64,000 nt of DNA, from the NCBI GenBank assembly GCA_022784465.1, contig JALFUR010000014.1:64645-128644 (forward strand), given 5' to 3'. The notes beneath the pieces were generated by a model. That model saw nothing but the letters and a program-made list of their open reading frames with translations. It had not been told where the DNA came from and ran no database searches. Source of the stretch: Christensenella sp. GTDB lineage: Bacteria > Bacillota > Clostridia > Christensenellales > UBA3700. The stretch's first letter is position 1. Each line of letters opens with the position of its first letter. This document shows positions 1 through 64,000 of this stretch, in pieces. Position numbers and translations under genes: made by a program.

Positions 1-1103
1 CCAAAAACTGCGTCTACTGGAATCCCATCTTTACGTTTTAATGAAAAATAATATAGATAATGTTTTGCATTACATACATCACCATACAAATCATTCATTC
101 TTGTAAAAATTGCTTTTGCCTTTTTTGAATCGCCCTTATTAAAGTAACAAATACCTAAATATTCATTTACCTCATATGAGTCTAATAAAAAGTCTGACCT
201 TTTATTTAAAAATACAATTGCTTCATCCCAAAATTCGTTTTGCATGTATAGAACAACTATTCTTCTTATGAATTGATAATCATCTTTTTGTATATTTAAA
301 AACCATTCTTTTAGTTTTTCTAGCAATTCTTTTTTATCGCCTAACTCATTAATAATCTCACAATAAATTAATCTTAAATTAATATTATTTGATTCTACTT
401 CAAGTCCCTTTAACGCAATTTCTTTTGCTTCTTCAAAGCGCTGAAGATTGTATAAACATAATGCTTTTGAATAATAAGCTAAAGCTTTCTTTTGTTTTCT
501 AACTTTAAAAGATAATGCTTCATCTAAATTTTTTATTGAGCCTTCATAATCCTTTTCTTTTAACAATTCTACTGCTGTATTAAAAACACGATTAAATCTT
601 TCAGTGTGATCATGAAGAGTAAAATGGCCTTCAGCTTTTTCTCCTTCAAGAATTTTTTCTATATTTATATTAAAAGGCTTAACTATTTCTTCAACATCCT
701 CTTCAAAGAAACCATTTTCTCGCAATGCATCTAAAATCATTGCCTTATTTTCTTCTCTTCTTTTTTGAACATATTTTTTCACTTGATTATAATAATGTCT
801 TGCTGCGTCAAAGTCTTGCAAAGACAATAAATTCATCATAATCATCATTTTTATTTCCTGATCATGTGGATATAACATCAACGCTTTAAATAACAATTCA
901 TTGGAATACTCAAATCTAAATTTTAAATTTAAAAGTCTTGCTGTATAGATATACGAATCCTTTTTCTCTTTTTTATTTTTTGCAACTCTCATGGCATTAT
1001 TTGACTCAATAAGAGCAGTAGTAAAATCCTCTTGCTCAATTAAAGAGTCAACTTTTTTTAAATAATATTTTGTATTATTTTCAATCTTAATTATTTTTGC
1101 CAT
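1..1103 (-). CDS. TPR-like repeat protein. It is partial because its C-terminus runs off the window start.
   Basis: My own translation of the minus strand from the ATG at 1103 (MAKIIKIENNTKYYLKKVD...) stays open to position 1. It shows repeated A/Y/L-rich helical-hairpin patterns typical of TPR. It is not in the ORF track because no stop lies in the window. It overlaps the 3' end of hslO by 17 nt. Confidence 0.6.
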   Translation of the reverse strand, partial: MAKIIKIENNTKYYLKKVDSLIEQEDFTTALIESNNAMRVAKNKKEKKDSYIYTARLLNLKFRFEYSNELLFKALMLYPHDQEIKMMIMMNLLSLQDFDAARHYYNQVKKYVQKRREENKAMILDALRENGFFEEDVEEIVKPFNINIEKILEGEKAEGHFTLHDHTERFNRVFNTAVELLKEKDYEGSIKNLDEALSFKVRKQKKALAYYSKALCLYNLQRFEEAKEIALKGLEVESNNINLRLIYCEIINELGDKKELLEKLKEWFLNIQKDDYQFIRRIVVLYMQNEFWDEAIVFLNKRSDFLLDSYEVNEYLGICYFNKGDSKKAKAIFTRMNDLYGDVCNAKHYLYYFSLKRKDGIPVDAVF

Positions 1104-1941
1104 TAAATAATTTCTCTATATCTTTATCTTCAAATATGTATTTTTTATTGCAAAATTGACAATTAACTTCAATTTTTCCTTCTTTTTCTATAATCTTATT
1201 TGCCTCTTCTCTTCCTAAAGAAATTAAAACATTTTTTATTTTTTCTTCCGAACATGAACATTCATAGTATGGATGTAAATCATCTAAAATATTAATGTCA
1301 AAATGACCAAAATAATAATCTAGTACTCCATCTAATCCCTTCTCATTTACAAGTCCAACAATATCTGAAAGTTGAGAAACAATATCTTCTAATATAACTA
1401 ATTTTTCCTCTTCGCAATTTGGCATTGGTTGAACAATTATTCCTGCGCTTTTTTTACATATACCATGCTCAACATCTACGCCAAGAGAAATTGCACTTGG
1501 CAATTGTTCTGATGCGGTAAAATAATATGCAAAATCCGCATCAATGCTTCCGTTGACTAATTGAGATATACCATTATAAGGCTCTTTTAGACCAAAATCC
1601 TTAATAAGATTTAAATAGCCTTCTCTTCCAACTACATCTTGAGTTTTTAATCCCATAGCTTTAGGATTTTCAATATATCCACGAACTTTACCGCCAGCAT
1701 CACCTGATACAACAATTTTTCCGCCGCTGCCGTTTCCTTGAATTATTATTGTTAACTTGTCATTTTTTCCTTTAAAACTTGCAGAAATAAATGCGCCAAT
1801 AGATAGCACTTTTCCAAGCGCTTTTGCAGCATCATCAGATAGGTTATGATACTCTATTGCCTTTTGAACAATATCTGTTGTATCTAATAAATCTACAATT
1901 GCTTTTCCTTCAAATAAAATTGCTCTTTTTATTAATCCCAT
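1087..1941 (-). CDS. hslO: Hsp33 redox-regulated chaperonin
   Basis: The length (284 aa) fits, and the C-terminal zinc centre CSCS...CQFC (CxC...CxxC) is characteristic of Hsp33. Confidence 0.9.
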   Translation of the reverse strand: MGLIKRAILFEGKAIVDLLDTTDIVQKAIEYHNLSDDAAKALGKVLSIGAFISASFKGKNDKLTIIIQGNGSGGKIVVSGDAGGKVRGYIENPKAMGLKTQDVVGREGYLNLIKDFGLKEPYNGISQLVNGSIDADFAYYFTASEQLPSAISLGVDVEHGICKKSAGIIVQPMPNCEEEKLVILEDIVSQLSDIVGLVNEKGLDGVLDYYFGHFDINILDDLHPYYECSCSEEKIKNVLISLGREEANKIIEKEGKIEVNCQFCNKKYIFEDKDIEKLFNGKNN

Positions 1942-1943
1942 AT

Positions 1944-2657
1944 TTATATCCTTTCACAAACAAATAAAGCTCTATTTGAATTATTCTCAAACTGCTTATA
2001 ATTTGTTCCATCGTATACATTCACTTTAAAATACTTATATAATTCTCTTAATAAATCTTCATTGCAATGAACATATTGATCATGTTCTTCATCTATTCTT
2101 TTATATAATCCATTACCTGCATTTTCAAAAAATGCTAAATCCATGTGTAAGCGATTATTATGTAATTTGTTAGACCAAATATATGTTGCACTATCTGTAT
2201 CTTCACAAAAGATGTTACTTGCTAAAATCTTAGTCAATTTATATTCGCTAGATATATCAAAAATAAAATAGCCACCTTCTTTTATATAATTTGCAATAGA
2301 TTGGAATAGTTTTGAAATATCTTTTTGAGGAATATAGTTTATACCATCACATACACAAGTTACAGTATCTACCTTATGAATAGGTGTAAACTTTCTTATA
2401 TCATTACAAATAAAAGTTATATCTTCACGCTCGCTTTTAGCTTTTTGTTTAGCAATATTGAGCATTTCTTGTGAGTTATCAACGGCAATGGTCTTTGCTC
2501 CCATCTTAGATAAAGCAATGCTCATTACACCAGAGCCACAACATAAATCTATTGCTTCATTTTTGACATATGGACTTATAAACTTGATGTATCCATCATA
2601 GTCAAAATCCTTCATTAATACGTCATAATATTTAGCTAAAATAGAATATGCTTCCAT
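1944..2657 (-). CDS. Class I SAM-dependent methyltransferase
   Basis: The SAM-binding motif I DLCCGSGVMS is followed by an acidic loop (AVDNS). Confidence 0.8.
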   Translation of the reverse strand: MEAYSILAKYYDVLMKDFDYDGYIKFISPYVKNEAIDLCCGSGVMSIALSKMGAKTIAVDNSQEMLNIAKQKAKSEREDITFICNDIRKFTPIHKVDTVTCVCDGINYIPQKDISKLFQSIANYIKEGGYFIFDISSEYKLTKILASNIFCEDTDSATYIWSNKLHNNRLHMDLAFFENAGNGLYKRIDEEHDQYVHCNEDLLRELYKYFKVNVYDGTNYKQFENNSNRALFVCERI

Positions 2658-3673
2658 TATTTTTTCTTTCTCTTGTATCCTGGAGCTTTTTTAGCATTAT
2701 TTTGTTTAGGCTTAGAAGGCTTTTCCTTTGCTTTTTTCTCTATTTCAATGTTTCTGTTATACAAGTACGCAATATATGAATCTGTTAAGAATTGCGAATA
2801 ATGTATATGCGCAATTACGTATAGCGAAACACCATATAAAGCAAAAAGCACAAGCCAAACAACACCAAATGAAGTAAACATTAATGCAAATGGAGCAGCT
2901 AATAGCACAACAATAAACAATGTTTGAATTGGACTTAGCAACATAATAATTCCAGCATTTTTCATTGTTATAGAAATGTTCTTTGCTGCCGAATTGTCAA
3001 ACTTATATGTTATAAACATTGGAATTAATACCATAAAATACATTGCAACAATTATTGCAAGTAATCCAAGCACAATTGTCAAAACCCACCAAATAGCATT
3101 TGGCGTTACTTGTGTTGAATAAGCTTGTACAAGTTCTAAAACAGAATAAGCAAAACCTGTAGCAATAACGCCTATTACTAAGAAACAAACCATAAACTTA
3201 TACCAGTGTCTTTTTATACCCATAAAGAAGTCTCTAAATAGTCTTGATTTTGCTTCCCAGATCATATTTCTAAGAACATTGTATACCCCAGATAAACCTA
3301 ATCCAGCGATAAGACATGATGGAGCTACGTAGCACAAAACATATTTTTGCTTTAAGTCAAAAATTTGATTAACTAAATCATTAATAACAGCTTGAGAAGT
3401 TGAAGCATATCCAAAGCCCAATCCTCCTGAAATATTTACAGCATTTTGCAATTGTGTTATTTCTTGAGGCAAAACAAAGCCCAATAAAATTATTAAAGGT
3501 AAAAAGAAAATGCTACCTATTAAACTTAAAAGTAAAGTTTTTCCTGGCTTTAATCCAATTAATTGAAAAGTCGCTTTAAATCTACCTTTTGCTTCTCTAT
3601 CTCTACTGTCTGGGCTCAAGTCTTGAGCTAAAGTTAAATTTGATGCTAGTTTTTGTATTACGCTCATATCCAA
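2657..3673 (-). CDS. Polytopic membrane protein with a Lys-rich C-terminal tail; function unknown
   Basis: It has at least 6 long hydrophobic segments and a KKAKEKPSKPKQNNAKKAPGYKRKKK tail. Its start shares an ATGA-type overlap with the downstream methyltransferase. Confidence 0.55.
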   Translation of the reverse strand: MDMSVIQKLASNLTLAQDLSPDSRDREAKGRFKATFQLIGLKPGKTLLLSLIGSIFFLPLIILLGFVLPQEITQLQNAVNISGGLGFGYASTSQAVINDLVNQIFDLKQKYVLCYVAPSCLIAGLGLSGVYNVLRNMIWEAKSRLFRDFFMGIKRHWYKFMVCFLVIGVIATGFAYSVLELVQAYSTQVTPNAIWWVLTIVLGLLAIIVAMYFMVLIPMFITYKFDNSAAKNISITMKNAGIIMLLSPIQTLFIVVLLAAPFALMFTSFGVVWLVLFALYGVSLYVIAHIHYSQFLTDSYIAYLYNRNIEIEKKAKEKPSKPKQNNAKKAPGYKRKKK

Positions 3674-3754
3674 ACTCCATGTTAAATAATCAAAGATATG
3701 ATACTATATTTTTATTAAAAAAACAAAAGTTTTTAATATAGTAAGCATAATTGC

Positions 3755-3782
3755 TTTACATATTTAAATTGCTTGTGATAAT
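3755..3782 (+). promoter_or_regulatory. Candidate sigma-A promoter of the lysine-riboswitch leader
   Basis: TTTACA (3755-3760), a 16 nt spacer, then TGtGATAAT (extended -10, 3777-3782). Confidence 0.45.
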
Positions 3783-3789
3783 ATTTGCG

Positions 3790-4000
3790 TAGTTAAAGAG
3801 GTGCGATACCTAATAGTATGGAGATAAAAAACTGCAAGAAGTTCTTCAAAAAGGAGTTATCGCCGAAGAAAGATATAATCTTGATAGTATCTTATCTGGT
3901 TGTGCAGTGAATAATTGTACGATTGTCATCATAAAATGATGGAGTGCTTTATCTAACCTAAATATGGTTTGTGCGGTGCTCTTAACACTGCATTTTTTTT
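3790..4000 (+). promoter_or_regulatory. Lysine riboswitch (L-box) with an intrinsic terminator as its expression platform
   Basis: The L-box core motifs appear in the correct order: AGAGGTGCG ... GGAGA ... GCCGAAG ... TCTGG ... TTGTCA ... TGGAGTGCT. A hairpin tgcggtg/cactgca plus a T8 run follows (3971-4000). The element sits directly upstream of asd-dapA-dapB. Confidence 0.85.
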
Positions 4001-4033
4001 AGAAAATAACATTTTAGCAAAAGGAGCTATGAT

Positions 4034-5059
4034 ATGAAAAAATATAATATCGCTGTAGTAGGTGCTACAGGCATGGTAGGAACAAAATTCCTAGAAGTAT
4101 TAGAAGAAAAGAAATTACCAGTTGAAAATTATTATCTATTTGCATCAGCAAAATCTGCTGGCAAAGTTATTAACTTCATGAATAAAGATCATGTAGTTAT
4201 TGAACTAACTGATGACAATATTAAGGCACTTAAAGGAAAATGCGATATTGCCCTATTCTCTGCAGGCGGAGCTACATCTGCTAGATTTGCACCTGTATTT
4301 GCACAAATGGGTACTGTTGTTATTGATAACTCAGCACAATGGCGTATGCATGACGATGTACCTCTTGTTGTTCCTGAAGTAAATCCTCAAGATATAGATT
4401 GGCATCATAATATTATTGCAAACCCAAACTGCTCTACAATACAAGCTATGCTTGCACTTAAACCTTTACATGATAAATATGGTTTAAAAAGAGTTGTATA
4501 TTCAACTTATCAAGCAGTTTCAGGTGCTGGCGTTGCTGGATACAATGATTTACTTGAAGGTTTAAAAGCATTTGTAAATAACGAAGAATATAAAACTAAG
4601 AAATTCCCTTATCAAATCGCAAATAACTGTATTCCTCACATTGACGTATTTTTAGACAATGGTTATACAAAAGAAGAAATGAAAATGGTTTGGGAAACAA
4701 AGAAGATTCTAGGAGATCAATCAATTAAAGTAACTGCAACTACTGTAAGAGTACCAGTACTTAACTCTCACTCAGAATCTATCAACCTTGAGTTTAATAA
4801 ACCTGCAACACTTGAAGGCATTATTGAAGCTTTAAAGGGACAAGAACATTTAGTAATTGTTGACGATGTAAAGAACAACATTTATCCAATGCCAATTGAT
4901 TCTACAGGACACGATGAAGTGTTTGTAGGAAGAATTCGTATGGATGACACAGTAGATAGTGGATGCAATTTATGGGTTTGCGCAGATAACATTCGTAAAG
5001 GTGCTGCATCAAACGCTGTTCAAATTGCTGAATACATGATTAATCATAATAAGATTTAA
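4034..5059 (+). CDS. asd: Aspartate-semialdehyde dehydrogenase
   Basis: It has an N-terminal Rossmann motif VVGATGMVG, an active-site NPNCSTI and a QAVSGAG motif. A good SD (aaggag) is present. Confidence 0.95.
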   Translation: MKKYNIAVVGATGMVGTKFLEVLEEKKLPVENYYLFASAKSAGKVINFMNKDHVVIELTDDNIKALKGKCDIALFSAGGATSARFAPVFAQMGTVVIDNSAQWRMHDDVPLVVPEVNPQDIDWHHNIIANPNCSTIQAMLALKPLHDKYGLKRVVYSTYQAVSGAGVAGYNDLLEGLKAFVNNEEYKTKKFPYQIANNCIPHIDVFLDNGYTKEEMKMVWETKKILGDQSIKVTATTVRVPVLNSHSESINLEFNKPATLEGIIEALKGQEHLVIVDDVKNNIYPMPIDSTGHDEVFVGRIRMDDTVDSGCNLWVCADNIRKGAASNAVQIAEYMINHNKI

Positions 5060-5071
5060 TAGGAGTGTAAA

Positions 5072-5947
5072 ATGTTTAAAGGAACTGCAACTGCATTAAT
5101 AACACCTTTTACAGAAAATGGAGTAGATTTCGATTCTTTAGAAAAATTATTAGATTTTCAATTAAATAATGAAATCGACGCTCTTGTTGTTCTTGGAACA
5201 ACAGGTGAACCTCCTACAATGACAAAAGAAGAAAAACTTGCTGTAATGAAATTTGCAATTAAAAAAGTGGATCACAAAATTCCAGTAATTTTAGGAACAG
5301 GTTCGAATTGCACAAAGACAGCTATTGCTAACACAATAGAAGCTGCTGAACTTGGAGCAGACGGTGCATTAGTTGTTACTCCTTTCTATAACAAATGTAC
5401 ACAAGAAGGTCTATATCTTCATTACAAAGCAATATGCGATGCTTCCCCTATTCCAGTTATAGCATACAACGTTCCTGCTAGAACTGGAGTAAACATACTT
5501 CCTGAAACTTTAAAAAAGCTTACTTCTTTAAAGCAACTACAAGGAATCAAGGATGCATGTGGCAAATCTGAACAAATTGAACAAATGGGAAAAGTTTGTC
5601 AAGGCACACACGTTAACTATTATTCAGGTGATGATGAAATGGTTATTGAAGCTATGCAAGCTGGTGGTTCTGGACTTATTTCTGTTGCTTCTAACATCTT
5701 ACCAAACGAAACAAGTTCTGTCGTAAAAGCATGCTTAGAAAAAGACTATGCTAAAGCTCAAGCAATATTAAATAAATACAGAGCAATAGACGAAGCATTA
5801 TTCTATGAAGTAAATCCTATTCCTGTAAAATATGCAGCATATAAAATGGGATTATGTCAAAACATTTTAAGATTGCCTTTAACTCCATTGAGTGAAAACA
5901 ATGCTCAAAGACTTGAAGCAATTATGAAAGATTTACAATTGATATAG
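5072..5947 (+). CDS. dapA: 4-hydroxy-tetrahydrodipicolinate synthase
   Basis: The motifs GTTGE, TPFYNK and YNVPARTG are typical of DapA. Confidence 0.95.
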   Translation: MFKGTATALITPFTENGVDFDSLEKLLDFQLNNEIDALVVLGTTGEPPTMTKEEKLAVMKFAIKKVDHKIPVILGTGSNCTKTAIANTIEAAELGADGALVVTPFYNKCTQEGLYLHYKAICDASPIPVIAYNVPARTGVNILPETLKKLTSLKQLQGIKDACGKSEQIEQMGKVCQGTHVNYYSGDDEMVIEAMQAGGSGLISVASNILPNETSSVVKACLEKDYAKAQAILNKYRAIDEALFYEVNPIPVKYAAYKMGLCQNILRLPLTPLSENNAQRLEAIMKDLQLI

Positions 5948-5954
5948 GTGAAAT

Positions 5955-6716
5955 ATGAATATTTTAATTTGGGGCCTAGGTGGCAAAATGGGAAAAATCG
6001 TTAAGTCTATCGTTGACGAAACTGAAGGCTTAACACTTGTTGGAGGAGTAGATAAATTTGCTGATCCAACTCAATTTAATGTTCCTGTATTTAGAAATGC
6101 AATTGAAATCAATACTAAAGTTGATGTCTTAATAGATTTTTCTAGACCTGATGCTTTAACAGAAATTCTATCTTATGCAACAAGCAATAAAGTTGCATGC
6201 GTATTATGTACTACTGGATATAGCGATGAACAAGAAAATCAAATTAAAGAAGTTTCTAAATTAATCCCTATCTTCAGATCAAGCAATATGAGTATTGGCG
6301 TTAATCTTATGGTTGAGTTATGTAAAAAAGCAGCTCAACTACTTGGAAACGATTTTGAAGTAGAAATAATAGAACAACATCACAACCAAAAAGTCGATGC
6401 TCCTTCTGGAACAGCTTTAACTATTGCCAATGCAATAAATGAAGAATTCAATAACAGCAAAACTTTTATCTATGGTAGATCAAGTAAAAATCAAAAGAGA
6501 GATAGAAATGAAATTGGAATCCATGCTGTTAGAGGTGGAACAATAGTTGGCAAACATGATGCCCTATTCATTGGTCAAGATGAGATTGTAACAATCGCTC
6601 ATGAAGCACAATCTAAAGCAGTTTTCGCTAAAGGTGCTGTTAGAGCCGCTATATTTATTGGACAAAACAAAGAAGCTGGCTTATATAACATGAAAGATTT
6701 AATTGCTTCAGTATAA
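5955..6716 (+). CDS. dapB: 4-hydroxy-tetrahydrodipicolinate reductase
   Basis: The signature E(I)IEQHHNQKVDAPSGTA is present, and the length fits. Confidence 0.93.
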   Translation: MNILIWGLGGKMGKIVKSIVDETEGLTLVGGVDKFADPTQFNVPVFRNAIEINTKVDVLIDFSRPDALTEILSYATSNKVACVLCTTGYSDEQENQIKEVSKLIPIFRSSNMSIGVNLMVELCKKAAQLLGNDFEVEIIEQHHNQKVDAPSGTALTIANAINEEFNNSKTFIYGRSSKNQKRDRNEIGIHAVRGGTIVGKHDALFIGQDEIVTIAHEAQSKAVFAKGAVRAAIFIGQNKEAGLYNMKDLIASV

Positions 6717-6735
6717 TAATACTAAAATATAAAAC

Positions 6736-6777
6736 AAAAAACTCTTTTTTCGGAAATCCCTAAAAAGAGTTTTTTTA
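6736..6777. terminator. Bidirectional intrinsic terminator between dapB (+) and the HAD gene (-)
   Basis: The hairpin aaaaactcttttt / aaaaagagttttt is flanked by an A-run and a T-run. Confidence 0.8.
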
Positions 6778-6795
6778 TATGTTATTATGCTTTAG

Positions 6796-7590
6796 TTATG
6801 CTTTAGAATCAATTACTTCGCATACTTTATTGTATAAATCTGAACCTTTTTCGTAATTTGCTGGAGCAAAACAGCTTAATCTACCATCATCAAACAATTT
6901 GCCTACAACGCTTGGATTATTCTTGGTTGTATCATATACGCCAATTGAACATCCGCCATATTTTTTTACTAATTTCATACATGGAATGTCTGTTGCACTA
7001 TCCCCTATGTATATCATGTTTTCAAATGGAACATGCACTTTATCTTGAGATACTAAATCGTTTACCCTGCTATCGCATTCATCAAAATAACCTTTAGAAA
7101 TTCTAAATAGAAATTGTGTCTTATTTGTATAATTTACAGCTTGAGCTGGCCATATTGCTACGCCATCACTAGAATATAGATATGTAGATGCATAAATACG
7201 TGTAATTTTTGAAGCAATTGAAGTTCCTTCTATAATCTCTTTTAATCCGCTAGATATTACATAATGCTCAACAGTTAATCCTTTATCTAAACCATATTGA
7301 TTTATGTTATCAAACCAAGTATCTAAACCTTTATATAGCGGAATTGTCTTTCCTATCTCAAAAAAGCTTTTTCTTGTTGTAGATTTATCTAGCATATGAG
7401 AATAAATCATTATTTTATACATCCATGCTAAATTTGTATCCATACCATTAAGTTTAGCCATTTTATTTGATTCTTTCCAAAACTCTTCAGAAGAAATGCC
7501 AAATGAAGGTATTATAGAAATAGACTGCATATCGCATGGCGATAATGTATGGTCAAAATCATAACAAATTGCAATTACTTTATTTTTCAT
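6796..7590 (-). CDS. HAD-superfamily hydrolase
   Basis: Motif I is CYDFDHTLS (DxDxT) and motif IV is GDSATDIPC. Confidence 0.75.
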   Translation of the reverse strand: MKNKVIAICYDFDHTLSPCDMQSISIIPSFGISSEEFWKESNKMAKLNGMDTNLAWMYKIMIYSHMLDKSTTRKSFFEIGKTIPLYKGLDTWFDNINQYGLDKGLTVEHYVISSGLKEIIEGTSIASKITRIYASTYLYSSDGVAIWPAQAVNYTNKTQFLFRISKGYFDECDSRVNDLVSQDKVHVPFENMIYIGDSATDIPCMKLVKKYGGCSIGVYDTTKNNPSVVGKLFDDGRLSCFAPANYEKGSDLYNKVCEVIDSKA

Positions 7591-7615
7591 ATTTTATCCT
7601 TTCAATAATTGTAAA

Positions 7616-8164
7616 TTATTGCATATTCTTTAAAATCTCTTCTATCTTAGATTGAGCATCATAATATTTCTGCTCTTCTTGTCTTATTTTTTCCTTATTA
7701 TTTTCAAACAACGACTCAAGGTCTTCATCTAAAACTATTCTGCCATTTAATAATCTTATTTTAAACTCGCCTACTGCCTTTAATGTCAAAACCTCGCCCC
7801 ATGAAAATTCATATTTTGTTTTTCTTGTATAAACTTGATTATCAAGCTCATATTGAAACTGAATTGAGTAATAATTAGTTTTCTGAGCAGATACATTGGT
7901 ATCGTTAGATAAATACTTTGCAATAAGCTCTTGGCCTTGTTTTAGCGTTTTTATCTTATAATGTTGCTCAATTAAAATAAATACAATAGAGATTAAAGAT
8001 AATGCTCCAACAGCTACAATTGCATAGCATGTTACAAAACTAGCAATTGAAGAATCTTTTGCATACAAATAATAATAAAGCAACAATCCTCCACCTACTA
8101 ATGCACAAATGGCACTAACAAGAAGAGGAGTTGTTAATAATTTTCTTGTATTTTTAATCTTCAT
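7616..8164 (-). CDS. Membrane protein with two N-terminal TM helices and a soluble beta-rich domain; function unknown
   Basis: The call rests on the hydrophobicity pattern only. Its start overlaps the stop of the upstream gene. Confidence 0.45.
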   Translation of the reverse strand: MKIKNTRKLLTTPLLVSAICALVGGGLLLYYYLYAKDSSIASFVTCYAIVAVGALSLISIVFILIEQHYKIKTLKQGQELIAKYLSNDTNVSAQKTNYYSIQFQYELDNQVYTRKTKYEFSWGEVLTLKAVGEFKIRLLNGRIVLDEDLESLFENNKEKIRQEEQKYYDAQSKIEEILKNMQ

Positions 8165-8916
8165 TATTTTTTATAAACTATTCTTCCACATTTAGAACAT
8201 TTAACATATCCTTCTGTATTCAATTTAGACAATTCAGATTGCTCTAAAGTCATATTACAGAAACAATATCCATCTAAAACTGGAACAAACACCTTTGCTA
8301 AAATAGATCTTTTCTTTGTTGGGTTTGCAGAAATGTTCTTTTCTTTTATTTCATCATATAGAGTTTTCATTTCTGGAGACAAAGCTTGCCCTGCTTCGGA
8401 AATTTCTTTTTGTGCTTCATCTAAGCGACTTCCTGTCTCTTTTTTCTTTGCAAGTGCCTTGTTCTTTAATCCATCTTCTCCTTGATATAATCTATCTAAT
8501 TCAACATATCTTTTCTTTGCCTCGTCAAAACGCTTATAGTTTCTCTTCTTTTCTTCGTTTGCAGAGTTAATCATTGTCAAATAATCTTTTATTTGAGCTT
8601 CTAATTTCTCTATTTCCTTAATGTTATGTTCAACTAAATCTAAGTCTTCACATTTATTTAAATCTACTTCTTCTAAAGAATAAATATCTTCTTTTAAATC
8701 GTTTAAAGTTTGTTCATCCAAAGGATTAGCATTTTCATTACTTGCAGTAATTAATGCTTTACATTGACTCATAATTGATTCAAGTTCTTTTCTTTCTTTT
8801 TGAATCTCTGTTGTCTTTTTAATAGTTTCATCATTATAGTATTCTTCCATGATTTTTTCACGTTTAATGTTTGCATCTTGATACTTAATGATTGCGTCTA
8901 TATTTTCTAATATCAT
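8164..8916 (-). CDS. Coiled-coil protein with a C-terminal C4 zinc ribbon (COG1579/DUF164-like)
   Basis: It has long heptad-rich E/K sequence and then CFCN...CSKCG. It sits downstream of nif3, as is typical in many bacteria. Confidence 0.7.
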   Translation of the reverse strand: MILENIDAIIKYQDANIKREKIMEEYYNDETIKKTTEIQKERKELESIMSQCKALITASNENANPLDEQTLNDLKEDIYSLEEVDLNKCEDLDLVEHNIKEIEKLEAQIKDYLTMINSANEEKKRNYKRFDEAKKRYVELDRLYQGEDGLKNKALAKKKETGSRLDEAQKEISEAGQALSPEMKTLYDEIKEKNISANPTKKRSILAKVFVPVLDGYCFCNMTLEQSELSKLNTEGYVKCSKCGRIVYKK

Positions 8917-8926
8917 AAAAAACCTC

Positions 8927-9673
8927 CTAATTATATGGGTTTATGTCTTTTTTACTTTTTATTGTTTTTATGCCTAAGTTTTTTAACCAATCTTCAAAAA
9001 TTTCCATGCATATAATTTCGCTATTATAATGTCCAACTTCTATTAGGCATATATTATAATATCTCATTTTTATTGCTAAAGACAATTTATTCTCACCGCC
9101 TATAAGCAAATCTATTTTCTCTTTATTTAACATTTCAACAAGTTCATCATCTCTTGCCCCTGCACCACAAGAAACACATACTGTTTTTATTTGCTTATTT
9201 AAATCGCCTACTGTTCTAATGTTTTTATCGTTTAACGATATAGCAATTTCCTCTTTTTTATTAAATAAGGTGTCTTCTTTAACAAACGTTCCTATTCTAT
9301 AGCAGCTGTTTTCTCCGCTTTGAATCTTAATGTTTAATAACTTGCATAGTCTTTCATTAATGCCATCTTTTGCTGCGTCTAAATTGGTATGCGCCGAATA
9401 TAAGACAAGTTTTTCTTTCTTTGCAAATTTAATAATATCTTTAGTCAACTTGTCATCTCCCTCTTCCCAAATCGCTGGGTGATGAGAAATGATCATTTGG
9501 CAATTATTTTCTTTTGCTTCTTTTAGAACGTCTATCGTTACATTTTCGCATAATAAAACTGAATCAACTTCTTGATTTTCATCTCCAAAGTTTAAACCTG
9601 CAAAATCAAAATCCATCATTAAAGATTTTGGAGCATGTAATTCAATTTCATTAATTATGTAAGCTGCCTTCAT
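8927..9673 (-). CDS. Nif3-like dinuclear metal centre protein
   Basis: It carries the ISHHP and GHYNSE motifs and sits after trmK, as in Bacillus yqfN-yqfO. Confidence 0.85.
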   Translation of the reverse strand: MKAAYIINEIELHAPKSLMMDFDFAGLNFGDENQEVDSVLLCENVTIDVLKEAKENNCQMIISHHPAIWEEGDDKLTKDIIKFAKKEKLVLYSAHTNLDAAKDGINERLCKLLNIKIQSGENSCYRIGTFVKEDTLFNKKEEIAISLNDKNIRTVGDLNKQIKTVCVSCGAGARDDELVEMLNKEKIDLLIGGENKLSLAIKMRYYNICLIEVGHYNSEIICMEIFEDWLKNLGIKTIKSKKDINPYN

Positions 9674-10313
9674 TTAATTCCTTTTCTATTATCGATAAAT
9701 TTTTTAGTACTTCGCTTTTTCGCTTATCATCAATTTTTCTATCTAATATTCTTTGATTTTTATCTTTTAGATACAATAAAAAATTGTAATAATCTGAATT
9801 TTCAAATGAGTCTTGTCCAAGCAATAATTCTTTATCGCTCAATTCTTGATTGCCATCTTTAGCAACAATTATATTGTAAAAATGGTTCTCACTTTCAACA
9901 ACGTAATCCTTGACAATCTTAATACAATTCTCCACTAAGAACTGTCTTAATTTTAAAACGTTGTTATGAGCGCATAATACATATTGATTTATACCGCTTT
10001 TTTTCCTAGATAAAATCTTTATGATTTCATAACCGCCCATACCCGCAATTAATAAAGTATCTACTTCATTATCTTTAATGACATCCATTCCGTCGCCACA
10101 GCGAAAATCAATGTTTGTTAAATTATATTTTTTTGCAAGTTTTTCAGCCTTTTGCAGAGAAGGAGCAGATATATCGCAAGCTATAACATGTTGTGCCCTT
10201 TTTTCTAACAAGCACATTACGCTTACTTTACCATGGTCGCATCCAATATCTGCTAAAGTATGAGCGTTATTGATTTCATCAATAATTGATCTTAATCTTT
10301 TATTACATATCAT
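9651..10313 (-). CDS. trmK: tRNA (adenine22-N1)-methyltransferase
   Basis: It carries the DIGCDHG motif and sits directly after sigA. Confidence 0.8.
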
Positions 10314-11439
10314 TGTAATCTACATCGATAAAATCTTTTAGTTTTTTAGCTCTATTTGGATGACGTAGTTTTCTCAATGCCTTTGCTTCAATTTGTCTAA
10401 TTCTTTCTCTTGTAACATTGAATTCTTTTCCAACTTCTTCTAGAGTCTTTGGTTTTCCATCGTCAAGTCCATATCTACGTCTTATTACTTCATTCTCTCT
10501 TGGTGTCAACATAGCAAGAACTTCATTTATTTTTTCTTTTAACATATTAGATTCTGCTAGTGCTGCTGGAGATGGAGTATCATGATCTTCAATAAAATCT
10601 ACAAGTCTACTGTCTTCTTCTTCACCAATTGGTTTTTCTAGAGAAACTGGATCTTGAGAAATTCTTTGAATTTCATATATTTTTTCAACTGAGCATCCCA
10701 TTTTTTCAGCAATTTGTTCTGCTGTTGGTTCTTGACCTAATTCTTGCAATAATTGTCTTTGTATTCTTCCAACTTTATTTATGGTTTCAACCATATGTAC
10801 AGGAATTCTAATAGTCCTTGCTTGATCTGCAATTGCACGAGTTATAGATTGCTTAATCCACCAAGTTGCATATGTCGAGAATTTAAATCCCTTTGTATAA
10901 TCGAATTTCTCAACAGCTTTCATTAATCCTAAATTACCTTCTTGGATCAAATCTAAAAATTGCATTCCTCTACCAACATATTTTTTAGCAATAGAAACAA
11001 CAAGTCTTAAGTTAGCTTCAATAAGTCTATTTCTTGCCTTTAGAGCATCTTGAGTTTTCTTTGATTTTTCTAAAGCTTCTTCAGGTGTTGAAGGAACCAT
11101 ATCTTTTACAGCTTCACCTTCTGACATCATAATAGCTAATTTAATTTCTTCATCTCCTGTCAATAAAGGTACTTGGCCTATGTCTTTAAGATAAATCTTT
11201 ACAGAATCGTCAGATGTGCTTTCTACTGAAGGCAAATTAATCTTATCTTCTTCTTTTTCCTCAATAATAATGCCAGCTTCTTTAACAGAAACAAATACTT
11301 TTTCCATTTCTTGAATGGTCATATTTTTGCATTTTTGAGTTAATTCCTCTTCATCAATTGATTTTCCAGCATATTTCTTAACTATTTCATCAACGACAAG
11401 TTTAATTGCTTCTTCATTTAGTGTAACTGTTTCTTCCAT
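10303..11439 (-). CDS. sigA: Primary RNA polymerase sigma factor
   Basis: Region 2 ([35 protein letters not shown]) and region 4 ([20 protein letters not shown]) are both present. Confidence 0.97.
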
Positions 11440-11451
11440 TTTTCCTCTCTC

Positions 11452-13197
11452 CTATTTTATCCTCTTAGCATAATCGTTTATTTGTGCCAATTGATTCATT
11501 AATTGTTGAACAACTTTAGGATCTTTTGATGTATCCAATTCTGTTGTTAATTGTTTACGTCTTTCTTCTACATATTGTTTTAATACTTGTTTTCGACAAT
11601 CTTTGTAATATATTTTTGCTTTTTCTGCATCAAGTACAGTCTTGCCTTCATTTAAAATATTTTCTACTTCCTTATTATCTTCTATCAAAGATTCTAAATC
11701 GTCTAATGTTAGTTCTCCCTCATTTGCTCTAAACACATCATATAGTTGTTTATGTTCTGGCATTTTTAGACAATCATAAAACTCATCTTCAATTTTTAAT
11801 CCTTCAACACCGCCAAAGGCTGCAAATAAGATAAATCTTATCGCTTTTACTTGTTTATTTAAATCTTCTTTTTTGCCGTCTATAACGATTTTAGAAGCTT
11901 GTCCTTTCCTTGCCAAATTTAGTTGCTGAACAAGATAATCACTAGATATAGCAGTTTTTCTTTCTATTAATCTAAGTAATGGTTCTATTTGTGTAATATT
12001 AGGAATATCTTTAATAACATTAATTGCATTTGCAGCAAATTTTCCTCTTCCTTCTGGAGATTTCATATCTGATTCTTTTTCAATTACATCAATTTTGTAT
12101 TGATACATCGGAATTGGAGAAGCAATTTTTTCTTGCAATTTTGTGCTTCCAAATTTTCTTATGTATTCATCTGGGTCCATATCATTTTCAAGAACAACTA
12201 CAAATACATCAAGACCAGCTTCTTTTAAAATATCTACTCCTCTTTGCATTCCCTTTTGTCCTGCACTATCTCCATCGTACATAAATACAACTTTACTTGC
12301 GAATCGTTTAATTAATTTTGCTTGTTCAATAGTTAAAGCTGTTCCCATAGAAGCAACTGCATTTTTTATACCAGCTTGATATAAAGATATAACATCCATA
12401 TAGCCTTCAACTAAGACAATGCTGTCTAAATTTCTAATATTCTTTACTAGGTTTTGTCCAAATAATTCATGAGACTTATGGAAAATAAAAGATTCCATCG
12501 AATTGTAATACTTAGCAACATTAGGATCTTTTTTCTCGATAATTCTACCGCCAAAAGCAACAATATTTTTCGTGCTGTTTATAATAGGAGTAACAAATCT
12601 CTCAGCTTGCGGATCAACTAATGTTCCATTTGCTTTTTTATATGCAACTCTTGCTTCTACCATTTCTTCAGCAGTAAATCCATGTGAAGATAAATACTTA
12701 GGTAAATCATATGGAGATACAGAATATCCAAGACCAAAAACCTTTATAGTCTCATCACTAATTCCTCGATTATGTAAATATTCTAATGCCTTTACACCCT
12801 TTGGACCAATTAAGTTCTCATGATAATAAAGTCCTGTTGTTCTAGTTAATTGATATAGCCTGTCCCTCTTTTTCTTATTTGCACTAAAATTTTCTCCCTT
12901 TTTCATCTTAGGAACTTCCATATTGTACTTATTAGCTAAAAACTCAACAGCGCCCTTAAAATCTGTTTTTTCAATATCTTGAATAAAAGAAATTACATCG
13001 CCTTGTTTATGGCATCCATAACAATAAAAAGTATTCGTATTTTCATACAAACAAAAAGAAGGTGTTTTTTCAACATGTAAAGGACAACAGCAAAAATAAT
13101 GACCACCTTTTCTTACAAGTGGAGAATAACTTGAAACAACATCAGTGATGCTAGCCTTCATTTTTAAATCATCTAAAAACTTATTATATTCGTCCAT
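11452..13197 (-). CDS. dnaG: DNA primase
   Basis: It has a zinc finger CPLHVEKTPSF...CYGC and a Toprim EGYMDV ... DGDSAG. I place the start at the MDEYNK Met (13197), which has an AGGAG SD, rather than at the track start of 13236. Confidence 0.93.
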   Translation of the reverse strand: MDEYNKFLDDLKMKASITDVVSSYSPLVRKGGHYFCCCPLHVEKTPSFCLYENTNTFYCYGCHKQGDVISFIQDIEKTDFKGAVEFLANKYNMEVPKMKKGENFSANKKKRDRLYQLTRTTGLYYHENLIGPKGVKALEYLHNRGISDETIKVFGLGYSVSPYDLPKYLSSHGFTAEEMVEARVAYKKANGTLVDPQAERFVTPIINSTKNIVAFGGRIIEKKDPNVAKYYNSMESFIFHKSHELFGQNLVKNIRNLDSIVLVEGYMDVISLYQAGIKNAVASMGTALTIEQAKLIKRFASKVVFMYDGDSAGQKGMQRGVDILKEAGLDVFVVVLENDMDPDEYIRKFGSTKLQEKIASPIPMYQYKIDVIEKESDMKSPEGRGKFAANAINVIKDIPNITQIEPLLRLIERKTAISSDYLVQQLNLARKGQASKIVIDGKKEDLNKQVKAIRFILFAAFGGVEGLKIEDEFYDCLKMPEHKQLYDVFRANEGELTLDDLESLIEDNKEVENILNEGKTVLDAEKAKIYYKDCRKQVLKQYVEERRKQLTTELDTSKDPKVVQQLMNQLAQINDYAKRIK

Positions 13198-13321
13198 TAT
13201 ATCTCCTACACTTATATATACGAAATTATATGTCAAAATTCCTAAAAATTTTTTAAATATATTAAAATATTAAATTTTATTATATATTGACTGGTAATTT
13301 GTTTCATTTTAAAATAAAAGT

Positions 13322-14332
13322 ATGAATACATACAAGAATCATTTTATTGAAATTGAAAAGCAAATTTTAAGCAAATATGCGTCTTTATCTTGCAATACAA
13401 AAGGTAGAGATTATCCTATTAGCGAAGATAATCTAAGAACAGAATATCAAAGAGATAGAGATAGAATTATTCACTCAAAAGCATTTAGACGACTTAAACA
13501 TAAAACTCAAGTATTTTTAGCTCCAGATGGAGATCACTATAGAACTCGTTTAACACACACGCTTGAAGTATCTCAAATTGCAAGAACCATTGCAAAAGCT
13601 TTAAGATTAAATGAAGACCTTGTTGAAGCTATCGCTCTTGGTCATGACCTTGGTCACACCCCATTTGGTCATGCTGGAGAAAAGAAATTGAATGAACTTG
13701 TTGATGGAGGTTTTGAACACGCAAAACAATCTTTAAGAGTTGTTGAACTTCTTGAGCATGATGGACAAGGATTAAACTTGACTTACGAAGTAAGAGAAGG
13801 CATTGTTTCTCATAATCAACCTTTTACGAACACTCCTGTTACTTTAGAAGGTGAAATTATTAAATATGCAGATAGATTTGCCTATATCAATCATGATATT
13901 GAAGATGCTATTTTTGCAGATATTTTATCTGAAGATAAACTTCCAAAAGATATCTGTGACGTTCTAGGTCACACTAAAGGTGAGCGTATTAATACCATGA
14001 TAACTGACATTGTAAATACAAGTTTTGACAAGCCTTATATAAACATGTCTAAGCCGATTTTTGAAGCAACCTTTGCCCTACACGATTTCATGTATAAAAA
14101 CATCTATACAAACTCTTGCGCAAAAGCTGATGAACCAAAAGCCGTTGCTATGCTTGAACAAATTTTTGATTATTATATGAAAAATCCAAATCAAATGCCT
14201 CAGTATTATCAAACGCTATTAGATACTTATAAAATAGATAGAGTTGTTGCAGATTATGTTTCTTCATTTACTGACCAATATTGCGTTAGAAAATTTGAGG
14301 AACTTTTCATTCCAAGCTTTTGGAAAAAATAA
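13322..14332 (+). CDS. dgt: dGTP triphosphohydrolase-like HD-domain protein
   Basis: The motifs HSKAFRRLKHKTQVF, RTRLTHTLEV and GHDLGHTPFGH are present. Confidence 0.88.
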   Translation: MNTYKNHFIEIEKQILSKYASLSCNTKGRDYPISEDNLRTEYQRDRDRIIHSKAFRRLKHKTQVFLAPDGDHYRTRLTHTLEVSQIARTIAKALRLNEDLVEAIALGHDLGHTPFGHAGEKKLNELVDGGFEHAKQSLRVVELLEHDGQGLNLTYEVREGIVSHNQPFTNTPVTLEGEIIKYADRFAYINHDIEDAIFADILSEDKLPKDICDVLGHTKGERINTMITDIVNTSFDKPYINMSKPIFEATFALHDFMYKNIYTNSCAKADEPKAVAMLEQIFDYYMKNPNQMPQYYQTLLDTYKIDRVVADYVSSFTDQYCVRKFEELFIPSFWKK

Positions 14333-14348
14333 TTGAAAATTATTTGAT

Positions 14349-15062
14349 TTATAAAACTGCGTATTGAGAAAGTATTTTTTCAATTGCTTGCATATAGGAA
14401 TTTGCTAGCCTATAATTTGCAAGCAAACTTTTAAGTCCAATCCAAACAACTTTAATCATTTTTACGTTGTTTAATTCAAAAGCATAATAAAAACCATTTA
14501 AAACTTCAAGATAGTCTGCTTTTTTCTCATCTTTTAACATATCATCATCTGAAACAATTGAAATAAGTCCTGTAATATATTGAACAACTTGATTTTTTAT
14601 AGCATCAATTAGCGAAATATTATCGTCAACAACAATAGGCTTAACTTCGTCTTCTTCTTTTAAAATCCCATTAAAAGCAATTAGATATGGCGCTATAATG
14701 TCTTGACAAAACATTCTATAACTATTTTCAAAGTCATTAGATGGAAAATAAACTTTTATAAACTTTGTTAAATCTATTTCTTTTCTATCAAACTTATAAA
14801 GCAAACTTGTAATAAAAGCTACTTTATCTAAATTTGAACTTGGTAAGCAAAACTTTGATGAGGATGCTGCTTTTTCAAATTCTTGATCAAAAGAAAAATT
14901 TTGAGAGCATTTTACAACATAATTAGTCAAACAAGGAATTGATGCAACTACTTTTAAAATTGCAACAATACAATTACTTGACATAATAAATTTTGATTCC
15001 ATCATCGAATTGCATCTTTCTGTCAATAATGAATATGCTGATACGACATTTTTGCTTGCCAT
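14349..15062 (-). CDS. Hypothetical protein
   Basis: It is a 237 aa ORF with native composition and no motif I recognise. Confidence 0.4.
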   Translation of the reverse strand: MASKNVVSAYSLLTERCNSMMESKFIMSSNCIVAILKVVASIPCLTNYVVKCSQNFSFDQEFEKAASSSKFCLPSSNLDKVAFITSLLYKFDRKEIDLTKFIKVYFPSNDFENSYRMFCQDIIAPYLIAFNGILKEEDEVKPIVVDDNISLIDAIKNQVVQYITGLISIVSDDDMLKDEKKADYLEVLNGFYYAFELNNVKMIKVVWIGLKSLLANYRLANSYMQAIEKILSQYAVL

Positions 15063-15189
15063 AAATCACCTCAACGTATATATATTTTACTTGATTTTTA
15101 TGTCCAAATACAAGCACATAATAAACAATTGTTAATTGATTTTTCTATAATGGTATATTATAATTGTCTTACATATAAAGGAGCTAGCT

Positions 15190-15420
15190 ATGAAATCAAT
15201 TGTAATTTTATTAAACACAACAGATAGTGTAAAAAATTTTGTAAGTACAATTTCAAAATATGACTATGAAATGGATTTAAGAAGTGGCAGATATGTTGTT
15301 GATGCTAAATCTTTACTTGGAATCTTTTCTTTAGATTTAAATAAACCTGTTATTCTTGAGATTTATTCATCTGATTGCGAAGATTTAATCAATGATATTA
15401 AACAATATATTTGTAAATAA
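15190..15420 (+). CDS. HPr-like domain protein that lacks His15 but keeps the Ser46 region
   Basis: By eye it aligns to B. subtilis HPr: ISKYDYEMDL matches ASKYDADVNL, and VDAKSLLGIFSL matches VNLKSIMGVMSL. No His is present in the His15 loop. A good SD (aaaggag) is present. Confidence 0.65.
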   Translation: MKSIVILLNTTDSVKNFVSTISKYDYEMDLRSGRYVVDAKSLLGIFSLDLNKPVILEIYSSDCEDLINDIKQYICK

Positions 15421-15422
15421 TC

Positions 15423-15935
15423 ATGCAAAACCAAATTAACAAGTTGACGATCCTATATATATTAGACCAAATGGGAACCCCCCTTTTGGAAAATATTTTA
15501 GTGACAATGATTGTAGATAACAATTGGATGTCATTTATGGATTGTAAACTTGCCCTTAGCGAAATGCTAAATGTGGGATTAATAATAAATGTCGCTCCAA
15601 CTAAAGCGGAGCCAAAAATAGCCATAACCATGTCAGGAAGAGAAGGCCTTGACGGATATTATACTACTATTCCTATTTCTTTAAGAGAAGATATCGCTTC
15701 TCATATAAAGAAAAATAGAGTGTATTATAAAAAGCAACAAGAGTACATTGCTGATTATTATAAAAATAAAGATGGAACTTATACTGTATCTATGAAAATA
15801 GATAGTTCTTCTTGCACATTAATGGATTTAAAGATTATTGTACAGACAAGATCAACAGCAAAAAGAATATATAAAAGTTGGCAAGATAAGGCGCCAATCA
15901 TATATGAAAATATCCACGAAAATTTAATAGAGTAA
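15423..15935 (+). CDS. DUF4364-like (PadR-like winged-helix) protein
   Basis: The N-terminal pattern KLTILYILDQMGTPL... and the size of about 170 aa resemble the clostridial DUF4364 family. This is a recognition-level call only. It starts 3 nt after the HPr-like stop. Confidence 0.45.
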   Translation: MQNQINKLTILYILDQMGTPLLENILVTMIVDNNWMSFMDCKLALSEMLNVGLIINVAPTKAEPKIAITMSGREGLDGYYTTIPISLREDIASHIKKNRVYYKKQQEYIADYYKNKDGTYTVSMKIDSSSCTLMDLKIIVQTRSTAKRIYKSWQDKAPIIYENIHENLIE

Positions 15936-15943
15936 TTGTTACT

Positions 15944-17005
15944 CTATTTTTTTACTTTAATCTCTATTCCCTCTTCAAAAATATAAAGATTGTATCCATC
16001 ACACACTTGAATAATTAAGGAACATTCTATGTTGTTTAATTTATAACTACACTCAATTTCATCTATTCCTTCTTCTTGCTCAAACTCATAACAAACAGTT
16101 GAGTTATTTTCAGTTATAGAAATCTCTGTACTTGTTTTACCTTTTTCGTTTTCAACTTCTATCTCAACTGCTTTAACTAAGTTATCATTAACAAAATATT
16201 CATAGCTGTATTCGTTTTCACCTACTGCATTTTCATTAGAGATTTTTATTTTATGAGATTTAGAATGCAATACTAAATTCATTTTAACTTCATCTTCTTT
16301 CTCTTTCTGTGTTACTTCAAAATCAAATTCTTGGTTATTTATAAGCATAATTCCACTTATAGAAGCTTTATTAGAAGAAATCTTATCATTATAATAAGCC
16401 GTATAATATTCTCCATTTTTTAATAGAATAGCCATTTTATATGTATAATTCTCATAAGCTTTATCGTTATTTTTGATATAAATTATTTCATAGCTATTAT
16501 TTATAAATAAAGAAGTAGTGCCTAAATAGCTATCAAGTTCATGAGCTACTTTAGAATAATCTATGTCTATACTTGAAGATTCTTCTTCCTCATTTTCTTT
16601 ATCCTCTTCTTCGTTTGAATAAGCAACTTTGCCTAGAGTAAAGGAAGTTGTAGGATCGCTAGATATTTCTCCTAAATAATATAAAGCGTTACCACCAGCA
16701 ATTAACTCTTGGATAAAGATATTTTCTTCTTTTTCAACGCTAAGAGGTTCTCCTTTACCAATAGGATTAATATTTGAGAAGAAATTTGCTAAAGGTATAA
16801 TTGCTAATAGCACACATACAACAACTGCACAAGAAGCTAAAGCCCATTTCAATTTTAGCTTTTTCTTTTCCCTTAGTGATTGTTTACTCTCTTTTATTGG
16901 ATGATTACAAGAAGCAATTATTTCTTTTGAATAATCCGAAATAGTTACTTTTTCTGATGCATCTAACAATATTTTCTTTATATCTTTATTTTTCATATAT
17001 CTCAC
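15944..17005 (-). CDS. Putative anti-sigma factor with a single TM helix and an acidic extracytoplasmic domain
   Basis: It overlaps the ECF sigma gene by 20 nt. One TM helix (WALASCAVVVCVLLAIIPLANFF) follows a short cytoplasmic N-terminus. Confidence 0.6.
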   Translation of the reverse strand: MRYMKNKDIKKILLDASEKVTISDYSKEIIASCNHPIKESKQSLREKKKLKLKWALASCAVVVCVLLAIIPLANFFSNINPIGKGEPLSVEKEENIFIQELIAGGNALYYLGEISSDPTTSFTLGKVAYSNEEEDKENEEEESSSIDIDYSKVAHELDSYLGTTSLFINNSYEIIYIKNNDKAYENYTYKMAILLKNGEYYTAYYNDKISSNKASISGIMLINNQEFDFEVTQKEKEDEVKMNLVLHSKSHKIKISNENAVGENEYSYEYFVNDNLVKAVEIEVENEKGKTSTEISITENNSTVCYEFEQEEGIDEIECSYKLNNIECSLIIQVCDGYNLYIFEEGIEIKVKK

Positions 17006-17516
17006 CTATTCTTTCTTTAAGAGTCTTCATTGCTTTGTTATAAATCCATAAAACTGTCCCTAACGGCTTATTTACAATTTTGGAAATATCTTTGAACTTA
17101 TAATCAAGCAATACATGGTATGTAATTATTTCTCTCTCTATTTGTTTATCGAGCAGTTGCAGTATTTCCTCAACACTAATAGACTCTTCTTCATAGAATT
17201 CTTCTTCAGATACAGTTTTTAAAATCTCATCATTAAAAACAATATTTTTATCTCTTTTTAAATAGTTCAAAGCTTTATTTCTAGCAATAACAGTCAAGTA
17301 TCCAAAAACATTATTTCCCGTTTTAAATCTATCTATTGTATTTAAAAAAGAAATATATGTGTCTTGCATAATATCTTCTGCAAAAGAGGAATCTTTTATA
17401 ATTCCAAGTGCAGTAAAGTATACCTGCTTGCTTGTTTCTTTATAAAAGTCATTAAAACAGGAGTAATCGTTTTTCTTAAACTTATTAATGCATTCTTGCA
17501 ATTGTTTGTTTGTCAT
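16986..17516 (-). CDS. ECF-type sigma-70 family factor
   Basis: Region 2 (DIMQDTYISF) and region 4 (ISKIVNKPLGTVLWIYNKAMKTLKE) are present, and the protein is 176 aa. Confidence 0.85.
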   Translation of the reverse strand: MTNKQLQECINKFKKNDYSCFNDFYKETSKQVYFTALGIIKDSSFAEDIMQDTYISFLNTIDRFKTGNNVFGYLTVIARNKALNYLKRDKNIVFNDEILKTVSEEEFYEEESISVEEILQLLDKQIEREIITYHVLLDYKFKDISKIVNKPLGTVLWIYNKAMKTLKERIGEIYEK

Positions 17517-17638
17517 TATTAAAGCTTCGTCTTATTTTATAATCTAATACGATTATAACATATCTTTATTTGTGAGGGTGCACCTCAAACAATTTTACTC
17601 ATTTAAGGTGCACAAACTTATTATATTATTTAGAGAGA

Positions 17639-18688
17639 TTACTTGTCTTCCTCTTCGTCATCTTCCTCTTCGTCATAATCTTGAACATTTTCATATTCTT
17701 CAGTCAATTCTTTATCAGAGCCTTTTTTGTCCTCACTCACTTTAATAAAGCTATAATTGATTTCTCCTAATTCATTCTCTTCAACTTTTATTAATGCTTT
17801 AATGCTTGATGTATTTGACTTAATTCTTACTCCAATATATGATCCAGTTTCATCTTCAATAAAAGTATATTTGTATTGAACTTCCTCTGTTGCTGTTTTT
17901 GTTTTAAATACCATTTCGATAGAATTATCTTCTTCATCGCGTTCATATTGAACTTTAGTATCTAATACTTTTTTACCATTTTCATAAACTGTATATTGGT
18001 ATTCTTGTTCTTCTTCTTCCATTTCTTGAGAAATTACAACGTAATTGTTTTCATCAAGTGAAATTCTAAATGAAACTTCTTCCTCTCCTTCCTCAATTTC
18101 TCTCTTTCCATCAACTAAGTATTCAATATCTTGCAAAATTACAATACCTTGCATATGGATTTCTTCTTCATCATCCTCTACTTCTCTTTTTGTCTCGTTG
18201 TAATGGAAAACATATGTTAAAGCTTCACCGTTTTCATTTGTAGCATTAATTGTATATGAATATTCATATCCTTCTAATTGAGATGGAACTACTTCGCTTT
18301 TAACCATTCCGTTAGCTACAGAGTTTTTAACAATAGTTAGATTATCTAGAATAGATTGTTGTATTTCGCTAGATATAATATTGTTATTTGCTCCTTCTTG
18401 GATAGATCCACTAGTTGCTTCTTCTTGCATTGTTCCGCTGTTTGCTTCTTCTTGCATTGAGCCACTAGCTTCTCCTGCACTAGAAAGTGTAGTTAGAGCT
18501 TCACTTGAATTACTATAAGAATTCAAAATCCCAACTGCACTTAATGTTGAATAATCATATGCTTCACTAAAACTTAGTGAAAGACTAGTAGTAGGTAAAT
18601 TAGCAATTTTGTTACAACCTGCAAAAGATATTGCAGAAACAATAACCATAATTGCTACCATAAATGTTAAAATTTTCTTTGTTTTCAT
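17639..18688 (-). CDS. Acidic lipoprotein that is paralogous to the anti-sigma ectodomain
   Basis: It has a signal peptide with lipobox FAGC, a 9-aa repeat in 3 copies, and an extremely E/D-rich C-terminus. Confidence 0.7.
   Translation of the reverse strand: MKTKKILTFMVAIMVIVSAISFAGCNKIANLPTTSLSLSFSEAYDYSTLSAVGILNSYSNSSEALTTLSSAGEASGSMQEEANSGTMQEEATSGSIQEGANNNIISSEIQQSILDNLTIVKNSVANGMVKSEVVPSQLEGYEYSYTINATNENGEALTYVFHYNETKREVEDDEEEIHMQGIVILQDIEYLVDGKREIEEGEEEVSFRISLDENNYVVISQEMEEEEQEYQYTVYENGKKVLDTKVQYERDEEDNSIEMVFKTKTATEEVQYKYTFIEDETGSYIGVRIKSNTSSIKALIKVEENELGEINYSFIKVSEDKKGSDKELTEEYENVQDYDEEEDDEEEDK
18396..18476 (-). repeat. In-frame 27-nt tandem repeat in 3 copies inside the lipoprotein gene
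   Basis: It encodes SGSMQEEAN / SGTMQEEAT / SGSIQEGAN. The DNA units ...gcttcttcttgcattg... are visibly repeated. Confidence 0.75.
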
Positions 18689-18774
18689 AAACTCAACCTC
18701 CTTTCAAAGAAGTTTTCCTTCTTCACTTATAGTACAATCGAGTTTATGATTTTATTGGTAAATTTGAAAAAAAT

Positions 18775-19605
18775 TTATTTAATTGAATGTTCCTTTAAAA
18801 TTTTATTCATTTCAATACATCCAATTCCATATATTGATGCTTCTTGTTTTTGCACTGTTTTCATGCTCCATGCGCTTATTGCGTACACAGCAGCAGTAAA
18901 AGCTAAAAAGGCAATTAAATATGGAATAATGAATAAATGATGTTGTGTTAGCCAAGGTGCAACATTAATAATAGCGTCTGGTAATACACATCTTTGTACA
19001 AATCCAATATTTGCAGGTTCATTTGGATATCCAGCATCTGTTCCGAATCTCCATGTATTAGCGGCTAAAACACCCCATAAAATAATAATTAATACTGTTA
19101 ATAAGACTTGCCATATTTTTTTAATTTCAAGTTTGTATATACAAGTTACTTGAATTAATCCGCCCCATAAGACTAGATAATGCATAATAATTGTTTCAAT
19201 AAATGAAACAAGAGTTAACGAACCACTATTGACAAAACTCATAGGTGAAACAACAACCGCTATAAGTTGAATAAACCCTGCAAAAATACCCATAAAAGCT
19301 CCAGATTCTTTTATATATTTTTGTTGAGTTAAAAAAGCTATTGGACATAGAAAATATGTAATTTGACTTATTTCACATGGAATTTGCTGAGTCCAATCAT
19401 GAGCCAAAACAGCACAATAAATAACATAATGCGCAGTTTTATATATTAATACAAACATTAAAAAGATATAGCATAATTTCTCAGCAAGAGCTCTATTTTT
19501 TCTCAACTTAACTACTGAATAAACTAATATAGCAATTAATATTACTCCAATAATTAGTGTAAGTATTCTCCAGTTAATATTCAAAGTAGCTATTGGATTA
19601 TTCAT
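18775..19605 (-). CDS. Multi-pass integral membrane protein (possibly YwaF/TIGR02206-like)
   Basis: It has 7-8 hydrophobic segments. The family guess is weak. Confidence 0.45.
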   Translation of the reverse strand: MNNPIATLNINWRILTLIIGVILIAILVYSVVKLRKNRALAEKLCYIFLMFVLIYKTAHYVIYCAVLAHDWTQQIPCEISQITYFLCPIAFLTQQKYIKESGAFMGIFAGFIQLIAVVVSPMSFVNSGSLTLVSFIETIIMHYLVLWGGLIQVTCIYKLEIKKIWQVLLTVLIIILWGVLAANTWRFGTDAGYPNEPANIGFVQRCVLPDAIINVAPWLTQHHLFIIPYLIAFLAFTAAVYAISAWSMKTVQKQEASIYGIGCIEMNKILKEHSIK

Positions 19606-19606
19606 A

Positions 19607-19789
19607 TTACCAATCCTCCTTATGAGACAATTTTATATCTGTATAGAACTCTTTATATTCTCTTTTAAATCTTTCAGCATCCGTTTCGCTCATTCTAATA
19701 GCACTATCTACGTCATTTAGATCTTCAAGTAAAGCTTCTGTATCTTCATCGTATTTTTCGGCCAACTTTAATAATTCGTAATTATTCAT
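19607..19789 (-). CDS. Small acidic hypothetical protein
   Basis: It is an ORF of about 60 aa that overlaps the hprK 3' end. The track start at 19798 is TTG, and an ATG lies at 19789. Confidence 0.35.
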   Translation of the reverse strand: MNNYELLKLAEKYDEDTEALLEDLNDVDSAIRMSETDAERFKREYKEFYTDIKLSHKEDW

Positions 19790-20720
19790 CTTTTTCAAAG
19801 CCTACCCTTTTCATTAAAGTTTGAGTTGCATCTTGTCCCATGTTTTTTAATCTGAAATTTCTAACAGCAACTTCAATTAAAATTGCTATATTTCTACCGG
19901 CAATAACAGGTATTGAATACTTTGGAACAAGAACATCCAAAATTGACTGAGTTTCAATTTTGCTACCAAACCTATCACAATCTAAAATGTTCTTATTGTC
20001 TTTCAATTCTACAATAAGCATTATTTCTTCTTTATCTAATACGGAACCAGCACCAAACATAGTAGCTACATCAATAATGCCTAATCCTCTTATTTCCATC
20101 AAATATTTTGTTTTTTCAGGAGCAGTACCAAAAACTTTATCACTTATTCTCTTTGCTATTACTATATCGTCCGAAATTAATCTATGACCTCTTTGAATCA
20201 ATTCCAAAGCGGCTTCAGATTTACCCATACCAGATTTACCAGTAATTAAAACTCCAACACCTGCAACATCCATAAGAGTACCATGAATTGTTTTCATAGG
20301 TGCAAGTAATTCCTCTAGATAATTAGCAACTACATTACTTAAAAATGTAGTAGTAGCAGATGATCCTAAAATAGGAACTCTATATTTTTTTGCAAGTTCA
20401 AGTTCTATATCGCTAGGGATAATTCCTCTTGAATAAATAATGCAAGGAATATGAAGCGAAAATAAATTTTCTAACTTTTCTTTTCTTTCTTCATAAGACA
20501 ATGACTCAAGATAAAAATGTTCTGCATTTCCAATTAATTGAATTCTAAAATGTCCAAAATATTCTTTAAAACCAGCAAGATATAGACCTGGCCTATTAAT
20601 TAAAACAGAGTCAAATGTAACTGTATCATTCTCGTCGCCACTAATTAATTCTAAACCACATTTTTCAGCAAACTCTTTTAGGTTCACTTCTACTGGATCT
20701 AAATCTTCAAAATTAATCAT
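19782..20720 (-). CDS. hprK: HPr kinase/phosphorylase
   Basis: It has the P-loop GKSGMGKSE and the signature LISDD ... MEIRGLGII. Confidence 0.95.
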   Translation of the reverse strand: MINFEDLDPVEVNLKEFAEKCGLELISGDENDTVTFDSVLINRPGLYLAGFKEYFGHFRIQLIGNAEHFYLESLSYEERKEKLENLFSLHIPCIIYSRGIIPSDIELELAKKYRVPILGSSATTTFLSNVVANYLEELLAPMKTIHGTLMDVAGVGVLITGKSGMGKSEAALELIQRGHRLISDDIVIAKRISDKVFGTAPEKTKYLMEIRGLGIIDVATMFGAGSVLDKEEIMLIVELKDNKNILDCDRFGSKIETQSILDVLVPKYSIPVIAGRNIAILIEVAVRNFRLKNMGQDATQTLMKRVGFEKDE

Positions 20721-21552
20721 TATTATCCCCTAAACAATATTTTTTTATTATATCTGCAACTGCGCCATCATCGCACTTACATGAAACATAATCAACTATA
20801 TCTAGAACTTCTCTTGACGCATCTGATGGAGCACAAGATAAACCTGCTTTTTGTAGCATTGGAACATCATTGCCTGAATCTCCGATACAAATCACATCAT
20901 TTAACATTATACCATATTCTTTACAAACTTGTTCAACTGCTGTACCTTTATTTACATTCTTAGGCATTATTTCTAATAAAACACCTCTAGATTTGCAGAT
21001 AAATGCACTATTATTTAATTCAACATTCAACTCTTTAATAAAATTATCTATATCATTTTCATTAATCATTGCTAAAAACTTAGTAGGATACATATTAGAT
21101 TTTTTAATAAATTCGTATAAAGATGAGTTAGTAAACTTTGGCTTAATTTTTAAAATATCACAAAAAGTATCAACAAAAGCTAAATTGTTTCCACTAAAAT
21201 AGCACTCTTCATTAAGATACATAAAGGCTTCTAAATCTTTATATTTTTCTCTAAATTTTATTAAACTATCTGATATTCGTTTAGACAAAGAATCTTCAAT
21301 TGTAAATGTTGTTATAGGCTTAATGTTGTCTAAATCATACACCTGAGCGCCTTGAGAAACTATTGCTCTATCCATTTTAACCCCAAAGGATAATATTTGT
21401 GGATATGCAGCTTGAAAGATACGTCCAGTAGTAATGATAAACTTACCGCCCTTTTCCACATAAGATTTAACTGCTTCAATATTTTTCTTTGAAACAGGTG
21501 GAAGTTGGCATAATGTTCCATCAAAATCACAAAAAATAGCTTTGTATTTCAT
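20713..21552 (-). CDS. Cof-type HAD-IIB phosphatase
   Basis: Its motifs are FCDFDGTL, TGR and GDSGNDVPM. Confidence 0.85.
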   Translation of the reverse strand: MKYKAIFCDFDGTLCQLPPVSKKNIEAVKSYVEKGGKFIITTGRIFQAAYPQILSFGVKMDRAIVSQGAQVYDLDNIKPITTFTIEDSLSKRISDSLIKFREKYKDLEAFMYLNEECYFSGNNLAFVDTFCDILKIKPKFTNSSLYEFIKKSNMYPTKFLAMINENDIDNFIKELNVELNNSAFICKSRGVLLEIMPKNVNKGTAVEQVCKEYGIMLNDVICIGDSGNDVPMLQKAGLSCAPSDASREVLDIVDYVSCKCDDGAVADIIKKYCLGDNND

Positions 21553-21633
21553 ACAAAGCCATTATATTGTCATAATTGTTTATTGTCAATTAAACAAAGA
21601 CGTTTCATAATAAGCGCTCTATATATAAACTGC

Positions 21634-23199
21634 TTATTTTGTTTCTTCTCCTTGCGCTTGTAATGAAGCCTCTTCTTCTAACTTTCCGCAAATAGTTGAG
21701 CCATTATGCTTTATTTCATACTCAATAAATTCTTGATTTATCTCAGGATAAGCAGAAAGCATTGGCAACACATCTTTTCCTTTTTTTCTATCGTAATAAT
21801 TTTTAGTAAGTTTTACAACTTGTCCACTCAATATAATTAATGCAATTAAGTTTGGAATCGCCATTAATCCATTTGCTGTATCAGATAGATCCCATACTAA
21901 ATCACTATTTATAACAGCAGCTAGAACAATAAATAAAACATAAATTATTTTAAATACTAAAACGGCAATTTTTTGTCCTTTTCCCTTTGTCCATTGGAAT
22001 GTAAATTCCATTGCCTTTTCACCATAATATGCCCAAGCCATAATTGTTGTAAACGCAAATAAAGGTAAAATAATAGAAAAACAAACAACACCAAATGAAG
22101 AGAAATTAGTATTAAATGCACTAACAGCAAGTTGAGCGTCTAGTGCTGTTCCAGAAGCATCAAATGCTCCATTTAAAGCATCTATATTGAATGTTGTTAA
22201 TAATAGTAAAGCAGTTAAAGTACAAATAATAAATGTATCGAAAAATACTTCAAATATTCCCCATAGACCTTGTTTTACAGGTTCTCTATTATCTGTTGCA
22301 GAATGCGCAATAACTGAAGAACCTAAACCTGCTTCATTTGAGAATATTCCTCTTGCCATACCCTTTCTTATTACCATTGCAAAACCATATCCCATAATAC
22401 CGCCACCGGCAGCTTTAAAGGTAAAAGCATTTGTAAAAATCATCTTTAATGCTTCTGGAACATTCTTAATATTCATAAATATTCCGATAATTGCTAAGAT
22501 AATAAAAATCAATGACATAAATGGAACAAGAAGTGTTGCTACTTTAGATATTCTTTTAATACCACCAATAATAATTATTGCTGTTAATGCTGCAACAACA
22601 ATTCCTACTATTAATTTAGCAACCATCGAATCTTGTCCTAAAGCATCAGTAATTGTGCCCGAAATTTTATTTGTTTGAACACCACCCATAGCAAGAGCTG
22701 CCATTAAACAAAATACAGAAGCAACATAAGCAAGCCATTTCCATTTAACACCATTTTCAATATAGTAAAAGGCTCCGCCTTTAAAATTGCCATTTTCATC
22801 TTTTTTTCTATAATACAATCCAAGTGCATTTTCAGAGTAGTTTGTAACCATACCAAAAAAAGCTGAAATCCACATCCAAAAAACAGCTCCAGGTCCACCT
22901 GTTAAAATAGCTGATGTAACACCTATTATATTTCCTGTTCCAACAGTACCTGAAATAGCTGATGCAAATGCAGCAAATGGAGAAATTCCTGGTTTATTTT
23001 TCTTTTTCGAACCTACCCCTGAAAAAGTTTCGCCAATAGTTGATTTCATTGAATCGCCAAACTTTGTTACTTGCAAAAATTTTGTTCTAATTGTTAATAA
23101 AATACCTGTTAATAAAATCAAAATAATTGCTGGCCATCCCCATACAATATTGTTTACAAAGCTATTAGCTTTTGCAATTGCATCAATAACTGTTTGCAT
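21634..23199 (-). CDS. Alanine/glycine:cation symporter (AGCS family)
   Basis: It has about 11 TM segments and the AGCS-typical stretches GPGAVFWMW, RGIFSNEAGLGS and YYGEKA. Confidence 0.9.
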   Translation of the reverse strand: MQTVIDAIAKANSFVNNIVWGWPAIILILLTGILLTIRTKFLQVTKFGDSMKSTIGETFSGVGSKKKNKPGISPFAAFASAISGTVGTGNIIGVTSAILTGGPGAVFWMWISAFFGMVTNYSENALGLYYRKKDENGNFKGGAFYYIENGVKWKWLAYVASVFCLMAALAMGGVQTNKISGTITDALGQDSMVAKLIVGIVVAALTAIIIIGGIKRISKVATLLVPFMSLIFIILAIIGIFMNIKNVPEALKMIFTNAFTFKAAGGGIMGYGFAMVIRKGMARGIFSNEAGLGSSVIAHSATDNREPVKQGLWGIFEVFFDTFIICTLTALLLLTTFNIDALNGAFDASGTALDAQLAVSAFNTNFSSFGVVCFSIILPLFAFTTIMAWAYYGEKAMEFTFQWTKGKGQKIAVLVFKIIYVLFIVLAAVINSDLVWDLSDTANGLMAIPNLIALIILSGQVVKLTKNYYDRKKGKDVLPMLSAYPEINQEFIEYEIKHNGSTICGKLEEEASLQAQGEETK

Positions 23200-23212
23200 A
23201 ACAAATACTCCT

Positions 23213-23245
23213 AAAAAAAATGTCGTTATTCCAAAGAAAACGACA
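23213..23245 (-). terminator. Leader terminator (expression platform) downstream of the glycine riboswitch
   Basis: On the minus strand there is a hairpin gtcgtt..aacgac followed by a T8 run, immediately 5' of the symporter SD. Confidence 0.7.
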
Positions 23246-23267
23246 AAACAAAAAAGAATATATCTTT

Positions 23268-23435
23268 AATGCCCCGTCCTTTTGCCTGAGAGATTTGCTT
23301 TCGCATTGCCCCTTCGGCATCTAAATTAATAGAATTCTCCGGAGTGCCGTCCACTTGCAGTCCTTATCTAATGATAACTGAGAGTATTACTCCTTCGTTG
23401 ACTTTCGTCTTCTCCTACAAGCATCTTTCGGCTAC
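23268..23435 (-). promoter_or_regulatory. Tandem glycine riboswitch with two aptamers
   Basis: The minus strand reads GGAGAAG..CGAAGGAGTAA..CTCTCAG..AAGGAC and then CCGGAGAA..GCCGAAGGGGCAA..TCTCAGGCAAAAGGAC. These are the conserved glycine-aptamer cores in duplicate. Confidence 0.88.
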
Positions 23436-23540
23436 TTTTACAAAAATAATATCATAATCGCTGTATTTTACAAACAAAAAATGCCATATATTGTAAAAAA
23501 AACTCCATGTTAATTGTAAAAGTACCGTTTAAATATGTGT

Positions 23541-25364
23541 TTAGTTCTGAGGATGGAAATATGTATAAATATTTTTTGCAGTTTTTTGATCTATTCCTTT
23601 AATTAAATTTAGATCATTTTCTGTTGCATTTTTAATATTTTCTAAAGTTGAAAACTTTTCAAATAATAATTTGATTCTTTTTTCGCCAACGCCTTGTATT
23701 TTCAAAAGAGAAGATGTTGTTTGTCTTTTCTTTCTTAGATTTCTATGGAAAGTAATGGCAAATCTATGAGCTTCATCTCTTATTCTTTGCAAAAGCTTTA
23801 ATGCGTATGAATTCCTTGGCAAAATATACGGAGTTGATTTTCCTGGAACAAAAACTTCTTCTTCGCGTTTTGCAAGCGATATAACCTCTATATTGCAATT
23901 AAGTTCATCCATTATTTGTTTAACGGAAGATAATTGGCCTTTTCCTCCATCTATAACAAGTAAATCTGGTCTTGAAGAAAATGACTCGTCTTCATCGTTA
24001 AATTTTGTCAATCGTCTATATAAAGTTTCACGTAATGAAGCAAAATCGTTGTTCCCTTCAACCGTCTTTATTTTAAATTTTCTATAATGAGATTTACATG
24101 GTTCACCATTGATAAACACAACCATAGAAGCAACTTTATCTGTTCCTTGAATATGGGATATATCATAGCACTCCATTCTATTAGGAATACTTTTTAGTCT
24201 TAAAAACTCTTGTAATTGTAAAAGTCCTCCAATTGTTAAATTGTCTTTTCTCTCCTGCATAGATAATGACTTTTCTAGATAGTCATTTGCGTTATTTAAA
24301 GCCATTGTAACAAGTTGTTTTCTAACTCCTTGAATTGGAACAATATAATTAACTTTACTTCCCTTTTTCTCTGACAAATATGTACTTAATTCTTCTGAGT
24401 ATTCAATTGATATATTTGTTACAATCTCATCAGGAATATATTTGACTTGGTCATAAAAAGAAAGAATAAAGTTTGATAAAGCAATTTCTTCACTTAAACA
24501 TGAATCATTTATTATTTGTTTATCTGACCCAAGAAGTTTTCCTGCTCTTACGAACAATATAGAAACAACAGTATTTAATCCATTTGATGCTATAGAGAAA
24601 ATATCTATATTCAATTCTTTTGGAAGCGAAGTAACTTGTTTTCTTATAAGTTTGTTCACTGTTTCTAATTTTTTCTTGTAAGAAAGCGCAAGCTCATATT
24701 CCTCATGATCCGAAGCATCTATCATTTTGTTCTCAATGATTTTAGCAACAGATTTGTCATTCCCGTTTAAAAAGTCAATGATTTGCCTTATTATCTTGTC
24801 ATAATCCTCTTTTGTTACTTTATTTGCGCAAGGAGCCAAACATTGATGAATATGATAATTTAAGCATGGTCTATGAGTTTTTGGAACTTTGTTCATATCT
24901 AAAGAACATCTTCTAACAGGAAATGCAGAATAAATTAAATCTAGTATTTCTTTTGTAGATATACCAAGCATATATGGACCAAAATATTTAGATCCATCAG
25001 ATTTAAGTTTTCTCACTACATCTATTGTTGGAAAATCTTTTTTTATATTGATCTTTATAAATGGATAATTCTTATCATCTTTTAATAAGATATTGTAAGG
25101 AGGCTTATGCTTTTTAATAAGATTATTCTCTAAAACTAATGCCTCTATTTCGTTGTTAGTAATGATATAATCAAAATCATCTACTTTTGAAACTAGTTTT
25201 AATACTTTTTCCGTTCTATTAGAATTATTACCAAAATATTGGTGAACACGTTTTGTTAAATTACGAGCTTTTCCTATATATAAAATTTGCCCGCTTTCGG
25301 ACTTCATTATATATACGCCAGGATTAGATGGTAAATCTAACAATTTTTGCTCAATTTTGCTCAT
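23541..25364 (-). CDS. uvrC: Excinuclease ABC subunit C
   Basis: It has a GIY-YIG N-terminus (GVYIMK...ILYIGKA), a UvrBC domain, an endonuclease V-like domain and a C-terminal HhH. Confidence 0.95.
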   Translation of the reverse strand: MSKIEQKLLDLPSNPGVYIMKSESGQILYIGKARNLTKRVHQYFGNNSNRTEKVLKLVSKVDDFDYIITNNEIEALVLENNLIKKHKPPYNILLKDDKNYPFIKINIKKDFPTIDVVRKLKSDGSKYFGPYMLGISTKEILDLIYSAFPVRRCSLDMNKVPKTHRPCLNYHIHQCLAPCANKVTKEDYDKIIRQIIDFLNGNDKSVAKIIENKMIDASDHEEYELALSYKKKLETVNKLIRKQVTSLPKELNIDIFSIASNGLNTVVSILFVRAGKLLGSDKQIINDSCLSEEIALSNFILSFYDQVKYIPDEIVTNISIEYSEELSTYLSEKKGSKVNYIVPIQGVRKQLVTMALNNANDYLEKSLSMQERKDNLTIGGLLQLQEFLRLKSIPNRMECYDISHIQGTDKVASMVVFINGEPCKSHYRKFKIKTVEGNNDFASLRETLYRRLTKFNDEDESFSSRPDLLVIDGGKGQLSSVKQIMDELNCNIEVISLAKREEEVFVPGKSTPYILPRNSYALKLLQRIRDEAHRFAITFHRNLRKKRQTTSSLLKIQGVGEKRIKLLFEKFSTLENIKNATENDLNLIKGIDQKTAKNIYTYFHPQN

Positions 25365-25381
25365 GTATTAATTATAGCAAA

Positions 25382-25732
25382 TTACTTTTGATTAAAAAAA
25401 TTAATTTGATTAATTCCAAGCGATATTACATCATTTACATATGGATTAATTATCCTATATAAAATCACGCTCCCAACTCTTCTATAATCAACAATCTTAA
25501 CATCTCTTAAAAGTTTCAATTGATGTGAAACTGTCGTTTGATTAACAGATATTAATTCACATATATCTTTTACGCACATTTCAGAAATTGTTAAAGCAGC
25601 AATAATAAGCAACCGCGTTGTATCTGAAAAAATATAAAAATAATTTGAAATACTTTTAATTTCACTTACTCTTGGCAAATATGAACGAATATTATTTAGT
25701 TCTTCTTCTTTTAAAAAAACAACTTCTTGCAT
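25382..25732 (-). CDS. ArsR/SmtB-family metalloregulator
   Basis: It has a wHTH with CVKDICELISVNQTTVSHQLKLLRDVKIV. Confidence 0.85.
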   Translation of the reverse strand: MQEVVFLKEEELNNIRSYLPRVSEIKSISNYFYIFSDTTRLLIIAALTISEMCVKDICELISVNQTTVSHQLKLLRDVKIVDYRRVGSVILYRIINPYVNDVISLGINQINFFNQK

Positions 25733-25749
25733 ATAAATAAATATAAAGC

Positions 25750-25785
25750 ATTCACAATATTTTTTTATTTCTCATATTGTTGAAT
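25750..25785. promoter_or_regulatory. Candidate ArsR operator (imperfect inverted repeat)
   Basis: ATTCAcAATAT - N13 - ATATTgtTGAAT lies between the divergent arsR-like gene and the small Cys-rich ORF. Confidence 0.45.
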
Positions 25786-25798
25786 AAAGGGAAAATTT

Positions 25799-25975
25799 AT
25801 GGATAGCAATCTTCTTTTAATATTATTATTCTTAAGCGGTGGTATATGTGGAAATACTAATCTAAACAACAATAGCAATTGTTGTAGTGACGAAAACTCT
25901 TGTTGCGATGCAAATAATACGCCTTTAGCTTTACTGTTATTTTATTTGCTATGCAACAATAGCATAAATACCTAA
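25799..25975 (+). CDS. Untracked 58-aa Cys-rich small membrane protein
   Basis: My own translation is MDSNLLLILLFLSGGICGNTNLNNNSNCCSDENSCCDANNTPLALLLFYLLCNNSINT*. Two hydrophobic helices flank a CC..CC loop. It has a weak SD (aaggg) and is below the 60-aa track cutoff. Confidence 0.45.
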   Translation: MDSNLLLILLFLSGGICGNTNLNNNSNCCSDENSCCDANNTPLALLLFYLLCNNSINT

Positions 25976-25979
25976 ATGA

Positions 25980-26657
25980 TTATTCGTTAGATTTAATTTT
26001 ATCTGTATTAGATTGAATAGAATTAGAATCTTTATATTTCTCTTTTGGAGCTAATCCTTTTCTCTTCATAACTTCTTCAAAAACATCTTGTATTTGAATA
26101 CCTTTATCTTCCATTAAAACCAAGCTGTGATACAACAAATCTGCAAATTCTCCAACAAGTTCTTGCTCTTTATTTGCCATCGCTGCTATTACAACTTCTG
26201 ATGCTTCCTCGCCAATTTTTTTGCAGATTTTTTCCGTTCCTTTATCTAATAAATAGTTAGTATAAGAACCTTCAACTGGATTTATTTTTCTTTCTTTAAT
26301 TGTCTTTATGTCATCAAATACAATTTTATAATCTGGAACAAATTTAAACTCTTTTAATGTTCTATAAAAACAAGATCTATTTCCCGTATGACAAGCTGCG
26401 CCATCTTGATGAATAAGAAGTACAACACAATCTGCATCGCAGTCATAAAGTATTTTATATACTTTTTGAACATGACCTGATGTTTCCCCTTTTTTCCATA
26501 AACATTTTCTTGAACGAGAATAATAATGAGCATATCCCGTTTGCAATGTCATTTCTAATGCTTCTTTATTCATATAAGCTTGCATCAAGATTTCTCCAGT
26601 GAATGCATCTTGAGCAATTGCACAAATTAATCCTTTGTCATCGAACTTAAAATCCAT
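25980..26657 (-). CDS. hisIE: Bifunctional phosphoribosyl-AMP cyclohydrolase / phosphoribosyl-ATP diphosphatase
   Basis: The HisI portion carries CDADCV..C.TG. The HisE portion carries EEASEV and a helical C-terminal half. Confidence 0.92.
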
Positions 26658-27419
26658 TTATAACCTCACTTGAATACCTTGAGATAAAAGGTATTGTTTT
26701 AAATCTTTTATTTCCATTTCCTTAAAGTGAAACAATGATGCAGCAAGCGCAGCATCTGCTTTTCCTTTATCAGATAATACATCACTAAAATGTTCCATTT
26801 TACCAGCGCCACCAGAAGCAATTACCGGAATAGAAACGGCTTCTGCTACTCTTCTTGTCAATTCTAAATCGTATCCAGCTTTTGTGCCATCACAATCCAT
26901 ACTTGTCAATAAGATTTCTCCTGCGCCCAATTTTTCTGCTTGCTGTGCCCAAGATATAGCATCTATCTCTGTATTTATACGACCGCCATTTAAATACACG
27001 TCAAATGAACCTTTATTATTTTTCTTTGCATCTATTGCAGTAACAACACATTGGCTACCAAATCTAAGTGCAGCCTCTGTTATTAAATTTGGATTTCTCA
27101 CTGCAGCTGAGTTAACAGATATTTTATCTGCACCTAATTTAAGCAGATTTCTAAAATGTTCAACACTAGATATTCCCCCACCTACAGTTAATGGAATAAA
27201 TACTTGTTCTGCTGCTTTTGCTATAACATCATACATTGTATTTCTTCCCTCATGAGTTGCCGTTATATCTAAAAATACAATCTCATCCGCCCTCATTGCA
27301 TTGTACGCTTTTGCAACTTCTACAGGATCTCCTGCATCAATCAAATTAACAAAGTTAACGCCTTTAACAACGCGTCCATTTTTAATATCTAAACATGGTA
27401 TAATCCTCTTTGTTAACAT
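26658..27419 (-). CDS. hisF: Imidazole glycerol phosphate synthase cyclase subunit
   Basis: It begins [12 protein letters not shown] and also carries GGG and SGGAG, as HisF does. Confidence 0.95.
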
Positions 27420-28126
27420 TAGATTTTCAATGCTTCCTTTAAATCAATTTTTCCTGTATATATGGACCTTCCTAATATTGCTCCATATAAATTTGCTTCC
27501 TTTACTGCTTTTATATCTTCATATGTTGCCATTCCACCAGAAGCAATAATGTTCATTTGAGATTTTTCCGACAATTCTTTTGTGCTTTTTAAGTTTACTC
27601 CAGTTAAAGCACCATCTCTTGATATATCTGTAAACACAACAGTATCTACACCTCTTTGTTTCATATCAAGAGCAACATCAAGAGGTTTTAGCGAAGATTT
27701 TTCAACCCAGCCTTTTATAGCGACAAAGCCATCTTTTGCATCAATACCGCTAACAATTTTATTCCCATATAATGCGCAAGCTTTATCCATTAAAGATGGA
27801 TTTGTAACGCAAGCGGTTCCAACTATAACCCTTGTTGCTCCAACTTCATCTAGATAAAACTTAATTTTATCTAATGATTTAATTCCTCCACCTATTTCAA
27901 CAGGAATAGAAATTTTCTTTATTAATTCAATAAGAGTGTTTTTGTTTACTAAAGAATCATCAAACGCGCCATTTAGATCAACAAGATGCAAATATTGAGC
28001 GCCCATCTCTTGCCATTTTAAAGCCATTTCAAGAGGCGTTCCATAAACTGTTACTTCATCTCTTTTTCCGTATAAAAGCCTAACAGCCTTATTATCTAAA
28101 ACATCAACTGCTGGAAATAAAATCAT
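27419..28126 (-). CDS. hisA: ProFAR isomerase
   Basis: It begins [16 protein letters not shown] and carries SGG, and its operon position fits. Confidence 0.93.
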
Positions 28127-28728
28127 TATTTTATTCCTCCAAAATTCTTTAGCAATTTAAGTCCAGTATCTCCACTTTTTTCTGGATGGAATTGAACTCC
28201 ATATACATTATCTTTATTTACACTTGATACAAAATTATAACCATAGTTTGTAATTGTCATAACATCTTCATTTTTAACATCAGACGCATGATAAGAATGA
28301 ACAAAATAAAAGTTATAATCATCTATATCTTTAAACAAAGGAACGTCCTTTTTTATTTCAACTTGATTCCATCCCATATGAGGGACTTTTAAAGAAATAT
28401 TTTCAAATCGTTTTACTTGACCATGAATAATATGTAATCCTTCAAATTCACCATCTTCAAAGCTTTTATCAAAAAGCATTTGCATTCCAAGGCAGATTCC
28501 TAAAAAAGGCTTACCTTTTTCAATTTGCTTAAGCATTTCTTCTTTAATTCCTGTTTTGTTCAAACTTTCCATTGCTTGATTAAAAGCCCCAACCCCAGGA
28601 AGTATTATATGAGAAGCATTTTGCAAATCGATGGGATTAGAAGTAATTTTCGCGTCGAAACCAATTAGCTCTAAAGCTTTTTGAACACTTCGTAAATTTC
28701 CCATTCCATAGTCAATAATAGAAATCAT
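28126..28728 (-). CDS. hisH: Imidazole glycerol phosphate synthase glutaminase subunit
   Basis: It has the class-I amidotransferase motifs GICLGMQ and FHPEKS. Confidence 0.95.
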   Translation of the reverse strand: MISIIDYGMGNLRSVQKALELIGFDAKITSNPIDLQNASHIILPGVGAFNQAMESLNKTGIKEEMLKQIEKGKPFLGICLGMQMLFDKSFEDGEFEGLHIIHGQVKRFENISLKVPHMGWNQVEIKKDVPLFKDIDDYNFYFVHSYHASDVKNEDVMTITNYGYNFVSSVNKDNVYGVQFHPEKSGDTGLKLLKNFGGIK

Positions 28729-29306
28729 TACTCTAACATACCTTTAGATGAAGGAATATAATCGCATACTATTTTTGTTGCTTCCTTCATAGCATGAGCA
28801 AAAGCTTTAAAAATTGCTTCTGCTTTATGGTGATTGTTCTCTCCATATTGCAAATTAATATGTAGTGTTATTCCACCATATGTTGCAACTGCTCTAAAGA
28901 ACTCCTCGATTAATTCTGTATCAAAATCTCCAATCTTTCCTTCAAACTCAGCATTAAATACTAAGTATGGTCTTCCAGAAATATCTACGCTTACTGTTGC
29001 TAAAGATTCATCCATTGGAATAGTAAAAGTAGAATATCTTTGTATTCCCTTTTTATCCCCTAAACACTCTAGAATTGCCTTACCTAAAACAATACCTATA
29101 TCTTCAACAGAGTGATGACCATCAACTTTTAAATCGCCAACACATTTTATAGATAGATCAAAATCTGAATGACAAGAAACAAGTTCAAGCATATGATCTA
29201 AAAATCCAATACCCGTATCTATGCAATTTTGTCTTGTACCATCCAAATTTAAGGAAAGTGCTATTTGTGTTTCTTTTGTATTTCTTTCAATTTTAGATTG
29301 TCTCAT
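28728..29306 (-). CDS. hisB: Imidazoleglycerol-phosphate dehydratase (monofunctional)
   Basis: The motifs GFLDHML, DGHH and NNHHKAEA are present. Confidence 0.95.
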   Translation of the reverse strand: MRQSKIERNTKETQIALSLNLDGTRQNCIDTGIGFLDHMLELVSCHSDFDLSIKCVGDLKVDGHHSVEDIGIVLGKAILECLGDKKGIQRYSTFTIPMDESLATVSVDISGRPYLVFNAEFEGKIGDFDTELIEEFFRAVATYGGITLHINLQYGENNHHKAEAIFKAFAHAMKEATKIVCDYIPSSKGMLE

Positions 29307-29311
29307 AAACT

Positions 29312-30595
29312 TTACTCCTTTCTTAATTTAATTGTATTTGCATGTGCAGTAAGAGATTCACTTTCTGCAATTTTGATTATGTTGTCTGCAATAGATTGCA
29401 AATCTTGTTTATCATATTCAATGTAACTAATCTTTTTCATAAATGTATCAACAGATAAAACAGAAGAATATCTAGCACTTCCAGATGTAGGCAATACGTG
29501 TGATGGACCAGCCATATAATCTCCAAGAGGTTCTGGAGAGTTTGGTCCAACAAATATAGCTCCTGCATTTTTAATTTTCATAGCAACATCTTTAGCGTCT
29601 CTAGTACAAATTTCCAAGTGCTCTGGAGCTACTCTATTTGCTACCGCAACAGCTGTATCTATATCGTCAACAACTATAATTGCACCATTGTTTTGTAATG
29701 ACTTAGATATAATATCTTTTCTCTCAAGCAATTCAACTTGTCTTTCAATTTCCGCTTGTACTTGAATGGCCATAGATTTTGAAGTAGTAACAAGTATTGA
29801 AGCTGCAAGTTCATCATGTTCTGCTTGAGACAACATATCTGCCGCAACCAATGTAGGATCTGCAGATCCATCGGCAATTACAAGTATTTCACTCGGTCCT
29901 GCTATCATATCTATAGCAACATTTCCATATACCATCTTTTTAGCAAGTGTAACAAAGACGTTACCAGGTCCTGCAATTAAATCCACTTTTTCAATAGATT
30001 CTGTACCATATGCCATTGCAGCAATAGCTTGTGCCCCGCCAACTTTGTAAATCTTTTTAATACCACATTCATGACAAGCAACTAAAACTAATGGATTCAT
30101 TATATTTGGAGTACATACAATAACTTCTTCAACCCCAGCGGCAATAGCTGGCAATGATGTCATTAAAACAGTTGAAGGATAACTTGCTTTTCCTCCTGGA
30201 ACATATAATCCAACCCTATTTAAAGGTCTATAAATCCATCCTAATGTACTTTTACGATTAGTTCCTGATTCAAAGAAAGAATTTTTAAATTTTGATGTTT
30301 GTTTTCTGTGATATGCAAGAATATTTTTCTTTGCAAGTTTAATACTTGCAATTAATTCAGCATCTACCATTGAATATGCTTTTTTTATTTCTTCTTTAGA
30401 TACTAAAACGGTATCTTTATTTAAATCTTGTTTATCAAATTTCTTTGCATATTCAAATAAAGCTTCATCCTTTCTTGCTTTTACATCATCAACAATTTTC
30501 TTTACAGATTCGTTAAAATCCGAATTATCAAGTTGTGTTCTTGAAAACACTCTAGATAAATCATCATTGTTATAAAATAAAACTGGTACCATCAT
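29312..30595 (-). CDS. hisD: Histidinol dehydrogenase
   Basis: The motifs QAEHD, GPSE and APEHLE are present, and the protein is 427 aa. Confidence 0.95.
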   Translation of the reverse strand: MMVPVLFYNNDDLSRVFSRTQLDNSDFNESVKKIVDDVKARKDEALFEYAKKFDKQDLNKDTVLVSKEEIKKAYSMVDAELIASIKLAKKNILAYHRKQTSKFKNSFFESGTNRKSTLGWIYRPLNRVGLYVPGGKASYPSTVLMTSLPAIAAGVEEVIVCTPNIMNPLVLVACHECGIKKIYKVGGAQAIAAMAYGTESIEKVDLIAGPGNVFVTLAKKMVYGNVAIDMIAGPSEILVIADGSADPTLVAADMLSQAEHDELAASILVTTSKSMAIQVQAEIERQVELLERKDIISKSLQNNGAIIVVDDIDTAVAVANRVAPEHLEICTRDAKDVAMKIKNAGAIFVGPNSPEPLGDYMAGPSHVLPTSGSARYSSVLSVDTFMKKISYIEYDKQDLQSIADNIIKIAESESLTAHANTIKLRKE

Positions 30596-30597
30596 AA

Positions 30598-31236
30598 TTA
30601 CGCCTTTACAATTTTTTCAATATTATTCACAAGTGGTTTTATAACATCTACTTTTGTTTTCAAACTTACTTTATTTACAATTAAACGTGCTGAACAATCT
30701 GCAATTTCTTCAAGCACTTTTAAATTATTTTCTTCAAGGGTTTTTCCGCTCTCTACTATATCTAGGATAATATCACTTAGACCCACAATTGGACCTAATT
30801 CGATTGAACCATGAAGAGTAATAATATCTATATTTTGACCTCTAGATTCAAAGAATCTTTTTGTAATATTCTCATATTTTGTAGCAACTTTTATAATGTT
30901 TCTAGAATCGTTAACATCAAAGCCTTCAAAGCCTGCTAAACACAATCTACATTTAGCAAATCCCAAATCTAGCAATTCATAAACATCTTGTCCGCCTTCA
31001 AGCAAAGAATCCTTCCCTACAACACCTATATCCGCAACGCCTCTTTCTACGTATATAGCAACATCTGTTGGCTTAACGAAAATAAATCTATATAAACCCG
31101 ACTCATCCTCAAGTTGCAACTTTCTTGTTGGCTCTAAAATATGCTTACACTTAATGCCGCATTTTTCTAATATTTCAACGCTCTTTTCTGCTAATCTTCC
31201 TTTTGCTAATGCAAATGTAACTATATTTTGTCCCAT
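30598..31236 (-). CDS. hisG: ATP phosphoribosyltransferase, short form
   Basis: It has ALAKGRL and is about 212 aa. I prefer the ATG at 31236 with the GAGGTG SD, 1 nt after the hisZ stop. The track start at 31248 is TTG. Confidence 0.92.
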   Translation of the reverse strand: MGQNIVTFALAKGRLAEKSVEILEKCGIKCKHILEPTRKLQLEDESGLYRFIFVKPTDVAIYVERGVADIGVVGKDSLLEGGQDVYELLDLGFAKCRLCLAGFEGFDVNDSRNIIKVATKYENITKRFFESRGQNIDIITLHGSIELGPIVGLSDIILDIVESGKTLEENNLKVLEEIADCSARLIVNKVSLKTKVDVIKPLVNNIEKIVKA

Positions 31237-31237
31237 A

Positions 31238-32422
31238 TCACACCTCAAGAATGCTGTCTTTTGTTACAAAAATACCTTTTTTTGCATTACAGCTTACCAT
31301 GCATTTTTCTAATTGCTCAATGGTTGTAGCAAAACTCTTAACTGCATTTACTCCATTAGCTTTATATTCATCAAATAATTTTTCTGCTATTTTCATTTGA
31401 TCAAATTCAAAACCTATAACTATGTCTACGCTATTTGGCTTTGGCAACTTCTTTTGAATAGAAAGTATTGTTTGAAGATATCCCATATATGCAGCAAATC
31501 CAACACAAGGAACATGCTTACCAAATGAATCGCATAAATTATCATATCTTCCACCAATTAAAAATGGTCTACCGTAAGATTTTGTAATTCCCTTGAATAC
31601 CATTCCTGAATAGTAATTCATCTTTCCAACAACAGATAAATCAAAAGAAATATATTTGTCATATCCCATGGCTTTTACGCCTTTATATATTGTTTTCAAA
31701 TTGTTAATTGCAGCAGCCATCTCTTCATTTACACACATAGAAAAAGCTTCATCTAAGATTTCTACTGAGCCAAACAACATTGGTAGCTTTAGTAATAAAT
31801 CTAATGATTTTTTATCTAATCCAACTTTTTTAGCAAAAACTTGTTCTCCAATTGAATCCTTCTTTTCAACTAATTCAACAAGTTCATTTACTTGCTCATC
31901 GTTTAGATTCATAGATTTAATTAATCCTTTGAAAAATCCTACATGGCCAAGTTCAATTTGGAAATCTTTTAAACCTGTCTCAAGCATAGATTTAATTGCA
32001 AGCATTACAATCTCAATATCTACACCATTTCCCTTCGCGCCAAGCACCTCGACTCCAATTTGTGTAAACTCTCTTAATTTGCCTGATTCTTCAAGCATAG
32101 AAAATACTTTGCCTTGATAACAAAACTTATATTGACCTTCTGGTAATTTTGTACAATTTATACGAGAAATAGGTACTGTCATATCTGGACGAAGAACAAG
32201 TAAATCTCCATCAATATCAGTTACCTTGAATAGTTTTTTTAAAGATACTTTTCCTATTCCTGATTCAAATAAGTCATATCTTTCAAGTATTGGTGTATCT
32301 ATTTGACGATAGCCATAATCCTTAAAACAACCTATTAGTTTATTTTCTATAAGAGTTTTTGAATAACATTCTTCTGGTAGATAATCTAAAACTCCTTGTG
32401 GCAATTTAAATTTATTTGTCAT
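31238..32422 (-). CDS. hisZ: ATP phosphoribosyltransferase regulatory subunit (HisRS paralog)
   Basis: It has a class-II aaRS-like core without an anticodon domain, and it sits immediately 5' of the short hisG. Confidence 0.88.
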   Translation of the reverse strand: MTNKFKLPQGVLDYLPEECYSKTLIENKLIGCFKDYGYRQIDTPILERYDLFESGIGKVSLKKLFKVTDIDGDLLVLRPDMTVPISRINCTKLPEGQYKFCYQGKVFSMLEESGKLREFTQIGVEVLGAKGNGVDIEIVMLAIKSMLETGLKDFQIELGHVGFFKGLIKSMNLNDEQVNELVELVEKKDSIGEQVFAKKVGLDKKSLDLLLKLPMLFGSVEILDEAFSMCVNEEMAAAINNLKTIYKGVKAMGYDKYISFDLSVVGKMNYYSGMVFKGITKSYGRPFLIGGRYDNLCDSFGKHVPCVGFAAYMGYLQTILSIQKKLPKPNSVDIVIGFEFDQMKIAEKLFDEYKANGVNAVKSFATTIEQLEKCMVSCNAKKGIFVTKDSILEV

Positions 32423-32514
32423 GAATGCATTTCCTATTTATTTTAATTATTATGCGATAATTATAATATATTATTTTGCATAATGTCCATAAAAAATATA
32501 TAAATATTAATGCG

Positions 32515-34506
32515 TTAATTTAATGAAATATTGCGTAATTTTTCTAAATAATAATCCATATTTACAAGCAAGTGAATATCAAAGCAACCTTGAGATAATA
32601 ACTTGTCTGCGATACTTTTGCTTCTTTGAATAAGTTCTTTTGTAATTATTGAATCGCCTTTGAATGATCCACCACTTTGCTTCATGCCAAGAAAATCTCC
32701 AAATCCTCGAATAGATGCATCAAATTCTGCAATAGAATGACCATCTTTATATTTTGTTAGAGCATTTAATCTTACATTTTCTTGAGAGTTTGAAGTATGT
32801 AAAAAACAATATGATCTTAATCCTGCTTTTCTACCTATTCTTCCTCTTAATTGATGAAGTGTTGCAAGCCCGAATCTATCTGCATTGAGTACAGCCATAA
32901 TAGAAGCATATTGAGAATCAATTCCTACTTCAATTACACTTGTAGCAATTAATACATCTATTTTTCTCTCATAAAAATCTGACATAACTTTGGCTTTTTC
33001 AGAATCTTTCATTGAGCCATAAATAAGTCCAACTTTTTCGTTTTTCATCTGATCATGTGTCAATTCAAAATATAGCATTTTAGCACTATATACTTCCATT
33101 CCCTCCGAATCAAGAACGAGTGGACACACAATATATGCTTGCTCATTTTGATGTACTCTTTCTTTTATGAAATCGTACATTCCCTCTATTTTATTATCTC
33201 CAAGAATATGTGTAGTAATTTTGGAAGTTCCTTCACGATTTTCCAATCTAGATATTTGCAAATCACCATAAATTGTTAGTGCAATAGCCCTTGGAATTGG
33301 TGTAGCTGACATAGATAGAACGTCGCAATTTCTAGCTTTTTCTTCTAGTGTTCCTTTTTGCTTAACACCAAATTTATGTAATTCATCAATAATTATGTAT
33401 GCTAAATTATTAAACTCAACTTTACTACCAAGTATTGCATGTGTTCCAATGATTAAATTTATTGAACCATCTTTTAAGTCTTTTAATATTTGTTTTTTTG
33501 CACTAGCATCTGTAGAACTTGTTAAAAGCGCAATATTAATATTTGCATTAGCTAAAATCTTTTTTGCATTTATAAAATGCTGATTTGCAAGAATTTCAGT
33601 TGGAACCATAATTGCACATTGATATCCACATTTTATTACATACAAACAAGTAAGTAGTGCAACAACAGTTTTACCTGATCCAACGTCACCAAGTAACATT
33701 CTATTTGTTCTCTCTTTACCCTTTAAATCTTCAATTATTTCTTTAAGTGCAGTTTTTTGAGTTTGAGTTAATTCAAATGGCAATGAAGATATATTGCTAT
33801 CAATTGAGGATAAAGGAAGCGTATATTTTCTTTGTTTTAAATTGTTTAAAGAATTTTTATTTGTTCTATATGCTATATACTGAGTTATTAAATCTTCTAA
33901 ATTATACCTATCTTTACCCAATCTCATTTGATCCATTGAAGTAGGAAAATGAATAAATTTAAAAGCTTGAAGTAAAGACATGGAATCAAACTCATCAATT
34001 GGAGAATAAAAATTTCCCTTTTCAAGTGCACATGAAATATAATTGCGGAACTGTTGTTGACCAATTTCACCTTTTAAAGGATAAATCGGCACAATGCCTT
34101 GAAGTCTCTTTATATTATCTATTGTTTCAAAACTAGGATTAGAAATACTAAGTCCATCTTTTTTAGAAATTTTTCCCCAAAAGACATATTCATTATTAAG
34201 TTCAATTTGCGAAGAAACATATGGCAAATTATACCATGAAAGAACAACTTTTTGACATTGAACTAGTAATGTACATTTAAATAGAGTAAAGCCTCTACGA
34301 ATATATGCAACTTTATTTTTCTTAATTATTTGACCTTGCAATAAAACATAATCCCCATGAGCACAAGTATTTAAATCTGACTCATGAGTCATGTCAAAAT
34401 AAAATTTAGGCATAAACCTAACCAATTCATCAATTGTGTTTATACCTAACTTATGTAATTTTAAAAGGGTCTTATCGCCGACCCCTTTAATGTCAATTAA
34501 TTGCAT
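32515..34506 (-). CDS. recG: ATP-dependent DNA helicase RecG
   Basis: It has a wedge domain followed by the SF2 motifs GDVGSGKT, DELH and QLRGRIGR. Confidence 0.95.
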   Translation of the reverse strand: MQLIDIKGVGDKTLLKLHKLGINTIDELVRFMPKFYFDMTHESDLNTCAHGDYVLLQGQIIKKNKVAYIRRGFTLFKCTLLVQCQKVVLSWYNLPYVSSQIELNNEYVFWGKISKKDGLSISNPSFETIDNIKRLQGIVPIYPLKGEIGQQQFRNYISCALEKGNFYSPIDEFDSMSLLQAFKFIHFPTSMDQMRLGKDRYNLEDLITQYIAYRTNKNSLNNLKQRKYTLPLSSIDSNISSLPFELTQTQKTALKEIIEDLKGKERTNRMLLGDVGSGKTVVALLTCLYVIKCGYQCAIMVPTEILANQHFINAKKILANANINIALLTSSTDASAKKQILKDLKDGSINLIIGTHAILGSKVEFNNLAYIIIDELHKFGVKQKGTLEEKARNCDVLSMSATPIPRAIALTIYGDLQISRLENREGTSKITTHILGDNKIEGMYDFIKERVHQNEQAYIVCPLVLDSEGMEVYSAKMLYFELTHDQMKNEKVGLIYGSMKDSEKAKVMSDFYERKIDVLIATSVIEVGIDSQYASIMAVLNADRFGLATLHQLRGRIGRKAGLRSYCFLHTSNSQENVRLNALTKYKDGHSIAEFDASIRGFGDFLGMKQSGGSFKGDSIITKELIQRSKSIADKLLSQGCFDIHLLVNMDYYLEKLRNISLN

Positions 34507-34516
34507 TTTGTCCTAT

Positions 34517-36154
34517 TTATTCTATAGAAATTAAATAATGATAATGAGGTTGACCACCATTGTAAGCAATGACGTCAAAGTCCTCAAATTTCTCTTGAAG
34601 TCGCTCTACAAGTGCGTTACACGCTTCTTGTGAAACATTTTCTCCATAATACAATGTTATAACTTCGCTAAATGAATCGACTAATTTATCCACAATGTCC
34701 ATAACAACATCTTCAGGTTTTGAGCCCTTTGCAATAATCTTTTTGCCATCTAAACCGATAATGTCGCCTTCTTTTATATCAAAGCCATCCATATTTGTTG
34801 TTCTAACAGCTGTTGTTACTTGACCACACTTTACATCTTCAAAAGCTTCGCTCATTGCAGCAACGTTTGTTTCAGCATCAGCATTAGGATCAAAAGCAAA
34901 TGCAGCTCTAATTCCCTGTGGAGCTTCTTTTGTTGGAACAACATAAACCTTTTTATCTTCTATTAATTGTGCGGCATTTTCAGCTGCCATTATAACGTTT
35001 CCATTATTTGGCAAAACAATGACTGCATCAGCATTTACGTGCGAAATTGCTGTAGCAATATCTTCTATAGATGGATTCATTGTTTGTCCGCCTTCAATCA
35101 ATTCATCAACTTTCAAATCTTTAAATATTGAAGATATACCTTCACCGCAACATACAGAAATCATACCAACAGGTTTTTTAGAAGCAGCACGAGCAGCTTT
35201 TAATTTTCTGTTTTGTTCAAGCATGTTCTCAATCTTAACTTTATCTAATTCGCCCATTTGAAGAGCGTAATATAAAGCCTTATTAGGTTGATTGGTATGT
35301 ACGTGAACTTTAACGAAAGTAACGTCACCAATAGCTATAACGCAATCACCAATAGCCATTAGTTTTTCTCTCAATTTCTCGATATCTTCTTCTGTTACGT
35401 GTTTTTTCAAGTTTGTAATAAAGAACTCTGTACAATATGCAAACTTGATATTATCGTAATCATGCTCTTCACCTTTTGAATCTCCAAAAGCATCCAATGA
35501 AGGTACTTCAAAATTTTGTTGAGGTTCATCATCTTTAATCTCTATTCCCTTCAAAGCTTTTAGATATCCTTCCATTACATAAATCAAGCCACGACCACCA
35601 GCATCAACTACACCAGCCTTCTTCAAAACCGGCAACATATCTGGGGTTTTCTGAAGTATTTCTTCACCTTTCTTAATAATTTGATCAAAGAAATTTTCAA
35701 CAGAAGAAGTTTTTGCAGCAATAGCTGGCGCTTGTTCTGCCATATATCTAATTACTGTTAGAACTGTTCCTTCCTTTGGCTTTGTAACGGCTCCATATGC
35801 AACATCTCTTGCATTTAAAAAAGCTTGAGCCAATGTTTTTGTATTTATATAATCTTCATTGTTTAAAACTGTCGCTAAACCCTTAACAATTTGAGACAAA
35901 ATAACACCAGAGTTACCTCTAGCACCTCTTAAAGCACCTCTTGCATATGCTGTTAAAATATCTGATTTTTCATTACCTTGAATTGCTTCTACTTCTTTAA
36001 TAGCTGAAGCCATGGTTAATGTCATATTTGAACCTGTATCACCATCTGGAACAGGAAAAACGTTTAGCGAATCTACATAGGCTTTATTGGCCTTTAAATT
36101 CTTATATCCACCCTGAAACATTTCGATCAGTTTGGAATTATCTATATATTTCAT
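34517..36154 (-). CDS. yloV: DAK2-domain fusion protein YloV
   Basis: It has an N-terminal Dak2 motif (DGDTGSNM) and a C-terminal DegV-like half, and it is syntenic with yloU. Confidence 0.88.
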   Translation of the reverse strand: MKYIDNSKLIEMFQGGYKNLKANKAYVDSLNVFPVPDGDTGSNMTLTMASAIKEVEAIQGNEKSDILTAYARGALRGARGNSGVILSQIVKGLATVLNNEDYINTKTLAQAFLNARDVAYGAVTKPKEGTVLTVIRYMAEQAPAIAAKTSSVENFFDQIIKKGEEILQKTPDMLPVLKKAGVVDAGGRGLIYVMEGYLKALKGIEIKDDEPQQNFEVPSLDAFGDSKGEEHDYDNIKFAYCTEFFITNLKKHVTEEDIEKLREKLMAIGDCVIAIGDVTFVKVHVHTNQPNKALYYALQMGELDKVKIENMLEQNRKLKAARAASKKPVGMISVCCGEGISSIFKDLKVDELIEGGQTMNPSIEDIATAISHVNADAVIVLPNNGNVIMAAENAAQLIEDKKVYVVPTKEAPQGIRAAFAFDPNADAETNVAAMSEAFEDVKCGQVTTAVRTTNMDGFDIKEGDIIGLDGKKIIAKGSKPEDVVMDIVDKLVDSFSEVITLYYGENVSQEACNALVERLQEKFEDFDVIAYNGGQPHYHYLISIE

Positions 36155-36170
36155 ATTATCTCCGTTTTTA

Positions 36171-36521
36171 TTAAACTCTTACACCTACTATGTTGACTTC
36201 CACTTTGCCAACTCTCATTCCTGTAAAAGTTTCCACGTTATACTTTATAGTCTTTTTTATAGACTCTGTTATAGCAGCAATATTCACGCCCTCTTTAAGT
36301 ATAACGAATAATTCTAAGTTTATTCTGTTGCTAATTGTTACTACCTTAACGCCTTTTCCAATAGTAGATTTCTTGAACAATTCGCTTAAGCTGTCCGTTA
36401 AAGATCTAGAAACCAAATCAATGACACCGTAGCAATCCATTGCAGCATAATATGCGGTCATTGCAATAGCCGTGTCCGTTATGATTAATTTTCCATAGTA
36501 ATTTGATGTCTTTACAGCCAT
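36171..36521 (-). CDS. yloU: Asp23/Gls24-family alkaline shock protein
   Basis: It is 116 aa, shows Asp23-type sequence and occupies the syntenic position. Confidence 0.85.
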   Translation of the reverse strand: MAVKTSNYYGKLIITDTAIAMTAYYAAMDCYGVIDLVSRSLTDSLSELFKKSTIGKGVKVVTISNRINLELFVILKEGVNIAAITESIKKTIKYNVETFTGMRVGKVEVNIVGVRV

Positions 36522-36649
36522 ATTTATATTTTATATATTATAACGTATTTTTGCAAGCGATTTTTATTTTGCTATTTTTAGTCAAAATTACACATTTTCA
36601 TCTTAAATTCAGTGCTTTTCATCTTTTTAAAAAAATGTATTATTTTTGG

Positions 36650-36678
36650 TTGCAAATTAATTTGGAGAATGTTATTAT
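36650..36678 (+). promoter_or_regulatory. Candidate sigma-A promoter of rpmB
   Basis: TTGCAA - 17 nt - TATTAT, followed by an AGGAGG SD. Confidence 0.5.
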
Positions 36679-36711
36679 ACATAAGTAAACTTCGTAGGAG
36701 GATTTAGAAAA

Positions 36712-36900
36712 ATGTCAAGAGTATGTGCTATTTGCGGAAAAGGACAATTATCAGGTAATAAAGTAAGCCACTCAAATCGTAAAACAAGAAGATCTTGGGG
36801 AGCTAACGTTCAAAAGGTTCAACTAGTTAACGAAAACGGTTCTACTGAACGTGCTTATGTTTGCACAAAATGCCTAAAGAAAATGGACAACCGTGCATAA
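36712..36900 (+). CDS. rpmB: 50S ribosomal protein L28
   Basis: It begins MSRVCAICGKG...VSHSNRKTRR and is 62 aa. Confidence 0.97.
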   Translation: MSRVCAICGKGQLSGNKVSHSNRKTRRSWGANVQKVQLVNENGSTERAYVCTKCLKKMDNRA

Positions 36901-36922
36901 TAAATAAAAAAAGATATAAAGT

Positions 36923-36952
36923 AAGCATCCTTGAAGGATGCTTTATTTTTTT
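36923..36952 (+). terminator. rpmB intrinsic terminator
   Basis: An 8-bp stem aagcatcc/ggatgctt is followed by a T-run. Confidence 0.85.
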
Positions 36953-37062
36953 CTTACGAATATTCCTAGTATTTTCCCCAAAAATTTTGGCATAGTAATA
37001 CAAATAATTTTCATAAACATATCCCCCTAAATAGAATATGAAAATTTAATAAAAATTGTTAT

Positions 37063-37713
37063 TTATTCTGCACTCAACAATGCCTTTAATCCTTCTTCAA
37101 TAGAAGACGCATTAAACACGCTTGAGCCACCAACACAAATATCTACACCTTTACTTACTATTTGCGCAATATTACTTGCTTTTACTCCGCCATCTAACTC
37201 TATTAAAATATCTCTATCTTTAACAAGATTTTTAAGCTCTACAACTTTATCTAAAACTTCAGGTATGAACTTTTGCCCAGAAAATCCTGGATACACTCCC
37301 ATAAGCATTATTACTTCAACTTTATCTAAATAAGGAATTACAGTTGAAACGGCAACATCTGGATTTAATACTAGTCCTGCTTTTTTGCCAAAAGAGTGGA
37401 TTAAATCTAATGTTTTTGAAGTGTTTTTTGATGCTGATTCGTGAAAAGTAATAATATCTGCTCCTGCGTCAACATAGTCTTTTATATACTTTTCTGGTTC
37501 CATTATCATCAAATGAACATCTAAAGGCAAAGTAGAATTTGCTCTACATATTTTTGTCATTTCAATACCATTGCTAGTATTTGGCGCAAATACTCCATCT
37601 AAGCAATCTACATGCACATATGTAGCGCCGAATTTTGCTAAGTCTTTTACAGCATCAGCCATATTTTCCATTGGTACAGAAAGTACCGAAGGAGAGATCT
37701 TTACATTAATCAT
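37063..37713 (-). CDS. rpe: Ribulose-phosphate 3-epimerase
   Basis: The motifs SPSVLS, HVDCLDG, DVHLM and DGG are present. Confidence 0.95.
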   Translation of the reverse strand: MINVKISPSVLSVPMENMADAVKDLAKFGATYVHVDCLDGVFAPNTSNGIEMTKICRANSTLPLDVHLMIMEPEKYIKDYVDAGADIITFHESASKNTSKTLDLIHSFGKKAGLVLNPDVAVSTVIPYLDKVEVIMLMGVYPGFSGQKFIPEVLDKVVELKNLVKDRDILIELDGGVKASNIAQIVSKGVDICVGGSSVFNASSIEEGLKALLSAE

Positions 37714-38590
37714 ATCTTTTGTTCCACCTTTCTACAGATTCTTTATATAATTGCAAGTATCTATCATATCTATCTTTAGATAATTCACCACTTTCAACAG
37801 CAGCTTTTACTCCACAAATTTTTTCCTCAACATGAAGACAACTTTTAAATTTACAACCACCCAAAAACTCGTCAAAATCTACAAAATAACTCGCTAAATT
37901 ATTTGGATCGGCAACTGGCATAATCAATTTATCAAAGCCACAAGTATCTGCTATTTTTGTGCCATCTTCAAATTGAATTATTTCAACATGCCTTGTTGTA
38001 TTTTTTCCTTTATTTACATGCAAGGACATTTCTCCTGTCTTCATAATATCCTTTCCAAATAAATTATTCAAGAAGGTAGATTTGCCAACAGCACTTTGTC
38101 CAGCAAGCGCATAAAACTTGCCTTTAATTAGCGATTTTAACTCCTCTCCACCTTTACCAGACAAAGCGTCGATTTCTACGATGCTTGCTAGCTTTTCATA
38201 GTCGTTACGTATATGTTTCACAAGATTTGTGTAACCATCTAAATCGGGTTTATTTATGCAAATAATCGGCTTAATATTTTGTTCTATTGTTCCAATTATT
38301 AATTTATCGATTAACAAAAAATTAGGTTCAGGAAGTGGAGATACTATAATTACCACACCATCAATGTTGCTCACATATGGACGAATAAGTATACTCTTTC
38401 TTTTATGTATAGATTCTATTACGCCTTCAAATTTTTTGTCATATTGAAAATCGACAATATCTCCAATAAAAATATCGCCCTCACGTCTTAATTTACCACG
38501 AGGTTTACATCTGACAATCATATTGTCATCTGTTTTAACACTATATATACCTCCTACGCCCTTTATAACCTGTCCGACAGCTTTATTCAA
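37706..38590 (-). CDS. rsgA: Ribosome small-subunit-dependent GTPase A
   Basis: It is a circularly permuted GTPase (NKPDL ... GQSAVGKST) with a C-terminal zinc finger C..C.H......C. Confidence 0.93.
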   Translation of the reverse strand: MNKAVGQVIKGVGGIYSVKTDDNMIVRCKPRGKLRREGDIFIGDIVDFQYDKKFEGVIESIHKRKSILIRPYVSNIDGVVIIVSPLPEPNFLLIDKLIIGTIEQNIKPIICINKPDLDGYTNLVKHIRNDYEKLASIVEIDALSGKGGEELKSLIKGKFYALAGQSAVGKSTFLNNLFGKDIMKTGEMSLHVNKGKNTTRHVEIIQFEDGTKIADTCGFDKLIMPVADPNNLASYFVDFDEFLGGCKFKSCLHVEEKICGVKAAVESGELSKDRYDRYLQLYKESVERWNKRYD

Positions 38591-39641
38591 TTGTTGTATT
38601 GTCCTTTATAAATTTTCTTCTTAATTGCCCGCAAGCGCCTTCTAAATCCTGACCCATTGTCCTTCTAAGCGTGCAACTAATATTATTTTTTATAAGTACG
38701 TCCATAAATTCTTTTATAGACTGTTTATTCGTGCCATTTAAGCCTCTTTCTTTTACAGGATTTAATGCAATTATATTAACATGACATGATAGTCCTTTTA
38801 AAAGTTTAGATAACTTATTTGCATGATCTAGTGTATCATTTACTCCTTTTATCATTGAGTATTCAAATACTATTCTTCTTTTAGTTTTATCAAAATAATA
38901 TTTAACAGCTTTCATTATATCCGAAATTCCATATTTATTGGATACTGGCATTATTTTCTTTCTTGTTTCGTCATCAGGCGCATGCAAAGAAATTGTCAAA
39001 GTAACCGGCAAATTAGAATCGGCTAAATCGTATATTCTATTACACAATCCGCATGTAGATAAAGATATGTTTCTTAAAGACACATTTAGCCCTTCTTTTG
39101 CATTTACCAATTGCAAAAACTTTGTTACATTTTCATAATTGTCAAAAGGCTCACCGCTACCCATAAGCACAATATTTGTAATAGCCCTTTCTTTTTTATC
39201 TTCACTGTTGTCTCTATTTACCGCAACTACTTGCGCTAAGATTTCTCCTGCTGTTAAATTACGAACTAAACCATCTAAGCCTGAAGCACAAAATGCACAA
39301 TTCATTCTGCATCCAACTTGCGTAGATACACAAATTGTATTTCCATATTTATACTTCATCAAAACGCCTTCTATAACGTTTCCATCATTTAGTTTATATA
39401 TGTATTTTTTTGTTCCATCAATCTTTGACTCTAAAACTTGTACTATTTGCAATGGTTGATCAATATAGCCCTCATTAACAAGTTTATCAATAAAAGCTTT
39501 TGGCAAATTTTTCATCTCCGAAAACTTAACGCCTTTATTCAACCAATCAAATAACTGTACTGCTCGAAAATTTGGTTCATTTAATTCATGAACTAAACTT
39601 TGAACTTCGCTATAAGATAAATCTAACAAGTTTTTATTCAT
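38583..39641 (-). CDS. rlmN: 23S rRNA/tRNA A2503 C2-methyltransferase (radical SAM)
   Basis: The radical SAM cluster motif CRMNCAFC and the motif GSGEP are present. Confidence 0.95.
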   Translation of the reverse strand: MNKNLLDLSYSEVQSLVHELNEPNFRAVQLFDWLNKGVKFSEMKNLPKAFIDKLVNEGYIDQPLQIVQVLESKIDGTKKYIYKLNDGNVIEGVLMKYKYGNTICVSTQVGCRMNCAFCASGLDGLVRNLTAGEILAQVVAVNRDNSEDKKERAITNIVLMGSGEPFDNYENVTKFLQLVNAKEGLNVSLRNISLSTCGLCNRIYDLADSNLPVTLTISLHAPDDETRKKIMPVSNKYGISDIMKAVKYYFDKTKRRIVFEYSMIKGVNDTLDHANKLSKLLKGLSCHVNIIALNPVKERGLNGTNKQSIKEFMDVLIKNNISCTLRRTMGQDLEGACGQLRRKFIKDNTTIE

Positions 39642-39642
39642 A

Positions 39643-40878
39643 TTATTTTTTCTTTAATTTTGCAATATAAAAACCATCTTGGCCTTTGCCATTTGGCAAA
39701 TATTGAGTTTCTTTCAATAATTCAAATTCTTCATTATGCTCTTGCATAAACTTTTTAATTATGTCGCTATTTTCTTGTTTTAAAATTGTACAAGTAGAAT
39801 ATACTAATATTCCACCTTTTTTCACATACTTGCTTGCATTTGACAAAATTTTAAACTGAATTTCAGCAAGAGATAAAATATCTTCTTTATTTATGCCCAA
39901 ATAAACATCAGGTTTTCTATCTTTAACTCCAAGGCCAGAACAAGGCACATCACATAAAACTTTATCAAAACGAGAATCAAATGCTTCATTATATATTGTT
40001 GCATCATTTTTTAATACTTCAATACCTTTTGCTTGCATTCTTTTTATATAACTATTTATTAATTCAAGCCTATGGTCATATATATCACATGAAACAATTT
40101 GAACATCTTTTATCTCTGAAAGATATACACTTTTTCCTCCAGGCGCTGCACACAAATCTAAAACAATATCTCCATCCTTTAGATCCATCTCTTCACAAGC
40201 AATCATAGACGTTCTTGATTGAACAGTAATTTTGCCTTGCGCGTACAATTCTTTCATTATTTTCTTATATTTAGTATAAATCGCATTTGAAGTAGACTCG
40301 TCATATTTCAATCTAAATTCGCTCATAACTCCAAGCAATTCTTTCATTGAATATGTTCTTGAATTAATTCTAATATGCTCATATACATATGTAGAAGGTT
40401 TTAAAATCTGTTTTGCTGTAGATAAACCATATTGGTCAATATACTCTTTTACTAGCCATAAAGGAGTGGAAGTACTTACAGATAATGCCTCAATTTCATC
40501 ACTTGGCAACACGCCTTTCCAAGTTACAAATTTCTTTAGCGTAGCATTGACAAAACCCTTTAACTCCATCTTGCCAATTTTTGCTGTTAAATCTACAAGT
40601 TTATTTACTATTGCATATGATGGAATTGAATCCATATATTTTATGCAATACATTCCCATTTTTAAAATGATATAAATTGGCGCTTTTGGCTTTTTTGAAG
40701 TCAATTGAGAAATATAGTATTCAAGTTCAACATTTTTCTCTAATACTCCATATACAAGTTTTGTAACAAACTCTTTGTTGCTTGCTTCAGACAAATTGTT
40801 AGACAATTCTAGCGATGCAAACGCCTTGTTTTGAAATATTGAATATAGAGTTCTATAACTAACCAAATAATCTTGCAT
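39643..40878 (-). CDS. rsmB: 16S rRNA m5C967 methyltransferase
   Basis: The motifs DLCAAPGGKS and DVPCSGLG and the catalytic TCT are present. Confidence 0.9.
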   Translation of the reverse strand: MQDYLVSYRTLYSIFQNKAFASLELSNNLSEASNKEFVTKLVYGVLEKNVELEYYISQLTSKKPKAPIYIILKMGMYCIKYMDSIPSYAIVNKLVDLTAKIGKMELKGFVNATLKKFVTWKGVLPSDEIEALSVSTSTPLWLVKEYIDQYGLSTAKQILKPSTYVYEHIRINSRTYSMKELLGVMSEFRLKYDESTSNAIYTKYKKIMKELYAQGKITVQSRTSMIACEEMDLKDGDIVLDLCAAPGGKSVYLSEIKDVQIVSCDIYDHRLELINSYIKRMQAKGIEVLKNDATIYNEAFDSRFDKVLCDVPCSGLGVKDRKPDVYLGINKEDILSLAEIQFKILSNASKYVKKGGILVYSTCTILKQENSDIIKKFMQEHNEEFELLKETQYLPNGKGQDGFYIAKLKKK

Positions 40879-41795
40879 TACTCTAATATAACTCCTTCAA
40901 TTTCATTGCCCAAGATAAAGGCCTGCGAAGTCATTCTTTTTTTACCCTCAATTTGAACTTCTTTTAATTCAATTGCTCCATCTGAGCATTTAACAAATAC
41001 TTTTTTATCTTTAATAAACATATATCCATTTGGATAATCTAACTTCATTGGTTCTATATCGCATGTCCATATTTTAAATAGTTTTTTATTAAAATAAGAA
41101 AATGCACTTGGCCATGGATTCATGCCATATACTTGATTTTTAATCTCTATAGCTTTTTTAGACCAATCAATATGTCCATCTTCTTTTTTTAGCATAGAAA
41201 CATGAGTAGCTTTAGACTCATCCTGAGGCGTAAACACAGCTTTACCTTGTTCAATCAAATCCAATGCTTCAAGTAGAGCTTCTGGTCCAATCTGAGAAAG
41301 TCTATCGAATAATTCACCTGCCGTCTCATTCTCTTTTATATCAATTTTCTTTTGAAGAATTATATCCCCACTATCAACGCCTAAAGCAGTTTTCATAATA
41401 GTTATTCCAGTTTGGCTTTCACCATTAATAATTGCCCACTGAATTGGAGATGATCCTCTATATTTTGGAAGCAACGAAGCATGAACATTTATTACGCCAA
41501 ATTTTGGAATATCTAATATTTCTTGAGAGATGATTTGCCCGTATGCGCATGTTACCATAACATCGGGATTTAATCTCTTTAAATCTTCTATGCCTTCTAC
41601 CTTTATTTTCTCATATTGTAATACTTCTAAATTATGCTTTAAAGCCTCTTCCTTAACAGGAGAAAAAGATATTACATTTCTATCTCTTTTTTTGTCAGGC
41701 TGAGTAACAACAGCCAAAACTTCATGTTTTGACTCAACAAGAGCTTTTAGTGTTGGCACAGCAAAATCTGGGGTTCCTAAAAATACTATTCTCAT
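40878..41795 (-). CDS. fmt: Methionyl-tRNA formyltransferase
   Basis: It begins MRIVFLGTPDFAV and carries NVHASLLPKYRG. Confidence 0.96.
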   Translation of the reverse strand: MRIVFLGTPDFAVPTLKALVESKHEVLAVVTQPDKKRDRNVISFSPVKEEALKHNLEVLQYEKIKVEGIEDLKRLNPDVMVTCAYGQIISQEILDIPKFGVINVHASLLPKYRGSSPIQWAIINGESQTGITIMKTALGVDSGDIILQKKIDIKENETAGELFDRLSQIGPEALLEALDLIEQGKAVFTPQDESKATHVSMLKKEDGHIDWSKKAIEIKNQVYGMNPWPSAFSYFNKKLFKIWTCDIEPMKLDYPNGYMFIKDKKVFVKCSDGAIELKEVQIEGKKRMTSQAFILGNEIEGVILE

Positions 41796-42238
41796 TATTT
41801 TTTAAATTCCTTATCATAAAACAATATTCCATCTAAGTGATCAATTTCATGACAGAATATTCTAGCAATAAAATCCTTAACTTCTATTTCTTTTTTATTT
41901 CCATTTCTTGTTTGATAAACACATGTAAGTTGTGTTGGACGTTTTACATTGCAAGATTTACCTGGGCATGATAAACATCCTTCAGGACCAACATCTTCGC
42001 CTGATGTCTTTGTAATTACAGGATTCACAAGTTCAATGAAAAAATCCTCATATAAAATTATGCAAATTCTTTTCATTATTCCAACTTGAGGAGCAGCTAA
42101 ACCTACACCATCAGCTTTTTTCAAGGTGTCTTTCATGTCATCTAAAAGTTTGTGTAATTTTTCATCAAACACGTCAACTTCTCTACATTTTTTTCTTAAT
42201 ATTGGGTTTCCATCTTTTGTAATATCTCTTATTGCCAT
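41795..42238 (-). CDS. def: Peptide deformylase
   Basis: The motifs GVGLAAPQ, EGCLS and HEIDH are present. Confidence 0.96.
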   Translation of the reverse strand: MAIRDITKDGNPILRKKCREVDVFDEKLHKLLDDMKDTLKKADGVGLAAPQVGIMKRICIILYEDFFIELVNPVITKTSGEDVGPEGCLSCPGKSCNVKRPTQLTCVYQTRNGNKKEIEVKDFIARIFCHEIDHLDGILFYDKEFKK

Positions 42239-42246
42239 ATGCTTAC

Positions 42247-44442
42247 CTACATCAAGCTTTGTGGGTCTTGTTCCACAAAAATACTTGCCTTTTCTTTTCC
42301 TATATTTTCTATTATCTCATATAAATCGTTTAATGTGCTCATTTCTGTTTCTTTTTTTATTCTCATGATTATTTGATATCTATGATTATCTTTAATCATA
42401 TTTATTGGAGCTTCATTTCCTGCAAGAGAAATAATCTTTTCCTCTTTGTCTGATTTTTTATAATCAGCAATTTTTGTATAAACAACCCTAGCCACATCTC
42501 TTGCCTTTTCTCTTTTGTCCGATACAACAAGAATTCTAACAATGGAAACAAAAGGAGGAAATTGAGTAAGTTGTCTAATATTTTCTTCTCTTTTAAAAAA
42601 GTTCTCGTAATCGTATTCTATAGCAAATTTATACACATAATTTGTAGGTGAATAAGTTTGCAAAATAACTTTTCCTTCTTTATCTCCTCTTCCCGCTCTT
42701 CCAGACATTTGAGTAACTAATTGAAATGTTCTCTCGTTGGACCTAAAATCTTGTTGATAAAGCCCTAAATCTGCATCTACTAAGCCAACAAGTGTAACAT
42801 TTGGAAAATCATGTCCTTTAGCAATCATTTGCGTTCCAACAAGAACTTGCGCTTTATTATTAGAAAAATCATCCAATATTTTAACTGTTTGATCTTTATG
42901 AGCTTTTGTATCAGAATCAAGTCTTAACGTCTTTACATTTGGAATAACTTTCTGTAACTCAGAAACTACCCTTTCTGTGCCCATTTTACCAAAAATTAGA
43001 CTTGTATTTCTACACGATGGGCATTGATTAATCATCTTGTATTTTGTACCACAATAATGACAAACAAGTTTTCCTTCTGCTTTATGATAAGACAAAGTTA
43101 CATCACAGTGCTCGCATTTAGGCACGTAACCACATTTTGAACATCTTACAAATGAAGAATAGCCCAATCGATTTATGAGCAACATGGCTTGATTGCCTTC
43201 GTTTATCGTTTTGTTTAAATTGAATATTAGCTCTCTAGAAAACAATGAATTATTGCCACATAAAATTTCATTTTTCATATCCACAATACTAATTTGTGGC
43301 ATTCCTTTCTTTGAAATTCTATTTGGCATTTTAATCAATTCATATTCACCTTGTTGAGCTTTTTGATAAGTCTCAATGGACGGAGTAGCACTTCCAAGTA
43401 CAACTTTTGCGTTGTTATAATGCGCTCTAAATTGAGCAATTTCTAAAACTCTATATCTTGGATTAGATTCAGATGTATAACTTGTATCATGCTCTTCATC
43501 TATAACTATCAATCCAATATTTGATATTGGCGCAAAAATGCCAGATCTAGCTCCAACTACAATTTTAGCTTTTTCTTGTTTTATCTTTTGCCATTCATCA
43601 AATCTTTCGCCCTCATTTAATCCGCTATGAATCATGGCAACTTTATCGCCAAAAACACCTCTAAAATTATTAAGCATTTGCGGTGTTAGCGAAATTTCAG
43701 GAACTAAAATAATTGCACTTTTTCCTTCGTTTAACACTTTTTTTATAGCTTCTATATATACTGCAGTTTTACCTGATCCTGTTACTCCATGTAAAAGAAT
43801 TGTTTCTTTATTTGTATTAAAAATAGTTTCAAGTGCTTTTTCTTGATCTGAAGTTAAATTGTATTCCTTTTTTAAACCATTAATTGAACTAAATGGAACT
43901 CTATCAACAGCTTTATTTGATTTTATTAGATACCCTTTTTCAATTAAACTATTAATAGATTCGGCGCCATATTTTCCTGAAAGTTCATTAAAAAATTCGC
44001 CATCTTCTTTAATGTTTTTTATAACTTCTATCTGCTTTTTAGCTCTTAAAGAAAGTCCTTCTAAAATTTCTTGTCTTGTAAACTTTGGATTTAAATAAAT
44101 ATATTTTCTTTCAAGTCCTATATTTGTTTGTTTTTTTCTAACAGCACTTGGAACAAACAATCGTATTGTATCTATGTATTTTAGAAAGAATCTTTTTCGC
44201 ATGTATTCAAGCAATTGGAGCATTTCATCGCTTAAACATTTTTGCTCAATTACTCTTATTATACTTTTTGTTTCAAAATCTGATTGCTCTACTATATCCA
44301 AGCAAAAAGCACCAATATTTTGCTTACCAAATGGAACAAGCAATCTATCTCCTTTTTGAACAATTAAATTATCTGGAATATAGTAATCAAAAGTTTTATC
44401 AATACCGTTTGAACTTCTATCAATAATTACCTTTGCAATCAT
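42247..44442 (-). CDS. priA: Primosomal protein N' (replication restart helicase)
   Basis: It has GVTGSGKT, DEEH and a Cys-rich zinc insertion (CSKCGYVPKCEHC...CHYCG...CPSC). Confidence 0.95.
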   Translation of the reverse strand: MIAKVIIDRSSNGIDKTFDYYIPDNLIVQKGDRLLVPFGKQNIGAFCLDIVEQSDFETKSIIRVIEQKCLSDEMLQLLEYMRKRFFLKYIDTIRLFVPSAVRKKQTNIGLERKYIYLNPKFTRQEILEGLSLRAKKQIEVIKNIKEDGEFFNELSGKYGAESINSLIEKGYLIKSNKAVDRVPFSSINGLKKEYNLTSDQEKALETIFNTNKETILLHGVTGSGKTAVYIEAIKKVLNEGKSAIILVPEISLTPQMLNNFRGVFGDKVAMIHSGLNEGERFDEWQKIKQEKAKIVVGARSGIFAPISNIGLIVIDEEHDTSYTSESNPRYRVLEIAQFRAHYNNAKVVLGSATPSIETYQKAQQGEYELIKMPNRISKKGMPQISIVDMKNEILCGNNSLFSRELIFNLNKTINEGNQAMLLINRLGYSSFVRCSKCGYVPKCEHCDVTLSYHKAEGKLVCHYCGTKYKMINQCPSCRNTSLIFGKMGTERVVSELQKVIPNVKTLRLDSDTKAHKDQTVKILDDFSNNKAQVLVGTQMIAKGHDFPNVTLVGLVDADLGLYQQDFRSNERTFQLVTQMSGRAGRGDKEGKVILQTYSPTNYVYKFAIEYDYENFFKREENIRQLTQFPPFVSIVRILVVSDKREKARDVARVVYTKIADYKKSDKEEKIISLAGNEAPINMIKDNHRYQIIMRIKKETEMSTLNDLYEIIENIGKEKASIFVEQDPQSLM

Positions 44443-45620
44443 AGCAAATTAATCTCATCTAAAATAACATTTGCTACATCTTTCTTTAACATCTTTGGAT
44501 ATGTCTTTTCCTTAGATTTTGAAATAATTGTAACAATATTTGTATCAACATCAAATCCTGCTCCTTCTTGTGTTACATCGTTTGCAACAACCATATCAGC
44601 ATTTTTTGATTCTAATTTTTTCTTTGCATTTTCAATTAAATTAGTTGTTTCAGCACAGAAAATAACAAGCTTTCTATTTTCTTTAACCCTGCCAACTTCT
44701 TTTGCGATATCTGGGTTTTTAACTAGATTCAAAACAAGTTTATCACCCTTTATTTTGTTATCAAATGTTTCTTCAAGTGCATAATCACTTGGAGCCGCAG
44801 CCTTGATAATTACATCACAACTAGAATAATTATCCATAACTGCTTTTAACATTTGTTTAGTTGTTTCTACAGAAACAATGTTTGTTATATAACTTGGAAT
44901 TGCACAAGTTGTTAAACCTTTTACCAAAACAACCTCGCCTCCTCTATCCATAATAGATTTAGCAATTTCAATTCCCATTTTTCCAGAAGATTTATTTGTT
45001 ATATATCTAACGCCATCAATTGGTTCTCTAGTTGCTCCACAAGTAACTAAAACTTTCTTTCCTATATAATCATTTTTTGGTCTTAAAATTTCTACTACCT
45101 TATCTACAATTATTTTAGGATCAGCAAGCTTACCTATACCTGTATCTCCACAAGCTAATCTGCCGGATTCTGGATCAACAAAAATAAATCCTCTATCTTT
45201 TAATATTTGAATATTTTTTTGTACTACTTCATTTAAATACATTGCACTATTCATTGCAGGAGCAATGACTATTGGACAAGTCATAGCTAAGGCAGTTGTT
45301 GATAACATATCATCTGCTATTCCTTGCGCTAGCTTTGCTATAACATTAGCAGTAGCCGGTGCAATTAAAAATAAATCAGATTTTTTTGCCAAAGAAATAT
45401 GCTTAATATCAAAGTTCTTTTTCTTGGCAAATGTATCAACACTTACTGGTCTTCCAGATAACGATTCAAAAGTTAATGGCTGAATTAATTTTGTTGCATT
45501 TTTTGTCATGACAACATCAACCTCAGCCCCTAGCTTTTTTAGGCGCGAAACTATATCACAAGCTTTATAAGCTGCGATACCTCCTGAAACTCCTAGCGTA
45601 ATATTTAAATTATCAAGCAT
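44439..45620 (-). CDS. coaBC: Bifunctional phosphopantothenoylcysteine decarboxylase / synthetase
   Basis: It has the flavoprotein N-terminus GVSGGIAAYK and a CoaB C-terminal half. Confidence 0.93.
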   Translation of the reverse strand: MLDNLNITLGVSGGIAAYKACDIVSRLKKLGAEVDVVMTKNATKLIQPLTFESLSGRPVSVDTFAKKKNFDIKHISLAKKSDLFLIAPATANVIAKLAQGIADDMLSTTALAMTCPIVIAPAMNSAMYLNEVVQKNIQILKDRGFIFVDPESGRLACGDTGIGKLADPKIIVDKVVEILRPKNDYIGKKVLVTCGATREPIDGVRYITNKSSGKMGIEIAKSIMDRGGEVVLVKGLTTCAIPSYITNIVSVETTKQMLKAVMDNYSSCDVIIKAAAPSDYALEETFDNKIKGDKLVLNLVKNPDIAKEVGRVKENRKLVIFCAETTNLIENAKKKLESKNADMVVANDVTQEGAGFDVDTNIVTIISKSKEKTYPKMLKKDVANVILDEINLL

Positions 45621-45826
45621 TATTCTACTGGATTTACTTTTACAACGTATGAACCATTGTATATTTCTTCAGCTGCTTCTTGGATAGACTTCTTTCCTGT
45701 AGAAGCTAAATATTCTTTTTCGTTTTCCTTTGTTTCAAGTTCTTTTGCTCTTTTTGCAACACCAACAACCAATGCATATCTACATGGTGCCTTCTTAATT
45801 AGTTTATCAATAGGTGGATTAATCAT
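45620..45826 (-). CDS. rpoZ: RNA polymerase omega subunit
   Basis: It is 68 aa, shows RpoZ-type sequence (RYALVVGVAKRAKEL) and sits between gmk and coaBC. Confidence 0.88.
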   Translation of the reverse strand: MINPPIDKLIKKAPCRYALVVGVAKRAKELETKENEKEYLASTGKKSIQEAAEEIYNGSYVVKVNPVE

Positions 45827-45827
45827 T

Positions 45828-46481
45828 TTATATACCTCCGTTTGTTAATCTTTCTATAAAATCTTTATTATTTTTAGATAGACATCTCTCAACTCTTTCC
45901 TCATCTTCTTGGGAAATATCTAATCCTTTTTGCTTTTTCAAAACAGCTAAAATGTCATTTTTACAATCTACAATATCTTCATTTATTACGATATAATCAT
46001 ATTTTTCAGCTTGCTTTATTTCTCCTAAAGCTCCTTGACATCTTACCTTAAATGTTTCCTCACTTTCACTACCACGACCAGCAAGTCTTGACTTTAGTAC
46101 TTCGATGCTGTTTGGACAAATGAAAATTGTACACACATCTTTATATTGCTCTTTAACCTTCATAGCACCTTTAACATCTATCTCAAGCATAACATCAAAA
46201 CCTTTGTCTAATTTTGAAAAAACTTCACTTTTTAAAGTGCCATAATAATTGCCAAATACTTCTTCTGTCTCTAAGAAACCATCTTCCTTTAAAATCTCCT
46301 TATATTCATCAAGGGTCTTAAAATGATAGTTTACGCCATTAATTTCGCCATCTCTAGGTTGTCTTGTTGTTACAGATACAGAAAATGCCAAATTTGAATA
46401 CACTTTTCTTAACTCTTTTACAACTGTTCCTTTTCCAGCTCCACTTGGCCCTGATAAAACAATTAATATTCCTTTTTCCAT
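45828..46481 (-). CDS. gmk: Guanylate kinase
   Basis: The motifs SGPSGAGKGT and TTR.PR.GE are present. Confidence 0.95.
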   Translation of the reverse strand: MEKGILIVLSGPSGAGKGTVVKELRKVYSNLAFSVSVTTRQPRDGEINGVNYHFKTLDEYKEILKEDGFLETEEVFGNYYGTLKSEVFSKLDKGFDVMLEIDVKGAMKVKEQYKDVCTIFICPNSIEVLKSRLAGRGSESEETFKVRCQGALGEIKQAEKYDYIVINEDIVDCKNDILAVLKKQKGLDISQEDEERVERCLSKNNKDFIERLTNGGI

Positions 46482-46490
46482 TGTGGCCTC

Positions 46491-47372
46491 TTATTCTATA
46501 TTTTGAATTTGTTCTCTAACTTTTTCTATTTCGTTTTTAAGCGAAATCACTAATGATGAGATCTCAATGTTGTTACACTTGCTTCCGCAAGTATTGGCTT
46601 CTCTATTCATTTCTTGAACAATAAAATCCAATTGTTTTCCAACATTTCCACCATTTTTTATTATTTGTCCAAAATGATCTATATGAGTCTTTAGTCTTTG
46701 AATTTCTTCATCAACACATACCTTGTCTGAATAAAAAGCTACTTCGTTTAGCATTCTAGCTTCATCAATAGCAACATCTTGAAGCATCTCAGATATTCTT
46801 TGGCGAACTTTTTCAAAATGTTCTTTTACCATATTTGGCGCTAATGTTTCAATCTTTGAAACAATATCTGAAATTGTAGATAATTTATCTATAAAGTCTT
46901 GCTCCATTAACAATCCTTCTTTTGTTCTCATAGCATCAAGTTTTGTAATAGAATCATTTAATGCATCTTTTAAGACAGACTCTAAAAACGACTCATCGTC
47001 TTCTTCATTAGATATTTTTATTACATCCGGTAAAATTAACAATTGATATGCGCCTAAATTATTTTCTACAAACAAATCTTTATGCATTTGTTGAGCAGAT
47101 TCTAAATACGCATTTGCTATCGAAGAATCATATGTTATTTGTTTTCTTGTTTCTCTTTTGTCTTCATAAGAAATCAAAATATCAAAATGTCCTCTTGCAA
47201 AGTTTTTCTTTATTTCTTTTCTAATTGTGTCTTCGGCAAAATTAAAAATTTTTGGCAATTTAATGGTCAAATCCAAAAATCTATGATTAACAGTTTTTAT
47301 TTCAACAACAACTCTTAATCCATCTTTTTCGCAAATGCCTTTGCCATAGCCTGTCATACTCTTTATAGACAT
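46491..47372 (-). CDS. yicC: YicC-family stress-induced protein
   Basis: It begins MSIKSMTGYG and has a DUF1732-like C-terminus. The 16 codons upstream in the track (to 47420) lack an SD and look spurious. Confidence 0.88.
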   Translation of the reverse strand: MSIKSMTGYGKGICEKDGLRVVVEIKTVNHRFLDLTIKLPKIFNFAEDTIRKEIKKNFARGHFDILISYEDKRETRKQITYDSSIANAYLESAQQMHKDLFVENNLGAYQLLILPDVIKISNEEDDESFLESVLKDALNDSITKLDAMRTKEGLLMEQDFIDKLSTISDIVSKIETLAPNMVKEHFEKVRQRISEMLQDVAIDEARMLNEVAFYSDKVCVDEEIQRLKTHIDHFGQIIKNGGNVGKQLDFIVQEMNREANTCGSKCNNIEISSLVISLKNEIEKVREQIQNIE

Positions 47373-47571
47373 ACATATCCTCACGTGCACGTATAATACA
47401 AAATATATTAGCACATGCAAAAATATTTAACAAGCGCATGAGCACATTTAAAATTAAATATATTGCCATATGCACCAATTTTGTAAAAAAATACCACTTC
47501 TTATGCTATGTATAGCCATCAAAGTGGAATTTACTTTTACAAATTAATGTCATGTAAAATCATTTTTTTAA

Positions 47572-49527
<1,956 letters not shown>

Positions 49528-49531
49528 TCAC

Positions 49532-51736
49532 CTATTTAACAATTTCTATTGGAGCTAGTCTTAAATTAAACTTTTTAACACCTAAAACTGGGAATGAAAT
49601 ATCTCCATTTTCCCCACTAATAGCAACGATTGTTCCTTCTCCATACCTTGCATGCTTTATAGTTTGTCCAACTTTAAATACGGAAACATCCTTATTTACA
49701 GATGGAGTAATTTGCGTTTTAGCAAAAGATGGTGTTGGCCTTGCTGCTATTTTTGAAAAATCTATTGTTGTCTTTCTTGTATCTCTTCCTAACTCTTGAC
49801 TGCTATATTGAGATATATTCGTTCTAATCAATTCCGCCTCTTTTAAAAATTGAGATGGAATACTTGGTTGCTTTTGACCAAATCTATATCTTTCTCTAGT
49901 ATAAGTAAAAGTAAGTTTTTCTTTAGCTCTAGTTATAGCCACATACATGATTCTTCTTTCTTCTTCGATTTCTTCAGGAATTGTGCTCGATCTTAAAATT
50001 GGGAAGATACCATCTTCACAGCCAGCAATATACACACATGTATATTCTAGCCCTTTTACCCCATGAACAGTGGCAATTGTAACTAAATCGTCTGCGCCCT
50101 CTTCTTCTTTATCATCAGAAGATAATAAAGTTACAGACTGCAAATATTCGGATAGTGACGAATGTGGATTGTCTTTGTAGTACTCTTTAGCAGATGAAAT
50201 TAATTCGTTGATATTTTCTAATCTTGTTATATCTTCATCTTCATCCTTATTATACATTTGGCCAAAATCTACAACCTCATTAACATAGTCTATATAGTCA
50301 TCAAGTGGTATATCTCTTTTTTCTACCATAGAATTAACAAGCGCAGAAAATGGTTGAACTCTTTTATATGTAGATGCTGGCAAATCTAATTCGTCTATTC
50401 GCCTTATTCCTTCAAATAAAGATAAAGACTTTGCCTTAGCTGCTTGTCTAACTTTTTCTACAGCTCCATCTCCAATTCCTCTTTTTGGAACGTTTATAAC
50501 CCTTAAAAGACTTTCTTCATCTGCAGGATTAGAAATAAAATTCAAATATGCCAAAAAATCTTTAACTTCTTTTCTTTCATAGAATTTTCTTCCACCAATT
50601 AACTTGTATGGAATGTTATATAAAAGTAGAGCATCTTCAATACTTCTTGTTATTGATGTAGTTCTAACTAATATGGCAAAATCTTTGTTTTGATAATTAT
50701 TGTATCTTTTTAAAGAAATAATTTGCCTTGCAATATAGTCCGCTTCTTCTCTTTCATCATTAAGCTTTATGCAGTCTACCCTAACGCCGTCAGATCCATT
50801 TGTCCAAAGCTCTTTTCCCATACGCAAGTTGTTGTTTTTAATAACTTTATTAGCAATACCTAAAATAGCTTTTGTACTTCTGTAATTTCTTTCAAGTTTG
50901 AAAACTTGACATCCCAAAAATTCGTTTTTAAAACGCCTAATATTTGAATAGTCTGCACCTCTCCAGCCATATATACTTTGATCATCATCGCCTACTACAA
51001 ATACATTTTGGAACTTCATTCCAAGAAGTTTTAAGATTAAATATTGAATTTTATTTGTGTCTTGAAACTCATCAACATGAATATATTGATATCTATTTTG
51101 ATATGAATCTAATACATCTGGTCTTTCTTTAAACAACCTTAGAGTCATAATTAAGATGTCGTCAAAGTCTAAAGCATTATTAATGACTAATTGCTTGTTA
51201 TATTCCTCAAATATTTCTTTTATTTTTGCGCCTTTTTCTGTACCCATCAATCTAATTGAATAGTATTTATCTGGGGTAAAATCAAAATTCTTTGCATAGG
51301 AAATATGATTTCTTACTTCTTTTACAAAGTTTTTCGAAACCTCTTCATCATCTTGATATTTTTCTTTGATTATTCTTTTTACAAGTTGATTTGAAGTATC
51401 ATCATCATAAATTGTAAAGTTTTTTGTAAACTCACCTAATGCCTCTATATCTTGTCTTAATACCTTAGCACAAAAAGAGTGAAATGTAGATATTTGAAGG
51501 TTAGATTGCCCTGTAACACCTTCTATTCTATCTTTCATTTCTTGTGCAGCTTTATTTGTAAATGTAATTGCAAGAATGGAATATGGACTGACACCCATTT
51601 CAATCAAATGAGCTATTCTATAAGTCAACACTCTTGTTTTTCCCGAACCTGCCCCAGCTAAAACTAATACTGGTCCTTCTGTCGCAAAAACAGGTTTTAA
51701 TTGTTCTTCATTTAATAATTTTTTATAATCTATCAT
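49532..51736 (-). CDS. pcrA: ATP-dependent DNA helicase PcrA (UvrD family)
   Basis: It has the SF1 motifs AGAGSGKT, DEFQDT, YRS and VHGVKGLE, and it is paired with ligA. Confidence 0.95.
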   Translation of the reverse strand: MIDYKKLLNEEQLKPVFATEGPVLVLAGAGSGKTRVLTYRIAHLIEMGVSPYSILAITFTNKAAQEMKDRIEGVTGQSNLQISTFHSFCAKVLRQDIEALGEFTKNFTIYDDDTSNQLVKRIIKEKYQDDEEVSKNFVKEVRNHISYAKNFDFTPDKYYSIRLMGTEKGAKIKEIFEEYNKQLVINNALDFDDILIMTLRLFKERPDVLDSYQNRYQYIHVDEFQDTNKIQYLILKLLGMKFQNVFVVGDDDQSIYGWRGADYSNIRRFKNEFLGCQVFKLERNYRSTKAILGIANKVIKNNNLRMGKELWTNGSDGVRVDCIKLNDEREEADYIARQIISLKRYNNYQNKDFAILVRTTSITRSIEDALLLYNIPYKLIGGRKFYERKEVKDFLAYLNFISNPADEESLLRVINVPKRGIGDGAVEKVRQAAKAKSLSLFEGIRRIDELDLPASTYKRVQPFSALVNSMVEKRDIPLDDYIDYVNEVVDFGQMYNKDEDEDITRLENINELISSAKEYYKDNPHSSLSEYLQSVTLLSSDDKEEEGADDLVTIATVHGVKGLEYTCVYIAGCEDGIFPILRSSTIPEEIEEERRIMYVAITRAKEKLTFTYTRERYRFGQKQPSIPSQFLKEAELIRTNISQYSSQELGRDTRKTTIDFSKIAARPTPSFAKTQITPSVNKDVSVFKVGQTIKHARYGEGTIVAISGENGDISFPVLGVKKFNLRLAPIEIVK

Positions 51737-51835
51737 AGTAGGGATATTATAGCATAAGAAAGTGGCTTTAAGGACAAAATATATGCATTATTTTTATAAA
51801 AATTAAATGCGTTTATGTCGGGCTTAATTCTTTAT

Positions 51836-51880
51836 AGCATAAAAATAAAGCCAAGGTTGAAATCGCTCAACTTTGGCTTT
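51836..51880 (-). terminator. Intrinsic terminator closing the two-gene islet operon
   Basis: A 14-bp stem (aaagccaaggttga / tcaactttggcttt, with one G-T pair) is followed on the minus strand by tttattttt. Confidence 0.8.
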
Positions 51881-52044
51881 GCTGATATATACAATTTTTC
51901 CCGTTTACTTCCGGTTTTCTTTGTTCCACCCACTACCGGCCTAAAAGGCGATATATTTGGAGGATTATTATATCAACTAAAAGAGTGTCCATAAAATGAA
52001 ATAGCTACTGCTCACATTTATTTTCTCTTTTATTTTAGTTACAA

Positions 52045-52839
52045 TTACGTTTTCTCATCTTGTTTTTGTAAGTTTAACCCTTCGTAAAAACCGTTTCGAT
52101 TTCCGAAATAATCGGTAATCATAAATAACGACGTGTTAATTACATATAAAACTTTATCTTTTGTTGCCAATTTTCTTTCTTCGGATAATATATTCGCAGA
52201 ATCCGAATAGCTTGAATACTCTTTATAATTCGGCTTATTCCACTTTTGTCCGCAAATCAAATTCAACTTATATAAATTTTGGAGAATCAATAAAGAAAAT
52301 TCTTCCTTGGTATATTTATCGATATGCTTGCTGCACAATTTTTTCTTTGCTACATGCTTTTTGTAAGACGATAACTTTGAAATCGAAACTGTTGCCGAAG
52401 CATACTCGTCTTCGAAATAATCGTCGCAATCGCGATAAGATTCCATCATCGGATAATTGATATACAGTTTCCCTATCGACGGATCGGTTTCATCGACAAA
52501 ATAATTCGCCATTTCGGATAATTTATCCAAATTAGTAAAAACAATTTTCTCTTGTGTACGGGTTTCATTTTTTCTGGCATGGTGAGCGTCACAGTCAAAA
52601 ATCAAGTATGTATAGGCAAATTTTTTTGACAACATTTCCTTTTTGTTCGGATGAATTTCGGATAATACATCTTTTATATCTCCGTTGAAATCGATTTCTT
52701 TCATCTTTTTATAAAGCGAATAGATATTCGTTTCAAGGCAGTAGATGTCAAATTTTAATCCGAAAACATCCGACAATCTGTTGAAGAAATGTGGCTCGGT
52801 TTTAGAGCCTTCAACAATAATCAGAATATTGCTTTCCAT
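52045..52839 (-). CDS. RloB-like / Toprim-like putative nuclease partner
   Basis: The N-terminus is ILIIVEGSKTEPHFF (E10), followed by LIFDCDAHH (D82, D84) and YINYPMMESY. This matches the order of the RloB (PF13707-type) conserved blocks. Its ATG overlaps the stop of the ATPase (TAATG). Confidence 0.7.
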   Translation of the reverse strand: MESNILIIVEGSKTEPHFFNRLSDVFGLKFDIYCLETNIYSLYKKMKEIDFNGDIKDVLSEIHPNKKEMLSKKFAYTYLIFDCDAHHARKNETRTQEKIVFTNLDKLSEMANYFVDETDPSIGKLYINYPMMESYRDCDDYFEDEYASATVSISKLSSYKKHVAKKKLCSKHIDKYTKEEFSLLILQNLYKLNLICGQKWNKPNYKEYSSYSDSANILSEERKLATKDKVLYVINTSLFMITDYFGNRNGFYEGLNLQKQDEKT

Positions 52840-53945
52840 TATTCGTTAAACGCCCCGTTTATATACATTTTTTCAAGATTATGCGCTTCGCGGATCTCTT
52901 TATCCGTAGAATTAAATAAACTGCTTATTCTGTTTGTGGTCATAATGTAGCAACAGTCAGGTCGGGTCAGTTTATTTTGCATTAAATATGTGTTATGCGA
53001 GGTTAAAAGAGTCTGAAAGTTTTTGTTTTTATTTAATCGCAATACAATATTCTCTGCCGATTCGTAATGGAAAAACGCATCGAATTCATCTATAAACAAG
53101 AATGAAATTTTATCGAATGCCGTTATGCTCCAAATGAAATATAAGAACTGCGACATCGTGCCGGTAGACGCAATCGAAACAAACGACGTTTTCTTGCCGG
53201 TTGGAAATTTTGCCATAAGCTCATGAACGCCGTTATTATTACGCCATTCAAGATTATAATGTAAATCATTGTCGGCAAGAAATTTTTCAAATTCATCCTT
53301 TTTACCACTTTCATACAAACGCTCTACAAGTGCGGCTCCGCCGTTTGAAAAGCCGCAGTACGCGTTACCGTCGCTTAGTCCGCGATACCATAACATATTT
53401 TCGACAAATATCATCATTTTATAAAGCAGAGATTCCTGATTTGTGGGAGTATTTCTATAAATATATTTCAAAACCGAAAGTCTGTTATCCAAAAGTTCGA
53501 TTTTAAGATTACCCACTAAATCATTGTCTATAAAATTGTTCTTCTTATCAAAATAGTTATAGTAAAGGACTTCCTTATTATTGATTGTCAATTTTTCGTC
53601 AATCAAATAAAAAGAATCTCTTTTTTTATATTCGTAAACAACTTCATCATCGTCAAATACAAAACAATACTTAAATTCCGCATATTCTTTATCCGAATCG
53701 AGGTTCAAATAATTGCTAAGATACTGTAACGGCATTCTCTCCTTATCGGTAAGATGTAATACAATATCAAACAAAGCAATACCAAGATTGCTTTTACCGA
53801 TGCCGTTTTTACCGTAAATAATACCTTTATTGACAATAGAGTTTACAACAAGATTTTTATTGAACTCATATTCTCTTGCAGTCAAATCAAATACAAGGCG
53901 ATTTTTAAAGCCCTTAAAGTTTTCAACCTCAAATCTTTTTAACAT
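52839..53945 (-). CDS. ABC-type AAA_21/AAA_15-family ATPase (OLD/AbiLi/AriA-like)
   Basis: It has the canonical N-terminus MLKRFEVENFKGF, Walker A GKNGIGKS, a signature-like SIASTGT, Walker B FLFIDEFD and an H-loop TSHN. The track ORF begins 11 codons earlier (53978), but that ATG sits 2 nt from a consensus -10 box. Confidence 0.78.
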   Translation of the reverse strand: MLKRFEVENFKGFKNRLVFDLTAREYEFNKNLVVNSIVNKGIIYGKNGIGKSNLGIALFDIVLHLTDKERMPLQYLSNYLNLDSDKEYAEFKYCFVFDDDEVVYEYKKRDSFYLIDEKLTINNKEVLYYNYFDKKNNFIDNDLVGNLKIELLDNRLSVLKYIYRNTPTNQESLLYKMMIFVENMLWYRGLSDGNAYCGFSNGGAALVERLYESGKKDEFEKFLADNDLHYNLEWRNNNGVHELMAKFPTGKKTSFVSIASTGTMSQFLYFIWSITAFDKISFLFIDEFDAFFHYESAENIVLRLNKNKNFQTLLTSHNTYLMQNKLTRPDCCYIMTTNRISSLFNSTDKEIREAHNLEKMYINGAFNE

Positions 53946-53980
53946 ATCAATACCAAACCTAAACAATTTATTTTTCATTG

Positions 53981-54009
53981 ATTATACCACCCAAAATATT
54001 ATCTGTCAA
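53981..54009 (-). promoter_or_regulatory. Consensus sigma-70 promoter of the islet operon
   Basis: The minus strand reads TTGACA (54009-54004) - 17 nt - TATAAT (53986-53981). Confidence 0.6.
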
Positions 54010-54015
54010 ATATTG

Positions 54016-54050
54016 CCGTAGAAAAATTACGGTTTCGTAAAATATTTACG
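54016..54050. promoter_or_regulatory. Two adjacent CGTA-N7-TACG palindromes (operator or leader hairpins)
   Basis: The palindromes are ccgtagaaaaattacgg (54016-54032) and cgtaaaatatttacg (54036-54050). Their centres are 19 nt apart. Confidence 0.45.
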
Positions 54051-54055
54051 ACAAT

Positions 54056-54085
54056 ATTATACTAATAAAAAAAATTATTTGTAAA
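54056..54085 (-). promoter_or_regulatory. Second, upstream candidate promoter
   Basis: The minus strand reads TTTACA (54085-54080) - 18 nt - TATAAT (54061-54056). Confidence 0.4.
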
Positions 54086-54105
54086 AGTAAATTCCAGTTG
54101 TCGTA

Positions 54106-54681
54106 TTAAACAAAATATTTTTCCAGCAGCTTATCTATTTCTTTAACTGACGCTACTTTATATTCATTAAAATTATTCTTATTATCTATTAATTTTTCAA
54201 TATTATTCTTTACAATTTTTTCCTCTTTTGATGTGCATTTTATTTGAGTAAATGGAATTGTATCTACTTGCATTGTCCGCTCTAGTTCTATGTATTCATC
54301 CGCTTCTAAACACAAACTGTTTTTAGAATACACACCAACAATAACTTTTTTCCCAGCATTTTTTATTGCCTTGATTAAATAGATGGCATCTAGTTCTGAA
54401 CAAATCAAAAAAAATCCATCAATTAAACTATTTGACGATAAAGATAAACAAACATCAATAACTTGCCTTATATCAATCTTTACTTTCTTTCGATTTTGCA
54501 AAGTCAAAGCAATATCTGAAGAATTTTCTTTTATATAGGAATTAAAAGCACTGTGCCTTTTTTGATTAAAACCATAAAACTTAGAATAGACAATCTCTCC
54601 GTCTATTTTTTGTAATGCCAAATTGAAACTTTCAAAAGAAATATTTATCGAATTTAAATCTACATATAACGCATATCTCAT
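54106..54681 (-). CDS. NYN (LabA/DUF88-like, PIN-related) domain protein
   Basis: It has YALYVDLNSINI and then GFFLICSELDAIYLIKAIKNAGKKVIVGV. This mirrors the NYN pattern (iDg.N ... lvSgDsDf.pl...l...Gk.V). The ATG at 54681 follows a GGGGGA SD, and the track start at 54693 is TTG. Confidence 0.6.
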   Translation of the reverse strand: MRYALYVDLNSINISFESFNLALQKIDGEIVYSKFYGFNQKRHSAFNSYIKENSSDIALTLQNRKKVKIDIRQVIDVCLSLSSNSLIDGFFLICSELDAIYLIKAIKNAGKKVIVGVYSKNSLCLEADEYIELERTMQVDTIPFTQIKCTSKEEKIVKNNIEKLIDNKNNFNEYKVASVKEIDKLLEKYFV

Positions 54682-54718
54682 ATAATCCCCCAAACGATTA
54701 TTTATTAATATATATGCG

Positions 54719-55534
54719 TTACTTTACTCCTCTTTTATTAAAAAATAGATATTGTTGGGCAATCCCTGCATATTTACCAAAATCTTTAAGAAAATCTTTT
54801 CTCATTCCTTCTACTGAATTTTCTTTTTTATATAAATCTACATAGACTTTCTTAATCCAGGTATCCACAGGAAAAACATCATATTTGTTATATCCAAATA
54901 GCAATATGCAATCTGCAACCTTTGGTCCAACACCACTTAAAGTCATCAGTTCTTGTCTTGCTTTTTCTGTATCCATTTCAACGAGTTTTAAAGCATCAAA
55001 ATCCGTATATAATCTTTTTGCCGTATCTAATAGGTAACTTGCTCTATATCCAAGCCCTATTGACTTATAAAACTCTTCTTGTTGACTCGCAAGTACATCA
55101 ATAGATGGGAACGCATATTTATCTGAGTCTATCTTCTCACCTAAAGCTGTACACAATTTGTCGATTATTCCTTTAATACGAGGAATATTATTATTTGCAG
55201 AAATAATAAATGAGAAAATCATTTCAATTGGATTTTGCTTCAAAATTCTAAGTCTACATTCACTGCTTGGTAATAATTTGTTAATTTTCGGATTAGATTT
55301 TAATTGATTAAGAATTTCGTCATAATTTTCATCTAAAGCAAAATATTTATAAAAATAATCTACATCATTTGTAGAAATAATAAATGAATCACCTTGCTTT
55401 TCTATAAGTGCATATTTATTTAGTGAATAAACCTCATATAAATCATTGTTTAATTTTTTAAATCTAAATGTTTGCCCGCATTCTAGCGAGGCAAACACAT
55501 CTAAATCCTTTATATTAACAACGAATTTTTCCAT
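54719..55534 (-). CDS. ogg: 8-oxoguanine DNA glycosylase / HhH-GPD family glycosylase
   Basis: It has the HhH-GPD motif LSGVGPKVADCILLFG...FPVDTW. The start is ambiguous between ATG 55534 (MEKFVV) and TTG 55573, and neither has an SD. Confidence 0.82.
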   Translation of the reverse strand: MEKFVVNIKDLDVFASLECGQTFRFKKLNNDLYEVYSLNKYALIEKQGDSFIISTNDVDYFYKYFALDENYDEILNQLKSNPKINKLLPSSECRLRILKQNPIEMIFSFIISANNNIPRIKGIIDKLCTALGEKIDSDKYAFPSIDVLASQQEEFYKSIGLGYRASYLLDTAKRLYTDFDALKLVEMDTEKARQELMTLSGVGPKVADCILLFGYNKYDVFPVDTWIKKVYVDLYKKENSVEGMRKDFLKDFGKYAGIAQQYLFFNKRGVK

Positions 55535-55587
55535 ACTATAATTATACAAAAATCGTTGAACAAAACAAGTCAATAACTTTACAATTT

Positions 55588-57327
55588 TTAAATAGTATAC
55601 ATACCTTTATATTCGTTGTATTTTTCCTTAAACTGCTCACTTTGATATTTATATTTGTTTATATTTTTATGAGTATTCATATTAGATTTTTTACCATCAA
55701 TAATACAACCTGCTATGTTTGCACAATGATCAGATATTCTTTCTAAGTTTGTCAATATATCTGACCAAACAAAGCCTAAATCAATGCTGCATTCTTCTTT
55801 TTGTAGTCTAATAATATGTCTATCTCTTAAGGCAAGTTTTAACTCGTCTACAACTTGCTCTAAAGGCTCTACTTCCATTGCTTCAGAATCATCATTTTTA
55901 ACAAGAGCATCAAAGGTTATATTCCAAACATTTCTAACAGCTTTTGATAAAACTGTTAATTCCTCTATTGCTTTTGGAGAGAATGCCATGCTTTTTGAAA
56001 TTAGTTCTTCATTAGATTCTGCTAGATTTAATCCGTGATCTGCAATACGCTCTAAATCACCGATTATTTTCATGTATTCTCCAGCCATCATGCTTTCGTA
56101 TTCTTCAAGTTCTTTAGAACTTAACTTAACTAGATATGTTCCAATAACATCCTCAAGTTTGTCCGTTTCGTCTTCATATTGTTTTGTCTTTTCTATGCAC
56201 GAAGTTCTACTGATAAGTCCATCTAACGATTCACATAGTGAATCTCCAGCTTTTTTTGCCATTTCAACAATCTTTAACTTAGTTTGTTCAAGTGCAATTG
56301 CTGGTGTTATTAATAATCTATCATCCAATGTTTGAACCTTTTCTTTTCCCTTTCCTTCCGGAAGAAGAATATTTACAAGTTTTTCAAGCAATTTACCCAT
56401 TGGGAAAATAATTATTGTGCTAAATATGTTAAATGCTGTGTGAACTATAGCTATACCGACAAGTGAAGCAGACTCATCTAATAAAGGTAATTTAACGGCA
56501 TATTTTATAATTATAAATATAACCATAAAGATTATTGTTCCAAATATATTGAAAAATAAGTGAACCAAGGATGCTCTTTTTGCATTTTTATTAGCGCCAA
56601 TTGCAGATAGTAATGCCGTAATACAAGTTCCGATATTTTGACCTAATATAATTGGAATGGCTGCACTATATGATATTTGTCCTGTTATTGCAAAAGCTTG
56701 AAGTATTCCAATTGATGCTGATGATGATTGAATAACTGCAGTAACTAAAGCTCCAACCAAAACCCCTAAAATAGGGTTTTCAAATGCGATAAATAAATGT
56801 TTAAATGTCTCATTATTTTTTAATCCAGAAACAGCTCCAGACATTGTTTCCATTCCAAACATTAAAGTAGCAAAGCCTAGCAATATCATGCCAGTATCTT
56901 TTTTCTTGTCTTTCTTTGAAAACATTACTAAGACAATTCCAACTAAAGCTAAAATTGGAGAAAATGAGGAAGGCTTTAATAACTTAACAAAAATATTTGA
57001 ACCGCTAATTCCTGTTAAACTCAATAGCCAGCTTGTAACTGTAGTACCAATATTCGCACCCATAATTACATTGATTGCTTGGGCTAAGTTCATAATGCCT
57101 GAATTGACAAAACCAACAACCATTACTGTCGTAGCAGATGAAGATTGTATTATTGCCGTAACACCTAAACCTGTCAATAATCCAACAAACTTATTGCTTG
57201 TTAGTTTTCCAATTATGTCTTTTAATTTGTCGCCTGCTCTTTTCTCAAGAAATTTGCCCATTACGTTCATTCCAAATAAAAATAATGCAAGTCCACCAAT
57301 AAATGTTAGTAAATTAAATATATCCAT
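55588..57327 (-). CDS. Na+/phosphate cotransporter family protein with a C-terminal PhoU-like domain
   Basis: It has duplicated NptA-type repeats (QSSSATT / QSSSASI) and a PhoU-like helical C-terminus (ERI.DH twice). Confidence 0.88.
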   Translation of the reverse strand: MDIFNLLTFIGGLALFLFGMNVMGKFLEKRAGDKLKDIIGKLTSNKFVGLLTGLGVTAIIQSSSATTVMVVGFVNSGIMNLAQAINVIMGANIGTTVTSWLLSLTGISGSNIFVKLLKPSSFSPILALVGIVLVMFSKKDKKKDTGMILLGFATLMFGMETMSGAVSGLKNNETFKHLFIAFENPILGVLVGALVTAVIQSSSASIGILQAFAITGQISYSAAIPIILGQNIGTCITALLSAIGANKNAKRASLVHLFFNIFGTIIFMVIFIIIKYAVKLPLLDESASLVGIAIVHTAFNIFSTIIIFPMGKLLEKLVNILLPEGKGKEKVQTLDDRLLITPAIALEQTKLKIVEMAKKAGDSLCESLDGLISRTSCIEKTKQYEDETDKLEDVIGTYLVKLSSKELEEYESMMAGEYMKIIGDLERIADHGLNLAESNEELISKSMAFSPKAIEELTVLSKAVRNVWNITFDALVKNDDSEAMEVEPLEQVVDELKLALRDRHIIRLQKEECSIDLGFVWSDILTNLERISDHCANIAGCIIDGKKSNMNTHKNINKYKYQSEQFKEKYNEYKGMYTI

Positions 57328-57369
57328 AAAAAAACCTCATAAGTTCTTATGAATATAATAATTATTATA

Positions 57370-57408
57370 TGTAAAATCTATATGCTAGGTTTGTAAGGGA
57401 ATTGTAAA
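57370..57408 (-). promoter_or_regulatory. Candidate Pho box (phased TT[ACT]ACA hexamers)
   Basis: The minus strand reads TTTACA attcc CTTACA aacct agcata tagat TTTACA, with 11-bp phasing. It lies in the 83-nt gap between phoR and the Na/Pi gene. Confidence 0.45.
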
Positions 57409-57410
57409 GT

Positions 57411-58739
57411 TTAGAAATTGATGATAAATCTTGAACCCTCATTTAATGTGCTTTCCACATTAATTGTAGCTTTATGTATTAACAAACCATGTTTAACAAT
57501 AGATAGTCCAAGTCCAGTTCCACCCATCTCTCTTGAACGGCTCTTGTCTACCCTATAGAATCTTTCAAAAATTCTCTCTATATCTTCTTTTGCTATACCT
57601 ATACCTGTATCGCTAATAATAACTTGTGGATGCAAATTAGCAGTATTATTTATTTCAACCAAAACACTTCCATTTTTTTTGTTGTATTTAATTGCATTGT
57701 CGCAAATGTTATAAATTATTCCATACAAGATGTTTGGTATTCCCATTAAAAAGCAGGAACTTCCTCTAAGTTTTAATGAAATATTTTTCTCATCCGCAAC
57801 AGATTGCAAACTGTCTAATACATTTTGACAAAGAATATATATATCTATTCTTTCCTTTTTAACTTCAACAACTCCTGTATCTAATTTAGATAATTCAATA
57901 ATATCCTCAACTAAATTTGACATTCTTCTAGATTCGTTATAAATAGTTTCTGCAAACTTCTTTATATCTTCACTTTGAACCATTCCATTTTTCATAAGTT
58001 CAGAATAGCCAGAAATAACATGCAGAGGAGTTTTTAATTCATGAGAAACATTTGCTGTAAACTCTTGTCTAAAATTGGCATTTTTCTCGATTTCTTCTTT
58101 ATCTTTTTTCAATTGTATTTGCTGATAATTTAACCTTTCTAATAGTGGTTCTAATTCCTTGTAACACTTAACTGATTTAGGATCAGATATATCCATATTA
58201 TTTAATGGCTCAACTATTTTTTTAGACAAACTAAAAGCAATGACAATAGATAGAATTATGGCAAGTAAAAACACAATGTATATTGGATAGAAAACTTTTA
58301 TTAGCATATACCAAATACTATTTTGAGTTGTAGACAATCTAATAATAGTACCATCATCCAATTTTTGAGCAACATAGATATATTGTTGCAACATAGTATT
58401 TGAATATCTTGAACTTTCTCCATATCCGCTTTCTATGGCTTGCTTTATCTCTTCTCTTTCTAAGTGATTTTCCATTGAAGAGGTATCTGCAGCTGAATCA
58501 TAAATAACGCTACCATCAGTTTTAATCCAAGTAATACGAAACTCCCCAAGCTCTAAATCATCAAAATAGTCAATTCCTTCTAATTCTACGCCTCTTGAAA
58601 CCAATTGCATTTCATTTTTTAATTGATTGATTTGACTATCTTTTGAATAATAATAAAAAGTTATTGTCATTATGACAAGAACAGCCACAATTAATGAAAC
58701 TGTTAAAATACATATAGAGTTAAATATTTTCTTCTTCAA
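57411..58739 (-). CDS. phoR: Sensor histidine kinase (PhoR-like)
   Basis: It has two TM helices, an H-box FTANVSHELKTPL and the N/G boxes DTGIGI and GGTGLGLS. Its genomic context fits Pho. Confidence 0.75.
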   Translation of the reverse strand: MKKKIFNSICILTVSLIVAVLVIMTITFYYYSKDSQINQLKNEMQLVSRGVELEGIDYFDDLELGEFRITWIKTDGSVIYDSAADTSSMENHLEREEIKQAIESGYGESSRYSNTMLQQYIYVAQKLDDGTIIRLSTTQNSIWYMLIKVFYPIYIVFLLAIILSIVIAFSLSKKIVEPLNNMDISDPKSVKCYKELEPLLERLNYQQIQLKKDKEEIEKNANFRQEFTANVSHELKTPLHVISGYSELMKNGMVQSEDIKKFAETIYNESRRMSNLVEDIIELSKLDTGVVEVKKERIDIYILCQNVLDSLQSVADEKNISLKLRGSSCFLMGIPNILYGIIYNICDNAIKYNKKNGSVLVEINNTANLHPQVIISDTGIGIAKEDIERIFERFYRVDKSRSREMGGTGLGLSIVKHGLLIHKATINVESTLNEGSRFIINF

Positions 58740-59409
58740 CTATCTTTACCATCCTGTAGCCAACGCCACGTAAAGTCTCTATACATGAACCAATCTCTCC
58801 AAGTTTGGTTCTTAGTGTTCCTACATGTACATCAACGGTTCTTGATTCTCCTACATAATCCATACCCCAGATTTGATCTAAAAGTTGATCTCTAGTAAAG
58901 ACTATTTCTATGTTGTTTAAAAACAACTTTAATAAATCAAACTCTTTTAAAGTAAGAATAATCTTTTCCCCATTAACCTCAACTTGATGTCTATCTAAGT
59001 TCATTATAATAGGGCCATTTTTTAATTGAACTTTTTCCGTTTTATGACTTCTTCTCAAAACCGCTTTAATTCTTGAAATCATTTCCATCATTCCAAAAGG
59101 TTTTGTTAAATAATCATCAGCACCTAAATCAAGACCGATTACTTTATCATACTCAGTTCCTTTTGCCGTAGACATAATAACAGGAATGTTTTCATATTTT
59201 TCACTAGCTTTTAATTTCTTTAAAATTGCTATTCCATCTTCTCCTGGAAGCATAATATCTAATAATATCAAATCAGGCTGATTATCTTTAATTCTATCCC
59301 AAAATGGAGCGCTTTCTGAAAAGCCCTCAACTTCATAGCCAACAGAAGTCAAAGCATAAATAATCAAATTTCTTATTTCTTCTTCATCTTCTACGCAGTA
59401 AATTTTCAT
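58720..59409 (-). CDS. phoP: OmpR-family response regulator (PhoP/PhoB-like)
   Basis: It has a receiver domain (DLILLDIMLPGEDG) and a winged-helix output (LTLKEFDLL...VDVHVGTLRTKL). Confidence 0.78.
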   Translation of the reverse strand: MKIYCVEDEEEIRNLIIYALTSVGYEVEGFSESAPFWDRIKDNQPDLILLDIMLPGEDGIAILKKLKASEKYENIPVIMSTAKGTEYDKVIGLDLGADDYLTKPFGMMEMISRIKAVLRRSHKTEKVQLKNGPIIMNLDRHQVEVNGEKIILTLKEFDLLKLFLNNIEIVFTRDQLLDQIWGMDYVGESRTVDVHVGTLRTKLGEIGSCIETLRGVGYRMVKIVEEENI

Positions 59410-59444
59410 AACCCCTCCTGTTTGTAACTATTTTATAATATTTT

Positions 59445-59483
59445 TGTAAAAAATCGGTAATAAATATATCAAGTATTTGTAAA
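59445..59483 (-). promoter_or_regulatory. Candidate Pho box upstream of phoPR
   Basis: The minus strand reads TTTACA aatac TTGATA tattt ATTACC gattt TTTACA, which is four hexamers at exact 11-bp phasing. Confidence 0.4.
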
Positions 59484-59516
59484 ATAAAAAAAATATCTAC
59501 ATACATTGATGTAGAC
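59484..59516 (-). terminator. rpsU intrinsic terminator
   Basis: On the minus strand the hairpin tctacat/atgtaga is followed by tattttttttatttt. Confidence 0.75.
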
Positions 59517-59542
59517 ATTTTAATTTTTCCTTTAAAGTCTTA

Positions 59543-59722
59543 TTATGACTTATACATTCTCTTACGAGCTTCTTCAGATTTTTCCTTACGTTTTACGCTT
59601 GGTTTTTTGTACTCTTGGCGAGATTTGATTTCCTTAATAATTCCATCACGACCAGCTTTTCTTTTGAAACGCTTAATAGCGCTATCCAAACTTTCGTTTT
59701 CACCAACCTTGATTGTAGCCAT
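59543..59722 (-). CDS. rpsU: 30S ribosomal protein S21
   Basis: My own translation is MATIKVGENESLDSAIKRFKRKAGRDGIIKEIKSRQEYKKPSVKRKEKSEEARKRMYKS*. A strong SD (AAGGAGG) is present. At 59 aa it is absent from the track. Confidence 0.93.
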   Translation of the reverse strand: MATIKVGENESLDSAIKRFKRKAGRDGIIKEIKSRQEYKKPSVKRKEKSEEARKRMYKS

Positions 59723-59844
59723 CTCTTATTTCGCCTCCTTCCTCGTAAAAGGTAATATTTTTTTCGTTAATGCATTATTAATTTATATTAATTGCATTTT
59801 TTTGTCAACAAATTAAATCCATAATCTTGCAAACTCGTGCCTAA

Positions 59845-60195
59845 TTAACCCATTTTCTCAGATAATTGTTCGCCACCTATTAAATGAATATGTAAATGTG
59901 GAATGCTTTGACATCCATCTTGGCCCTTGTTAGATACAATTCTAAATCCATTATCCATATGCAATATTTCTTTAGCAACAACGCCAAGCCTTTTTATGCA
60001 TTTTCCAAGTGTTATTGCTTGTTCTTCACTCATTTCTGTAATATCTGGATAATGATCTTTTGGTATCATTAAATAGTGAATCTTAGGATAACCACATATA
60101 TCTTTTATAACAATCATATCTTCATCTTCGTATATTTTTGTTGTTGGAATTTCACCTTTAATCATTCTACAAAATAGACAATCATCTTTTAACAT
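59845..60195 (-). CDS. HIT-family (histidine triad) protein
   Basis: It has the HLHIHLIGG triad. The MLKDDCLFC start at 60195 follows an AGGAGG SD. Confidence 0.9.
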   Translation of the reverse strand: MLKDDCLFCRMIKGEIPTTKIYEDEDMIVIKDICGYPKIHYLMIPKDHYPDITEMSEEQAITLGKCIKRLGVVAKEILHMDNGFRIVSNKGQDGCQSIPHLHIHLIGGEQLSEKMG

Positions 60196-60206
60196 TACTA
60201 AACCTC

Positions 60207-61442
60207 CTATTGACAAATAAGCATGTCATTTTCTATTTCTTTAGCTTCGCATTTTATTATATCATTAATTTTTGCTTCTTTTATTTTTACTCTAATGTAT
60301 TCTTTAGAATACCCCTCATAGTATTCTCCGTTCTTTTCCTCAATCAAAACTTCAAGTGTTTTTCCAATCATAGATTGAAGGTATTTCCTCTTGCACTCTT
60401 TTTCTACCTCATAAGCTTGTTTCCATCTTCTTTTTGAAATCTCTCCAGATAAAGGCTTATACTTAGCAGCAAGTGTTCCTTCTCTTTTTGAGTATGGGAA
60501 AATATGTATACTTGAAAAAGAAACTTCTTTTATAAAGTTTAATGTGTTTTTAAATTGCTCTTCTGTTTCTGTTGGAAAAGCCACAATTAAATCTGTAGTT
60601 ATCGCTGCATCTGAAAAATATGAGCGAATAAGATGCACTTTTTCTAAATACTCTTTTGTGGTATATTTTCTATTCATCCTTTTTAGAACTTCATCATCTC
60701 CGCTTTGCAAAGACAAATGAAACTGAGGACAAAAATTCTTTAATTTACTGCAAGCTTGTAAAAACTCATTTGTAATAATACTGCACTCTAGAGAGCCAAA
60801 TCTTATTCTGCAATCTATATGTGTTAGCCTATTTAAAAGCTCAACCATATTTGTTCCTATATCTAAACCATACATAGATACATCTATACCAGTTATAACC
60901 ATCTCTTTTGTAGTTTTAGCTACTTCTTCACATTCTTTTACAACTGAATCTATGCTTCTAGATCTACTTCTACCTCTAACGTATGGAATTAAGCAATATG
61001 AACAAAATCTATTACATCCATCCTGAATTTTTAAAAAAGCTCTTGTTCTATCTATAATTGGAGAAAAATCGTCTTCATAATCTTTTGGCAAAGTTTGCTT
61101 GCTAATTCCTTCTAATTCAAAAGAATCTATTAAACTCATCTTGTTTGCAGAGCCAATAACATATTGCACATTGTCTTTTTTTATAAATTGTTCTGGATTA
61201 TTTTCAGATGCGCAACCACAAACAAAAATCTTTGCATCTTTATTGTATTTTAAACATCTTTCAACACATTGACGAGATTTTCTTTCAGCTTCATTTGTTA
61301 CTGCACAAGTATTTAGTATGTAAATATCCGCGTATTCTAGATTTTCAGATACCTCATATTGCTTTAATCTTAAAGCTTTAACCATTGAATCGCATTCATA
61401 TTTATTAACCTTACAACCAAGGTTATATACTACTACTTTCAT
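60207..61442 (-). CDS. mtaB: tRNA t6A37 methylthiotransferase (radical SAM)
   Basis: It has a UPF0004 N-terminal domain (NLGCKVN..E), a CNRFCSYC cluster and a TRAM-like C-terminus. Confidence 0.85.
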   Translation of the reverse strand: MKVVVYNLGCKVNKYECDSMVKALRLKQYEVSENLEYADIYILNTCAVTNEAERKSRQCVERCLKYNKDAKIFVCGCASENNPEQFIKKDNVQYVIGSANKMSLIDSFELEGISKQTLPKDYEDDFSPIIDRTRAFLKIQDGCNRFCSYCLIPYVRGRSRSRSIDSVVKECEEVAKTTKEMVITGIDVSMYGLDIGTNMVELLNRLTHIDCRIRFGSLECSIITNEFLQACSKLKNFCPQFHLSLQSGDDEVLKRMNRKYTTKEYLEKVHLIRSYFSDAAITTDLIVAFPTETEEQFKNTLNFIKEVSFSSIHIFPYSKREGTLAAKYKPLSGEISKRRWKQAYEVEKECKRKYLQSMIGKTLEVLIEEKNGEYYEGYSKEYIRVKIKEAKINDIIKCEAKEIENDMLICQ

Positions 61443-62164
61443 CTAGATAATTCTCCAATTTCATACATAACCAAAGTTTGAGCAACAATAGCTGCAGTTT
61501 CACATCTTAATATTCTTTTTCCTAAAGAAACTATCTTTGCACCTTTTTTCTTTGCTTTTGCAACTTCTTCCTCACAAAAACCGCCTTCTGAACCTATAAT
61601 AATTGCTATTGATTTTGCATTTTTTAGATTTTTTATTCTAGATATTTTGCCAACTTGAGCATGTTCATAAGGCATAATTATTATCTCAGAATCAATCGAA
61701 TCAAGCATTTGATCAAAATCCATTAATGAAGATATTTCCGGTAATTGTGCTCTTCCGCACTGTTTACAAGCTTCAAGTGCAATCTTTTCTAATCTTTCTT
61801 TTTTAAACTTAGTTTCATTTGTATATTGAGACAAAAATGGGTTAATAGTTGCAACTCCTAATTCAACGCACTTTTGAGTAATTAAATCAAGCTTGTCCCC
61901 TTTTGGCAATGCTTGATATAAATTAATCTTTACATCTGGAACTGCTTCATTTTTCTCTACATAATCTATTCTTGCTTTAGCAGATTTTTTATCTATAGAA
62001 CAAATTGTACATCTATAATCTAAACCATCATTTAAGCACACAATTATTTCATATCCAACCTTATAGCGTAGCACTTTAACCATATGGTTAAATTCTTCTC
62101 CATCTATGATTATGTAGTTATCGTATGCTTTATCGTTATCTATAAAAAATCTTCTAATTTCCAT
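61439..62164 (-). CDS. rsmE: 16S rRNA m3U1498 methyltransferase
   Basis: It has the SPOUT C-terminus IGSEGGF...E and RILRCETA, and it sits between prmA and mtaB. Confidence 0.9.
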   Translation of the reverse strand: MEIRRFFIDNDKAYDNYIIIDGEEFNHMVKVLRYKVGYEIIVCLNDGLDYRCTICSIDKKSAKARIDYVEKNEAVPDVKINLYQALPKGDKLDLITQKCVELGVATINPFLSQYTNETKFKKERLEKIALEACKQCGRAQLPEISSLMDFDQMLDSIDSEIIIMPYEHAQVGKISRIKNLKNAKSIAIIIGSEGGFCEEEVAKAKKKGAKIVSLGKRILRCETAAIVAQTLVMYEIGELSR

Positions 62165-63092
62165 CGCTGTAAGATAGTTTAAATGCTACCCATTCTCCTT
62201 TGTTCATTCTTTGAAGAATTCTATATCCATGTGAAAGGTAACATTGTTTAACAGCATCCTCATAAATATTTAAAATTCCTGAAATAATAACAATTCCATC
62301 TTTATTTACATATGTTTTCAAATCTTTTGCAAGTATTTGAAGAACATCAGCAGTTATATTTGCTAAAACAACGTCATAATTATTCTTAGCATTTTTTAGC
62401 AAATTGGAATTTGCCACCTTGATTATATCTTCAAAATGATTAATTTTTACATTTTCCTTAGCTGCCTTTACTGCAACATCATCAATGTCATATGCTTCAA
62501 CGTCTTTTGAACCAAGCGCCGCAGCGGACAAAGCTAAAATGCCTGATCCTGTGCCTACATCGATAACTTTTTTATTTATCATGCCCACATCTTCCATTAA
62601 CTCTAAGCACATTCTTGTTGTTTCATGCTCTCCGCTTCCAAAAGCCATTCCTGGGTCCATGGATATTACCACTTCGTTTTCTTGCTTTTCGTATTTTATC
62701 CAAGAAGGAACAATAACTAGTTTTCCTGCATGAATTGGCTTATATGATTTTTTCCAGTTATTAAACCAATCATCATTTTCAACTTCATCTATTGTCATTT
62801 CTAATGAACCTAGATTGAACACACTTTGTTTTTTTAATAAATCGATTCTCTGATTTATTTGAACTAAAGCATTATCGATTTCGCTTTCAGCAAAATATCC
62901 TTCTACTTTTACAATCTCGTTTTTTTCTAATTCTTCTTGATTGATATAATCCCAAAATTGATAAGTTTGAATCAAATTAATTAAATCTTCTTTGTCATAG
63001 ATACAAACACCTTGATTTGAATAATCTTGAATAATGTCAGCAACAAGTTCTGATGCTTCATGTGTTGTACTAATTGTCAATCTTTTGATCAT
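62154..63092 (-). CDS. prmA: Ribosomal protein L11 methyltransferase
   Basis: The motifs DPGMAFGSGEHETT, DVGTGSGIL and ANI are present. Confidence 0.93.
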   Translation of the reverse strand: MIKRLTISTTHEASELVADIIQDYSNQGVCIYDKEDLINLIQTYQFWDYINQEELEKNEIVKVEGYFAESEIDNALVQINQRIDLLKKQSVFNLGSLEMTIDEVENDDWFNNWKKSYKPIHAGKLVIVPSWIKYEKQENEVVISMDPGMAFGSGEHETTRMCLELMEDVGMINKKVIDVGTGSGILALSAAALGSKDVEAYDIDDVAVKAAKENVKINHFEDIIKVANSNLLKNAKNNYDVVLANITADVLQILAKDLKTYVNKDGIVIISGILNIYEDAVKQCYLSHGYRILQRMNKGEWVAFKLSYSDGN

Positions 63093-63720
63093 TACTTGTA
63101 TTTTCCTTTTTAGTTTTTAGCATTCTTCTAACTATTTTAATAATAAATATGACAATTGCAATAATTACAATGGCAAATATTATATACAAAATTATATCGA
63201 TGTATTGTGAGCAAAAATATGATAATAAAGTCATTATTATACAAGCTGTTAAATCGCCTACTGTTATAACAAGTAGATTTTGCCAGAAAGACAATTCCAA
63301 AAATGTTCCAATAGCACTTCCTGTCCACACACCTGTCATTGGAACAGGTACTCCTACAAAGCAATAAAGTCCGATCATCTTTCTCTTAGTAATTTGCGAG
63401 GTATCGTACTGCTTTGCTTTTTCAATTACATTATTTGCCTTTCCTTTAAATCCATCCTCAACAGCTTCAACCAATGATTTAAACAATTTAAATTTCTTCA
63501 ACCAATTCATAATTGGATGTAATAGAGCAAGTAAAATTGGTCCAACAATAACAGAGCCAGCAAAAGCAAGAGCAAATGCATAAAAAGCATTCATACCCAT
63601 AGCAATAGCTAGCGGAATAGATCCTCTAACCTCAACAAATGGAATCATAGAAACAATAAAAATTGTTACATAATCATTTCCTATGAGTTGTCTAAAAAAA
63701 CTTACAATAGTTTCTGCCAT
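63070..63720 (-). CDS. COG2426 / 'small multidrug export'-like membrane protein
   Basis: It has the PFVEVRGSIPLAI motif and 5-6 TM segments. Confidence 0.6.
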   Translation of the reverse strand: MAETIVSFFRQLIGNDYVTIFIVSMIPFVEVRGSIPLAIAMGMNAFYAFALAFAGSVIVGPILLALLHPIMNWLKKFKLFKSLVEAVEDGFKGKANNVIEKAKQYDTSQITKRKMIGLYCFVGVPVPMTGVWTGSAIGTFLELSFWQNLLVITVGDLTACIIMTLLSYFCSQYIDIILYIIFAIVIIAIVIFIIKIVRRMLKTKKENTSNDQKIDN

Positions 63721-63796
63721 ACTTGCCCTCTTTTTTCACTATGGATTATATTCTAAATACTTGATTTTAGTCAAATAATGTATATAAAATAAATAT

Positions 63797-64000
63797 ATGC
63801 AAAAAATTTTAGGACAATTACGAAGAGCAATTAACGACTATAATATGATCCAAGATGGAGATAGAATCGCCGTTGGAATATCTGGCGGAAAGGATTCAAT
63901 TGCCCTTTTAACTGCACTTGCTCAATATAGAAAATTCTCTCCGGAAAAATTTGATATTGTCCCAATAAATATATCAGTTGGCTTTGACGGAGTTGATGAA
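63797..64000 (+). CDS. PP-loop ATPase (TtcA/tRNA thiolation-like), N-terminal fragment
   Basis: My own translation is MQKILGQLRRAINDYNMIQDGDRIAVGISGGKDSIALL..., which contains the SGGKDS PP-loop. It runs off the window end. Confidence 0.7.
   Translation, partial: MQKILGQLRRAINDYNMIQDGDRIAVGISGGKDSIALLTALAQYRKFSPEKFDIVPINISVGFDGVDE

Follow-up and report, generated by a model that had tools for sequence, protein, structure and literature searches.

The two overlapping minus-strand genes described here, termed A and B, were assigned by profile matches to PDC-M12, a candidate family already catalogued in PADLOC. They lie in the window, i.e., the whole 64,000-nucleotide stretch of Christensenella sp. 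DNA that was analysed. The reading that we favour, with a probability of roughly 0.6, is that the pair represents a self-contained and horizontally mobile two-gene PDC-M12 operon, which belongs to the ABC-ATPase plus Toprim-type-nuclease branch and has a PARIS-like mechanism. The gene structure, the family membership, the conservation of motifs, the modelled Toprim-like topology, the strict pairing of A with B, and the mobility of the cassette were established directly, as was the association of the relatives with mobile elements and defence genes. By analogy, the function is most likely that of a defence or addiction module working like PARIS or AbiL.

In the window, the pair has pcrA and ligA as neighbours on one flank and genes for an NYN-domain protein and an OGG (8-oxoguanine) glycosylase on the opposite flank; pcrA, ligA, and the glycosylase gene lie on the same strand as the pair. 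Genes for a methylase, for restriction, for an integrase, or for a toxin-antitoxin system were not found beside it in the window, as a sequence-only reading of this DNA had stated, nor was any defence gene. Two other loci, L003 and L004, matched the window at 93-94% identity only over 54054/54063 to 51827/52068, with unrelated flanks, and the 93-94% identical cassette was found in two to three unrelated genome contexts. In a sister lineage at 81% identity, whose gene order is otherwise the same, the cassette was not seen in the position right behind the NYN-domain gene; an exact-pattern scan of the JGI metagenomes for the sister-lineage sequence downstream of the NYN-domain gene returned nothing. 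The cassette spreads from promoter to terminator without a recombinase of its own. A natural allele in which B is frameshifted and A intact was observed in the loci L001 and L002. The NYN-domain gene was considered as a third component and was discarded, since it had no PADLOC match, lies outside the shared cassette, and is not followed by A in the sister lineage. The parts of the cassette are as follows.

51827 to 54063, minus strand: horizontally shared cassette of about 2.2 kb, comprising promoter, A, B, 3' region, and terminator
54036 to 54050, minus strand: perfect palindrome CGTAAATATTTTACG, a possible operator, upstream of the promoter and inside the transferred cassette
54016 to 54032, minus strand: second inverted repeat, CCGTA-N7-TACGG, directly upstream of the -35 box, read from the sequence
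53981 to 54009, minus strand: sigma-70-type candidate promoter, TTGACA, 17-nt spacer, extended -10 TGnTATAAT, matching the consensus at 12/12 positions
52839 to 53945, minus strand: gene A, predicted ABC (Rad50/SMC-head-like, AAA_21) ATPase, PDC-M12A, 368 aa; the open reading frame reaches back to 53978
52045 to 52839, minus strand: gene B, RloB-like Toprim-type putative metal-dependent nuclease, PDC-M12B, 264 aa, with a C-terminal helical domain
51881 to 52044, minus strand: non-coding 3' region of the cassette, kept in L003
51837 to 51880, minus strand: terminator-like hairpin with 14-nt arms and a 6-nt loop, followed by ATTTTTAT, taken as the 3' end of the cassette from the inverted repeat and the predicted hairpin

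Both open reading frames and all of the motifs quoted for them in the sequence-only reading were present, the frames being located on the minus strand, which that reading had not named, at 52839..53978 (379 aa) and 52045..52839 (264 aa). The TAATG overlap that it had reported was confirmed: the TAA stop codon of A shares its final A with the ATG of B at 52839, and the stop of A and the start of B were overlapping or abutting in 50 of 53 related loci. For gene A, ATG 53945 is a better start than ATG 53978, since the promoter ends only 2 nt ahead of the upstream ATG, the PADLOC profile begins at residue 12 of the long open reading frame, many homologues are 368 aa long, and the upstream ATG is absent from the cassette copy of L003. 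The resulting ATPase of 368 aa agrees with the size estimated earlier.

The non-coding parts of the cassette were also compared among its copies. The candidate promoter, with its consensus match, was kept in L003 and L004, in which the cassette lies in other contexts. The palindrome occurs a single time in the window and was kept in L004 and L001, with partial conservation in L003; it may act as an operator. The CCGTA-N7-TACGG repeat was kept in the L003, L004, and L001 copies. As for the 3' region, its alignment to L003 contained indels that would break any open reading frame, and a plus-strand frame at 51815..51994 within it was ruled out as a gene because of these indels. The fold z-score of this region, terminator included, was -3.2, and no Rfam family was matched by it. 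The hairpin was kept in L003, with differences in the loop only.

All the expected motifs of gene A were found, namely MLKRFEVENFKGF, GKNGIGKS, SIASTGT, FLFIDEFD, and TSHN, which place Walker A at G45-S52, the signature at S260-T263, the Walker B/catalytic residues at D286 and E287, and the H-loop at H317. These ATPase motifs were invariant in 27 sequences, and an invariant C-terminal motif, KEIREAHNLEKMY, was present as well. In the profile searches, A matched Pfam AAA_21 above threshold (E 2.4e-19) and PADLOC PDC-M12A (PDLC04426) with an E-value of 7.5e-119 (residues 12-379 of the long open reading frame; model positions 1-369 of 369), whereas its match to PADLOC AbiLi (PDLC02335) was far weaker (E 3e-37; model positions 47-281 of 326). 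Together with the matches of B and the surroundings of the relatives described below, these matches upheld, at family level, the earlier assignment of the genes to a split pair of an ABC ATPase and an RloB/Toprim-like protein related to AbiL, PARIS, and RloAB. A match to the SMC_N/RecF-type Pfam family reached 31.8 bits, below the cut-off of 40. The AlphaFold model of A (pLDDT 84.7) had its best Foldseek matches in Rad50, SMC heads, and the retron protein PtuA (E approximately 1e-10, probability 1.00). A long coiled coil or hinge is missing from the model, whose insert (residues 140-225) is built of short helices only. By its motifs and predicted fold, A is thus classed as an ABC ATPase of the Rad50/SMC type. 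An NCBIfam search with A, B, and the NYN-domain protein gave nothing meaningful.

Gene B contains all of its quoted motifs, IIVEGSKTEPHFF, FDCD, and YINYPMMESY, and the motifs of both genes were invariant or near-invariant among the homologues. The conserved residues of B are E10, G11, D82, D/E84, G123, and N128-Y-P-M-x-E133-S134; in 40 sequences, E10, D82, and E133 were invariant down to 25% identity, and position 84 was D or E. PADLOC PDC-M12B (PDLC04430) was matched with an E-value of 8.2e-43 over residues 1-248 (model positions 6-241 of 251), and four more PDC-M12B models were also matched. In Pfam, B reached 30.4 bits against RloB (PF13707), just under the cut-off of 31.5 (E 5.6e-7), with its (I/V)VEGxxTE and FDxD motifs aligned to model positions 1-88 of 195 and the C-terminal half unmatched. 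At E<=0.01, RloB was the sole family matched by 22 of 26 close relatives of B, and it was matched by 22 of 40 broad relatives (best E 3e-8). No other Pfam family was matched by B at E<=1. Of the Pfam families named in advance, then, AAA_21 and, below its threshold, RloB were recovered, but DUF4435 (PF14491) and Toprim_Old (PF20469) were not. An hhalign comparison of the B family with a single canonical RloB aligned the N-terminal 59 columns only, with an E-value of 0.011 and 4% probability.

In the AlphaFold model of B (pLDDT 92.2), a four-strand Toprim-like topology was seen, with strands at residues 4-9, 31-36, 74-82, and 123-129; E10 follows strand 1 and D82-x-D84 follows strand 3, at the strand ends. 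On this model, B is assigned a predicted Toprim fold, i.e., a four-stranded parallel sheet with a Glu after strand 1 and a DxD after strand 3, and the assignment draws as well on the sub-threshold match to the N-terminal half of the RloB model. Foldseek searches with the model gave nothing at E<=0.001 in the PDB (best E 0.048) or in BFVD (best E 0.005). The weak PDB matches were mostly topoisomerase II cleavage cores, which include a Toprim domain, and the weak BFVD matches were topoisomerase 2, RloB-like proteins, and DnaG. A profile of the broad B family against the PDB sequences matched only 1t6t (E 0.027), which we take to be a small Toprim protein; the alignment takes in both acidic motifs. 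Neither B as a single query nor the close-family profile found anything relevant among the PDB sequences. For the C-terminal helical domain (about residues 150-254), neither the PDB nor BFVD yielded a significant structural relative, and the C-terminal extensions of B relatives of 412-505 aa had no Pfam match.

Since both window proteins match the PDC-M12 models full length in PADLOC-DB, the pair, earlier suggested as a possible uncharacterised subfamily, belongs to a family that is already recognised. PDC-M12, a candidate of PADLOC-DB v2, is one of 145 "phage defence candidates" and corresponds to cassette CAS_00072 of Payne et al., with 272 cassettes in RefSeq (Payne et al., 2024, bioRxiv 10.1101/2024.01.29.577857). 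These candidates were picked because they occur within BREX, DISARM, or type I restriction-modification loci (bioRxiv 10.1101/2024.01.29.577857). The window copy, by contrast, is chromosomal and alone, outside any restriction-modification or BREX locus; gene order, strand, and two-gene architecture are alike, and nothing essential differs. It falls within the gut Bacillota clade modelled by PDLC04426 and PDLC04430, and the pairs of enterobacterial small plasmids, Lysinibacillus, Lachnospiraceae, and an archaeon are PDC-M12 too. A full-text literature search for 'PDC-M12' returned no paper, and no experimental test of the family was found. For HEC-01, a related ATPase plus TOPRIM candidate, no protection was seen in one study and a representative was protective in another.

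Judged by sequence, AbiL of lactococci is the closest of the named systems, with PARIS and RloAB further away. AbiL of Lactococcus lactis is likewise a two-gene operon in which an AAA_21 ABC ATPase is followed by a small RloB/Toprim-type protein. It is a demonstrated anti-phage abortive-infection system, and like PARIS it is classed among the ABC ATPase plus TOPRIM systems. Nevertheless, its models were matched far more weakly than those of PDC-M12, and the AbiLii match of B (PDLC02337; E 1.3e-5) aligned only model positions 30-60 of 170. With the RloA/RloB proteins of Campylobacter type I restriction-modification loci, the pair shares RloB as the only Pfam family of B, with a score below the cut-off; those proteins sit by restriction-modification genes, whereas the window pair has none nearby. 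The third block of B had been described as deviating, and it does: the motif is NPxFE in canonical RloB (for example, L106) and NYPMxES in B.

PARIS follows the same logic: the gene of an ABC ATPase precedes that of a Toprim-type effector, and the system is mobile and toxin-antitoxin-like. AriB is sequestered by AriA and released when a phage protein is sensed, and the two behave as a toxin-antitoxin pair. The AriA chains, whose helical-bundle/coiled-coil inserts build a hexamer, are however 464 aa long compared to 368 aa for A, which has no long coiled-coil insert. The direct match of A to the AriA chains had an E-value of 0.018, and the PADLOC 'AriA' match of A had coordinates identical to those of the generic AAA_21 domain. 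A likeness of B to AriB was sought by Pfam, PDB sequence and family profiles, and Foldseek, and none was detectable; neither 8ux9 nor 8v45 (AriB) was among the best 50 Foldseek matches listed, of which none had E<=0.001. In the OLD family (P2 Old, GajA), too, an ABC ATPase goes together with a metal-dependent nuclease of Toprim type, but in fused form, whereas the window pair is split; no fused form was found among the best 150 cluster representatives of the B family, and no OLD or GajA structure was among the best 50 Foldseek matches listed for B. A claim of structural kinship of B to AriB, OLD, or GajA was dropped, since no Foldseek match in either structure collection reached E<=0.001. Of the kinships proposed earlier, the family-level relation of the pair to AbiL, PARIS, and RloAB stood, whereas a similarity of B to AriB or to the Toprim domain of OLD could not be demonstrated.

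The database searches returned 4153 homologues of the ATPase at E<=1e-10 and 297 of the partner, and in 76 of the 80 genome loci A directly preceded B; with homologues in these numbers, such an arrangement exceeds chance. In a metagenome-scale library, the B protein formed approximately 1500 clusters at 50% identity. The pair occurs sporadically in Bacillota, Spirochaetota, Elusimicrobiota, Verrucomicrobiota/Lentisphaerota, Pseudomonadota, and one archaeon. Its neighbours were not conserved: in counts by family, no neighbour family was present in more than 8 of 76 loci, and the commonest flanking families made up no more than 6 of 136 flanking genes. Some relatives were carried on serine-recombinase/Mob_Pre elements with Eco57I/MmeI-type restriction-modification genes, some lay in conjugative-element-like regions with ArdA, T4SS, or PIN-MazE genes, and one was in an island of five ATPase-effector pairs; genes for pAgo, AbiEii, LmuA, and type I restriction were also among the flanking genes. 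On plasmids of 4.0-4.4 kb from E. coli and Raoultella, among them NZ_CP023904 (L095) of E. coli, the pair was the only annotated non-backbone cargo. In L101 and L102, it was alone in the chromosome between housekeeping genes. Relatives were thus often found in mobile or defence-rich surroundings, as the sequence-only reading had expected of variable contexts, and neither a lack of family similarity nor a restriction to conserved housekeeping contexts was observed.

No homologue of B was found in 50,697 phage records. This result and the purely housekeeping flanks in the window are points against a defence reading.

Under the favoured reading of a PARIS-like PDC-M12 operon, the two genes would be transcribed from their own strong promoter and be translationally coupled. 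A would serve as sensor and scaffold, keeping the RloB-like Toprim nuclease B inactive, and a phage or other invading-element cue, tied to ATP binding or hydrolysis, would free or activate B. B would then cut nucleic acid (tRNA or DNA) through a metal site made up of E10, D82-x-D/E84, and E133, and this cleavage would keep the infected cell from growing or the invader from replicating. In this scheme, we infer an anti-phage function, a nuclease activity, a complex of A with B, a trigger, and a substrate. The resemblance to PARIS in mechanism is an analogy only, because searches detected no similarity of B to AriB or the OLD Toprim domain.

We also weighed whether the pair is a toxin-antitoxin-like addiction module that stabilises mobile elements or small plasmids, with B as the toxin, A as its neutraliser, and any effect on phages incidental. 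PARIS itself behaves as a toxin-antitoxin pair, and the frequent occurrence on integrative or mobilizable elements and as the only annotated non-backbone cargo of the small plasmids fits such a role. The L001/L002 allele would likewise be tolerable if B were the toxic partner. However, the pairs of the window and of L101/L102 stand alone among chromosomal housekeeping genes, where there is nothing to stabilise, and a 368-aa ATPase with conserved catalytic motifs exceeds the needs of a simple antitoxin. We consider this explanation unlikely; it is not mutually exclusive with abortive-infection defence.

By analogy with Wadjet or Lamassu, the pair might instead act against plasmids and other mobile elements, recognising and cutting incoming DNA, which we regard as quite unlikely. 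The fold of A is nearest to Rad50 and SMC heads, Wadjet likewise pairs an ABC ATPase with a Toprim domain, some relatives lie within conjugative-like elements beside ArdA and T4SS genes, and the phage genomes gave no homologue. Nevertheless, Wadjet-type DNA loop extrusion is unlikely because A, with its insert of short helices, lacks both a long coiled coil and a hinge; the closest sequence relatives are the AbiL and AriA-type AAA_21 ATPases and not JetC, and AbiL is a demonstrated anti-phage system.

It is improbable that the pair is an RloA/RloB-type accessory that needs type I or IIG restriction-modification and is an orphan, probably inert, here. RloB is indeed the sole Pfam match of B, PDC-M12 was defined from copies inside BREX, DISARM, or type I restriction-modification loci, and some relatives adjoin Eco57I/MmeI-type or type I restriction-modification genes. 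However, most loci have no adjacent restriction-modification genes, and the cassette has its own promoter and terminator, moves alone, and is carried by small plasmids without other annotated non-backbone cargo.

A housekeeping role in DNA repair like that of RecF/RecN with RecR, suggested by the adjoining same-strand pcrA, ligA, and 8-oxoguanine glycosylase genes and by the sub-threshold SMC_N/RecF-type match, is very improbable and was rejected on the mobility and sister-lineage evidence, the cassette being sporadic across phyla, plasmid-borne in part, present in unrelated contexts of other organisms, frameshifted in B in one strain, and matched by no NCBIfam housekeeping family.

Within the preferred reading of a mobile PDC-M12 operon, it is possible, and we put it forward tentatively, that PDC-M12 forms a branch of its own, with a distinct mechanism, among the ABC-ATPase/Toprim defence systems. 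This is left possible by the family-specific NYPMxES third motif of the effector, by its C-terminal helical domain without a significant PDB/BFVD relative, and by an unusually small and highly conserved ATPase that has no coiled coil and carries the invariant C-terminal KEIREAHNLEKMY motif. PARIS cuts tRNA-Lys, and OLD/Gabija cut DNA; if the branch is distinct, its trigger or substrate might differ from these.

For annotation, the pair by pcrA/ligA is to be regarded as an inserted accessory module and not as part of a repair gene cluster. The window offers a clean, intact, and natively promoted example of a catalogued candidate family from a gut Bacillota-like genome. With its sharp cassette boundaries, a natural allele with frameshifted B, and 4-kb E. 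coli plasmid relatives, it is a convenient starting point for initial work on function and structure, which would address a question posed in the literature, namely whether every ATPase plus Toprim pair works like PARIS.

Both overlapping ORFs that the sequence-only reading had placed at 52045-53978 were found in the window, with each of its quoted motifs located in the translated proteins. The proposed overlap was borne out at the junction GAATAATGGAA, where the TAA stop of gene A (ABC-type ATPase) and the ATG start of gene B (RloB/Toprim-like putative nuclease) have one base in common, and B is translationally coupled to A. The features of the cassette (window 54063-51827) and of the adjoining gene are as follows.

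54106-54693, minus strand: NYN-domain gene (Pfam E 2.2e-7), directly upstream of the cassette
54016-54050, directly upstream of the -35 box: inverted repeats CGTAAATATTTTACG and CCGTA-N7-TACGG
54009-53981, minus strand: extended -10 sigma-70 promoter, TTGACA-17 nt-TGnTATAAT, perfect match
52839..53978, minus strand: longest ORF of A, 379 aa
52045..52839, minus strand: ORF B, 264 aa
Directly downstream of B: non-coding stretch, 164 nt
51880-51837, after the non-coding stretch: 14-bp hairpin plus ATTTTTAT

Since the promoter ends two bases ahead of the ATG at 53978, the PADLOC family model aligns from residue 12 of the 379-aa ORF, 368 aa is the length of many A homologues, and the upstream ATG is absent from a 94%-identical cassette copy, the true start of A is most likely the ATG at 53945. 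The product (MLKRFEVENF...) has 368 aa, in agreement with the earlier estimate of about 368 aa. No regulator gene lies inside the cassette; the upstream inverted repeats could be an operator. The NYN gene was rejected as a third component. It had no PADLOC match, lies outside the shared cassette, and in the sister lineage is kept beside the OGG gene with A not following; therefore, it was regarded as a host gene. Elsewhere in the window, a lysine riboswitch (3788-3957, plus strand, 96 bits) and a glycine riboswitch (23264-23352, minus strand, 60 bits) were the only above-threshold Rfam families.

In PADLOC-DB, A matched the ATPase model PDC-M12A across its whole length (E 7.5e-119) and B matched the partner model PDC-M12B (E 8.2e-43); the runner-up matches were AbiLi at E 3e-37, a generic AriA/AAA_21 model at E 7e-19, and AbiLii at E 1.3e-5. 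The initial interpretation as a split-OLD (AbiL/PARIS/RloAB-like) pair was right at the family level. The suggestion of a new subfamily was wrong, since the pair falls into PDC-M12 as a full-length member. This family is cassette CAS_00072, with 272 RefSeq instances, and is among 145 predicted "phage defence candidates" derived from genes that lie within BREX, DISARM, and type I restriction-modification loci (Payne et al., bioRxiv 10.1101/2024.01.29.577857). A full-text literature search found no paper text naming PDC-M12. The sister candidate HEC-01 (ATPase+TOPRIM) gave no protection in one study, and a representative was protective in another.

A scored above the Pfam AAA_21 threshold (E 2.4e-19), and its Walker A, signature, Walker B/E287, and H-loop H317 were invariant in 27 homologues. 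A is apparently a competent ABC ATPase. Its AlphaFold model (pLDDT 84.7) resembles Rad50, SMC heads, and the retron/Septu ATPase PtuA (Foldseek, E ~1e-10). At the place where Rad50, SMC, and AriA have coiled coils, A is predicted to have only short helices.

The sole Pfam match of B was RloB, at 30.4 bits vs a cut-off of 31.5 and over model positions 1-88 of 195 only; 22 of 26 close and 22 of 40 distant B relatives likewise matched RloB, with no other meaningful match. For B, AlphaFold gave a confident model (pLDDT 92.2, pTM 0.90). It has a four-stranded alpha/beta core, in which E10 ends strand 1, D82-C-D84 ends strand 3, and NYPMMES comes immediately after strand 4; beyond this core lies a helical domain (about residues 150-254). 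The layout of this modelled core is the Toprim arrangement. Across aligned sequences with identities as low as 25%, E10, G11, D82, G123, Y129, P130, M131, E133, and S134 were invariant and position 84 was D or E in every sequence; the Toprim-like topology is accompanied by an invariant acidic cluster. In Foldseek searches, no PDB or BFVD structure matched B at E<=0.001, and the weak top matches were mainly topoisomerase II cleavage cores, an RloB-like phage protein, and DnaG. The B-family profile retrieved only 1t6t from the PDB (E 0.027), with both acidic motifs aligned in register. Neither the Pfam and PDB sequence searches nor the top 50 Foldseek matches listed showed any likeness of B to AriB (DUF4435), GajA, or the Toprim domain of OLD. 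Independent structural support for a Toprim fold of B is weak; the Toprim and PARIS link is thin at the structural level, and its extent is here made explicit.

A large protein database has 4153 homologues of A at E<=1e-10 vs 297 of B, and A is clearly the more conserved of the two. An exhaustive profile search of 1.84 billion representatives gave 1509 B-family clusters, 979 of them at E<=1e-10. Nearly all members have 240-290 aa, a few are extended at the C-terminus by unannotated sequence, and fusion to an ATPase was seen in none of the best 150 representatives. Nine of these 150 (P0283, P0294, P0299, P0303, P0312, P0323, P0332, P0349, and P0385) have 412-505 aa; their extension, roughly 150-250 aa behind the N-terminal B domain, was without a Pfam match. 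The majority of the 158 relatives found by scanning a single genome for each species belong to gut and rumen Bacillota; other hosts are Treponema, Elusimicrobia, Victivallales, Kiritimatiellota, Succinivibrionaceae, Sutterella, one Pseudomonadales, and one Methanosarcinales genome. Of 80 loci, 76 have A immediately 5' of B and on its strand; the two genes overlap or directly adjoin in 50 of 53 loci. The pair is strictly co-inherited and mobile, and it frequently lies amid defence and mobile-element genes.

One natural allele (L001 and L002, 99% identical to the window) carries a 62-nt deletion in B, with A intact. The deletion (window 52120-52180, cf. L001:11790-11800), with microhomologies ATTATCCGA and ATTACCGA on either side, leaves B frameshifted, with a length of 231 aa and without the conserved C-terminal block NTSLF...DYFGNRNGFY; another strain (L089) has an intact B of 264 aa. 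Further relatives look decayed (L008, L029, L030, and L052), A being split or shortened or B truncated, consistent with frequent function loss in the family. The frameshifted allele and the decayed relatives fit a costly, dispensable, possibly toxic effector. That the pair is purely an addiction module is, in our estimate, unlikely.

Of 76 loci, at most 8 shared any one flanking gene family. Integrases, HTH regulators, type I/III restriction genes, pAgo, AbiEii, LmuA, and MADS components occur in the flanks, as do many housekeeping genes; one relative lies between groESL and purE, a housekeeping setting as in the window. No phage-borne homologue was found in 50,697 phage records. In plasmids of 4.0-4.4 kb from E. 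coli and Raoultella (L095, NZ_CP023904; L096, NZ_CP048355), a pair called PDC-M12 by PADLOC and 28-33% identical to B is the only annotated cargo besides mob, rep, and rop genes. These plasmids are convenient material for a first experimental test. We give an anti-plasmid role a slightly smaller chance than addiction. Distant relatives reside in serine-recombinase/Mob_Pre elements, adjoining Eco57I/MmeI-type restriction-modification genes and T5orf172 helicases, and in conjugative-element-like regions with ArdA, T4SS, PIN-MazE, and transposase genes; an accessory pair dependent on restriction is nevertheless quite improbable. One metagenomic contig (L106:1094-13347) has five tandem AAA_15/21 ATPase genes and a Schlafen/AlbA_2 gene. 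The ATPase genes neighbour a PDC-M12 B gene, a DUF3226 protein, a canonical RloB, and two unannotated ~203-aa proteins, and the region looks like an island of five ATPase-plus-small-partner (effector) pairs.

Cassette copies at 93-94% nucleotide identity were found in a Bacilli MAG (L003) and a Clostridia MAG (L004), with likeness to the window confined to 54054/54063 to 51827/52068. The common segment comprises the promoter, A, and B, and in L003 additionally the 3' region and terminator; both upstream inverted repeats were carried along into L004 and partly into L003. The flanks are unrelated to the window: a GH31 glycosidase and a Schlafen/AlbA_2 protein in L003, and an AAA+ ATPase and a trypsin-like protease, with a serine recombinase downstream, in L004. 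The sister lineage is ~81% identical to the window over the neighbouring housekeeping genes, and this likeness ends exactly at the NYN gene end (54104), with unrelated AT-rich sequence beyond; therefore, A does not follow NYN there. The six sister-lineage contigs (L083-L088) all break in this sequence, 5-450 nt past the NYN gene, which suggests that the segment here varies between strains or is repeated. An exact-pattern scan of JGI metagenomes gave no extension past it. Over the cassette (window 51001-54000), the GC skew is -0.09 to -0.13, weaker than the flanking values of about -0.17 to -0.29, and the GC content (0.326 vs about 0.30) is slightly higher; this composition fits recent acquisition but is not decisive. 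A RecF/RecR-like repair pair is highly improbable, being contradicted by the sporadic, mobile distribution of the cassette and, in the sister lineage, by its absence from the position right behind NYN.

The best-supported reading is an AbiL/PARIS-like sensor-effector pair. By analogy with PARIS, A would keep B inactive, an invader-derived cue plus ATP would release or activate B, and B may then cleave tRNA or DNA, so that the infection is aborted. AbiL is classed with PARIS in the literature as an ABC ATPase plus TOPRIM, and a PARIS-like mode of action of AbiL, RloAB, and similar pairs is posed there as an open question. To this family, the present analysis contributes an exact anatomy of the cassette, evidence that it was recently transferred horizontally, and the breadth of its contexts.
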